From Podarcis cretensis (Eukaryota), in NCBI GenBank assembly GCA_951804945.1, contig OX638157.1:29016001-29080000 (forward strand): a stretch of DNA of 64,000 nucleotides. The letters are read 5' to 3'. The notes under the pieces were generated by a model. The model was given only the letters and a program-made list of their open reading frames with translations. It was not told where the DNA came from and ran no database searches. The stretch's first letter is position 1. Every line of letters starts with the position of its first letter. Positions 1-64,000 of this stretch are shown here, one piece after another. Position numbers and translations under genes: made by a program.

Positions 1-621
1 TTGACTTTCATTTTGTCAACTATTAAGACTCCTACATTGAAATGTAAATAAAATATATTGGTAGCAAGGGGTTCTCTTTTGGTTTTCTCAAGAGCCTTTT
101 GGGATTGCTATCACTACCCTACAATGCTAAATGCATTGTAGAACTGGAGCCACACCAGTTCCTTAAGACAACTGTGCCTCTTACTAGAGCAGATTTCTTG
201 GATATTGCTTTGTGTTTGATAGGATGTCGTTGAGAATGATAGAGCGGAAAAAATAAGTTAGTGTAGAGTTAAATTGTTTAAGACTTTCTACCCTTGGAAA
301 AATGTCAGTAGGATTACCTGGAGAAATTTAAGATGTGCTTAGCAAAAGCCTGATAGCTGCTTTCCCGAGATAAAAGCAATGTTGGGTGGCAGCAGTTGGA
401 GAGTGGTTCAATATCCTCTCCTCTCAAATTGCCCTTTCTTGAGATTGCTGCTTTTCCTGAAGCAAGCAGTATCAGGAATTGGTTGCATATGTATGTAGTT
501 TACTCTATGACATTTGTTCTGTTAGTTTCCCTAATGATAGCAGCATCAAGGAAACTGTCACTAAACACATTTTAAGGTCTGTGTCTAACTCAGTATTTGC
601 AGAGCATTATTGATATACACA

Positions 622-978
622 TAAAGGTAAAGGTACCCCTGCCCGTACGGGCCAGTCGTGTCCGACTCTAGTGTTGTGCGCCCATCTCACTTAAGAGGCC
701 GGAGGCCAGCGCTGTCCGAAGACACTTCCGGGTCACATGGCCAGCGTGACGAAGCTGCTCTGGCGAGCCAGCGCAGCACACAGAAACGCCGTTTACCTTC
801 CCGCTAGTAAGCGGTACCTATTTATCTACTTGCACTTAGGGGTGCTTTCGAACTGCTAGGTTGGCAGGCTCTGGGACCGAGCAGCGGGAGCGCACCCCGC
901 CGCGGGGATTCGAACCGCCGACCATACGATCGGCAAGTCCTAGGCGCTGAGGTTTTACCCACAGCGCCACCCGTGTCC
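622..978 (-). mobile_element. Sauria SINE, full length
   Basis: tRNA-like head with box B (GGTTCGAATCC on - strand), ACCTTT tail; 11-bp TSD tgatatacaca at 611-621 and 979-989. Confidence 0.92.
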
Positions 979-1569
979 TGATATACACAATACTTTATGT
1001 AAATTGAGATGGGCTCACTACTGTGATGAGGTTGCGGTCTGTAAAGATGATACAGCAGCTTGGAGAAGGACTGAAGGAAAAGAAGTGATTGAATGCATTC
1101 ATTTGCATATGGGTGCAATCTATTAAGGGCTTGAAAGTATTCGTAGTACTTTCTCAAACAACTGTATTTCTTTGTGATGAATGACTAAGGTTATTTACAG
1201 CAGCAGCCAAGAGATTTGTTTAATTGTATAGCACAGGTTTCTCCAAAAACGATCCTACCAGCATTTCCTCACTTGTCTAGTTCGATCTGAAATGGTGGGT
1301 GGGAGGAGAACGGAGCCTAACTCTTCATGTTATACATTATGTGCTGTGGTGATGAAGGGGAGAGGACCACAAAAATGTTGATTCTTAAGAAAAAACTATG
1401 AAGTCCACAGTCAGGAATATGTTTCTTGTGGCTAAACAAGATGCACAAAATTTTGAACAAGCTTTTAGGTTATCCAAAACTCTTCATCAGGCTAGATGTT
1501 AAGCCAAGCTAGAGAGTAGGTTGCGGTGACTTGCTAAAGGATACCTGGTGACTAGTTGTTATTATAGAC

Positions 1570-1705
1570 CAGGCTTCCTCAACCTCAGCCCTCCGGATGT
1601 TTTGAGACTACAGTTCCCATCATCCCTGACTACTGGTCCTGCTAGCTAGGGATCAATAGAGTTGTAGGTCAAAAACATCTGGAGGGCCGAGGTTGAGGAA
1701 GCCTG
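1570..1705. mobile_element. hAT-type MITE
   Basis: Long TIRs caggcttcctcaacctc...gaggttgaggaagcctg; 8-bp TSD ttatagac/ttatggac. Confidence 0.85.
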
Positions 1706-2608
1706 TTATGGACTTTATATGGCATCTTACAAAGTAAGTGTCTTGAATTTGTCGTATTTAATTGTATATTTAGCTTAAAGCAGTTTTTTGTTATCCCTGT
1801 GTGTGTCTTAAACTATGTGGTCACTACAAGTCTTGAAATACTCATGAGAAATAACACATGATGAAAGTATGAGAAGTTGATTCATGTCTACAATGGACAT
1901 TTACTTATATTCTGCTTTTATGCAATGCTGACTGGTTCTTTCTCCCCGATTAGCGGCTTTAGTGTCCTTGGGTGCCTTGAGTATTGCTTTGTTGCTTTCA
2001 GTACTGAGGTAGGAGCACTAGCACTAGTTTAGAGAAGTTCCTCATCTGTTTAAACCTCAGTGCTGTTTTACCAGAGACAGTTACACTGAAGTTTTGAGAA
2101 TTGCAGTACTCGTCCAAGTGGTCATTTTTCTTTCTCTGCTTTTTCAAAATGTGAACCCCTACAGCTTGCGCCAGAGATCTGGAAATGATTATTCATTCAT
2201 GTCTGCAATTTTGTGAAAACCATCTGGCGACTTCAGTAAATCAGCATTTTATGATCTGGGGGAAATTGCCCATTTGGGTGGTGGTCTTCAAAACCAGATT
2301 AATCTGCAGAACCTGAAGTAATTTTAAATCAGTTATGTAGACTATCTGTGTGAACAGCCACTTGCATTCATCTTTAACATTAGAATAGAGTAGACATTGA
2401 GTGTCATCGTCCATTTAATTGACACAGGGCAGTTCTTGGGGTTATCTAAGTCAATTGGTACTGATTCCATAGCATACTGCAATGAACTTCTATTGGGCAT
2501 TTGAATTTGTGGAAAGAAGCTGCATAAAACTGACACTGTTTAGTTTTGGGTTTTTTTGGAAATTATTTATTTTTGTCTATAATTGCAAATATCACTGCAT
2601 AAAAATAA

Positions 2609-2644
2609 TATCTGAAGAAGTGTGCATGCACACGAAAGCTCATA
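2609..2644 (+). ncRNA. Minimal type-I hammerhead ribozyme motif (METTL14 sense strand)
   Basis: UAU-CUGAAGA-A-GUGUGCAUGCACAC-GAAA-GC-UC^AUA; predicted cleavage after 2641; stem I only 3 bp. Confidence 0.7.
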
Positions 2645-2699
2645 CCAAGAACTGACTTAGTTGGTTTTTAAGGTGCTACTGGAAGGATTTTTTTTGTTT
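2611..2699 (+). mobile_element. Penelope-like element terminal fragment (copy 1)
   Basis: Same sequence as the other three copies; 11-bp TSD taaaaataata at 2600-2610 and 2700-2710. Confidence 0.8.
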
Positions 2700-2997
2700 T
2701 AAAAATAATAAGTAACTGTGTAAAACACAGAACCGATCGGCACCTTGTTGATTGAATCCACAGCCTTAACACTAGGAGGACAGGGGTTAATCAAAGAGGA
2801 GCAAATCTGAGGACCCACATAGTTCACCTTATTAGGCAGTCAGCCAAAATTTCAGTTTCTTTCAGAGGGATGTTATACTTAACTGTGGACATACGGGAAA
2901 ATCCCCCATCCCTTCTGCGAACTCCAGAGAATATTTCTGTTGGGAAACATGCTTGGGAGAGATGCAGATTCATACAGAAGATCCCCAACCTCTATAC

Positions 2998-3134
2998 CAG
3001 GCATAGGCAAACTCGGCCCTCCAGATGTTTTGGGACTACAACTCCCATCATCCCTAGCTAAGAGGACCAGTGGTCAGGGATGATGGGAGTTGTAGTCCCA
3101 AAACATCTGGAGGGCCGAGTTTGCCTATGGCCTG
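2998..3134. mobile_element. hAT-type MITE (related to 1570-1705)
   Basis: Near-perfect ~55-bp inverted arms; 8-bp TSD ctctatac/ctctacac. Confidence 0.88.
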
Positions 3135-3831
3135 CTCTACACTCTGCCTGAGCTGAGAGCTGCTGAGGGAGCATTGCTGATGCTGCTTCCTCCATCTGCC
3201 CATCTCTGCGGCTCTCATCACCATAGCTACCTCCTCCTTTCTCATCCTGTACCATAGGAGCCAACTCCTAGGGCCCAAGGTCCCTTTGGCCCCCCCATAA
3301 AATGTTTGAGGGGGCTAGGACCCCCAAAGTTGATGGTCATTGCCATTGAAATGGGGTGTGTGTGTGGTTGATTGCACTGGACAGGGCTTACGTGGACCCC
3401 GATACTTTATCCAAGTTGATATCCCTGTCCTGTACCTTTCCAGTGCTAGTACTTTCTTATTTTAGATATTTTTTCTGTGCCCTTCAGCCAACAGGACTTA
3501 TATAATACTAACACAACCAATCTATATGGTCAATAAAAACACAGCTGTTAAATCGCAGTTGAGAGCAGCATTAAAACTCAGCGTAAGGCAAATATGTGCT
3601 GAGCATACAGGTCACCTGCAGCTCTTCTTTGCGCCACTAGTCAGTGCCCAGAACACAAGCCATCTCTGCTCTTTGTATAGTGCCTGTCTACTCCATTTGA
3701 TTTGGACTGGAAGAGGCAGGTCAGTTTAGGTGGAAGGCAAAGCCATCCTCTGAGCACTGACTAGTGATAAGAGGTGCTGGGAAAGATGACAGCTTTGGTA
3801 ACCACTTCAGGAGGGCTTATAAAATATGCTT

Positions 3832-4439
3832 TTTTAAAAAAAAAAAAAATATTTATTAAGATTTTGGAAATTACAAAAAGAAAAAAGAAAAGTTAAACAT
3901 AGAAAAACAGAAACAAAAAACAAAAACACTACATAAAACATTAAATTAGCAAAACGAAACAAAAACAATTAAAAACACTTCCAATCTTTTCGATCTTAAC
4001 TTTCATACACTTGTTTCATTGACTTCCTCAACGCCTCCCTTTCTGTATTCCACTTCAATTAACTATTTCAGCAAGTCCTTTCCATCTTCATCTATTTTCT
4101 GTCTTATAGTTAATTTTAACATATTGTAACCTAATCCCCCCCCCTTTAATGCATTAACCATCTATCTATACCTAGTTCCTTCTAACATTTCTGCCAAAGC
4201 CATATAACTTTATTCCACTTTTTTTCTAAAGCTCCTTAATTTTACAGTATTTCTGTAAATAATCTTTAAATTTTTTCCAATCTTCCTCCACCGACTCTTC
4301 TCCCTGGTCTCGGATTCTGCCAGTCATTTCCACCAGTTCCATATAGTCCATCAACTTCATCTGCCATTCTTCCCGGGTGGGTAAATCTTGTGTCTTCCAG
4401 TACCTCGCAATGAGTATTCTTGCTGCTGTTGTCGCATAC
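3832..4439 (-). mobile_element. 5'-truncated LINE (L1/Tx1-like) 3' end
   Basis: ORF2 C-terminus YATTAARILIARYWK...DWKKFKDYL, 3' UTR, AATAAA; TSD ataaaata(t/c)gctt; related copy at 41287-41881. Confidence 0.8.
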
Positions 4440-4847
4440 ATAAAATACGCTTCTTCAGTTGCTCAATCTTTTATCTTCCATAATGTGGGGCAGATTTAAC
4501 CTTGCTATTCATAACATATCTCTGTTGTGCACTTTGCACACTTTTATAACAATCACTTCCACTTTACAAACACTTTCTGAGGACTTGGTCACGCTCTTTA
4601 GAATAATGATTTTCGTGCTTTTGATGCTCAATTTTAAAAAGATATCTGTGGCTGAGAAAGTAGAATTTCTCCATTCATTGTCTTGGTCTCTGGCTAGTTA
4701 GATGGATCTTCAAAAGAAGTGGCATGCTGTGTTCTGTCTCCCATAAGCAGTTGTATATATGTGACATGCGGATTTGCTGGGTTGGCGTTTTCTTGTGTGC
4801 GTCTGATATACTTCCAAAAACTTTCTCTTTGGTTTTGTTCTACCTAG

Positions 4848-5058
4848 GAACACTGCCTTATGGGCATTAAAGGAACAGTCCGTCGTAGTACGGATGGAGA
4901 CTTTATCCATGCTAATGTCGACATAGATTTAATTATCACAGAAGAGCCTGAAATTGGCAATATAGAGAAACCAGTGGAAATATTTCACATCATTGAACAT
5001 TTTTGCCTTGGAAGACGACGGCTTCACCTCTTTGGCCGGGATAGCACAATCCGACCAG
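4848..5058 (+). CDS. METTL14: METTL14 (m6A methyltransferase non-catalytic subunit), penultimate coding exon
   Basis: ctacctag|GAACAC...CGACCAG|gttag; 211 nt; translates [70 protein letters not shown], the METTL14 MT-A70 domain. Confidence 0.97.
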
Positions 5059-6645
5059 GTTAGTGTTAGTCTGATTCTGATGCTTAATCATTATTTCAAA
5101 GTTTTTCCAGGAGAGGTGGACCTTTTATAAAGATTAATGGTGTGCATGAATGGGAGAAAGAAACTCTTTAGAGAGTAGTTACATTAATCTGTTGCAGCCA
5201 AATACAAAATCTACTTATACTCCTAGACTAACTGATTCATTAGGGCATGAGCTTTCATAGGGAAGAGACTATTTTTTTTCAATAAAGTGGACTGAGAACA
5301 TGATGGGAACATAAATATTTCAGAGTTAAGGCACTTGGGGGTGGGGAGGAAATGAGAATGAGAATGCAAGAATCTGAGTTCTGCTATCTGCAGTGTAAGA
5401 TGTGAATTGAAGAATTATTTGTGCTGGGATCTTCAATGCACAAATGCTAAGTAATTTCTGTTATTAATGAAGGAAAGATAATTGTTATGCAGATTCTTAT
5501 TCTAACTCCTTTTTGAACATTTTTTTTCCAAAGACTAATCTCAGAGAGAAAACAATATTCAGCGAAATGGTCCACTGTTTTCATGTATAGTTGGGTTGAT
5601 CTTAGAAGAGTTCAGATGCGGTGTATTCTGTCTTGGTGCAGAGGGCAGTGACTAAATGGTATTCTGGTTGATTCCAGCTGTTTGGTTGATTGAGTTTGAG
5701 AAAACATGTTCTCCCACAAGAGGAACTTATTAGCCCTTATACTCCTACCCTGATCCTAAACATTTGCATCAGAATAAATGCATCTCCTTTGATATCAGCA
5801 GACTGTCATGGGTTGCCATGTTGTGCTGAAACCTAGGTTAGGGCTCCCCATTTCTACCCTTTGTTGAGATATTCCCCAGTTAAATAAGTGGGGATAAAAT
5901 GGGGGGGGGGGGGGCAATAACCAGAGCTACTGATGTCATCTGGAACTGAGCAAAAATTGAATTCCTTTTACAAAGAGACCATGCAACTTTTATGTGCAAA
6001 ATTTCTCCACTTAAGTACTGGAGTGAGTGGAGGATTTCCCCAATGCTGAGTATCACAACAGTGAATAAAGTTTACGAATAAAGATTTGTGCGTAGTATAT
6101 CTTGTTTGGTTACCGCATTGTAGAGAGTTTCGTTCTGGCACTAGAATGTTCGATTTATAGGCTCTCCTCTCTCGAGTCATGGATCATGCATTTTCTAACA
6201 ATGATAAATGCATACTTCTTGAGAGCTCACTTTCTAAGCAGAACTGATGAAAGGATTCTAAAAACAAAGGAAAGGAAGTGTAAGAATACTGGCCAATTAT
6301 TGCTTCTTTCTTGACCACCTTAGAAATTAATCAATCCCAAAAGTTTCTTCTGCAAATGTGGCGGTGTATTTGCCTGCCTCTCTTCTCTTTCCACCGAGCA
6401 GGTAATCTAACCTTCGTCTATGAACCTCCCTAGCAGCACTTCAGCAATGGGAGTTCAGATTCTGCTTTTAGCATCTGATTACCAAGCCTAGTAGGGCGGT
6501 TTTGTGTGTGTGTAACAATAGTTTGCTTCCATTTCTACAATATCTATAACTTTATGTAGTTATAGTAGTAATCCAGTCTGGTAGTAACCAAGGCACTGAA
6601 CTCTGCTCGCATCTCACTGATTGCTGCTTTTCTTTCTCCTCTTAG

Positions 6646-6950
6646 GCTGGCTAACTGTGGGACCCACACTCACAAACAGCAACTTCAACGCAGAAACATA
6701 TACGTCCTATTTCACAGCTCCAAATTCCAACCTAACTGGCTGTACAGAAGAGATTGAGAGACTCAGGCCTAAATCGCCGCCGCCAAAAGACCGAGGCGGT
6801 GGCGCACCGAGGGGTGGAGGAAGAGGCGGGACTTCAGCTGGCCGAGGAGAAAGGGGCAGAGAGAGAAACAGAACAAATTTTCGGGGGGAAAGGGGAGGGT
6901 TCCGGGGAGGACGGGGTGGTACCCACCGGGGTGGCTTTCCTCCTCGTTGA
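6646..6950 (+). CDS. METTL14: METTL14 last coding exon with C-terminal RGG tail
   Basis: Polypyrimidine tract then cttag|GC; phase matches the previous exon; (G)[18 protein letters not shown]...RPKSPPPK...RGGFPPR-TGA. Confidence 0.97.
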
Positions 6951-8400
6951 ACGTATCAAAGTCTCAATCTTTCCCTGCCTTAATACCACTGCTTTTCCTT
7001 TGTTTGAAGTCTTCGTTCTGCTGAGGTTGTCCTTATTAGCGACTGAGTCCAGAATTTTAGTACTGACTGTATTCTTTCTTTTTTATATACATGCTGCTTG
7101 AGCCAGCCCATTTAGAGCACATCAGCTTCCTTGATGAGTAACATCCAGTGCTTGTGACAGATCTCATTCACAAAAGTTGAAATCAAAGCAGAAACACCTC
7201 TCAGTGGTTTCAGTTGTGGTTTCAAGAGCTTTCATCAACTCTCGGTCTTCCCGATTTGCAAATCATTTTATTTACTGTTAACCTTGACTCATAAACCGAA
7301 CAAAAATCCTTGCTTGCCTCCTCTAAACACTATTCTCAGGCTAATGAAATGCAACTCTAGTTCCCATTGCAATACTAGAAAATTGGTGCTGATGTAAACA
7401 GAAACTATTATATTTGGCATTTTAATTAACAACTTGTGTCAAATATGTTAATTTTTCTTTTAAGAGGTGATTGACTTTGAGACTAATGATTGATAGGAAG
7501 CACAGAGAACCTATTATCAGTATTCTGTTGATACCTCATATCTGTATGTCAGCACATAGTCCATATATGTGTGTAATCAGGGAATGATGCAAAGTGGTGG
7601 TGATGGCTGCCTTTTTAAAAAAGAAAAAAAGTTTAAATCTTGCTAATACCTATAACAATTTACCATATTCATTGGCTGAAAAATTAAAGTTTAGATTTAC
7701 TTGCAGAAGGCTCAAAACACTTGAGAATATGGTCCAACTAAACTGAAGCAATTTAGTGGAAGAAATTCAGGTATTCTGAATTTCCTGTTGAAGCTGTTGG
7801 GACTTCAGAAGGTGCCAGGCTGAATTGTGCTGTAAGTATGAGTATGTATAATACCAAAATAATAGGAAATTACTTCTAAAATACTGCTTGTAAATATGAA
7901 TTCATTTGCTCTTTTATTGCAGCCAGGTGCTTTGATCCACATAAACAACAGAGTGGGGGCTAAAGGCTGTACTCCCTTTCTCTCCCCCCCCATGATCATT
8001 TGAATTTTGTGTGCTTATTTTTTTAAAAAACCTGATGTTATGGATTAGTTGTGTATGATGAAATCTGATGAAATTTCAGCTCATCTTGTAAGGACTCAAA
8101 ATTTCTTGTACTTTGGTTCCTGAAAGCCAGCTTTTAAATGTCTTTTTAAGTGATGGAATGTATTTCTACTATTTTTGATAAATATGTAATTATTTTATTG
8201 GATGCTTGCCTTTATTTTATATATTTATTTTCATTGGCGGGTTCATGTCAGTTTTCACGTTCAGCTTTGCAGGTTTAAACCCTAATTTACTGTAGTAATA
8301 CATTTTTTCCATAGAACTGTGATTTTATGTAAGTCTGTAAATGAGAACTCAGCTGTGAAACTGTTTATGCAGTATCCAAGACAAATGTGTGACTCGGGTT
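6951..8400 (+). other. METTL14: Probable METTL14 3' UTR (3' end uncertain)
   Basis: Apparently repeat-free, AU-rich sequence following the stop codon; the first canonical AATAAA I found downstream is at 8959-8964, so the end is not defined. Confidence 0.5.
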
Positions 8401-8425
8401 AACCTTTTTGGTTTGATTAGGTAGA

Positions 8426-8440
8426 GTTGCCACCTAGTGG
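8426..8440 (-). promoter_or_regulatory. Candidate CTCF binding motif between the convergent gene ends
   Basis: Minus strand reads CCACTAGGTGGCAAC, close to the CTCF core consensus. Confidence 0.5.
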
Positions 8441-9882
8441 AACGGGAACGAAATTCTAAAGTCAGTTTATTGTGCAACCTATGAGAAGACCACTGTATTT
8501 CCACATCCTACGTGAGAGAGGGCACCACTGGATGAGATTGATTATATCCTGTATAATACCGACTCCAAGAAAATTGGGGATGTAAAATATGTTTTTAAAA
8601 TGGTCTCAGTTAAGTAAAGATAAAAGCTACTGTAGGACTAAAGTAATAGTTTATTTCTCAAGGTAGTAATTTCCAGCTTCTGAAGAATATTATGTTCTAC
8701 AAATTTAGATGGCTTTTTAAAAGAATCAGACATTCATATACATCCATCAACAGCTGAACGAAAACTCATAATCAGAGACAATATACTTTCAAACACCAGA
8801 AGCTTGGGATGAACACCAGGAGATGGCTTAATGTCCTTTACGCACTTCCTAGAGGCACTTATGGAAACATGAAGGTGGACTACATCATGGACACTTAAGT
8901 CTGGTCAGGTAGGGTCCTTTTGCAAGAACAGTGTAGTATAGCGATAGTGGCTTCTTGTAATAAAAAACTATGAAATACTGTTTGTTATGATGCAACAGAA
9001 CACAGGATAGACCGAGATGAAGATGGAAAATGTATCAAGCTGTTAAACAAGCTAGGACACTTTTTCTTAACAAACAGTTTAATGTAGTGGTTCCCAATTG
9101 GGAGCCCACCCGGTGAGTCCATGGCACATACCTGTCAATTGTCCGGCACAGCCTGCTTTTGGGGGCTGTGCTTTCGCCCCCAAACATATCAGATTGCGGC
9201 TGTGCTTTCATGTGGGTAATGTGATTCATGTGGGAGTGCAGCACAGAAGACGGCATCCCAGTTTTGCACTGGGACATGTTGGAGGGTATCGTGGCACCAT
9301 TCACAAAACAAAAACTACTCCAGATATATCAACATTTTTCAAAAGTAGGAGGTCCAGAGCTTGGCTTCAGAAAAACAAGAGGACTGCAATACTTAGCTAA
9401 TTGGGAACCACTGGTTTAGTGCATAAGTAGCACCCTGCTGGCTGAAACAAAGACCTACCTAGTTACAGCAGCCATTCATTGAGTTACTAAAAGTTCTAAT
9501 GTTACAAGAGGGAGAAAAGCTTTTGCCCACTTTATCTGTTTTATCCGCCACAAATGCTTTAAGCAACAGGAACAGGCAGTATAGTCTCCAGATGTTGGCC
9601 TACAACTCCCATCAGTCTCAGCCAACATGGCCAATGGTCAGGGATGGGAATTACAATGTCTGGAAGACACTGTGTCTGTTACCCCTGTTTTTAAGCCTTT
9701 CATCCTAAGGATGATATTTTGGTTACCATGGTGCATCACAGCACACAAAATGAAAAGAACAGTTACTTAAATGTATATCAACTTGAAACTGTAAATAGAC
9801 CAAAACAAAACAGGGCTGAGAACAAAACGATCAGTTCATGAGCACTAAAAATCAAAGGTAACAACTTTCTAATGCTTTGCAA

Positions 9883-9888
9883 TTTATT
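9883..9888 (-). terminator. Candidate SEC24D polyadenylation signal AATAAA
   Basis: tttatt on the + strand ~290 nt past the stop codon, followed on the - strand by U/GU-rich sequence. Confidence 0.6.
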
Positions 9889-10175
9889 GAAAGTTTATGA
9901 AATGAAAACCACACGGTTTAAGCATTGAAAGATTCCAGGATTCCAGATCTTGCCATAAGAAATATTTTTCCTTTTAAAGAACAATAAATGCTCTCCCATA
10001 GGAGTTATACCTGAGCGCAGACTTGCCTATGCTACATTATTATGAAAAGGGGCACTAGTGTATGGAATTAGAAACTGTACAAAAAAGTAGCGTTAAAAAG
10101 CACCTTCTGGTGGTTGGTCACTTAAGAATAGTCCCTTTTGACAAAATGCAAAGAGAATTAATATTCAAGCATCCA

Positions 10176-10316
10176 TTAGTTGAGCAGCTGACAGATCTCT
10201 TTATGAACACAACACAAGAAATCCACGTAAGAAGCTCCTCCATAAATACTCTTGTCTTCAACCAGGAATTGTTTGAAAGCCATTTCTGCTTGCTCCCTTT
10301 GCTTCACAATCAGGAT
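10176..10316 (-). CDS. SEC24D: SEC24D last coding exon 22
   Basis: [49 protein letters not shown]; 141 nt. Confidence 0.97.
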
Positions 10317-10507
10317 CTGAAAAGAAAAGTTGTGATCCAGGTGTTAAGAATTCAAAAATACTGCCTTGACTCTGTTTTACCTTGCAACAAACTGAACACA
10401 CAGCAGAAAAGGTTTGAAAGAAGTTCTGTTTGCTATCCCCATGTCAAAACTGCACAGTTCAGCAAGCATTTTAAAAATAGCATTACAAGGGAAATTTAAT
10501 CTGTTAC

Positions 10508-10597
10508 CTTCATGGAATAAGGTGTTTTGCTCTGCAGATGATCAATCATTGATCTCAGTTTCTTAGAGTAGGGATTGTCCACTTCAGGAAGAAGTGT
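10508..10597 (-). CDS. SEC24D: SEC24D coding exon 21
   Basis: TLLPEVDNPYSKKLRSMIDHLQSKTPYSMK; 90 nt. Confidence 0.95.
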
Positions 10598-11394
10598 CTG
10601 CATGATAAAAACGCACAGAAAATTAATGTATAAAAGAATTGATTTGGGTCAAAAGACGGCCTTATTTACATATTGTGGGAGATGGGGGGTTTCTATGGCG
10701 TGACCAAATTACATTGGATTTTAATCTGGATTACTATTATTATTTGCAACTGTGGATTTATTTTGATTATAATTGTTCATGGGTTTGGACATTGTATTTG
10801 TTGCAGTAAGCAGCCCTGATTACTTACTTTGGCCAGCCTCATTTTCTTTTCCAGATTCTGGGGTAATAGGGGATTAAAACCTTTGCCCCTACCCATATTC
10901 CCAATCCAGATCTTCTACACTATGTCGCTAGTATTTGGTGTCAATTGTAACTTTCTTCTGGAGCAAATAGCAGTGGTGTGTGTGTGGTCCAGACTGGGAC
11001 CATAGAAGGAATAAAGTCTTAAATCCATTCTCTTAATATGGGTCTTAATCACCCATATTAAGTTGCAACTTAGATATTACAAAAAGCAAAGAAATTTTAT
11101 ATAGGCTGCTATGCCAACAGCTGCAACTTAGCTCTCTGTAACATGAAAACCCAGTTAAATACATGCACCACAACAATTCCCATAAATGGGGGCTACCGCT
11201 GCAACTTAATACCATGTGAATTCTGATTTTCTTCTATAAATGACATTTTGCTTTTCAATTGCATATAGCTTTTTGCTTGTTTCCTTTCTGCTTCCCATGT
11301 TATGTTAACTTACTTCCTTTCCCAAGTCGCAGAAAGTACTAGAGTTTTAAAGAGGATTTCAATAATATTTATTTCATTCCTTCCTTCCTTCCCA

Positions 11395-11441
11395 TCTGGT
11401 TTGGTTTCCCTAGCCACTCTGGGCAGCTCCCAACATAATTA

Positions 11442-11479
<38 letters not shown>

Positions 11480-11733
11480 AAAGCAATAAAACATCAGACA
11501 TAAAAAACTTCCCTAAACAGGGCTGCCATCAGATGTCTTCTAAAAGTCAGATAGTTGTTTATTCTCGACATTTGATGGGAGGGCGTTCCACAGGGCGGGC
11601 ACCACAACCGAGAAGGCCCTCTGCCTGGTTCCCTGTAACCTCACTTCTTGCAGTGAGGGAACCACAAGAAGGCCCTCGGAGCTGGACCTCAGTGTCAGGC
11701 TGAACGGCGGGGGTGGAGATGCTCCTTCAGGTA
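11395..11733 (-). mobile_element. L2 LINE 3' fragment (interrupted by a mariner-type MITE)
   Basis: gggagggcgttccacagggcgggc...gagaaggccct motif shared with 26620-26795; contains a (GAT)n tract. Confidence 0.65.
11442..11479 (+). repeat. (GAT)n microsatellite
   Basis: Direct reading. Confidence 0.95.
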
Positions 11734-11942
11734 CAGTGGAACCTCAGGTTAAGAACTTAATTCATTCTGGAGGTCTGTTTTTAACCTGAGGTAACACTTT
11801 AGCTAATGGGGCCTCCCGCTTCCGCTGCGCTGTCGCCACACAATTTCTGTTCTCATCCTGAAGCAAAGTTCTTAACCCAAGGTACTATTTCTGGGTTAGC
11901 AGAGTCTGTAACCTGAAGCGTCTGTAACCCAAGGTACCACTG
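11734..11942. mobile_element. Tc1/mariner-type MITE
   Basis: TA|cagtggaacctc...ggtaccactg|TA; same family as 51281-51512. Confidence 0.85.
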
Positions 11943-12505
11943 TATACTGAAGTCTCTGGAGGTGTGCAGAATTGCTGTGTGTGTGGTTTGTTTGTTTTTT
12001 TTAATTTGGGACATTTCAAGCCTTATGAATGGGCTGGGGGTAGGACAGAAAGAAAATCTGTTTGCACATCCAATTTATACTACAGCTCTTTAGCTGTAAA
12101 GGGTTGGGCTTCTCTTGAATTAAAGAACGCTGACCCACATGTTACTCTCTGCTGGGGTGCGGTTCTAATGCAGCCGGAGAACGACAGCTGGGTAGCTATT
12201 AACCTGAGCAGATGAGGAGGGGAGTTAATATTCGTAGTGAGAAACTTAGTATTTTCCTTTCATGCAGAATAGCCCTCAGCTGCAGAAACCCACCCCTGGT
12301 TCTTTACCACTGCCTGCTTGTTAACTGGCAGAGTGTTTGTACTTTCAGCTCCCTTGACTAGTAAAGGGGGGGGGTGATGATCTTAAAGTTGTACTTGCCA
12401 GTGGACATTTTATCATTAAACAGAAGTTAAAGCTGGAGATTGCATTTCAAGGCAAGCATGCAACACCTCTCCCCACCCCCATCTTATACCACCCTGTGTA
12501 CTCAC

Positions 12506-12697
12506 AGCCTCTGTGCTGACATGTGCAAAGGAGGGCACATTAAATATCCCCTGGATAAGCTCTGGTGGGGCACTGACTCCCAGCCACAAGAACATGTGTA
12601 CCCCATTTGCCAGCAAGAATAGTCCTCCTTCAGACAGACGTTCTTCGGAACAGCGAACAGCAGAGGGGAACACGTCGCTTTTTACATCCATAGAGTG
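12506..12697 (-). CDS. SEC24D: SEC24D coding exon 20 (gelsolin-like domain)
   Basis: [64 protein letters not shown]; 192 nt. Confidence 0.96.
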
Positions 12698-14052
12698 CTG
12701 TAATGATAATGTTACATTGTTTAGCACATAGTCCTTTTCTTTATAGTATGTTCACTGCAAGTAAGCAGTGCAAATATTGTTGCTGGGTGAATAAAATGGT
12801 AGAAAGCTGTTCTAGTTGCTTATCATGCACCTTTCCAAATATTTTTTGAACCTAAACAATTTTATTTTCCATCTGCCACACCAACTGCAGGCTGTTGAAC
12901 TGACATCTCCTTCCACTGTCCCCAGTAACACTGGATAGACTAAATTCAATCCTTTTATTATGGGGTCATTTTCTGACTATATAAAGCAAATATTCCAGCA
13001 CATGTGAGTTCAGGACAGATTGCAAAAGAAGTGGCTGCAGAACATCCCAATGTTGCAGTATTGCAGCCTTGCAAGTGGTTCTGTAACCAGTTGGGAAGGA
13101 CAGGAAAATCTTCCTGGATACAATCTCCAGCATCTCTCGATAGGGTTGAAGAAGACCCATCTTAAAACTGTGGAAGTCACTGCCAGTCATTGCAGACAAT
13201 AATGAGCTAGATAGATCCATAGTCCACTTGGTGCAAGGCTGTTTCCCATGTTCCCGGGTTGAGGAATGACCAGGGTTTGTCACATTGCCACAACAGTGGA
13301 TTGTGGTATTACTATACTGGCATCACCAGAATGGTACAAAGTTATTGCAAGTACAGAAATAGGCAGGTGGAATAAGGGGCTCAAAGATGGACATTAAGGG
13401 GCACAAAATTTTTTCCTATTTGACTCATGTATGAAAATGTACCTACCAACAACAATGCCTCCTTTGCGTGGCTCTGAGTAAACTGCCCTCAGTGCCCATC
13501 TCCAGAGTCTGATGTTTCCAGGCTGCCTCCTGCAACTGCTGTGGGCCACTCATCTGCCCTCAGAGGTGGCTGAGGGGTTGTGTGTGTTGGGGGAGGTTGC
13601 AAGAAAGTGGTTTTGGGTACAGTGTCCAGGTCTGTGCACATGCACTCACCAGAACCAATGTCTTACTTACACTGGCTCTACCAGTGGTGTAGCTAAAAAT
13701 GGCGGTGATGGCAACTCAAGTCCAGTGGGATATGTCTAGCTGTTGGCTCAGCTCTGCTACTGGGCTGCTGCTGTGGGCAAACAGACAGGCAGTCTGTCCA
13801 CCCAGCAGAGGGCTGGGACTGTATGCCTGCTCTGAGTTATTTGGGCTGGTGTATGTAAAATTATGCTGTCCGTTTTGGTGTGTGAGCATGGAAGCATGGT
13901 GGCTTCAAGGTGGTGGTCACTGTCTGGTAGCAAAATCAGCAGTCAGGTGATGAAGTAAGGCTTTCCCAGCACCCTAGCACTTCCCGGAGGATGTCCGTGA
14001 TGGCACCAGCCCTGATACCTGCTGTTGTACCTCTCCTCTCTCAACAACTTAC

Positions 14053-14232
14053 AATTGGCAGAAGCTGTGGATAGAATAGAAGTTGGGTGCCAGCAACGTC
14101 CATTGACATGACTAGTTGTCGGTGAAAAGTTCTTTCATCCGTGGGAATCTCGGGTTTGCCTATCAGCACGCAGCTTTTCAGGAGACAGTTCATGTAGACT
14201 GGGAGGACCTTCATTGCATCCGGAAGGATAAG
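14053..14232 (-). CDS. SEC24D: SEC24D coding exon 19 (helical domain, LIL motif)
   Basis: [60 protein letters not shown]; 180 nt. Confidence 0.96.
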
Positions 14233-14543
14233 CTGGAAGACAAGAAAGTAGGTAAAGTCAAACTACTGCACCATTTGTTCATTCAGCATTGAATGTTTGA
14301 TTTTTAAATGAGCATTTCACCAGACAGGTGCCAAAGGAAACAAACCAAAGGCTGACATTTATTGTTTGTTCAGTCACTATTTTCACATACAAGCAACGAC
14401 TGATTTACATGGGGGGACGGGGCACACTGGGTACCACATGGGGGGGGCAGCACTTACCATGGGGCCTGCAGCCACATGTCTCTCCTGGGAGTGACACGGT
14501 GGCTCGGGCGCCTGCAGGCTCTGCGCTGCCTGAAATGGCAGTG

Positions 14544-14870
14544 TGTCAGGGACCGTGCTGAGGAGGGCTGCACAGATGAGAAATGGTGGGAGCCTCCCCC
14601 TCTCTCTGCTCCTGATCAGGATCCTGAATCTTCCCAGGAGCAGTGGGACAGTATAGATATGGAACAGTGGTTTGCAGAGGGGCATACTTCAGAAGACAAA
14701 AGTTGTGAAGAACTGGGTGGTGAACAGCTAGGAGATGAAGAACTGGAAGAGAGAGAGTTAATAGACTCTCTCTCACTGGGAAGCCTACATCCGCCCAGCC
14801 CAAAGTCACAATGAGCAGATAATCTGGCAGCACAGAAAGCAAGGTGGTTGTAAGATTGGGTTGCAAGACA
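14544..14870 (+). mobile_element. Degenerate LTR-like fragment (Gypsy-like)
   Basis: Begins TGTCAGGG, with a GA-rich acidic pseudo-ORF resembling lizard Gypsy LTRs; 3' end not defined. Confidence 0.4.
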
Positions 14871-16058
14871 ATGAAGTGATGAGGGTGAGTCGGGGGGGGG
14901 GTGTAAACCTTAATTGGGAGCACCTTTACTCTTTGTTCTTTTGCCCTAGAGCTGATGGGGAGGCAGTGGGCAGACTCCTTGGAAGCCCTGCAGCGAGTCC
15001 TACCCCGGCTCACCCCGCCCCATGGGTGGCTTGCTCCACCCCATGGGCAGCTTGCCCTGCTCCTGGGTTCAGGGTGCACCACCCCGGGCACCCGAGCAGC
15101 TAGCTACACCGCTGTTTACATGCATTTGATATGTGCACAACGGCACATGGTGCAGAACAGACTTGTGCGCACTCTGCTGCCGCGCATGATGACCCAGAAT
15201 GTAACCCCGGCACAAATCAGGGGTTGCCTGTAGCTGAAAATTGCCTTTGACTGTCCAAATTCTAGGTGACGTAAGGGCTGATTTTGTGGTAAACATATAA
15301 AGTAAGTACAGTACATGCCAATATGATGATTAAGCAGGAAAGCGGTTTGTGATGGGATACAATATCCAGTGGAAACTGCACCAAAATTCACCACATACCT
15401 TGCCCTTTTCTTTTTCTATGCCCTTTTCTATGTGTGGACACACACAGCACAAAAATAAAGATTTGCCTAGAACAACCTGGGGGCAATACGGTCACGAAAA
15501 AGATAATTAAAGCTGAAAATATCTTTGGCTGGAAAAGTCCACGAGAGGGAATTAACTTTGTCAAAGTTTTGTTTTGGTGTTTTTTATGCCAAGATAGCAG
15601 GTAGTGCTTACCTCCCATGGTTTTAAGGTGATGATGTAACTGGTGAAAAATATACAATGTTTCTCTTACTGATTAATTAGGCAATGAGCAAAGTGATATT
15701 TTTGCATTCTTCATTACCTCATGCTTAACCCCCAGTGCTAAAAAAGTAACAGAGTGAGAAAGGGTTCCGCACTTACATATGAAGGACCAGTGCTGGCATT
15801 TACACTGGCATGATATTTTTTTTTTGGGGGGGGATTTGCCATCTGTTGGACTTACAATCTAGGCTGCAATGGGAAAACTCGTTAGATGACGTGGTGGAAA
15901 TCAAAACTGCATACTAAAAATCATGGAGGGCCAATATTTTCTTAGAAGGTACAGCTTTCTGTCAAACTCCCATGCTCAAAACTGGGATTTCAGAGCTAAA
16001 CCCCATCAGCCAACATTGCATAAAACTCAAACATTTGGAGCTGAAAAAAATAAAATAC

Positions 16059-16177
16059 CTGGCTCACTGCAGATGGGCTAGCACAGTTCTTTCTGTAGCA
16101 TGCCAACATGCGAGCTGTCTGGTTCACCAGGATCTCACGGACAGTCTTCAATGGCTGGCTGATAATGGCTTTGTAAG
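16059..16177 (-). CDS. SEC24D: SEC24D coding exon 18
   Basis: [40 protein letters not shown]; 119 nt. Confidence 0.96.
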
Positions 16178-16763
16178 CTATAATGGTATGAAAGTGAGGT
16201 GAAACTGAAGTTGTTTTGCTCCTCCATACCACCTTTCCACAGACAGCTGAGTAAAGCAACATCCTTTTATTTTATTTACTGAATTAAGAAGAAGTCAACT
16301 ACTAACCAGAGTTTTATTTGATCAACTTCTTAATAACACATTTCAGACCTTTTAAAGCAGATCCAAGTCCAATAAATTGCACCTGCCCAGAGAGATATCT
16401 TCTTGGTTTAAAATGTGAATCATATGAAAGTGAAAACAGTACTCAGAATGGGTTTCTATCATACATCCAAGACACAAGCATGCCCCTGGGATGTGACGTA
16501 AATATGCCAATATTCTTACTTACAATTTGTGGAATTAAACTATGAGATTGTGATTTGCGTAAGAACCTAGCAAATACATAAGAAGTTGACTTAAGAGGAT
16601 TACCAGCTACATGCAACACCTAGGACATTTTATTCATGCATCCAATAAGTTAATGTGTCTCTGACGTGCCATCTCTGATTTATAATACTTGGCATTACTC
16701 AAGAAGTTAGGCTCCACAGCCACCCTCAAATTCCCCTCCCCAAAGAATACATCCAAATCTTAC

Positions 16764-16902
16764 CTGTTTTAACAAAGAAATTTATAAGCGCATCGGTCTC
16801 ACAGCTCTTGTAGACCTCAGCTAACTGGGAGCTACAGTTAAGGCCAATATTATGTACACGCAGTCGTCTTTGACCACTCATGGATGTGTAAAGAACTGCA
16901 CA
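16764..16902 (-). CDS. SEC24D: SEC24D coding exon 17
   Basis: [46 protein letters not shown]; 139 nt. Confidence 0.96.
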
Positions 16903-18442
16903 CTGCAATTAACATAAAAGTGAAATTCACTTTTCAGAAACCGTAATTTCATCTCTTACTATCGGTATTAATATATTTATTACAAGGTCCCAGGGCTGGT
17001 CACAACTATGTGAAATACCACATTTAAAACAGTATAAAAAATTTCAATCACAACTACAGTGGGTCTTGTGACACCCCACCCCCCAAACCTGGTGATATTC
17101 TATCCCATCTTAAAGGGAGCCTCAGGTGCTAAAACCAGAACCATATGGTTCTGATTCAGCTCTTCATGTGGTACCAAGACAGACACCCTCTATTTCCCTT
17201 TGATATACAAGGGCTTAGGGCAGAGATGTGTTTTCCTAAGGAACGCCTTCATCCTTGCCAAGGCTCATTATATTTTATTGTACCACATTTACAACAAGGA
17301 TTTGTGGCTGACTCATGGACTATATTTCAAGACGGATGACTAACTGTACTAAAAGTGAAGGGTTTAGGTCATTTTGAGAACTAGATTTGCAACCTGCACC
17401 AAAAAGAGAGAGAGGAAGCAGTCATGACAAAATAAAAAGTCTTCACCTCATGTGGAAGTTTATAGCACGTCTAGGTTTTAAAGAATCGCTGCATCAACTC
17501 TTTTGAGGCAGAAAAGTTGGGGGCGGGGCGAAATACTCAGCTTTTCAATTCTCTCTAATAGGACACTGGGAAGCAAAACTGCTGTAGTTTCATTGCAGTA
17601 GATTTGCATCCATTCTGTTCTAATAACAATCCACATGTCTCCTTGCAATTCTTTTCTCTCGTCCTGCTATGAGAGGAGCACTGGATCGTGCTCGCCAATA
17701 TGATCAGTAAGGGAGAGTGCCTTTAGGGCTGGCTCTACCATTAGGCATAGTGAGGCAGCTACTTCAGGTGGCAGGTGCTGGGGGACTATTCAGCAGTCCT
17801 CTGTTCCCCCTGTACAACCTAAAGCTAGTCAGCTGCCCTCAAGTGTATGGGAGGTCACTATCCCATTGCCAATGTGGAAGTCCAAGATGGAAAGTAGAAT
17901 GTGGCTTTGCAGGTGTCATGGATAACCATTGGATGCTTGATATTGCTAGTGATATTCCTCCTTCCAGAATTGTCTTTCTTATAGTGTAGAAACCATCTTT
18001 GTAATAAATTGACCCTCTCATGAACAGAAAGATAAATCTGTGTAATGTTATGCTTATGCTAGGAGGAGCTTCCATCCAGATTCAAACCTATTTCTCATTA
18101 GAAGAGCAAGGTTTCCTTAGGTTGCTGCTTCAACTTTGTGGATATTTCCTTTTATTTTGTGCCCTCAGGATGGTTGCTAGCTCACATGATGGAGAAAGGA
18201 AAGGGCCCATTTTGCTGCCTGAGGCAAAGGACAAGATGGTGCCTTCCCATTCCACATTTGCAGTAACCATGGCCAAAGGATCTTATTTCCCTAGTGGGAA
18301 AATATCAGTGTCTGGAATGCTGGAAAACTCTTATAACACAAGACTTACTTTAGGAGGAAATGTCTGGAATGCTGTACACATTTATCAATCACAGAGAGAG
18401 ACCCTGAACAGACCAAGCACATGAACCTATACAACTTGTTAC

Positions 18443-18588
18443 CTGGATTAAAGCTCCATTGTCTTCATTCAACTTGTCATCATGCTTGAACTCCACTGTC
18501 ACTGCTTTGTCGCAATCTACTGCTGCCATTTCGACATCTGTGGTGTTGTTCATGTAAACAGCTCCCAAAAAGTCTGTAGCCCTGAAAC
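18443..18588 (-). CDS. SEC24D: SEC24D coding exon 16 (beta-sandwich)
   Basis: [48 protein letters not shown]; 146 nt. Confidence 0.96.
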
Positions 18589-19274
18589 CTAGAGCAGGTT
18601 GCAAAATAATCTCATGTATGGACTGCCGGCTATCAGCAGCATCAGCACCAGAGCTGAAAGACTGTCAGAGGTGGCATTCCTCCTCTGCCCTCCTTCCATC
18701 CTCAGGACTGATGTGCAAGTTACTTGATGTGGAAGGGCAACCACAGATTTCTGTTATCTTGTCAGTTTCACATGGCTAACATTTCACTCGAAAATTGCTC
18801 TGTGTGGCAACAGTTGGTATTTATTATGTTAGTTCTCAAACCTTTGCCCTTGTGCGATGAATGCCATGACACTATGCTGCGGAACATTCATACGAAATGT
18901 TAAAATGAATCTGACAAAAAGATTAAATCACCGTGTGATGGTATTTTCAACTCGAGAAGCAATGTGTTAATTGACCTTCAGAAACACACCATTGCTAGAG
19001 ATGAATGGGGCCAACCATAACATCAGTCCAGATTATCCATGACTACTAGATTTGGGAAGCTGCCAGCAGTTGCTAATGTATTCTGAACTATGGGATTCAA
19101 AGACTTATTAAATCCTGGGACACTGGCAGTTTCTCATTTGGAAAGCATGCATGGCTTGTTCACATATGTTTACATATGACCTAACCCTGTTCCTCTGCTT
19201 TTGCTGGATTCCCAATGCCACACTAAGACTGTTCCATTAAAAGTGTGGAGAATTACAACTAAGAAAGCTGAATA

Positions 19275-19527
19275 CAGTGGTGCCTCGCAAGACGAAATTA
19301 ATTCGTTCCGCGAGTTACTTCGTCTTGCGATTTTTTCATCTTGCAGAGCGCGGATTCCCCGGGTATTAACGGTTTTACGAAAAAGGAAGCAAACCCGCAA
19401 GACGTTTTCGAGTTGCGAAGCAAGCCCATAGGGAAATTCGTCTTGTGAAGCACCTCGAAAAATGGAAAACCCTTTCGTCTAGCGAGTTTTTCGTCTTGCG
19501 AGGCATTCGTCTTGCGGGGCACCACTG
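19275..19527. mobile_element. Tc1/mariner-type MITE
   Basis: TA|cagtggtgcctcgcaagacgaa...ttcgtcttgcggggcaccactg|TA; CpG-rich, so probably young. Confidence 0.88.
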
Positions 19528-19817
19528 TAGTAGTTGGGCCAGAAAAAAACCTTCTCTCACTATCTCTGGTTCAGGCAGTCAATTATGCAGTTACAACAGG
19601 ACCAGCATCAAAGACCTATCAGAAACCTTAAGGGAACCCCGAGGTACAAAAAAGTGGGAGGAATGTAGAGGGAACCCCAAAAAACAGCTGACTGAGGAAT
19701 GAGTATGCTTAATGACTACAAAATGCTGACTAACTGTTGAAGGGATTGGAGAACTGAACTGAGTACAGCACATTGCAATTTCTACCACAGGCACCACTTG
19801 TAATTTCTAGTTGTTAC

Positions 19818-19914
19818 CTGTGCTAGTACGAACCCTCATGATAGCATCAAATCCCATCTTTTTTCCTATACTCTTCCTGAGATCATTCAGAAATTGGGGG
19901 CTGTCAGAATGGAC
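19818..19914 (-). CDS. SEC24D: SEC24D coding exon 15
   Basis: [32 protein letters not shown](G); 97 nt. Confidence 0.95.
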
Positions 19915-20352
19915 CTAAATGAAAATATAGAGAGATCTCTTAAGCAAATTGTAGACCTGCCACTGGATGGCAGCAACATGCTGAAAGTTGTTCCAGGACT
20001 TGAACAGAATTGCAGACACTTAAATTCAGTGGTATTCAACTTTTTATAACTTTTTATATTAAAAGGTACTCCTTTTAATAAGGAGTACAGTGAAAAAACT
20101 TTCATAGGGCTCTCAGACTCACCAATGTTCCAGGAGACTTTTTATAAAAAAAAGCTCAACCTGCTTGTTAACTTCTCAGACGTAATACTAGTAACGAAAG
20201 CCCACATCTTTCAAATGAATCCAAGAATCAATAATGGATGTTTAACAAACGAAATGCCTGTTTTCTAAATTAATAACTGGAGCAAGCATACATTTGAAAG
20301 CTAGTGATCTGAAATTATTTTCTCAGAAACTGTTTTCCTTGATCAAGACAGA

Positions 20353-20531
20353 CAGTGGCGTAGCGTGGGTTGTCAGCACCCGGGGCAAGGCAAGTAATTT
20401 GCGCCCCCTAACCCGTGGATTTATGCCCCCTAACCCGTGGATTTGCGCCCCTAACCCGTGGATTTGCCCTAACCCCAGATGTTGCGCCCGGTGCGGCCGG
20501 CCCCCCCTGCACCCCCCACGCTACGCCACTG
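20353..20531. mobile_element. hAT-type MITE with internal ~22-bp tandem repeats
   Basis: TIR cagtggcgtagcgtggg/cccacgctacgccactg; perfect 8-bp TSD aagacaga. Confidence 0.9.
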
Positions 20532-20958
20532 AAGACAGAGCTTGCTTTTAACCACATTCACTGCTTCAATGTTGTGCCAACGGCTTTATTTTTAATACTG
20601 ATGTAGAGTAGCAGATATTTCATTAAAAAGATTCAGGGGTTTGCAAGAACTCAGTTCAGTAGAAGATTAGCATGCATTTGCACTTTTCCCTCAGCAATTA
20701 CCTTTTAAGATTAGAGTTGTAGTATCAGCTCTGCTCTAGTTCATATTGTATAAATAAGCAATGCTTTTTCACAAACTCCGGATACAACAGTAAGTATCTA
20801 ACCTAGACATGCTGTGACTTATCTCCAAATCTACATTTGGTCCATTAGAGGACACCATTAGATCTTTACTATTTCGTTTGCAGGTGAAACAGCAGCATAT
20901 TATGCACGTCAAATTCCATGCATCCAAGTGGACAGAAAGAGAATCTTCTGACATTTAC

Positions 20959-21129
20959 CTGAAAATTGTTGTATTTGTACAGGGTTCCTCCAGTGTGCAT
21001 TGTTACAAGGCCCATGGAGGCTACATCAACATACTGGTTTGGGAAAAGGAACAGATCCACGCAGCAGCCACTAGCGACACAGTCTCTGGCCAGGGTCTCA
21101 TAAATATTTGTCTGGGGTTGAAACAGTGT
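20959..21129 (-). CDS. SEC24D: SEC24D coding exon 14
   Basis: [57 protein letters not shown]; 171 nt. Confidence 0.96.
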
Positions 21130-21888
21130 CTGGAGAGTTTAAAGGCAAGTACTGAGCAATGCACAAACAAAACACCATTCATGAGAACAACCTGACATAA
21201 TTCAATATGAATTAGCAGAAAAAATAGGAAAGCAAACACATCGAAAACATTTAAAAGGTCTACTGTACCCATATCCGATATATTTCACATAGAGTTGTTT
21301 GTTCACCATGCATTTGGATACCTCTTAAGATATTGTAACTAAATTTTGCATGATGGTTACAGAGATCAAAGGAGCCCATTTTAGTCTATGTTTGGTTGCA
21401 GTTTTGAATCAAGATGTATAAAGAAGCTTTCAAAATGGCACTTTTTGTTTTGTTTCTTAGAATACTCAAGCAGCACTGCGTATGAAGCTGCTAATGTTAA
21501 CATAGCATGTCAACTTCAAGGGCAAATGCATATTTTATTTTACTTTATCTCACATATTTTTAACCCATTTTCAAAGACTATTATCTTCCCAAGGTTGTTT
21601 ACATTAATTACAAATAAACTATTTCATTAGTAGCAATCATTTAAACATACACTCTGGTTAACAATAGAAAGAATCAGTTTAAATAAACCCAATATATTAA
21701 ATGCAGTAGTTAACAGCAAAACTCAAGGAAAATTCCAGCAGTAACTTATGCAATAAATGTTTAGTAGAAAGGCGCCCTTAAACAATGACAAGAATCATCA
21801 AAAGAATTCCTGGGTGGGAAAGACGATTAACAAAAACCAATATTCAGTTTAGAGATATGATTGCTGCTGTATTAAATATCTACTAAGC

Positions 21889-22044
21889 ATAACTCTTTAC
21901 TTATTAATCATTTTACCATAGGAGCCAAACTACATGCTATGCTTAATAAACCTCCAATCCTGATCGCATACCTTCACACTGTACATTAAGCATAGCATGT
22001 AGTTTGGGCTCTTATGGTAAAATGAATAATAAGTAAAGTGTTAT
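21889..22044. repeat. Long inverted repeat (59/60-nt arms, 37-nt loop)
   Basis: Arm 21889-21947 is the reverse complement of 21985-22044 with 3 substitutions and 1 indel. Confidence 0.9.
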
Positions 22045-22366
22045 CTCCATGCCTCCAGCTGCAAAAAGAGCTAAAATCAGTGTAGTCCGCAGCACAGGTA
22101 GAGAAGTTTTTAAAAAAAGGTTCCCACGGGCACCAACTGGAACTTTTTTTATGACCCTTGTAGTGATTCAGGGTGATGCTATTTTAGTCCTGAGGAACGA
22201 TGGGAAAATCTCCTTTTCCCGGAACACTGCATTCCCAATAACAATCCCCCTGAATCTGAAATTAATTGAAGTAAAAAACAGATCTATAGCTTCACGTTAC
22301 CCATTGAGAGTAACATATATTTCTGTACTAAGTTGCGTACAAAAAAACAAACCAACACTGAAATAC

Positions 22367-22483
22367 CTTTTCTTTTTCTGTATTGACCAATTTTCTATCA
22401 TCTCTGCTTTTCAGCTTCCCTGGTGCTTCTGCAGTCGGCAGGGAAGAATGGAAGATAAACAGCTTTCCAGCACACTCTGCTGC
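22367..22483 (-). CDS. SEC24D: SEC24D coding exon 13
   Basis: [39 protein letters not shown]; 117 nt. Confidence 0.96.
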
Positions 22484-24764
22484 CTGTTGCAAAGACACAA
22501 GAAATGACCTTTTTTCAAGCTGGCATTATAAATATTTGAGCCAGATCTCCATACAATTTTAGCTGAGTTTCAAATGCCAGCATAAACTACTCTGGAAACT
22601 TTGGAAACTAAATAGTGCGTTTGTTTAGAGTTTGAACTTTTGGTGACACCTTGAAAAAAATAACTGGGAAGTTCAGAATTTTAAATAACCACAAATAATC
22701 TAACACAAACACCTCAATATATCAGTGCTAATATACATATATAAATGAGAAAACTAGTGCTATGGGCAGTTCATGCTAACAGTATGCCAGGAATTATTAA
22801 ATGGCACAAAACAAATTAAAAACACATTTCAGTGCACTAGAAAAATCAATAAATTGTCCACTTGCAATGCGTAATCAAACTGGGCCCTACTCCAGAACAT
22901 GCAGTTCTTGGACTGACCTTTAGGGATCAACCAAAACCAGCACATTAGGGGGATGGAAACAATATGCCAGATTCTAAGTGCAGGTGTGTGCCAGCACTAA
23001 CCTGCTCATGAGGCTCAAATGCAAGAGGAAGAATGATGCTATTCTTGCTATATTAATACCATGACCAACAAATTAGCCATGCAATTAGGGAAGGGTGATG
23101 TGGGTTCAGTACAGGATACAGCTTGGGCTGGAATGGTCATGGATCCATTGATGCTGCACTCTGGTGCATGCCTACCTTGGCAGAGTACACAATACTGTAG
23201 CCTATGCAGCTTTTTGCTTTGCTATTCCTACGTGAGTGACTTCAGGACTAGACCAGGGCGGGCATGTGTTTGTACGATGCTCTTGGACTGCTGTACTGTG
23301 CTATTCAAGCTGTCTGTTGATCCAGTCTAAAAAAACAGCGAATCAGCTTCAAAAGACACCTGTGATGGGAACACTCCCCAAACTCAATAATCTAGGGTTT
23401 AGATGACTTAAGGATGAAAGCAAATACCAGAAGGTTTGCATTCTAGATAAGGGTTACCAGCGAAGTCTGTTAGATGCAGTACAAAAACACTTATAATATG
23501 GCAAATGCTGAGCTGCCACTGTTTGTGCTTTTTACCACCAAACATAGATGAAACATAGCAGCAGAAGAGGTTTTCCCAACTTTTACTTTGGCCAAAAGGC
23601 ACAGGTACATCAAAAACACTCCTCTATCAATGACAGACAATCAAATTTTACTTTGTCCTCCAATTTTACCCATAATAAAAAGAGCTTGGGCACGGGGGAG
23701 TGTTTGCTTTTAGGCAACCTGAAGCTTTTCCAGTAGGAAAATGTCTGCTGTGGACCCCTCTTATCTGGGATGAAACACAAAGATTAGTGGCTTTGCATCA
23801 AATCCCTCAACTGGTGGGGAATTGGCAGAATTGAGTTAGACTTCTGGACACTTTACTTCTAACACTTTACTCTCAGAATCAACATCTATTTATGCTACAA
23901 TAAATCTGCTAGTATTTAAGCCACATACAAGACTCTGGTATGTGTATGTTTACTATCCCAGTCTAACAGAATAGCCACTGCAGCTGTTTTTAAAAAAGGG
24001 ATGTTTGAACACCAAATGAAACTCCGACCAGAAATCTGGTGGGTGCATTTTGGACCAGTTGAAGGTTTCTGAATCATCTTCAAGAACAGCCCCATGTAGA
24101 TCAAATAAAAGGCATAATATTCATCTGGCAAGTTTTGCAGCTGAGCAGAGATGGGAAACCAGCTGAAGCCAATATTCTGTTCACTGCTTTGAGACAGTTA
24201 GCAAGAATTCTGAGCATCTTCAAAAGCCAAATTCCATAATTTTTTGTAATTGCTTCAGAGATGCCTAAAATGACCTAGCTGCTCAAATAATTCTCAGAAC
24301 AGTTATCCACATGTATTCCCAGTATAAATCAAGGAAAGGAGGAAAAGAAACAGTGGAAAGTGTACTTTTATATGTCAGAGATCATAAGGCTCATAGCTAC
24401 CACTTGAGGGGGCTTATAGATGGGGACTGAATTTCCAAGCTGGTCACTGAGATATTGCAATCATGCTCCTCATATATTTATTGTTACTATTTTTTGCAGC
24501 ACCCAAACAGAACTGTTGGCATCAAAATACCATTTACATCCCCCCCCCTCCCCATTTAATCTGGAAAGGGTAAATCTGGTTTAAATCGGGGGATGGGCGG
24601 GCTGGTATTTTGATGGCATCATGCACCGACATCATCAGTCCCAGAATAAACACACCTCTGGTAGCACCCAAAAACAGAACATAGTCGTTACAGGGGGTGA
24701 GGGTGGGGAGTATGCATGAGGGCAGTTTAGGATCCAGAAATGGAATATGTGTTATTTGTAGCCT

Positions 24765-25070
24765 TTATATCCCACCTATTTCTCCAAGGAGATCAAGCTA
24801 GTGTACATGGTTCTCCTCCGCCTCATTTCATCTCCACAACAACCCTGCTCACTTATTTCGCAGAGGCATCTGACTGGCCACTGTGAAAACAGAAAGCTGG
24901 ACTAGATGGGCCATTGGCCTAATCCAGCAGGCTATTCTTATGTTCTTATGCTAGACTGAGAGGCAGAGACTGGTCCAATGTCACACAGTGAGCTTCATGG
25001 CCAAGTAGGGATTAGAACCTTGGTTGCCCGTGTCCTAGTCCGACACTAACCACTGCACCACACTGGCTCT
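24765..25070 (-). mobile_element. tRNA-derived SINE (Squam3/MIR-like) interrupted by a CR1 3' end
   Basis: Head gagagccagtgtggtgcagtggttagtgtcggactag on - strand; CR1-type cttatgttcttatg end within ~24850-24950. Confidence 0.65.
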
Positions 25071-25829
25071 CATACTGGTCTTGACCATCAATTGACACAA
25101 GGAGTGAGTTTAATGTACAGCCCACACACTGGAGCCTTAGCAGTTTGCTAATGTGCCCCTAGTGACCTACCCAAGGTTTAGTACATCCCCCCCCCCAACT
25201 TCCCAATATAAATGTGTATTTAAAGTTTTCAAATAGCACCCATTTTACCCGATCACCAATTTCCTTTTCCCAGGAAGATGGTGAAAGAAAGGAAAAATAC
25301 TGAGAAGATTTGATTTATGCTGTAGCATAAGAAGTTTGACTGTATTTGCTCACAGTTGGCATCATGCGGAAAAGAAACAAAGGAAAATAAATGCAGAGAC
25401 GAGAAGTCTGCACGGCCACCGAGATCACTTTCATGGTAAATATACACAAAAAATATTCCAGATGGACTCAGATTGCCCCCTTTGAAGTTGTCATGTATTC
25501 ATTTTATGGGTTTTGGTTTTAATTTCCCTGTGTGTCTGCTTCCAGCATATTTGTTTATTTCTTTCATTCATGACAGATGCCATTTGGCATTTATATAAAT
25601 TTATAAAAAATAAATACATTTTCCTGAAAACTGAAATGTGCTTCAGCTTTCTTACCCTCTCCAGAAACTTGCCGATATTTAATACAAAAAGAGCCAAGGC
25701 ACCAGCTATATTGCTTTTCTCTGAGAATGACACCAAAATTGTTAATGCCTGGCATCAAAACAGGATTACATCATGACAACTCAGCAAATAAGCCACACAA
25801 TTATTATTTTTTTAAAAAAATCAAAAAAT

Positions 25830-25956
25830 ACACGAAAGCTCCATGCACACGAAAGCTCATACCAATAACCAACTTAGTTGGTCTCCAAGGTGCTACTGGA
25901 AGGAATTTGTTTGTTTGTTTCGACTACGGCAGACCAACATGGCTACCTACCTGTAA
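25830..25956 (+). mobile_element. Penelope-like element terminal fragment (copy 2) with the 3' half of the hammerhead
   Basis: catgcacacgaaagctcatacc...ggtgctactggaagg...ggcagaccaacatggctacctacctgtaa. Confidence 0.8.
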
Positions 25957-26619
25957 TTATGTTTAAAACTGTAGTAAGAACCAAACCTATAACCAATACT
26001 GAGTCAGACCACTGATCCATCAAACTTTACTGGGCTCCCCAATGTGGTTCTCATAGGTACCACAATACCCCACAACACCTACCAAGGCCTCTTTTTAAAG
26101 ACTGAATATTTCTCACTTTTTTATAGGGTGGTTTGGTGTGGGGACTGCTTGTTTTTGGAGGCAGGGTTGTAGTAGGAACTTTGCCTGGTGTTTGGCATGT
26201 GGTTTCTTAGATGTCCAAATGTGCCACCAAGTTTGTAATACACACTGCGTGGCAGTGGCTATTGAGGGTTTGAGACAAGAGTCATTCCCAGTCCTAGTGG
26301 GTGTTATCAAGGACTGAACCTGGAGCCGTTCCCAAAACCTTTCGGCCACTGAGCTACAGCCCTTCCAGATTGACTCCTGTGTGAAGAAAAGCTAAATTCT
26401 GTGATATGTGCCACCTCACTTCCTTTCCTCTCCTACTGCTGTAATTTGAACACTGATTCTTTCTATGTTGTGGACTCTAGACTAGCACCGCAGTGGACAC
26501 AATATAACCTCAGCCACTTGGGGAACCTTCCAACAAATCATAAAACCACAGTGAAACATTTAGAAATTCCCTTTACAGGGCTGCCTTCAGATGACTTCTA
26601 AAAATTGTGTAGTTTTTAT

Positions 26620-26795
26620 CTCCTTGACATCTGATGGGAGGGCGTTCCACAGGGCGGGCGCAACTACCGAGAAGGCCCTCTGTCCAGTTCCCTGTACCCT
26701 CACTTCTCACAGTGAGGGAACCACCAGAAGGCCCTCAGAGCTGGATCTCAGTGTCTGGGCTGAATGATGGGAGTGGAGACACTCCTTCAGGTATA
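26620..26795 (-). mobile_element. L2 LINE fragment
   Basis: Closely matches 11560-11733. Confidence 0.65.
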
Positions 26796-27184
26796 CAGGG
26801 CCTGTGTAAATGGGCAGGGGAATCATGTACTGTTTTATATATTTAACTAATATGATTTAAAACAACAACAACAACAGAGTATTGTCCATATCTGTTTTGC
26901 ATACACTGGAAAGTTAAGATTGACAGCTGGTTCCCAGTTTTGTGTGTGTGCTATGAAGTAGATGACTTCAATTTATAATCTGTATAATTTGAAGGATTTA
27001 TTGTTTTGCACCTGTGTGCAGTATGCCTGAATTCTGAGTTATATTACAAAGTTCTATGGTTGGTGCTTCCTTTTGCTTCCTGCTGTGACCTGTGGGAAAG
27101 GCTAGCCCTCCTCCAGAAGAGCTTTCTTGGCTTATAAAGTCAGTCCTAATAAAGACTTTGTTGCACAGAAAAGAGCATTCTAAC

Positions 27185-27278
27185 CTTTAGCGCTTCCATG
27201 CCAGCCTGGATAACAGGAGCAAAGACAGTCTCACTCTCATTAGTGTCTGTAAACATCTCTGGAATCTGGTCCAGCAAG
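27185..27278 (-). CDS. SEC24D: SEC24D coding exon 12
   Basis: [31 protein letters not shown]|gttaga; 94 nt. Confidence 0.96.
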
Positions 27279-28243
27279 CTATGACAGGGGGGAAAGATCA
27301 GTGTTTCAACAGGTTGGAATGGACAGGATAATCCTTCAAAGAAAATAAATCATATAGACACCAGGCCCCTTTGCTGAAAGATTTAAACTTTGCATTAAAA
27401 AAGAAAAGAAATGTTGCTGGTGCATTACACAGTTCCCCGTTTTGCAGAAGAAACTGCTTTCTAATTTATTTAGAAGTTTTGTATGCAGTGAAAAGATTTT
27501 AAAAACTACAAAATACTTTTCAAGTAAATTATAAGCCATTTGTTGAATACTGCACAAAAACATTAATTCCTCAATCAAAAGGCAGATTTGTAATGCTGTA
27601 AGGCAACTTTCGTTTGACTGCACCGATATACCAAAATAAATTACGGCTCTTGTGTACGCACTCTATAAATAGTGTATTTTTAGCAGTGCAATCTCAGTCA
27701 TATTATTTATTTGCAAACAGAAAGCTGGTGACTTAAGTGCATTTAAGTTCTGTGCATTCAGCTTTACAAACTTGGAATATATATAAAACGGTTCAGCATC
27801 CTGGAAAAAAGACTTTGGCAACCCCACCTGCTATTGCATCCAGTGTGTTGTGAATAAATGCCATTTTGGCTTTAGGCATAGTGCCTGGAAGGTAACCCTC
27901 ACGTAAGTTGTGGGCCTACTGTTTAACGTTCTTGTCTTTACTTGCATCGCCTTTTGCACTGTTGTAATAATTCCCATCAGCTCCAGACATGAGGTCAGGG
28001 GTGATGGGAGTTGTAGTCCAACAACACTGAGGGACTCGTGATTAGGTTGGTCTACGGACATTATGTACCCATGGAAGCACACATGCAATCAAGTTTTACA
28101 TGCATATCTCTCTAGGTCATAACCATGGTCTTTAAATATGTGATTGTCAATTTTTGTAGGTTGAAAATTGATGAAATCACCCAAGGTAATTGCTATTGAA
28201 GATAGTCACACATGAGCATAAAAAGCATAATTTATATGTTTAC

Positions 28244-28435
28244 TTGTTTATGACAGCTTTTGACTCCTGAAAGTTGACGAGGAAACCATCCAGTAAAGGG
28301 ACAAACACTTCACTGACATCAGTGACCACCATCATCTGAGGCTGGCCAAGATTGCGTTTTACATTGAAGAAATGGAGGACTTTGTTGTAGGTGACAAATC
28401 CAACCCGAATAGTTGAAGCCTCCTCTTGCTCCTCC
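28244..28435 (-). CDS. SEC24D: SEC24D coding exon 11
   Basis: [63 protein letters not shown]; 192 nt. Confidence 0.96.
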
Positions 28436-29604
28436 CTGGAAGAGAAATGGTTTTAGAAAACACAGCTGCAGGTTAAATTTCAAAAGCATTATTTTGCATG
28501 GAGGAGGGGGGGAAGAGAGCTTTATTAATTACCATATTAATATTAATTAATGGTCATATCACGAGTGTCTAAACTGTACAACAAGAAACAATCTTTATGA
28601 AAGACTTAGATTTTAGCCTGAGACAAAGTGAATGAAAGGCCATATCTGAGCATCAATAGGATATGTACACACATATCTTGGGAACTGTAGTTTAAGGGTG
28701 CAGGGAACTGTAGCTCTGTGAGGGGTAAACAACAGTTCCAGGGATTATTTGGGGGAAGATCTGTGCCTTAAATGTATGGTGTGCATGCAGCCTTAGTGTT
28801 ACTAGTGAGCCCACTATGAATTTGTACTCACACTTTTCTTGGCCACATTTCTTTCAGAAAACAGCACAAGGGCAGCTGCCCCCCCCCCCCATGGCTTCAG
28901 CAAAACCCAGATGTGAAGAGTGTTGCTGAGCTGTCCTTATGACAGTCATAAGGTCAGTCCTTTCTGCCCATCCATGAGGCAGGGTGAAGCAGCTACCTCA
29001 GGCAGTGGAAGCCCCCAAGGCTGTGACAGCATGGGAGCTCCATCACCTCCACCACTGGAACTGGTGCCAATTTCCTGTGAGATCTTGCAAGCTCTCACGA
29101 GATTTCACAGTGTGAGAGAGATGTTGCGAGATTTCGGCAAGATCTCACCAGAAATCAGCGCTGATGGCGGCTTGACTTCTCTGTCAGCAGTGGAGGTGGC
29201 GTGGTGCTGCTGCTGGTATAGGTGGGCAGAGCTGCGGCAGAGATGGCACAGCAGAGCAGCAGAGTGGGGTGGCACATCCCACTTTGCCTCAAGCAGGAAA
29301 ATGCTGCGTGGTACCCCTGCCCCCCATCTGCCCTCTGAAGTACAGTACTACTGTATATCAAATTGGAGGGTTGGGGAAAAGCCAGGTAAACATTTAAACA
29401 GATGAACGTAGACTACCAGGAGCCTGAAGTGTTACGGTACTATTTTATTTTAAGCTAAATGCCTGTTTGAAGCTTAGGGGGCAGGAGTGAAGAGAAAAAG
29501 GAAATACATCCAGAATAACCAGATGAGTCAAGGGAGCGAAAAGCAAATCTCACTTCTGCCAACCACCACCAAAGTCCTGTACCAGTTCCTGTCCAGTATG
29601 TAAG

Positions 29605-29839
29605 TACCTTGGGTTGCGAATGTGATCCGTGTGAGAGACACATTTGCAACCCGCAGCGCCGCATCTGCGCACACGTGTGAGGAAATTAAGCACTTCTGTG
29701 CATGTACATGACATCATTTTGCACTTCTGCGCATGCGCCGAAACCCAGAAGTAACCCGTTCCGGTACTTCTGGGTTCGCCACGGTCTGCAACCCAAAAAC
29801 GTGCAACCAACAGCGTTCGTAACCCGATGTATGACTGTA
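29605..29839. mobile_element. Tc1/mariner-type MITE (degraded left end)
   Basis: taccttgggttgcgaa...ttcgtaacccgatgtatgactg|TA with an internal gcgcatgcgc palindrome. Confidence 0.6.
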
Positions 29840-30528
29840 GCCCAATGTATATAAATTAAACACTAGCATTTGCACACAACACGGAGCCAAAAATCCTGGT
29901 TTAGTTCTACAAGTCAATGATATGCACAAGTGGCAAAAGATTCAACATGTAACCATAGAAAACCCAGAAACCAGGGTTAGTGGCTTCAAATCAAGCCAAC
30001 ATTTGAAGCCATGGTTTAAAGTCGGCTTGTTTTCCCACTTGCAACAAGGGAGAAGTGTAGACACCAGTACATCAATATGCACTGGTTAACTGTGGCTCCC
30101 TTGTCTCACGTGCCATTGTTGAAACATGCTAGAGAGCATGCATCTCAAAACGTATTGGAATGCTTACCTTCTTGAGGGACACAGGAAGGCATTAATTATT
30201 TGAACAAGCTGAGCAGAACTGAAGGAGTTTGACCTTCCTACAGCACAGCAAAACCAACGGATGGAGTACATATGGATTCTGCAGTCACAACATGGAGGAG
30301 GAGGGAGCAAACCAAGACATTCCGTGCCATTCATGTCATGGCTGCAGTGCTTGATGAGGAGTAGAATCTTTCAAACCAACAAAACTGGGAACCCCAGGAA
30401 AGTGATATCCAGAAGGAAAAAAAGAGCATGGAGCAAATTCTATGCAAACACCAAAGAATTTTTACCTGGCAGTTACTACATCTTCACCAAGGATGCTAAC
30501 TGTACTAGAAGTTTACTGTTGTCTTTAC

Positions 30529-30653
30529 CTTGGAAGCCTATCCAATACAGTCTTCAGTTCCTCACAGATAAGTTTAACAAGGCCACTCTTTATGTTATTG
30601 TAGGAAACATCAATCATGAAGATATAGGCTGGCGGCTGTGGAGGCTTGTTGTT
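30529..30653 (-). CDS. SEC24D: SEC24D coding exon 10 (trunk domain start)
   Basis: [41 protein letters not shown]; 125 nt. Confidence 0.96.
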
Positions 30654-31227
30654 CTACAAAAAAAGAAAAAAAAAAGAAATCAGCCACAAAAATCAGGAAA
30701 AATAAAATACCTAACAAAGATTCATAATCCACCCAAATATTTCTACAGACTACCCTAATAATTGTTGGGCAATCATTTTGCTTATTTATTTGCACAGGTA
30801 AGTCACTGCCGTAGGATAATGTTTTTTACTGACAAAAGTCGTGTTTCAGTAAAACTGTTAAGAATTGGACAAATATTTTTTTTCCTCACACAATATTTAT
30901 ACATAGGTGTTTAACAAGTAGCTTCCCCATTTTTATTTTTCAGCGTTCTAATCATTCAGTCATTCGTTCATTCATTCTGTATGAAGCTTTTATTTATCCA
31001 ATTTAAAAGCTTCAAAAATATATACCTTCAGATGACTGTAGCAATCAGAAAACAGAGTTCAGATTTTCAGCATTTACTGATGAACAACCCCAAGAAGACA
31101 ATAGGTTAAATGTGTGTAATTGCATGTACCTTGTTTTTATTTTTTAAAAAACCAAAGTTGGCAGGGAGAAAGGGACACTGGGATCGGCACACATAGGTGG
31201 CCCCCATGCACTGTGGTTCCACTGAAA

Positions 31228-31244
31228 TCTCTCTCTCTGTCACA

Positions 31245-31297
<53 letters not shown>
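31228..31297 (+). repeat. Compound (TC)n(CA)n(GA)n microsatellite
   Basis: Direct reading. Confidence 0.95.
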
Positions 31298-31301
<4 letters not shown>

Positions 31302-33229
31302 TCACCCTAAGAGACAGCTTCCCAGATGAAAAAGCAGCTTCAGAATGCTGGTGAATGTGGGGAGGATGCTCACTGGGACCATGGCAAAAAGAAGAAGGGC
31401 TAAGTCCCCGTGCACTATGATTCTGGATCTGCCTGTTATTTGTAATGGTAAAATGAGGCACATTACATGAATGCACCCATTTAATGCAACATGTGCCTGG
31501 TCCTCAACAGATCAGCCACATGTTGCATTTTATCCTTTAACAAGTGTCATATATGTAACCAAGAGGCACAACTACTGCAGAAACCTACAGACTTCTGCAT
31601 GCTGCTGCTTCTCTTGTGAAGCGTCATATAACACACACACACACACCAAATTTGAATCAAATACATTGATACCTCCACTATTTATACTCAACGCTCAGCA
31701 ATTTTCGGAAGACTAATTACTTTAGAAATGTAAAGTATAAGCAAATACTCAAAGAAACAGACACAAATGTTTCTCAGAGCTCTTTTTAAAAAAGCCGCAG
31801 CGCCAAGGCAATTTATGAGAGTCAACTGAGATATCAGGTATCCGTTGCAATCAGTTGCAGTCTTACCTTTGCTCCAAGAACGTAAAGATGATAAACAACA
31901 TACTTTCCACCCCAACCCCAGCACTGCAGACTCCTGGTTTCAGAATGTACACACAAGAGGCTCCCCTAACATTTCCATTATCAAACAAACAATCAGCCTG
32001 AGCGCTTGCACGTGTTAAGTGTTTTATGAAAGTCACTTCCTGGCCTATAATTTACTTGTTAAAGTTCATCGAAGCATTCACAGGTTAATCATGGATATGG
32101 CAAGATGGAAGTACATATCAGCAACAAAGGTGATAACGAGTGCAGGATTTTTGTCAGCATACTTTAAGGCTAGCCATAACAACCCTTATTTTCCTTTCAT
32201 TCATTTCCAAGTGACTCCAAAGCAACACCCAGCAGTAAAATAGCAATGTAAGTGGAGATCTGAGGTTTTCAAAAGCTGTTCCAGTTTCTGCATTTGCAGC
32301 AGGCTGACAAACATTCTCATACCTCATGTAAATTCTATAGCACTTTATGAAAAGACCTTGGAGAGATTCATGACACATCACAGGTACCAACTCCCAGGGT
32401 GCCCAAGCACCCACAAAAATCCCCATGAAGGGGCCAGGCACCCAGAAATTTCGGTGCCAGAGCTATTCACACTGCATGACACCCACAGCTCCAGGCACCC
32501 CTGGTCACAGGGCTAAGCTGGCACTCTTGTGAGACATTTATTGAAAAAGCAAAAATTTTGCATTTACTAAATCCATTCCAAAGAATTGCAACACTACTCA
32601 ACAGCTGTTATTTGTTAATGTTTTTCTAGCTGTTCATCCTCACTGTTATTCAATAAGGCAAAGAAAAATTGTGGTTTTCCTTCAATGTAGGAGGGAAATA
32701 CATCATTATGCTTTTGTTGTTTTCGATACACTCTCCCCAAATCATGAATGTACCATTCTAGTGAAAGACTTTACAATGTGGAGCGTCAACAGTAAAAAGG
32801 GACTGTCAACAGTTAAATTAAAACCTTGTGTAAAATGAAAATAGCTTAACCCCATACAACCTGACTGAGAGGTCTGTGCAATTTTGTACGTGTACAAATA
32901 GTTGCCTTGAAATGTACAAGATGTCCAGTCAGTTTAACCGAGGGACACATTCTGTAATCGCAAAAGGAAAGGGTATGGACAGAGTGCCTTTACTGAAATT
33001 AATGGAAATGCTCTTGCAGAGTATGCACTGTGCACACATAACAGTTTTTGCAACAGTAAACAACTCTATGTCACACTTAAATCAGGTCAGAGGCTCATCT
33101 AGTCCAGCATTCTATTCTCACAATAGCCAAGCAGACGCCTATGAGTACCCACATTAAAATCAATGTGAACTTATGTGACATTTAACTTTATTTGGATTTC
33201 ACCTAATGCATTTAGAACTGGGTATAATC

Positions 33230-33323
33230 ACTGCGGGAGGCAGTGGAAGATAGGAGTGCCTGGCCTGCTCTGGTCCATGGGGTCATGAAGAGTTGGACAC
33301 GACTAAACAACTAAACAACAACA
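33230..33323 (+). mobile_element. RTE-BovB LINE 3' end
   Basis: gtccatggggtcatgaagagttggacacgactaaacaactaaacaacaaca, the characteristic BovB terminus with a (CAA)n tail. Confidence 0.8.
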
Positions 33324-33765
33324 TAATAACCTTGGCTTTGGTGCAGACTAAAACTAGATACTATGCTTAAACCAGTAACAGACCCTCAAAGTTTTCCTAT
33401 TTCCCAGGAACAGTCCCAGATTTACAGAAGCAGTCCTGGTTTCTTATTTGAACCTGGAATGTCCCAGTTTTCCTTAGGACGTCCCTATTTTCTTGGAGAA
33501 ATGCTGGAGGGTATACATTAAGGCTGCAGCCCTAAGGACACTTACCTAGTAGTAAGCCTCACTGATCAAAGGGACCTAATTCCTCAACAAATAGTTAATA
33601 AGTATCTGCAGAGCTCTTTCCTCCCTCTATAATCCATGCAAGTGAGTCTCTCGCTTCCTCTTTCATTTCTTTCTTTCATTTTGTGTGTGTGTTTTACAAA
33701 TGCAATGGGTTCTCCTTGATTTAGCACAAAGTTTACAAACTGTTTTCCAGGCTGAACAGACTTAC

Positions 33766-33881
33766 CTTGCAATAATCCGAAGTAGCAATGTATTCATATG
33801 ATCCTAGAGATAACTCTGGCCTTTCGTAGTGGTCTATTCTTCTGCCAATGTGATCCAGATGTTGAAAATAGAATGGAGGAA
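33766..33881 (-). CDS. SEC24D: SEC24D coding exon 9
   Basis: [38 protein letters not shown]; 116 nt. Confidence 0.96.
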
Positions 33882-34842
33882 CTAAAGAAAAACAAAATCA
33901 GGAAGCTGATTTCTCCCCTTTTGCTAAACACACAGATGGCTCTGGTTCACTATAGTTCTGTAAGTGGCTTTTACATCATGGGAAAGCTCAAATATATTGT
34001 GGAAATTAAGAGGTAGGGTTGAGGCATCTAATCATAGCCTGCATTTTTATTAAGGCTTGATCAGGGCCTGCATTTTAAAATGAGCTTAAAGATTTTCAAA
34101 TGTTAAATGCCAGGCAGAAGACCAGCTGCCTAAGAACCTTGGCAAGATGTTTATCCTCCTGGACAAGGGGCCCCCTTGATTTATAGCAGAAAACAATTCT
34201 CAAAGTCGTAAAAAGGGAATTACAGGCTGACAGCCAAGGTTACACTGACCCTACATATTACAGAAGATAAAAAAAGAGATAAACATAATTAAGAGTTGAT
34301 AAATAGTAAAATAAAACCATGTGCCTCCCATTAAACTTGAGCCATATTTTCCTAAGGTTAAAAGGCCAAGAACAAATAGACTGGCTTGGCTGGAGAAGGG
34401 GAGTGTAAAGAGAAGAAGAGGTTTTCTTTCTATTTTATTTTGAGGCTGTAAAATGTTCCTTCCTTTTTTACTTTGAGAAGGTTTATTCTTCTAAAAGGCT
34501 ATCTATGATAATGTATGAAATATATTAGCTTAAATGTAATTATGCAAAGGATTTAGAAACCAAGAAATGTTAAATCCTTATGCTAGATTCTTATTTCATA
34601 TAGTTGGAAGAGACCACAGGGGCCATCAGCCCAGCCCCCCTGCCAAGCAGGAAACATCATTAGAGCACACATATGGTTGTCAGGCCTTTGTTTAAAGACC
34701 TCCAAAAGAAGGAGATCTTTCAATGATGATGTGAACTCAAGATCCTTGACATCTGTTTAAGATAAAAATTTAAGATTAACCATTTGTTTTGGAGGGCAAT
34801 AGGGCAAGGAGGGCAAGAGGTGAGCTGGTAATTAAGGTTCCT

Positions 34843-35218
34843 TGTTGAGACAAATGTAAGATAAATGACTACTTATTTGTCATTTATAGATAGAAGAATA
34901 TATAGCTTTTTGTTTCCCATAAAAGGCAAGAGGAAATGGGTGTATCTTTTGTGATTGGTTCTAGCAAACAGCCAATAGGAATTTCAACCAGGCTGATTGG
35001 ACAGAGGCAGCCAAAGGAGGAGCAAGGGGGCTGGATTAAGGAAATATAAGTGCTGGCCATAGCGGCAGGAGGCGAGGCCAGAGCTTGGTAACCATATACC
35101 ACTGTGCCTCATATTTATTTGTCCGACAAATAAATTATTATTTTAATTTCTCTATTGCTGTGTTGAATATTTCATTCCAGCTAAGCGTTAACCACAAGCA
35201 GGGTGCTACAGGGTAACA
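34843..35218 (+). mobile_element. Solo LTR (376 bp)
   Basis: TGTT...AACA ends, 4-bp TSD tcct/tcat, CCAAT boxes, TATA-like aaatataag, AATAAA. Confidence 0.7.
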
Positions 35219-37274
35219 TCATGAAAGTAGAATAAACTACCATGTGAATTCATAAACTGGCCCCATATAAGGCAGCTTCAAATGCAATATGAGCTAGAAA
35301 TTTGCTAATTCATAATTTTCAACAAAGCACTTATCTTGTTTAAGTTTATAAAAGTGGGTGGCAAGGAATGGCAAATAGCACTAGGTTCAACCTCCTTCTC
35401 CACTCCGCTGCCTATTATGAATACAGTATCAAGATAGTTCAGGGAAGACTTAGTACTACTGAACAAGAAAATGACAAAATTCTTAAAAATAAGCTGGAAA
35501 CATTTTGGGTGACTGTGGATAAGCCCTTGCTCAGCTGTTAGGGTGCTCGGTTGCTTATTTACTTCAAATGTTTATGCACCCCCTTTCAAGTGAATGTTCT
35601 CCAAGGCAGTTTAGAATAGATTGCAACAATAAAACACACACCCTGGGGCCCTTGCTCCGCAAGCCAGGGACAAAGCTCGGTGTCTTTTTTCATACTTCTG
35701 CAATCTCAGGGCAGGTATAAATAGGATAAACATGAATCTTATTTGGTGGCTCTTTTAAGACTCCCAGTGCCCTTCCTTCTCCAACGTTGAAACAAAAGTT
35801 TGCATTACAAGTTTAGCTCAGAGTCCCCGATGCAAAACAACTCACTAGTGTCTCACTGTTGCCAGTCACCTATTCAGCAAGACTGGACAATTTTCTCTTA
35901 ATCCCTCTGTTTATGATGAGTACTTGAAGCTTTAATTACAGTGCATGAAAGGATACAGATGAAAAGGCCCTGCAAAAGTGCAAATGATTCTATTTTTACT
36001 GCAATATCAGTTTAAATAATAATTTGGTAGCTTATTGCTATGCAAATAGTAGGCATTTGTGAGAACTTCATGCTGAGTTAACAGCCCATGATGCCGACGG
36101 CCCTCTCTCTCTATTTCATTCTGCAGATTAAGGTCTGAGACAAACAAGAGTTGGCATAAGTCTTTTGAGGTTCATGTTTCAGAGTTGAAAAGATTACTGT
36201 ATTAGGGAAAGCTCTCTGCTGCCACTTTGATCCAGCTGAGGAAATCCAACTAGATACAAACGTCTCGAAAGACTCATTCTGGCAAAGTCTTGGGAACCAG
36301 CCAAAAGCTCAGGAACTCGTACTTATGAGTCACATGCAACTGCACTTGGACAAATATGGCATGGCATTTTGTGTTCAAAGCAACTCCCATCACGGGAAAA
36401 TTAATGGATGATTTAACCATTAAAATCCTCTGTCATAAAGGGAGGCAACAACCTAAACATTTGCTCTTTTCTGGGCAGTTAAAATATGTTTCCCCCTTTG
36501 AAACACATTTTCAGCCTGCTCAGAAAATAATCTCATATAATGGCATAACCTCCTCTGCATGCCTATTCAATCTAATGAAATTGCAGACAAGACGTAAATC
36601 ATTACAGCAGCCATATTATTTTACAGAACTTTTCAGAACAAAGGATTCAGGTACATTTTCTCATAATAGTTTGATCGTCCTTGTTGAGTGCATACATATG
36701 CATTCCCTAGGGAAAGCCAGTGAAAAGCTCAACACAGGTTTAAAGTTTATTCTGCATGCCAAAATGCCTATGCCTTTCCCATTCCAGATGATTGCATCAT
36801 GGAAGGAGCATTTTCTTAATGCAAGAATTTCTAACTCTTCGCAGCTTTCAGGCTAGAGAAAACAAGAGCTTTGTTTTGTGCTCTTCCCAGCGACATCTAT
36901 TTTCCTGGATCAAATGGTATCCAGGATGACACAAGGAAAGTCCATAGCAAAATTAGGTCTAAAAGAGCATGAAGACCACATATAAAAATTCTGATGTACG
37001 AGTCATTCAGCAATTCAGGTTCACACAAAGTTAAGCATTTAGTATATATATTTTTAAAAATCCATCATGTAGTTTTAGCAAGATACTTTGGAATGCAACC
37101 TTGGGCTCACTTACTTTCTTAGGTATCTAAATTAATGTGACTTTCAAGTCAATGCAGATTGGCCTGAAAATGAAACAAAGTCTTCAAAAACTTACTTTAA
37201 AAAATAAAAATAAAGACCTAAGTAGTTTCACATTTGCTTAGAAAATGGCTTCCATTATTTCAAAATAAATACTA

Positions 37275-37418
<144 letters not shown>

Positions 37419-40400
37419 CTACGGAGAATTAAGAAAACCACTTAGCTGCAGATTAAACAAGATCACTAAACTACCAAAGCACCAATCAATTTCAAATTGT
37501 TGCTGGTTTCGTATTCTTATTTGGAGGTAGCCCTTAAACCACAGTTTCTCAGGCTGGATCTACACAGATATAAAAAAACGCTATGAAAATGCTACAAAAA
37601 GCCCCACTATAAAATATATATGCAATTTGCCATTGAGCTCCACAGGGTCACCTGGTGTCACATTTTTATAACACATTTGTAACGTTATCATTGCAGCTGT
37701 GTAGCTGAGTCCTCGGTTTGGATCGCCTGGGAAATTGTGGTTTGAGAAACCAGGATTTCTTTGCCAAAACCTGCTGCGCAATGAGAGTATGAAAGGGAAA
37801 TGGTAAAGGAGCACCTGGATCATTCTCAACAAGGATTTTTATGTTAGAGCCAAGCCAGAGCGTTGATTCATAAATACATCTTCTTCACATCCTGACTGTG
37901 TGAAGAAAATGGTGTTCTCACTAATTCACAAACCATGCTTATCTTTTTCCTGTTACTTAACTGAAGCAAGTGAAAGGAAATCTAAGATCACCGCATGCTA
38001 ACTCTTTAAAATGGAGAAGTTCTAGATTACCAATCAAGTTTACTGAAGCATTATGTATAATTACTAGGGAACAATACAGTTAGCTAAGCACGTGCGACTC
38101 AAAGTTACCTTATTTTAATGGCAGCATTAAGCACAAATCTCTCCCACTGAAACAAGTGGGATTTAAAAATGCTTAACTTTGGCTGGATCATACCTACTGT
38201 AAACAAACATTTAAGCCACTAACCCCACATAATTGTGTAGGATAAGAGTGTTAATATATAGTTGGAAGTAAGTTCCATTGATTATAGGGTCTCTTCTAGG
38301 AAATGTGCATGGCCCACACAAAATGTTTTTTTAAAATTAATTTGTTCTCTTTTACTGTTGAGAATGCTTTGTCTAATTTATTTTTTGCTAGTTCACACTG
38401 TGTACAAGTTCGTTATTCATTTCAATAAATATTTCTCCCAGTATTAGTTTTCAGTCTTCCCAAAAACCTTTTTGCAAAATATGATTGCATGTGTGCTAAA
38501 TACTATCTCCTCTACCAAAGTTTTAAAACAGAAGAGCTTCCTTTTGTATGTTGTTGGGCTCCAACTCTCATCGGCTCCAGAGAGCATAGCCAAGATCAAT
38601 AATGATGGGAATTATAGTCCAACATCCAAAGAACATGTTGGCTACCCCTGTTTTAAAATGCTACTTTGATATGACAATTCACCAAGAATGTCACACTACA
38701 ATGAACATTTCTTCATTTTTGAAAACATAACCTGTTACCAGTAAACCAAATTGAACAATCCAACAAAAAGTATGCTTAACATTTTGCTATTTAACAAGAT
38801 ACATTCTGGGGTGGGAGAAGAAGAATGGCTCTTGAAATGTTTTGATCGTGAAATGGGAATTTAGCGGTAAAACTTCTGCCGGCGAAAGACAAATTTCTGC
38901 GCTTTGATATAAAATGTCAAAGAGCAATTTTTCCAGACCAATGCTACAATCCAGATTAGATAGTATATATGGATCTCTCTTTGAAGCTGAAAAAACAAGC
39001 CTCTTTTAAACTGACGAAAGTTTGCCTTTTCAGCATTGGGAGTCACAAATATTATGTCTCTGAACCATTGCCCAAAGAATTAAGCATTCATGATGGATAG
39101 CCTTCATATATTTCAGTGGCAGAATGGAAACAGAAGTTAATAAGGATATAAATAATTTGAAATGAATGGAGCAGAGGTTTGCAACAGCAATATTTAGTAG
39201 CCCCCACCCCCAATCTTCCGGAGAAGATTTTATGGGTGCCCAGGGGACTGCAAGCAGGGGAGGGGCATCCAATCCACCAACTATGTCTATTCCACCGGCA
39301 TATGAACACAGATTTTACCCTATGTCTATAATCCTATATACAATACTTATGAACAAACTCCACTAAACTTAGCAAGCCTTACTGCTAATTGGTATGACAG
39401 ATTTGGACAGGGTTAAGTATTTATTTTGTGCTGGATTGTGCCCAACACACAAATAGTTTGGTTAGAGGTGACGAGGGTTGTTTCATTAATTTCCTTATAC
39501 ATGCAAATATGTATTTTCCCCACACATATTTTCTTGTTGGGATACTGCTTTGCAATGGACAATGAACCTCAGTGAACTTGTAAAGGTGAAAAGGGAAACT
39601 GTAATAAACACATCATCTTAAAAGTGTCTCCAGAAACCAGAAGGCTCAACATACAAATAAGAATGCTCATAAAAGTCGTTGGTTAAGGTTAGGAACTTGC
39701 AGACATATTTTTTTCCTTGCCTGTATCCAATTTATTGCTACAGACAGGTTTAGTAAAAGGAAAACAAATCAGCTTGGTTTTTTATCATCATATTTGGAGT
39801 GGGTTGCCCCATTTTCCTTTCTTGCTGCTTCCCTAAGGAGGCAAAATTAGCACTGTGTGTTTTTAAATAGTTTTGTATTCAGTTACTTCCTTTTTTAGAT
39901 GTCAGCAGTACTAAATTAGAATACAGGCATTCAAAGGAAACACCCACACTGACTTTCTATAGCGCAACCAGAGTACAACTAGAAGCAATAGGGCTTTTTT
40001 TGTGGGAGTGGGAGTGTTATCATATAATCAGAGCTGCCACAGCATCACCCATTTAAACTAAGTTAAATGTGTAAATACATGCAAGCTGCTCTGCAATAAG
40101 ATTAAAATGCCACTCATTGCAGTAATTATCTAGTTACCCCCAAAATAGTACCGTTCAACTTTCATGTTTTTAGGAAATCACTTACTCTAGTAATGTCCTA
40201 TTCATTTTAAATCTACACTCCTCAATGTTAGATTGCCACCATGGTTGTTAGAAGCAATTATTTTGGTTGAGTTTTATGGTTCCTTGAAGTCATCCCCTTC
40301 TGGATTTTAAACTAAGGCTTTTTGCTTCAATATTTCCAATGACAACACAAGTAACACAAAATCAACAACCTGTATAAAAACGTTTTCTACGAATTCATAT

Positions 40401-41286
40401 CTATGGCCAGGAGCTTCTTTTTTGATGATTACATATGAGATTTAAAATTAATTTTAAGCCTACAGTAATAAGGCAAAAATTTTGCATGCATGATTGTCAT
40501 TTCGCTCATCCTAGTAAATTGATAACAATGCACACATATCTTATTGAATTGACTAAAATGCGGTACACACATTGTACTCATACTGGGGTGGGGTGGGGTG
40601 AGGAGATAATTTCATTCTCCTATGAGAATAAAAGTAATGTGTAGATTTTGGAACACACACTTTTTAATCCACCATACTCTCTGTAGGTGGCACTGTGTAC
40701 TAGGAGATATTGAGGGCTTGTGCTTATTCTTAAATCTTAAGCAACCAGTAAAATTTGTAGTGCCCCCAGAGTAAAGTAGGATACTTTTTTCCTAATCAGA
40801 TTGGTAAATGCTAGACATGTATTGCCAATTTCTCTCATATTTATATTGTATACAAATGCTCATCCTAGAACAGTTAAAGTGCATTTACAACTGATACTAT
40901 TTACACAATTTTGTATCTAATTAACATTAAAAACAAGTTATGGTTCCAGACACACCATACATTTAAAGTACATTGCTTCCACCATATAATCCCTCGCAAT
41001 GCTACAATTTGCAGAAGCCTTCACAAATTACAGTTCCCAGGATTCTCTGGAGGAATGAGGCATATACGGCTCTGGTTAACAATTTGTGTGGCATTGTTCC
41101 TACATGAATCATATAAGATGAAGGCCATCAAACTTGGATTCACAGCTTCTGCCTTAGAATTCTGAGGCAAATGGTGGTGACGAGACGAAATTCTAGGCCT
41201 AAAAGGCCAAATAAAAACCGGCAAATCGCCAGGTGTGATTTATATTCACCTGAAATTTCTCAACAAATTCAAATGTGAAACTGAGG

Positions 41287-41881
41287 GAAGACACAAGATT
41301 TACCCACCCGGGAAGAATGACAGATGAAGTTGATGGACTACATGGAATTGGCGGAAATGACTGGCAGAATCCGAGACCAGGGGGAAGAGTCGGTGGAAGA
41401 AGACTGGAAAAAGTTTAAAGACTATTTACGGAAATACTGTAAAATTAATGAATGTTAGGAAAATGTTGGAATGAAGTTATATGGCTTTAGTAGAAATGTT
41501 ATGAGGAATCAAGGATAAACAGATTAATAGAGTATTAAAGGGAAAATAAGGTTAGAATGTGTTAAGATAATTATAGGATTAAAAATAGAGGAAGATGGAA
41601 AGGAATTGCTGGAAAAATTAATAGAAGTGGAATACGAAAAGGGAGGTGCGAGGAGGTCGCAGAAAGAAGTGAATGAAAGATAAGACATTGAAACTATTTG
41701 ATGTGTTTTAAATTGTGTTTGTTTTGTTTTGTTAGTTTAATGTTAGTGTTTTGTTAGTGTAATGTAGCGGGGTTTTTTTGTTTTTTGTTTGTATTGTATT
41801 GTATTGTATTGTATTGTTTTTATTTTTTGTAGTGTTTAAATTGTTGGAAAAGGTAATAAACATTATTTTTAAAAAAAAAAA
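41287..41881 (+). mobile_element. 5'-truncated LINE (L1/Tx1-like) 3' end inserted in CR1
   Basis: Homologous to 3832-4439; AATAAA plus A-tail; 17-bp TSD caaatgtgaaa(c/t)tgagg. Confidence 0.82.
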
Positions 41882-42520
41882 CAAATGTGAAATTGAGGCT
41901 CCTCTAGCAAAAGTATGTAACTTGCCCCTAAGAGCAGCCTTCATATATGAAGACTATAAAGTGGCCAAAGTAACACCAATTTTTAAAAAGAAATCTAGGA
42001 GGGATTATATAAATTACAGTCTAGTTAACTTAATGTCTGGAAAACTGGTGGAAAGTGTTGTTAAAGATAAAATAATGAAGCATATAGAAGAACAAGCCTT
42101 GCTAAAGCAGAAGCAGCATTGCTTCTTCAAGGGTAAGTCCTGTCTGACTAAGGTATTTTAGTTCTTTGAAAGTGTTAACATATACATATAGATAGAGGTG
42201 AACTTGTTGGCACAGTGTACTTGGACTTTCAAAGAGCTTTGAAAAAAGTACCTCACCAAAGACTCTTGAGTAAGCTTAGCAGTCATAGGATAAAGGGAAA
42301 GGTCCTTTAATGGATCAGAAACTGGTTACTTAACAGGATGCAAAACAAAGGAATAAATGGGTAGTTCTCTCAATGAAGGAATATAGAAAGCGGAGTCCCC
42401 AAGGGTTGATATTGAGACCCATGTTTTTTAACGTATTCATAAATGATCCAGAGTTAGGAGTAAGCAGTAAGGTGTCGAGGCTTGCTGGTGATACTAAATT
42501 GTTCAGGGCTATTAAAACAG

Positions 42521-42626
42521 TCACACTGGCCACGTGACCCGGAAGTGTCTTCGGACGGTGCCGGCTCACGGCCTCTAGAGTGAGACGAGCACGCAACCCT
42601 AGAGTCAGGGGTACCTTTACCTTTAC
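42521..42626 (+). mobile_element. 5'-truncated Sauria SINE inserted in CR1
   Basis: ggccacgtgacccggaagtg...ACCTTT tail; 12-bp TSD ctattaaaacag. Confidence 0.85.
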
Positions 42627-43968
42627 CTATTAAAACAGCAGCAGCAGCAGCAATAACATATTGTGGCAAACTCCCCTTAATTTCACATATACACACAGTG
42701 TGGTCTGAACTGGCAGTGGCTGACAAGGAATAATACATTGGGATCAAAGTAGCTAGCTTGATGAAGATGTTGAGCACCCAGTGCTCAAAGCTGTGAGAAA
42801 GGCAAATTCCATTAAGAAAAGGAACTGAAGCCACCAACTTGGATGACTAAAAGAAGTTTAGATATATTCATAGAGATAAAGGCTATCAGTGGCTACTAGC
42901 CATGATGGCTATTGCTCTGGCTTCTCATTAGAGACTGTATGGTCTTGAATACCAGCTACTAGAAACTGCAGGAGGGGAGAGTACTATTGCGCTTGACTCC
43001 TGCTTATGGGCTTCCCATAGGCATGTGTGTGGCCACTGGGAGAACAGGATCCTGAACTAGATAGGCCATTGGACTGATCCAGCAGGCTCTTATGTTCTTA
43101 GAATATGGTAGCATTGGTCAGAGTGACATCATCATATATGTGACATCATGTGACATTTATAAATTAGATGAAGTGATTCTGGTGAAAACTGCCTTAGTGG
43201 TCAAAGATTTTCTTACTGTATGTTGCAACTTAATAATGTGTGCATGCTGTTAAGACAAAGATGACCCCATCCCAAGAACAGCCAACACAAATTTTCCTCA
43301 CATCCATCATTTGAGGTAAGAAGTAACAGAGGCATGCCTGGGCGGTCAACATGTTCACAGATGTCAAGTGATAATGTCACTTTTTATGTCACCCGCATAG
43401 CATGAAATAAAAAAGGCAAATAAAACCCTTTTACGTTAAATCCACAGAACAAAGCCAAGGGAACCAAGACAACATTGGCCAATGCATGAAACTGAAGATT
43501 TATTATCACATTCCATTGTCAAAGACACCATTTTAATTAGGATTGTGGCATCTATAGAATTGGCGCCATAAGCCAGATGTGAGTGACCTTCAGTATTTTT
43601 TTTTAGAAGTTGCACGGCTATGTAATTATGCAAAATTTGTCATTTTTGAAGATCCATGCAACTAAAACCTTCAAAATCATCTGGATCTGGCTGTTTTTAG
43701 ATAATGGGATGAGACAATGCATTGAACCAACAATTGGTTGTACTATGACACAGCAGGGAATACATGTAATAAAGTCATTAACAATATTCTAGTATTACAA
43801 CTTTTCTTTAAGTAGATATTGCAAATGCATTGTACAATGCATGATTAACAAATACAAAGTCCATTTTCAAAAAAGAATTAAAACAGGCCAAGTCCTCTGC
43901 TTTCTACAATATCTTATATGTGTACATCTTCACAAGGCAACGTTTTTATTTTTGTAATTCTGTGTAGT

Positions 43969-44050
<82 letters not shown>
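43969..44050 (+). repeat. Compound (TC)n(CA)n microsatellite
   Basis: Direct reading. Confidence 0.95.
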
Positions 44051-46927
44051 TCTTACAAATGTATGATGTGCTTGGTATTGACAGCAGAGTAGAATACCAC
44101 AAATTCTAGTGATTGTGGAGTCCAAGGGGAGAGTGCCTGAATTAACAAGACAAAGTACATGCAACTACTTCTCAGCTTTGAAGTGCTGAACTGTTATTTG
44201 GATGTTAGGCCACACTGTTTATCAAGGGAAGGTCAGTAGTCAGGATTAACCAATGATGGAAGCAGAAACATGAAATGGAATGCACGATGATAATCAAGAA
44301 ACTGTACTTAGACAACATGTCTCCAAAATGTCACTGAACAGAAGCAATCAGAATGCAGGAACTGAAAGGAAAGAAATTTAACAAAGCTTGTATGCAGAAC
44401 TGATGGGTAATTGCTACTTTAATAAGAGAGTTATAGTTTTAACTTTGTATCAGAAGGTCATGACAACAATTTACAGCAAAGTCTCTGCTTCCATACCAAG
44501 CATTTGCCTTCCATGGCTTTCACTCAGGGCTGAACTGATGTGGTTGGATTACTGACATTTGCAACCGTCCATATAGAACTAACAGAATACCATGTATCTG
44601 TGATTTTGTACAAACCACTACACAAGGGTTCTGAGAAAATTTGCAAGGAAGTTTCTAATTTCTGCTCCAAGCACCATCACTGTTTGTTTCCCACTGGCAT
44701 GAAGGATATTTTCTGTTAACTAAAAGCTTATTCTGTACCCTTCATTCTTTGCATCCATTCAAGGCAGCCCAGCAAAAGAGCCCAATATTAATTTGGTTTT
44801 CTTGATGCTTTAAACACATTCAGGAAATAATTCCTATGCCTATAATGGGACATAGGCGCAGTAAGGCTAACTAATTACACACACCCCAAACTGCTAACTT
44901 CAGTTTTCAAAAGCAGATGTCTTGTAGAAAAAATATAAGTAAAATATTATCAGAAATTTATAAGATATAACAAAAACTTATCTGTATAAATCTGGGCCTC
45001 TCAAAGATCAGTAGTGTGCCCTCTGAGGTCTGGGCCATTAGCAGCTGCCTAGTTGGTCTAATGATAGCACCACCCCTGCATATATGGTCCCCAAAATAGT
45101 ATTTTCATACTGAAAGTGGGGTTCATAGATTCAAAATTCTGTTCTATCATATAACAAACTCATTCTCTCTTCTCCCATTAGGAAAACAGGGTTAGTGACT
45201 AGATATACAGGAAAGTGTCTGAGAATAGGAAGTGTTGATCACTTTGCAGATTTAAAGTGTCAACTTCATATTTTATCATAAATAAATCAAAATTAACAAG
45301 CAGAAGCCTATGCAGAGCAGTCAGGACTGGTGAATTATGTTCAACATTAACCAGTGGGAAGGTGAGAATCATCTGGGCCTGAATAAAAACAACAGCAACC
45401 CAGACAACTATCTAGTTATTTGCCAGGAAGGCTCCTTCAGTTCCATGGAAATTCATCTTTAAATGAAACATCACCCTCAAAATGCTGAGAAGTAGGGCGT
45501 TTTAAATAGAAATGTGCTTATGTAAAGTCAGTTAAGGAGATATTTCCTTTGCACATGTAAACTCCATAAAACTTTGTATGATTCCTTGAAAACTAGTGCC
45601 TTAAATTTTCCTCCGATTCAGCTTTATAAAATGTGCAAAGTCCCTCAAGGCTTGGAGCAGGGTTTACACTCTTTAATTTATGACTGCTCTTATGATCCAT
45701 TTTGGCAGCAAAAGAGCGGAACACAGTTTCCATTTCAGAATATGGACTCGTCCATACTTCTCCTTGTCCTGTGCCTAGAAAGCATGGATCTAAGTGCTTT
45801 TCTGCTTGTCTCTTGCTTCCTAGGCACAGGTCCAAGAGGCTTTGTGTTAGCCACACAGCTTTCCCCTGGAAAATATGCTGTTTACCACTGAATTGGAACA
45901 AACAGCAATCCTCAGAAAACCTGACTGCCGTATGTTCCAATCCAGATGCAAACTGCGGGTTTTCCTGGGGAAAAGAGGTAGGGCAAATGGAGGTGCAGAC
46001 GAGCGCACTAAAATAAAGGACAAAAAAACCCACACAAAAACATTGTCATATAATTGCCAGAGCAAAAAACAAACAAATGAAAAGCACAGGGCCTGTTCTG
46101 TATTTGCTGAGTGGGAAGCAAGACCTTTTGCCAACCAGCTTTCCCCTGGTGCAGAATTGCAATTGCTACCTTTAAGTTAGTTTTGAAGGGTGACACATTG
46201 ACACTTGGCCATTCAATGAGTCCTTAAATAGAACTGTATAGCTGAATTGAAATACTGCATACACATTTGATGCAGCCAGTGGTGGGACAGAGCTGTCTTC
46301 CTGTCACTGGTGGTGTTTGCAACTTACCAGGATAGGGTGGAGCAGCGGTGAGGTGCTCCCCCCCCCCCCCACTTTAATGGCTAGGTTAGGGAATGTAGAG
46401 CAGGTTGCACAGCGGACAGTTCTGTTGTCCGACATCACACTGCCACTCTGTGCCCCCAGCATCCATTGCCTAATACGACTAGCTCATTCTGCCCAATGGT
46501 AAAGCCTGTCCTTGTGACTAAGACCACAGCCATTACCTACTCATTTTACCCCAAAGAGAGCTAAAACCCAGCCTGCACACTTTTACTTTCTTTAGATTCA
46601 GACATGAAACAAGATCTTGACCAGCTCAAAGATAACAGAACCAGGGTTTCCAAAGTGCTATTTAGTTCAGCGCTCAGATGCAAGGCGTTCCAACCATCAT
46701 TCAACCTAAGCAATTCAGATGAGCCACAGTGCACTAGAAACAGAGAGCAGGTGCACTGCAGAAAGTCCTGGCCCACAAAAATGAAAAAGAACAACAACCA
46801 CAAAATAAACACTGAGGTTTGTCACTAATATGATCAACTTTCCACCACAAAATTTCCTTCCTGTTGCAAGTTTAGCAGCTCTGTATATGAGCAAAGACCA
46901 TCTAGTGAAGGTCTGTACACACAACAA

Positions 46928-47208
46928 GGGAGCCGATGTTTGTCCACAGACAGTTTTTCTGGGCCATGTGGCCAGTATGACTAAGCCGCTTCTGGCGAAA
47001 CCAGAGCAGCGCTCAGAAACCCAGTTTACCTTCCCGCCGGAGCGGTACCTATTTATCTACTTGCACTTTGACGTGCTTTCGAACTGTTAGGTTGGCAGGA
47101 GCTGGGACCAAGCAATGGGAGCTCACCCTGTCATGGGGATTCGAACCGCCGACCTTCCAATTGGCAAGCCCTAGGCTCGGTGGTTTAGACCACAGCACCA
47201 CCTGCGTC
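46928..47208 (-). mobile_element. Sauria SINE (3'-truncated)
   Basis: Homologous to 622-978 including the tRNA-like head. Confidence 0.88.

Positions 47209-47212
<4 letters not shown>

Positions 47213-47253
<41 letters not shown>
47213..47253 (+). repeat. (TAA)n microsatellite
   Basis: Direct reading. Confidence 0.95.
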
Positions 47254-49866
47254 GCAGCAACTGCTTCCTCCACCACATCCTGACTCATCCTGGTCCACAT
47301 ATTGGATGAAACTTTTAACTGGAGTCTACATCTAGGAGTTAAACATGTGCAGGTTGAGTCTAGATTCTTACCTCTCAAAGTACATCCAAAGCATAGACAT
47401 ATTTCTGTGACCCATTGCAAAAGAAAACCATGTTTGGTGCAATTCCATGCCACTCACATTCTGCCTCTATCAAGCAATTTCTAGATGAATTTGGAAATAA
47501 AAAAAAATAAAAGATGGCAGCAGCTTTCTTTTTAGTTCTGATTCTTCAATCACACAAAATGATTTCTCCATCATCAAGAGAAAAAAAGGGGGTCAGCTTT
47601 GAGAAAACCCAGATAGGCAATCCCCCATGTTTTCAAAGAAACCTATGAAAATACAGTGTCTGAAAAACAGACAAACTACAGCCAAGAGTCTTGATTCTCT
47701 GCCATCAGTAATCTGAAAGGTCTGGACTACTAAATGCTAATAGGTATGGGAGTAAAGGTCAGAATAGGAGTGGAAAATCCTATGAAATGGGGTGCTTTCA
47801 AAGATCACTGCACTGTTCAGACCAGCCTCAGCTACAGAATGCTATGTCTCTTCAAACTCTGGTATTATGCTAGTGAAACCTGCAGTATGTAACAGGTACT
47901 GGGGCTTATGACAATTTACACTATGAACCACTTAAGTTCCAAGACCTTCTCTTATTCTATTTACTTCCCACTTTTGAAATTTCATCCTCTATTAGAGAAA
48001 TCTTACACAAATAATGAAATCTAATCTATAGGAATATATTGATGTTACTTATATGTAATCCACACCCTAAATGTCCCAGGTGGTACACATAATAAACATG
48101 AAAACCAATAACAATACCCACTTAACTTTCAACTTACCAGTGTCTCCTGCCAAAGTACATTTTACCAATTGTAATAAGATCACGGGGGGGGGGGGGGAGG
48201 ATCATTTGCTAGCAATCCAAGCTCTTTTTAGACATTGTAAGCAAACATACATATATTATCTGGAATTGGAATAAGATTTTTTAATTTGTAGAATGTTACC
48301 TCTAGCCAAGATAATATTAGTGGCAAGTAACATAAAATGTTAAACAAAGATCATCTGGTTTATCCAGGCTTGGCAAATAGTCATACATCTCCAAAACAAA
48401 CTTGCAGAACGCCTGGCCTAGCATGATAGCTGCTGGCTTTTATTTTTATAGTCTGTTGCTAAAGCAGTGGTCGGCTAAAAATATATTCTGTCAAACAATG
48501 ATATTGTATTCTCAAAGAAATACCCTATAAATACCCCTGATAGGTCATCCCTATTGGAGCGAGGAAAACGAAAAGAAATTCTGTTGATGAATATAGAAGG
48601 AATCTGTATAGACAAGGTTCTGAAATACAGAACTACAGACAGCAATATAGTTATAAGTGTTTGAGTAGAAATTATTTCTTCAAAGAATTCTTCACACCCA
48701 ACACATCCTTGTACACCCAAAATTGGATCCATAAGATGGTTGCCACAATCCAATGCTGTTGTTTTTTGTATGGAGTTCTGATAAACATGGAGAGCTATAA
48801 TGTTTATTTCAGTTGAACCCCAACTTCATTTATTTGAAATGAATAGAACAGCCTGGATCCACAAGTGTTCTGTGTGGATGTCTTTATCTAAATATTCATC
48901 AATACATCATTCAATTAAAAAAAAAACAACTTTTAGAATTTGTGTGTGAAGAGCCAAGGAATTACAGATCAGAGTCTCTTAATGGTTCACATGTGGAAAA
49001 TTCATGTACATGGACTATATAGAAAACTGATAGCATCTGAAACAGCTCTTCACACTTGCAAAACCCCTCAGGTTAAAGATCAGAAGTAGATGCTTTTAAT
49101 CTTCTCTTGTGGTTTGTAAATGAGAAGAGGAGGGAACCCAAGGCTCATGCAGGCTCATTCACGTAGCAGGAAACCATAATTTCATCAAGAAGACTAAACT
49201 TAGGAAACTGAGGTTTATTTAAATCAGGTTTCCCCAACATGGTGCCCTCCAGATGTTGTTGGACTACAACCATCATAAGCTACAGCCAACATGACCAGTG
49301 GTTAGAGATAAAAACTATGGTTTAGCAAGAACAAGTCAGGATAAAACTGTCCATGTAGCTTCGTTCATGCAGTTTGAAAGTATTCTCCCTATTATATCTA
49401 AACATTAAGGCCATAGAATCTTTTTTTAAGTTTTCTATTTTTCTCATCTTTTCTTCCTTCTGACTTTGTTCTCTTATAGACTAAGTAGTTGTTTCATCTT
49501 AGTATACTATAAAAAGACACATTGTAATGGGTATGCATTTTTTTATATCTTTGAATAAGTATAAATAAATAAGATCCTGTTAAAGTTCAAAGATGGCTCT
49601 CCTTGACAATTGCATCTCAAGACATTTATTGTGATAATAGGTTACGAGAATTCAACAGATCCTCCTTGATGATACCATGAACTTAAAATTTGTAAAACAA
49701 GAGGCCCAGTTTCATAGATACTTTCTCCACACAGATTGTTCTTTCCTGTCAAAGGATGATCATTCCCCCAGACCAAGGGTCAATCCCAACTGAATTCAAA
49801 GCCATTGAAAACCTTAACTTGTGAACAAAAACATTTCCTCTCAGAGCTTCAGTTTTATTCTTTTAC

Positions 49867-49994
49867 CTCATTTGATGGAACATTGGCAAACGGTTTGATG
49901 ATAGCAGCTAACGGAATTTGAGCCTGTTTCGCCAGATCTGAAGATGAAGGAAAGCAGTATGTGGTACATCGAATGAAGCGAGGGCTGGCATTAC
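49867..49994 (-). CDS. SEC24D: SEC24D coding exon 7
   Basis: [42 protein letters not shown]; 128 nt; AG/GT flanks. Confidence 0.96.
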
Positions 49995-50780
49995 CTAGGA
50001 CAATCAAAACAATGAGAAGATTTGATGAAGTAAAAAAAAATTAAAATAGCATGCTTAGGGCTAATTAAAAGCAACTTATAATTCTTATAATGAGACAGAA
50101 GTTCATCACATAACATTTTAGAGCAGGAAAAGGAGAGATTGCAGGGTGGGAAAGTTTCTCAAAACTGCTTCCTCAACTTTTTCCACCAATGCCACTTGTT
50201 TTGTGGTCTGAGCTGTAATAACTGCACTCCATGCTCCCTGGCTGATGTTTTAAATCCACAAGTTTCCAGAGTGAGAGCAGGAAGCATTATGGTCACTTGG
50301 CCTTGGCTTCATGCCAAAGCCATGTCATCACTTTGTGTTGCCAGGAAGCCAAATCAGAGAGGGGGCAATGCATCCTGCTCTCTCTGGAAAACTTGTGGAT
50401 CAAAAAAGGTGTGCAGTCACGGCTGCTGGCAAGTTTGCATCACTTGCATCACCATCAATAACCTTCAGAAACTCACATCTCACAATAAGTATAGAGATTG
50501 AGGCTAAGCACTACTTAAATACAACATCTTGCTCCTTCCACTGAACTCCTTAGTAATTTCTTATAAACCTTTTGATTTTTATTACGTTCTATGAAAAAGA
50601 AAATCAGGATTGGTTATGATTTAACAGCTCAAAGCATTGTCAGTTTAATGATCAAACAGTAAACACAACAGTATCATCAAATTCCAGTCAATCCTAAACA
50701 AAGAAAATCCCAGTCAATCCTAAACAAAGAACCAACACAAACCCAGTCACTAAAAGTAATTTCAAGCAAAAAGGTTTATA

Positions 50781-51195
50781 CAGCACCCCCCTTACATGCA
50801 CCCCACTCATGCATGACCGCCTTTACATGTATTAAATACATAAATAGATTGGCCTCCCCTTGTTCGGGGCTGCTGCCCAGACAAGGGAATGTAGCCTTCA
50901 GTCAACGAGTGGTATGGGGCAAGAGGCGCTTTCTCCCCCCTCCACCACATCTTTCCACCCTCATCCTGAGGCCAGTATTGCTGGCTACCCTTCTCACCCC
51001 TTGCCCTCTGTGGCCAGGCAGGCTCAAAATAGGCCAGGCAGTGGCCCCGAGTGATTTCCAGGGTGCGCCCCCCAATCTCTCTTTCCTTCCCACACACCCT
51101 CCGTATTACAGTGGGGTGCTCCCCACTTTACAATATGTCACTTATGCACAGAGGGGCCTGGAACGTAACCTTCACATAAGTGGGGAGGCTGCCTG
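50781..51195. mobile_element. Degenerate Tc1/mariner-type MITE
   Basis: TA|cagcaccccccttac...gtggggaggctgcctg|TA imperfect termini. Confidence 0.45.
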
Positions 51196-51280
51196 TAGAC
51201 AGACGATGCTTAAAGTCAGCCTTGTCAAGGAAAATGAATTCCACAATTGTGACCATTCACTAAGAACCCATTTCTATATA

Positions 51281-51512
51281 CAGTGGTACCTCAGGTTAAG
51301 TACTTAATTCGTTCCGGAGGTCCGTTCTTAACCTGAAACTGTTCTTAACCTGAAGCACCACTTTAGCTAATGGGGCCTTCTGATGCTGCTGCGCCGATTT
51401 CTGTTCTCATCCTGAAGCAAAGTTCTTAACCCGAGGTACTATTTCTGGGTTAGCGGAGTCTGTAACCTGAAGCGTATGTAACCTGAAGCGTATGTAACCT
51501 GAGGTACCACTG
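51281..51512. mobile_element. Tc1/mariner-type MITE
   Basis: TA|cagtggtacctcaggtta...taacctgaggtaccactg|TA. Confidence 0.9.
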
Positions 51513-51692
51513 TATTGTTGCCCTGTCCACTTGACAAACAGAGGCAACCCGCCAAATATCTTCCTGGCCAATTTAAAAAGGCATCATAGAAATTAAACAT
51601 GAACATTCCTATCAAAAGAGAAAGAGAAAGGGAAAGGGGGAGAGAATTCAATTTCTCATAGGAAATGAAGCCAAAAATGGTTTCCTATTTAC

Positions 51693-51804
51693 CTTGATCT
51701 TGGATCACACAATCTGTAGTAACTAGAGGAGGAACTTGACCCCTGATGTTGGTAGCATAGATTTGACCTCCCCGGGACACTTTGTCATTTTCGATAACCT
51801 GGAT
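51693..51804 (-). CDS. SEC24D: SEC24D coding exon 6
   Basis: cataag|[37 protein letters not shown](G)|gtaaat; 112 nt. Confidence 0.93.
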
Positions 51805-52020
51805 CTTATGGATAAAATGTTTAAAATTGTAAGAAATGTGAGCTTTATAGTGGTTCAAGAATAAGGGCTTCTATATATACAGGACAATTTCTATATCCAG
51901 CATTTATGGACATAGATGAGGAACCTTTGGCCCTCCAGGTGTTGCTGAACTAACTCCCATAATCTCTGGCTATTGGTCATGCTTGCTAAGATTGATAGGA
52001 GATGGAGTTCAGGAACATCT

Positions 52021-52310
52021 GGCCGCGGCTCCAATCTGGTGGAACGCTCTGTCACAAGAGACTAGGGCCCTGCGGGACTTGACATCTTTCCGCAGGGCCT
52101 GCAAGACAGAGCTGTCCAACAGGCCTTTGGCCAGGGCGCAGCCTGACCCCCCTCCTCTGGCAATCTGCACAGAATTTTGCTTATTGGTTGCCATCAATTT
52201 GATTTTAATTAATTTTTATAATGAAATGTTTTTAGAATCGTTGGATTATTTTGATTGTTGTTAGCCACCCTGAGCCCAGCTTCAGCTGGGGAGGGTGGGA
52301 TATAAATAAA

Positions 52311-52357
<47 letters not shown>
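52021..52357 (+). mobile_element. L2 LINE 3' end with (TTA)n tail
   Basis: ctggtggaacgctctg...tgttagccaccctgagccc...gggatataaataaa followed by (tta)n. Confidence 0.7.
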
Positions 52358-53479
52358 GTTCCCTGCTTCTGATATAAGAGATAGGAATCCCAGGAGCCAC
52401 ACCCTTGTCTACTGAAATATATTGGGGGTGCTTTGCTCAGAGCTCCACACTTCTCAAGAGATTTGAGGATGTACCGGAACTCTGTGTGTGGACCAAAATT
52501 GAAAAACCATACACAATTAAACTTGTTTGGAATGGTAACAGAATGTGCCTTAACTGGATTCTCCCCCAGATTTTGCAGCTTGGTTCTTCTGGAAAGATTT
52601 CTGGATCAAAACTTGGAGCGAAAGGATTCAGCTGCATTCCGGAGGAGTGCCTCAGAATTTTTCTAGGAGGAAACTGAATGGGTAAAACTAAAATAACTAT
52701 TATTCTGTTTTCCTCCTATTTGAGAAATTGTGCTATGGTCTCGATTACACTATTTCATCATTTCATCACACCGTTTGCATATTAAAAAATGGGGTGGGGG
52801 ATATGCATAAGATTGTAGATTATAAACTGTCTGAATTAGAAATGATCATGTGGATCCTTTCTGAAACAGACTTTGATCTGCAACAATTTTGTTATTTGTT
52901 AAAGTGTCTAAAGACTTCATTGTTCTTTGGAGGAACCTACATTTCTGGGTTTTTACTGAGCCCTTTTCATTTACAAAGGTAAAATATAAATTATTTATGG
53001 ACATTTGCTTGCTTTATACTGCTAAAATCCATTGAGAAAACATACAACTTGAACTTGAACCTTAGCCTGAGGAACTGGCTTAGCCACGAAAAGTTTCACA
53101 TTTCAAAGCTACATCTTTAAACGCTAGATTAACCACAGTGGAAAGTATCCAACAAAATGCTTCCATTTTGTTGGAAGGATGCTTGTGCAATGGAACTTCT
53201 CTTCCCTCTCCTCTCCCTCTCCCTCTGCCCATTCCCACTCCCCTCAAACTCCAGAAGGTTGTAGGAATCCCAGAACCAATTTCAAGGGCGCATGGGCAGA
53301 GGAGAGGGAGGGGAACTTCATTTCACAGCCCAAAGTCCTAGAGCTAGCAGAAGCACTTCATTGGATGCCACCCAATATTCTGTTATGCCTTACTATAATG
53401 TGGAATTGCTTGAAAGCTCCCCATTTTCCCTCTCATGCTGTTGTTTTAGTCACATTTCCTACAAGAAGCTCTTACTCAC

Positions 53480-53601
53480 CGGGCTTGGAATGGAATCAGG
53501 ATCTAGTTTCTTCTGCTGTGGTCCAGCTAATTGTGCTGGACCTGATTGGAGCCCCCCTGGATAAGACAGCTGTGCACCTGCCATTGGAGGACCAAAATTT
53601 C
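53480..53601 (-). CDS. SEC24D: SEC24D coding exon 5
   Basis: [16 protein letters not shown]...[12 protein letters not shown]|gtgagt; 122 nt. Confidence 0.95.
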
Positions 53602-55145
53602 CTGGAAAAGAAATAAAATAAAATAAAACAATTAGCCAAATTAAAGTTTTTGGGGGAGGGTGTTGTTTAATATATCCTGCCAGAAGCTTTACTTCCTAAG
53701 TGATACTTGTCCAAGTTCTATTTATTGAAGGAGTCTTTTGCTGGCTAGTTCAACACTGCCAGTTTGAAATTTCTACTCCAACCAAGGCCTGTGCATTGTC
53801 TTCTTTATATAAATGGAGTACACATATGAACAGGGGCCCAGCAGGAGAGTTTCAGGGGGCCAGATGTAAAAGAGAGAGGGGACGCTGCTTTCACACCTAA
53901 CACTTTCCACCATTACTGTGTTGAGAATACTTGTTAACTGACCTTGTTGAAGCTCACAGGCAATTGTTGATGCAGCAGTGAGATTAGAGTTGGATGTCAA
54001 ACTGGACACGCTGCTCTGGATATTTTTTAAGGACAAACTTAATTCCAACCTATAAATACACAACCCTATTGTGCTGTATTACATTTTCATATTATCTTTC
54101 CTCCAAGAAACTCACGGCGGCCCACATGGTTCACCACCGCCCAAGACATCTTCACAATAACCCTCTGAGGTAGGGTTTGGTTGCAAAATTATAGCTGAGC
54201 AGGGATTTGAACCTGAGGTCACCTTGGTCTCAGTCTGACACTCAGCCACTACATTAGCTCTCATTGCTATTTTGATATTGTGGGTGCTGGATTCTTCGTG
54301 TGTACTATTTAGTATAACATATGCAGCCTATCAGCCTTGGGCAATATTATGCCCCAAGCAGGAGCATTTCGGCTGGTCAGAGCCTAGCATTCTCTTCACA
54401 CTTCTTCCTGTTTCTTTCTAGGCATTATGTTCTAAAGGTAGAAAGAAAAGGTTCATATGTTCGTATTGGATTCATTTGCTATTTCTGCCCAAGCAGTTGT
54501 GTGCTATCAGCTTTTAGCTTCTTCTTCAAACCTGCCCTGGTTAACTATTGGAATAAGCCGCAAGACACAAAAGAACAAACAGGTGTTTGTTATTAATCAA
54601 GGACACATTTATGTGGCAGAGAAAAATCTCCCTATACAGGGATGCCTCGTTCTTTCACAATGATCAAGAAATAGAACTAGCAATACACAGAGAGCTTTGA
54701 AAACTTGGCAAGCGATTTTGGTCTAGGATTCCTGCAATGTTCCAAAGTGGTTCAAGGTATAACACTGCCATAGTAACCCCGCAAGCCACAGGGGCAACCT
54801 ACATGTTACACACAGTTCAATGTAATTTGACCCTAACTTTTCTATCTTAAAAGGAAAGAAAAAAGCCATCACTGGAGAATAGAATTAGGAGTGGAGAAAG
54901 AACGGGGGGGGGGGGGGACGACTACTTAAGTGCATTCCTGCTTGCAATTTTCCTCTCAAAAATGTTCCTCTCCAATTTGCTCCACAGACATGTGTGGTCA
55001 AAAGAGCTGCCATCAGAAGGTGAAGTTTGGAATTTAATGTTGAAGTGCAGGAAAACTGCACTTAGGGCACTTCCAGGGTGCTCACCGCTCATCCTTTCTT
55101 CAGTTCCTAATCAAACTGAAGCAACACTTTGGGCACTTCCAGATA

Positions 55146-56312
55146 CCGTATTTTTCGCCCTATGGGACGCACCGGCCATAGGACGCACCTAGTTTTCAGG
55201 GGGGGGGGGAATCAAGGAAAAAAATATGATCCCCCCCCCCCCGCAGCTCTGGGAGCAGCGGACAGGCTGCACACAGCCTGTGCGCTACTCCAAGACCTTC
55301 TTCCTGCTTTTGCGGGAGGTGGCGTAATTCCCCCACCTCCCGCAAAAGCCCACAGGAGCCGCGCGCGACTCCTGCGGGCTTTTCGACCAGAAGGGAGAAG
55401 GGACTGAAACGGCCAGTCAGTCCCTTCTCCCTCCTTGGGGAAAAGCCCCCAAGAGCGGCACACTCTTTAAAGGCTGCGCGGCTCCTATGGGCTTTTCTAC
55501 GAGGTGGGGGAATTCCCCCACCTCCTAGAAAAGCCAGCAGAAGCTACACAGCCGCTTTAAAGAGCGCCCGGCTTTTGCCTGCTTTTGCAGGAGGTGAGAG
55601 AATTCCCCCATCTTCCGCAGAAGCCCACAGGAGGGAGAAGGGACGGACTCCGCCAGTCCGTCCCTTCTCCCTCCTTGGGGAAAAGCCTGCTTTCCCCACC
55701 GCCAGCCTCCAAGCCGGGTTGGAGAGTAGCAGGAAGGCTTCGCGTGCCTTCCCACTGCCCCCCATCCTCTGGGGCTGGCCATGGGGGAAGCGCTGCTTTC
55801 CCCACCGCCAGCCTCCAAGCCGGGTTGGAGAGTAGCAGGAAGGCTTCACGTGCCTTCCCACTGCCCCCCATCCTCTGGGGCTGGCCATGGGGGAAGCGCT
55901 GCTTTCCCCACCGCCAGCCTCCAAGCCGGGTTGGAGAGTAGCAGGAAGGCTTCGCGCACCTTCCCACTGCCCCCATCCTCTGGGGCTGGCCATGGGGGAA
56001 GCGCTGCTTTCCCCACCGCCAGCCTCCAAGCCGGGTTGGAGAGTAGCAGGAAGGCTTCGCGCACCTTCCCACTGCCCCCATCCTCTGGGGCTGGCCATGG
56101 GGGAAGCGCTGCTTTCCCCCACCGCCAGCCTCAAAGAGCAGACTCTCCTGGCTTCAGCAGAAGCAACGCGAAGCCTCCGGAGCGCAGGCTTCAGAGGCTT
56201 CGCGTTGCTATCACTGAAGCCAAGGAGCCTGCATTCACCCCATAAGACGCACACACATTTCCCCTTCATTTTTGGAGGGGGAAAAGTGTGTCTTATAGGG
56301 CGAAAAATACGG
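55146..56312. mobile_element. Non-autonomous Tc1/mariner (Tigger-like) element with an internal GC-rich minisatellite
   Basis: TA|ccgtatttttcgccctat...atagggcgaaaaatacgg|TA; subterminal gacgcac motifs. Confidence 0.88.
55688..56132 (+). repeat. ~105-106-bp tandem repeat, ~4.2 copies
   Basis: Unit ctgctttccccaccgccagcctccaagccgggttggagagtagcagg...gccatgggggaagcg, near-identical copies. Confidence 0.93.
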
Positions 56313-56625
56313 TACCCAGATTGCTGAGCATTCGTTCTGATTTGCTTGCAGGGAGGTTAGACGACATTACATCAAAGCAAGCACAGCCCCACACTTTCCA
56401 TTGTATTTTCCCCATCTCTTTCCTTCTTCCAAAAGTCTGATCTTCTAAGGCATTGGGTTTTTTGCACAAGAACTTCAACTGTGCAACCTGAATTAGAATT
56501 GAATCCCACCTGAAAATAGTGGCAAATCATGCTTCTAGTTCCTTCTCTCTCCACTCCCATCCCTCTGGATTCAAAGCAGATGTTGCAACCTGGCAGTCTT
56601 ATGTAAACTAGGTAGCTGCACTTAC

Positions 56626-56877
56626 CATACTGGGGAGGAAACCCAGGGCCTGTGGGTTGGCTTGTGAGTTGTGGTGGCAAATTGGTGTTCGGTGGGTTTG
56701 AGCCAGGGATCCCCTCCTGTCTGGCCATTGAAGGTGGAGCGCAGTGACCGGTCAAATTATTTGCTGGTGAAGAAGAAATCTGAAGACCAGACGACAAGGC
56801 CATTTGATGTGGTTGAGGTGGTGGAGCTTGCAAAGGTGATGGGAGGCCAGAAGGCATGCAAGGAGGTGTGTTTGGAC
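56626..56877 (-). CDS. SEC24D: SEC24D coding exon 4 (Pro-rich N-terminal region)
   Basis: ttcag|GTCCA...TATG|gtaagt; PNTPPCMPSGLPSP...GPGFPPQY; 252 nt. Confidence 0.9.
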
Positions 56878-57820
56878 CTGAACAAGAGTATCACCATTAT
56901 GCATTCATTTGAAAAAACCCTTTAGAATAATAATCACAGTGGAATGCAGGTATGTCTTAAGACACCTGCTGTTGTAGATCTTTACATTCATTTTAAATGG
57001 AATTAAATAATATAAATGATATTCATATCAAACCAATTGCTCTTCTTTAAAATCTTAAAATTGAAACATAATTATAGAAATAACTTTGAATATTAGAAAT
57101 ATTAACTTTAAATATTCACTGTAATACTTTCACAACTGAATCTGTTCTATACTAAAAACAAGTCTTCATTTGGGTGCTTAAATCTTATGAGAACAATGGA
57201 TTGTGAAGGCTGCAAATGTATCAAGCATCTGTTTTACTGCCAGTACAAAGTATATTGTAAACTGTTTGGCATTTTGTTAAAACAGTTTAAGGAGGAGTTT
57301 CTCCTCCCCTCCTTTAAAACAGAAACATTTTATTATTGGGACCAATTTATTTGCTGGATCTTATATATGTCCTATATATATATCCTATATATGTCCACCT
57401 GGACACTTCAATCTGTGGAACTGGCACTGTTATGGGTGCCACACAATAAACATTGTAATACATTGTAATACATATTGTAAGAAATCCATATTTTAGTGTT
57501 GCAGTACCTATTGACATCAGACATGCACCTTTGCTGTATTATTTTTGGTGCTTGGTTAAAACATTTTTGCTTAGGCAAACCTACCCCACCATGTAACAAT
57601 TACCTGTAGCTCTTTTTGGCTACTGTTGATTTTAATAATTTTTGAATGCTTTTAAATAGTTGGTTTTATTGAGAATTTTACTGCTTTCTTTTATCTTTTT
57701 GTAAACTGCTTGACAGGTTTTCTCATAATCAAGTAGTATATAAATTTTGCTAGATAATTTCTTTTAAAAATAGTTGTGTGAAAGGTGAATTATATATGCA
57801 CTCATGCTGGAGCCTATGAT

Positions 57821-58602
57821 TGTGGTTCGAGGACCCGATCCCCGCAAAGTGGAATGAAAACACAAGGACACGTGATATAAGGTTAATGGGCAAGAAAAGG
57901 CCACAACTTTATTGATTACAGCAAGTGAAAAGGTATTGGTTTAGGCATTGGATTACGTCAGCTGACTCCACCCTCTCAGAGAGGGGTGAGTCTAAAACAA
58001 GGGGGTTTATTCACCAGTAGGTAGAGCCTGTTGATGCTAATCCAACTATAAGCTCTCCCCTGATGTCACCGAGGGTCGTGCCATGACCTCCTGCCACGCA
58101 GGCATCAGACAGAATACACGACCGCCGGATTCCTTTAACGGAATACCCCAAAATTGAAGGCATAGGCAATGGCCACACCTAGCCCTTCGACACCACAACA
58201 TATTATTCCAATGCCTAACCTACCCACCAATACCACGAAAGTGTGACGATTGCTATGAGGTAGGCGAAAAAACCAAAAAGCCTAATGCCAAATGGAAAAA
58301 TTCCTACCAGGCCCCCCGAACAACCAGGACGACCAACCTAAGGTCCATAGCAAGGCCAAAAGAAAATGAGACCCTGAGCTCTAAGGGAGTGGAGGGTGGG
58401 TGACTCGTGATGGGACGATGAAGAGTGAGGCTGGGAGGCTGGCTCTGCAGCAATTTAGGCTGCTGTACACGCCCCCTCGAAGGCACCTGGTTGGGTGCCT
58501 GCCCGTGGGCGTGGGTGCCAGCCAGGTGAGTGGGAGGCAGGGGGCTAACGCCCCCTGCTTGAGGCGGATACCGGCTCCCACCCACAACCACTCCCCTCTC
58601 TT
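57821..58602 (-). mobile_element. ERV-like 3' LTR (766 bp) with adjacent polypurine tract
   Basis: Minus strand reads AAGAGAGGGGAGTGGT|TGTGGG...CCACA; AATAAA at 57908-57913. Confidence 0.65.
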
Positions 58603-59677
58603 GCAGGAGGAGAGTCTTTCCTTTGAATATACAAAAACCACCAGGAGGTCCCTAATATCAAAGCTTTTTCCATCCCATTCAAAAAAGAGAGCAAATATAA
58701 ATACATGAGTTGAATTAAGCTCTTTGTGGAAATAAATAGAAAAGCCTGACCCATGTGTGCACTGTGGCTTGTATAATATTCAGGGGAACCTCTGGACTGG
58801 GGTGTGTTTATGTGAATCTTTGACCTGCCAAGGCATCAAATTTGGCCCATGAGGTCATTATTTAAAAACCACATCCACCTGCAAATCAACTCACATCATT
58901 TCTATGTGGGGCAATGTCAGCTGATCGGTGGGGCGGGATAGGAGTATGGCAGCTCCCCTGCTGGGAACTAGTCCATGCAGGATTTAACCGCCACTCAGCA
59001 GCTGATATCCTGCTAAGTTTTCCTGTGTGTGGCAGTTCACTTCCTGCTCGATTTGGCCATGCACACATGTTCCCTTGCTGGGGACAAAGGGCAGTGCAGG
59101 GTTGTTTGAAAGTCCCTATTGCTTTGTGCTGCGTTTTGAAGACCCAACAGTCAGGGCTTCAAAGTGCAGCATCACCTGACATCAAATGACTGACAAGTGA
59201 GGGGAAAAATAAGGATCTGGCCACTAGCCAGGAAAAGTTCCCTATCCCTTTTCCAAGAGACCATGTTGGACAATATACTTGAAAAAGGAAACATATTTTC
59301 CAGCTGAAACATACAGAAAGTTTACAAATGCTGAACTCTCCAGTTATTATTATTTTAGTAAAACAGCCAGTCTACAAAGCTTTTTTTAAAAAAAATAATA
59401 CATTTTTTAAAGAGCTGCCAGTTTAAAAGCATAAACATGATGTTCAAAGTCATGATCCTTTTATATCCCAGTACTATGGTTAACATGCTAAAACCTGGAG
59501 AACTCCAACAAGATTTAGAACAGTCCCATTAGAATTCAATCTTTCTTATCAAAATCTTCCAGTAGATTTAGACCTCTTGAACTTGTGAGCATTTGTTTTC
59601 TCTGGAACCAACCCAAGCTAAAATAAAAATGCATGTGATCTCTCAGAAGCTTTTATGGAAGACTATGTAGTCCTTAC

Positions 59678-59805
59678 CATAATTATTTATTTGCATGTTG
59701 CCAAGTTGATTGGCCAGCTGTGCAGAAGAAGGGGCTGGACTGTTTGGATAGGAGGACGGGGATGGATGGCTGTACGGGGGGAAGGAAGGTGCAGAAGGTG
59801 GAAAC
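59678..59805 (-). CDS. SEC24D: SEC24D coding exon 3
   Basis: ttcag|GTTTCCA...TATG|gtaagg; FPPSAPSFPPYS...QLGNMQINNY; 128 nt. Confidence 0.92.
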
Positions 59806-59975
59806 CTGAAGAGAAAAAGAAGTGTTACCAAAAAAACACCAAACAGCTGACAATGTAATATCCACTCCACAAACAACTCCTAGAATTCAAAGTCTAAACA
59901 ACATGCTTTGTAAACCTATGGAAGAAAACCCAGGCAAGCCTCAGGATCACAGGATACTCCTCCTTTCCCTCTACT

Positions 59976-60233
59976 CAAAACAAAATAAAAAAATTCCTTC
60001 CAGTAGCACCTTAAAGACCAACTAAGTTAGTTCTTGGTATGAGCTTTCGTGTGCATGCACACTTCTTCAGATACACAGATGCACACGAAAGCTCATACCA
60101 AGAACTAACTTAGTTGGTCTTTAAGGTGCTACTGGAAGGAATTTTTTTATTTAATTTTTTTATTTTTTATTTTTTATTTTTTATTATTTTGTTTTGACTA
60201 TGGCAGACCAACATAGCTACCTATCTGTAACTG
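59976..60233. mobile_element. Penelope-like element insertion with inverted terminal fragment (copy 3)
   Basis: Left arm 59976-60078 inverted relative to 60079-60233; 10-bp TSD tccctctact. Confidence 0.85.
60037..60074 (-). ncRNA. Minimal type-I hammerhead ribozyme motif (SEC24D sense strand), intact
   Basis: GUAU-CUGAAGA-A-GUGUGCAUGCACAC-GAAA-GC-UC^AUAC; stem I GUAU/AUAC. Confidence 0.75.
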
Positions 60234-60912
60234 TCCCTCTACTGTACTTCTCCAGAGCAGCCACAAGGAGTTCAGAAATGTTTACTTCACTCCTTCACTA
60301 TCCAGTTTTGTGTTTTCCAGACCAGACAAAATGCATAATTAATTATGGTATATTTTCATTTGTAATTATTATTATTATTAAATCACCTTACACACACACA
60401 CACATTTGAATTTGTTCAGAGATAGAAAACAACACCAACTCAAAAATGATTAACATGCAGACAAACCTAAGCACTAGGGCTTGCATTAATAACCTGTGGT
60501 TTTGATAAAATGTAGCATTACTAATTCTTGCCCGGCACATTCAGATGCTAGGGTAGAAGAAACAAAGAGAACTGAAATAGGACTAAACCTCATCTTATGG
60601 CTCATGGACCTTCTGCTTTGATCTTTTAAAATCAGGCATGGAGGTCAAAGGCTATTCTCTGCCCATAGAATACACTCCATATTGTAACTGCACTAAACAT
60701 ATGGATCAAATTAGGCTCTGGACTTTAATCTAAACAACTGCTTGATCCAGGAAGAAAGAGTCGGGCTTTTCCCCTTGATTAATCTGATTTATACAGACGT
60801 TTCTTAATAAGCATTCCAGTGAACAGCACTTAAAAGTAGTGCTTTATTTGTTTGAAAGGAAGCACTAAGTTCTATCCATAGAGTATGCCACCTACACAAA
60901 TGTTTAAGGAAT

Positions 60913-61166
60913 GAAGAAGAAGAAGAAGAAGAGTTTGGATTTGATAGCCCGCCTTTCACTCCCTTTAAGGAGTCTCAAAGCGGCTAACATTCTCCTTTCC
61001 CTTCCTCCCCCACAACAAACACTCTGTGAGGTAAGTGGGGCTGAGAGACTTCAAAGAAGTGTGACTAGCCCAAGGTCACCCAGCAGCTGCATGTGGAGGA
61101 GCGGAGACTCGAACCCGGTTCCCCAGATTACAAGACTACCGCTCTTAACCACTACACCACACTGGC
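60913..61166 (-). mobile_element. tRNA-derived SINE (Squam3-like) with (CTT)n tail
   Basis: Minus-strand head gccagtgtggtgtagtggttaagagcggtagtc, box B ggttcgagtc. Confidence 0.8.
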
Positions 61167-61464
61167 ACTGAAAGGACTCTACAGGATGTGCAGTAATGAA
61201 GTTAGGATTTGAGTGCAAAGGACTGTGGCTTCATCAACAGCACAAACCAAACTGGCAATAGACCTTAGTGCTCCAGGAATGGGATGCTTTTGCTACACAC
61301 ACACATATCTGGGAGTAAATCTAATGGAACTCAGTGGCACTTCTGAGTAGAAATGTACAATAGTTATTATTTATAATTTATTTTCTCCGAGGAGCTCAAG
61401 GAGACATACATAGTTCTTTCCCACCCCCCATCATCTCATTTAATCCCCACAACAACCCTGTGAG

Positions 61465-61694
61465 TCAGTCGAAACAAAATAAAAAAATTCCTTCCAGTAG
61501 CACCTTAGAGACCAACTAAGTTTGTTATTGGTATGAACTTTCATGTGCATGCACACTTCTTCAGATACTATGCATGCACACGAAAGCTCATACCAATAAC
61601 AAACTTAGTTGGTCTCTAAGGTGCTACTGGAAGGAATTTTTTTATTTTGTTTCGACTATGGCAGACCAACACGGCTACCTACCTGTAACTAGAA
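61465..61694. mobile_element. Penelope-like element insertion with inverted terminal fragment (copy 4)
   Basis: ~87-bp inverted arms 61467-61555 / 61571-61657 plus 3' tail; 8-bp TSD cctgtgag. Confidence 0.85.
61531..61568 (-). ncRNA. Minimal hammerhead motif with two substitutions (SEC24D sense strand)
   Basis: GUAU-CUGAAGA-A-GUGUGCAUGCACAU-GAAA-GU-UC^AUAC. Confidence 0.62.
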
Positions 61695-61857
61695 CCTGTG
61701 AGGTAGGTTAGGCTGAAAGGCAGTGACTGGCCCAGGGTCACCCAGTGAGCTTCATGGCTGAGTGTGGATTTGAACCCTGGTACCCCAGGTTCAAATCCAC
61801 ACTCAGCCATGAAGCTCACTAGGTGACCCTGGGCCAGTCACTGCCTTTCAGCCTAAC

Positions 61858-62138
61858 TGCGATGAGGTGAGCTCCCGTTGCTCGGTCCCTGCTCCTGCCA
61901 ACCTAGCAGTTCGAAAGCATGTCAACGTGCAAGTAGATAAATAGGTACCACTCCGGTGGGAAGGTAAACGGTGTTTCCGTGTGCTGCTCTGGTTCGCCAG
62001 AAGCAGCTTAGTCATGCTGGCCACATGACCCGGAAGCTGTACGCCGGCTCCCTCGGCCAATAAAGCGAGATGAGCGCTGCAACCCCAGAGTCGGCCACGA
62101 CTGAACCTAATAGTCAGGGGTCCCTTTACCTTTACCTT
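61858..62138 (+). mobile_element. 5'-truncated Sauria SINE
   Basis: Sauria body and (ACCTTT)n tail; TSD taccccag at 61781-61788 and 62139-62146. Confidence 0.88.
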
Positions 62139-62846
62139 TACCCCAGATCCTAATCCTAGTCTGACACTAACCACTACACCAAACTGGCTTTGGCTTGCCC
62201 TTCAGCATATATCTGGGAATGTAGGATATGGTTATAGTCTAGCCCTGTGAAGGCATCCTACTTCTGTGTTTCATCAACATGTGAAGAGGGAGAGCAATGA
62301 TGCACATGATAGCTCCACTGCCACATCACCGATAATCATTATCATCCATCTGTTGGAGGAACAGCTTTTGCAATGGGAGCCTTTTCTACTCATGTACATT
62401 CCACATGCAATGTCAAAACCTACATGGTACAGGGAACCTATGTGAATAGGAAAGATTCCCCAATGCAGAAGTTATCCCTCCAACTCATGGAAAGCAATCA
62501 GAATGAAGATGAAAGCTGAAGCAAGAGCTGTCTAATTGCTCTCTCCACACATGTGGGGATTAAACACAGGCGTAAAATGCCCAGAGAGTGAGACTATTCT
62601 GTACACTATATACTGTATTTGATGGGAAGAAATAATTGAGATAAGTGCTAGCCACTACCTGAGTTCTGCTAATGGACCCAGAATATTATTTTACTCAGTT
62701 TTGGTATGGATTAGTGCTATGACAAAAAAGCTCTGGACAAGTTTAAAACTGCTTTCAATGGTATGTGCAGTAGATATTTGAGCAGATAAACAGAAATTCT
62801 AAGCATAAATACATTTATTGCTTTGCTTTAAAAAAATAAAAATCAC

Positions 62847-62973
62847 CTCTGTGATTGTTGTGCTGTAGCGCTGGGCCCATTCTGGATATTGGTTTGGTTA
62901 AACTGGTGAGCACTAGGAGATGGTGAACCAATGGGAGCAGCGGACCCGAAAGGCACATTAGGTTTCAACATAG
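62847..62973 (-). CDS. SEC24D: SEC24D coding exon 2
   Basis: tttag|CTATGTTGAAACCT...CAGAG|gtgatt; MLKPNVPFGSAAP...QQSQR; 127 nt, phases fit. Confidence 0.9.
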
Positions 62974-63299
62974 CTAAAGTAAAACACAGGCATGAACATA
63001 GTGGATAACGATAGAAAATCACTGCATAAATGAGGTGCACATTACCAGCAGTTAAAGCAAAATAAGTATGGAATTCATTTATGGACCTCAAAAAAAGGAA
63101 GTCTAAACTGCTCAGGAAGTTATATTATGCTCTAGTATTTACTGTAAATTCTAGATAGCAGATCACTCACAGAATATGAACAGTCTACATAATACCAAGA
63201 CCAAGCATTTTTCATTGCTCATGGTCTTCCCATTGTAATACCTTATTAAACCAGCAACTTTTCTTTTCACTAATAGTGCAAAATAAATATAAACAAGTA

Positions 63300-63550
63300 C
63301 AGTGGTACCTTAGTTGTCAAATGGCTTGGCTCCCAAACAAATCAGCTCCAGAACGCCGCAAACCTGAAAGTGAGCGTTCTGGTTTGTGAACATTTTTCGG
63401 GAGCTGAACGTCTGATGTGGCTTCCGCAGCTTCCTATTGTGTGCAGGAAGCTCCTGCAGTCATTCAGAAGCTGCGCCTTGATTTTCAAATGGTTCCAGGA
63501 GTCGAACGGACTCCTGGAACAGATTAAGTTCAACAACCAAGGTACCACTG
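63300..63550. mobile_element. Tc1/mariner-type MITE
   Basis: TA|cagtggtacctt...aaggtaccactg termini. Confidence 0.8.
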
Positions 63551-63637
63551 AACAGTAATGTAATGATATGGATAATGACATAACATGCACTAGCATAGTG
63601 GAGACATCAACCTCTATATGCCTTGATGTTACTTTAC

Positions 63638-63788
63638 CTGATTGAGATGCAGAAGAAGATGAGTTTACATCACCATAGTGTCCATACATATGTGAAGAAG
63701 CAGGTTGCCCCAAACCAACAGAGAATCCTCCCATTCCTGGCTGGGGCTGAGAATATGGAGGTGTTGCAACATATCCTTGCTGATTCAT
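63638..63788 (-). CDS. SEC24D: SEC24D coding exon 1 (start codon; exon begins at 63818)
   Basis: Acceptor AG 63819-20, ctaaa[24 protein letters not shown]...SQS(G)|gtaaag. Confidence 0.95.
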
Positions 63789-64000
63789 TTTAGCAGTGAT
63801 TTATTTCTGATGGAAAACCTGTCATAGAAATTAGAATAAGTAATAAAATCAGCAATACTTCACTGATACATAGTGCAGGTAAAGCACAGAATGAGCTTTA
63901 TGACCCAAAAGCAATGTTACAAGGCAAGAGGATAGCATCCTACTTATTAGTTCGCTGGCATAATGGCTACCAGATTATTTATTTGATCTGGACAAAACGC

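Follow-up and report, generated by a model that had tools for sequence, protein, structure and literature searches.

Four insertions in the window, by which we mean the whole stretch of 64,000 nucleotides analysed here, are best explained as members of a single family in lacertid lizards whose very short units stem from a Penelope-like element (PLE), an explanation that we consider probable. The insertions hold six arms between them; pattern searches, together with blastn of the unit against the window, found no further copy. That four insertions lie near these positions and are homologous to one another had been noticed in an earlier reading of the letters alone (the sequence-only reading). 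Pattern searches and alignment bear this out, and with refined bounds the features are as follows, where TSD denotes a target-site duplication and the arms are of a long (L) or a short (S) type.

2610–2700, plus strand: insertion c1, a single arm of L type, from (T)ATCTGAAG to TTTTGTTTT, without a tail
2601–2609 and 2701–2709: TSD of c1, 9 bp, AAAAATAAT
2610–2645, plus strand: hammerhead motif of c1, core and stem II intact, predicted cut after 2641
25830–25958, plus strand: insertion c2, a single arm
25830–25841, plus strand: 12-nt 5′ fragment of c2, ACACGAAAGCTC, stopping precisely at the predicted cleavage position C17
25842–25958, plus strand: unit of c2, S type, beginning in loop II (CATGCACAC), without CUGAAGA, with a tail ...CCTGTAAT
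59976–60233: insertion c3, two inverted arms, head to head
59966–59975 and 60234–60243: TSD of c3, TCCCTCTAC(T)
59976–60074, minus strand: left arm of c3 (c3L), L type, with the entire hammerhead and without a tail
60037–60074, minus strand: hammerhead motif of c3, exact and unmutated, predicted cut after the C at 60041
60075–60078: filler of c3, 4 nt, ACAG
60079–60233, plus strand: right arm of c3 (c3R), S type, beginning ATGCACAC, with its tail at 60200–60231
61465–61692: insertion c4, two inverted arms, head to head, flanked by the TSD AACC(C)TGTGAG, the entire insertion being nested in a SINE
61467–61568, minus strand: left arm of c4 (c4L), L type, without a tail
61531–61568, minus strand: hammerhead motif of c4, substituted at two bases (C11.1 to U; palindrome AGCU to AGUU)
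61571–61692, plus strand: right arm of c4 (c4R), S type, beginning in loop II
about 61658–61689, plus strand: tail of c4R, 32 nt, ATGGCAGACC...CCTGTAAC

What marks did these units leave on entering the DNA? The TSDs around c1, c3 and c4 measure 9–11 bp; c2 lies in an A/T-rich stretch with no clear TSD. The target of c4 is confirmed by a SINE paralogue at 60925–61165, which is free of the insertion and holds the target sequence once. The arms of c3 measure 80 nt and those of c4 87 nt, at 98% complementarity, and they are separated by 22 and 17 nt, respectively. PLE insertions are known by strong 5′ truncation, an adjoining inverted 5′-truncated copy and a tail of 30–40 bp at one end (Craig 2021, PMC8557442). 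Such marks are present here: the TSDs, an inverted 5′-truncated copy alongside (c3 and c4) and a 32-nt tail at one end only (c2, c3R and c4R).

The repeat that hosts c4 is tRNA-headed and SINE-like (61380–61464 and 61693–61800), and a second copy of it lies 300 bp upstream. A short (GAA)n microsatellite at 60915–60934 abuts the end of the SINE copy. Another microsatellite, (TTTTTTA)n, has expanded at 60140–60195, in the T-rich tract of c3R only; since the expansion is confined to that arm, it arose after insertion.

The ends of the units are informative. At the 3′ side two kinds exist, a tail-less end ...TTTGTTT(CGACT) in c1, c3L and c4L, and a tailed end, 32 nt further on at ...CCTGTAAC, in c2, c3R and c4R. 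The tail itself comprises 32 nt, is 66% A+C and occurs at one end only. Its start lies 84 nt past the ATG of loop II and its end 116 nt past it; from the predicted cut onward the distances are 68 and 100 nt. The two ends of an arm pair strictly, in six arms out of six: those without a tail reach GTATC, and those with a tail stop in loop II (at CATG, ATG or GCATG). Wherever the 5′ half of the motif is held, the 5′ end falls at (G)TATC to within 1–2 nt (8/8 copies), these eight being c1, c3L, c4L and five copies from outside the window (P0001–P0004 and P0006). The sequence upstream of (G)TATC is unrelated in each of the eight. The outside copies were found as chance open reading frames, by way of the frame that runs open through the unit from the loop-II ATG; the peptide upstream of it, VSEEVC, encoded by GTATCTGAAGAAGTGTGC, was left out of the query that recovered them.

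A fixed 5′ end of this kind points to a discrete short template, some 135 nt long, or to a very strong stop, rather than to random truncation. Because the 5′ end is common and the sequence beyond it is unrelated from copy to copy, a discrete short template fits better than random truncation of a long element. Might the insertions be, instead, randomly 5′-truncated copies of a long autonomous PLE encoding a reverse transcriptase (RT) and a GIY-YIG nuclease, in which case there would be no dedicated short template and the common 5′ end would reflect a strong RT stop past the folded hammerhead? Heavy 5′ truncation is typical of PLE insertions (PMC8557442). Moreover, in Poseidon_Ac, a PLE of the Penelope/Poseidon clade from Anolis carolinensis (Frangieh et al. 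2024, PMC11167929), most of the genomic and RNA-seq signal is concentrated at the pLTR/ORF junction of the autonomous element. On the other hand, all eight copies with the 5′ half of the hammerhead stop within 1–2 nt of one another and none runs upstream, and the open frame of the unit finds no long protein among 1.84 billion representatives. We regard truncation of a long element as unlikely.

Is there any coding sequence to which the units might be tied? A Pfam scan of the 17 open reading frames of at least 130 aa in the window was empty, with no RT or GIY-YIG domain. One frame does stay open over the full length of the unit, GTATC through tail, for about 45 codons (61564–61690, plus strand, and also in c3L and c4L); such a frame is expected by chance about 1 time in 9. 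The tail within it begins ATG GCA GAC. Among the 1.84 billion representatives, this 45-aa frame matched five short chance open reading frames only; one word search with it brought up nothing, and another yielded a sixth matching protein. The six are chance open reading frames of 106–200 aa without RT or GIY-YIG, two of them being gene models of Podarcis muralis and four lying on short ENA contigs. The family is thus present in Podarcis muralis (Lacertidae), and another lacertid, Darevskia, has annotated Penelope-class repeats; the window itself probably comes from a lacertid or a near relative of that group. Neither metagenome contigs nor viral contigs held a match to exact or degenerate DNA patterns, and a literature text search for the sequence string gave none. 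The sequence-only reading had described a non-autonomous family of about 90–260 bp. The fixed 5′ end in 8/8 copies lends that description partial support. No parent, coding or not, was seen; the term ‘non-autonomous’ is plausible.

Some of the outside copies deserve comment in their own right. In P0001 and P0002, which lie on ENA contigs of 566 and 535 bp, the 5′ end of the unit abuts the extreme 5′ end of a copy of the SINE that hosts c4; unit and SINE run in opposite orientations, and the junctions differ. This may reflect priming on SINE RNA for one target strand and on the PLE unit for the other; alternatively, the two may represent one old locus in two species. In the Podarcis muralis gene models P0005 (UniRef A0A670HY04, an Ig-like domain protein) and P0006 (A0A670IYN0, GINS2), a peptide encoded by the repeat stands at the C- or N-terminus, either by exonisation or as an artefact of annotation.

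In the sense strand of the element the putative ribozyme reads GUAU / CUGAAGA / A / GUGUG-CAUG-CACAC / GAAA / GC / UC^ / AUAC. This is the layout that had been written down from the letters, and it is exact in the minus strand of c3. Stem III is cut down, as had also been proposed, to the palindrome A-GC-U, so that only an intermolecular helix III is possible, and the double hammerhead can be paired. The statement that all four insertions share the motif was too broad. Three arms, c1, c3L and c4L, carry it, and c2, c3R and c4R, which begin inside loop II, lack the CUGAAGA half. In c1 the 5′ G is missing and stem I has 3 bp only. The core is exact in c1 and c3L, and c4L keeps CUGANGA...GAAA...UH despite its C11.1 to U change.

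Minimal hammerheads are known from the repeats (pLTRs) of metazoan PLEs, reptiles included (Cervera & De la Pena 2014, PMC4209133; see also Lunse et al. 2017, as represented in the review PMC6765202). Their traits are an extra nucleotide separating positions 9 and 10.1, a G10.1–C11.1 pair, a palindrome at 15.2–16.2 and a helix I of 4–5 bp, and they occur mostly alone or in close pairs on opposite strands (PMC4209133). The lizard motif agrees with them in its palindromic helix III, an extra A after A9, the G10.1–C11.1 pair and palindromic 15.2–16.2, with a stem I of 4 bp and a stem II of 5 bp, and its copies are likewise solitary or in opposite-strand pairs. It differs in the length of stem II, which is 7–8 bp in the minimal hammerhead families of Schistosoma. 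In addition, the minimal hammerheads of PLEs sit in the pLTR of a full element, whereas the lizard family is known from its short units alone.

The closest parallel is with Poseidon_Ac, whose hammerhead, read from the consensus, is CCU / CUGAGGA / U / stem II / GAAA / CG / UC^ / AGG (PMC11167929). In both, a short stem I is followed by CUGANGA, one bulged nucleotide, stem II, GAAA, a 2-nt palindrome and UC^. Both also have two alternative 3′ ends set apart by an A+C-rich tail of some 32–34 nt, about 85–119 nt past the motif; reverse transcription of Poseidon_Ac begins at two sites inside an AC-rich region, and a tail of about 34 nt (nt 85–119 of the ORF) lies between them (PMC11167929). The region of the lizard unit that holds the open frame corresponds to where the ORF begins in Poseidon_Ac. 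There the likeness ends. Compared by eye with the consensus, the two have no sequence similarity, and the palindrome is GC here and CG there. From cut to tail the distance is 68 nt in the lizard family and about 55 nt in Poseidon_Ac. Unlike in Poseidon_Ac, no 2.5-kb RT/GIY-YIG ORF was found attached to the units, and their 5′ end is fixed 4 nt before the core.

How readily would such a motif arise by chance? From the published description of minimal hammerheads we built a descriptor comprising a 4-bp stem I, CUGANGA and 0–1 extra nucleotide, then a stem II of 4–8 bp closed by G10.1–C11.1, followed by GAAA, a palindrome of 0, 2 or 4 nt and UH. Its sole match in the window is c3, and 300 dinucleotide-preserving shuffles gave 0 matches. 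The copies of the motif share one ancestor and are therefore not independent occurrences. No hammerhead match was returned by Rfam, either at the gathering score over the whole window or at E up to 10 in two sub-regions, so that the check which the sequence-only reading had put forward came out negative. A possible reason is that Rfam's hammerhead models depend on a hairpin at stem III, which the minimal type is missing. Cofolding gave −11.1 kcal/mol for the double hammerhead versus −30.6 kcal/mol for a dimer held through the palindromic stem II; the double hammerhead is thus not the predicted optimum. As PLE hammerheads are reported to need helpers, we count this neither for nor against a ribozyme. 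By folding, the 87-bp foldback hairpin (−163 kcal/mol) would bury the motif.

We conclude that the motif is well supported, by its anatomy and by the insertion marks around it, as a minimal hammerhead of the PLE type with a palindromic stem III and a predicted cut site. The sequence-only reading is upheld in this: the traits fit those described in PMC4209133, the layout is that of Poseidon_Ac and the insertions bear the marks of PLEs.

Could the motif nonetheless be a relic or a chance likeness, with no catalytic function in the lizard family? Minimal PLE hammerheads cleave poorly in vitro (PMC4209133). The ribozyme of Poseidon_Ac cleaves only with the protein of the element present, and C3G/G8C mutations affect this cleavage; cleavage is unnecessary for insertion in vitro, and no RNA-seq ends were found at the cut site (PMC11167929). 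Within the window, no excess conservation of the core is seen among the dead copies, which include three whole motifs. Both of the c4 arm-specific changes fall in the hammerhead. The differences between subfamilies all fall outside it, a placement that has a chance probability of about 0.16. Against loss of function stand the absence of the descriptor from all 300 shuffles, a layout shared with a tested PLE ribozyme at a similar distance from the tail, and the 12-nt fragment of c2, which terminates at C17. On balance a motif devoid of catalysis seems improbable to us.

If the RNA is cut, do the insertions record it? In the six arms of the window none starts at ATACC, the end expected from cleavage; no copy is made from a cleaved template. 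The 12-nt fragment of c2 does end at C17, a coincidence with a chance of roughly 1 in 17 to 1 in 100, and a single case recognised post hoc. The junction in c2 (25830–25858) could result from a template jump to the 3′ end of a cleaved RNA, or from a 17-bp duplication without microhomology. A speculative reading, to which we give only a small chance, is that such junctions are a genomic record of RNA ends in vivo. In c2, RT at the loop-II end of its template would have jumped to the 3′ end of a ribozyme-cleaved RNA, and the strict pairing of arm types would mean that priming of the two target strands used separate start sites on a single short RNA. If true, the c2 piece would provide the first trace within cells of cleavage by a PLE hammerhead, something that RNA-seq in Anolis failed to show.

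The sequence-only reading had further called the family retrozyme-like. The non-LTR retrozymes of vertebrates are reported to derive from PLEs, with a reptile consensus averaging 176 bp (PMC7229834; Li et al. 2026, 10.64898/2026.07.22.740005). Retrozymes consist of direct tandem repeats, and those of Cervera & De la Pena 2020 bear classical type I hammerheads and yield circular RNAs (PMC7229834). The lizard units resemble them in being short, non-coding, hammerhead-bearing and supposedly reliant on PLE machinery, and differ from them in having no tandem units in the window and a motif of the minimal type. A strict retrozyme model, of the sort put forward for non-LTR retrozymes, has transcripts of tandem units severed into monomers by paired hammerheads, after which the monomers are circularised and copied back. 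The size and origin of the reptile retrozymes would suit such a model, and a palindromic AGCU would need two motifs near each other. However, direct tandem units are absent from the window, and the arms of a foldback lie on opposite strands, only one of which holds a whole motif. The 12-nt piece of c2 excepted, no arm ends or begins at the cut site, and the 3′ ends are those of two PLE RT start sites, not of cleavage. The description as retrozyme-like is therefore unsupported for these insertions, and we hold the strict model to be very unlikely.

How, then, did the foldbacks c3 and c4 arise? Within the 78 nt that they share, c3 and c4 differ at three sites, and at each of these the two arms of a foldback agree. 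Changes confined to one arm are limited to two in c4L and the onset of the T-rich expansion in c3R. Since the variants recur in both arms, each foldback was assembled, as it inserted, from a single type of RNA. The single insertion c1 bears the variants of c3, and c2 is closer to c4; there are thus two source subfamilies, each of which has yielded single and double insertions. The notion that c3 and c4 are foldback DNA transposons (MITEs) or hairpin RNA genes (miRNA-like precursors) draws on their arms of 80–87 bp, 98% complementary and flanked by TSDs, on a fold z-score of −24 and on sub-threshold Rfam matches to several miRNA families, but it is scarcely credible and is ruled out by the mirrored subfamily variants, by the asymmetry of a tail at one end only and by the arms c1 and c2 that inserted alone, c1 with its own TSD, while the Rfam matches lie far under the gathering scores and would fit any long hairpin.

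The anatomy of the insertions, their TSDs, both kinds of 3′ end, the fixed 5′ end and the formation of foldbacks at insertion can be read directly in the DNA. The enzyme, the priming of two strands and any cleavage we infer, as follows, for a family of very short PLE-derived units. Each unit would be a ‘hammerhead-to-tail’ module, which in the Poseidon_Ac of Anolis lies across the pLTR/ORF junction. The target would be nicked by a PLE reverse transcriptase/GIY-YIG nuclease, and cDNA synthesis would begin at either of two positions inside the RNA, giving the tail-less end ...TTTGTTT(CGACT) or, 32–34 nt further, the tailed end ...CCTGTAAC. In L units copying would run as far as GUAUCUGAAG, the fixed 5′ end, where stem I of the hammerhead has its first base; in S units it would proceed only into loop II. 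Where both target strands were primed, one from each RT start site, the L and S cDNAs would be joined head to head with 1–4 nt of filler, producing the foldbacks c3 and c4 of some 230–260 bp. Such priming would resemble that of the Poseidon_Ac protein, which nicks and extends both target strands in vitro (PMC11167929). Helix III of the hammerhead could form only between two RNA molecules. Once inserted, the copies decay neutrally.

Minimal PLE hammerheads, one-sided tails and inverted double insertions have all been published already, squamates included, and the lizard family matters little alone. It is useful, instead, as annotation. Some copies appear as coding sequence in gene models of Podarcis. 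The foldbacks (59996–60163 and 61495–61629) draw Rfam E-values down to 7e-12, to RUF6-5 and several miRNA families, all below gathering, and insertions of this form could seed false miRNA or sRNA calls. A reading of the unit as carrying Pol III A and B boxes was rejected by eye, the matches being poor and the T runs internal. Beyond annotation, the family is a possible natural data set on the use of two RT start sites in vivo, on the priming of both target strands and on templates cut by a ribozyme.
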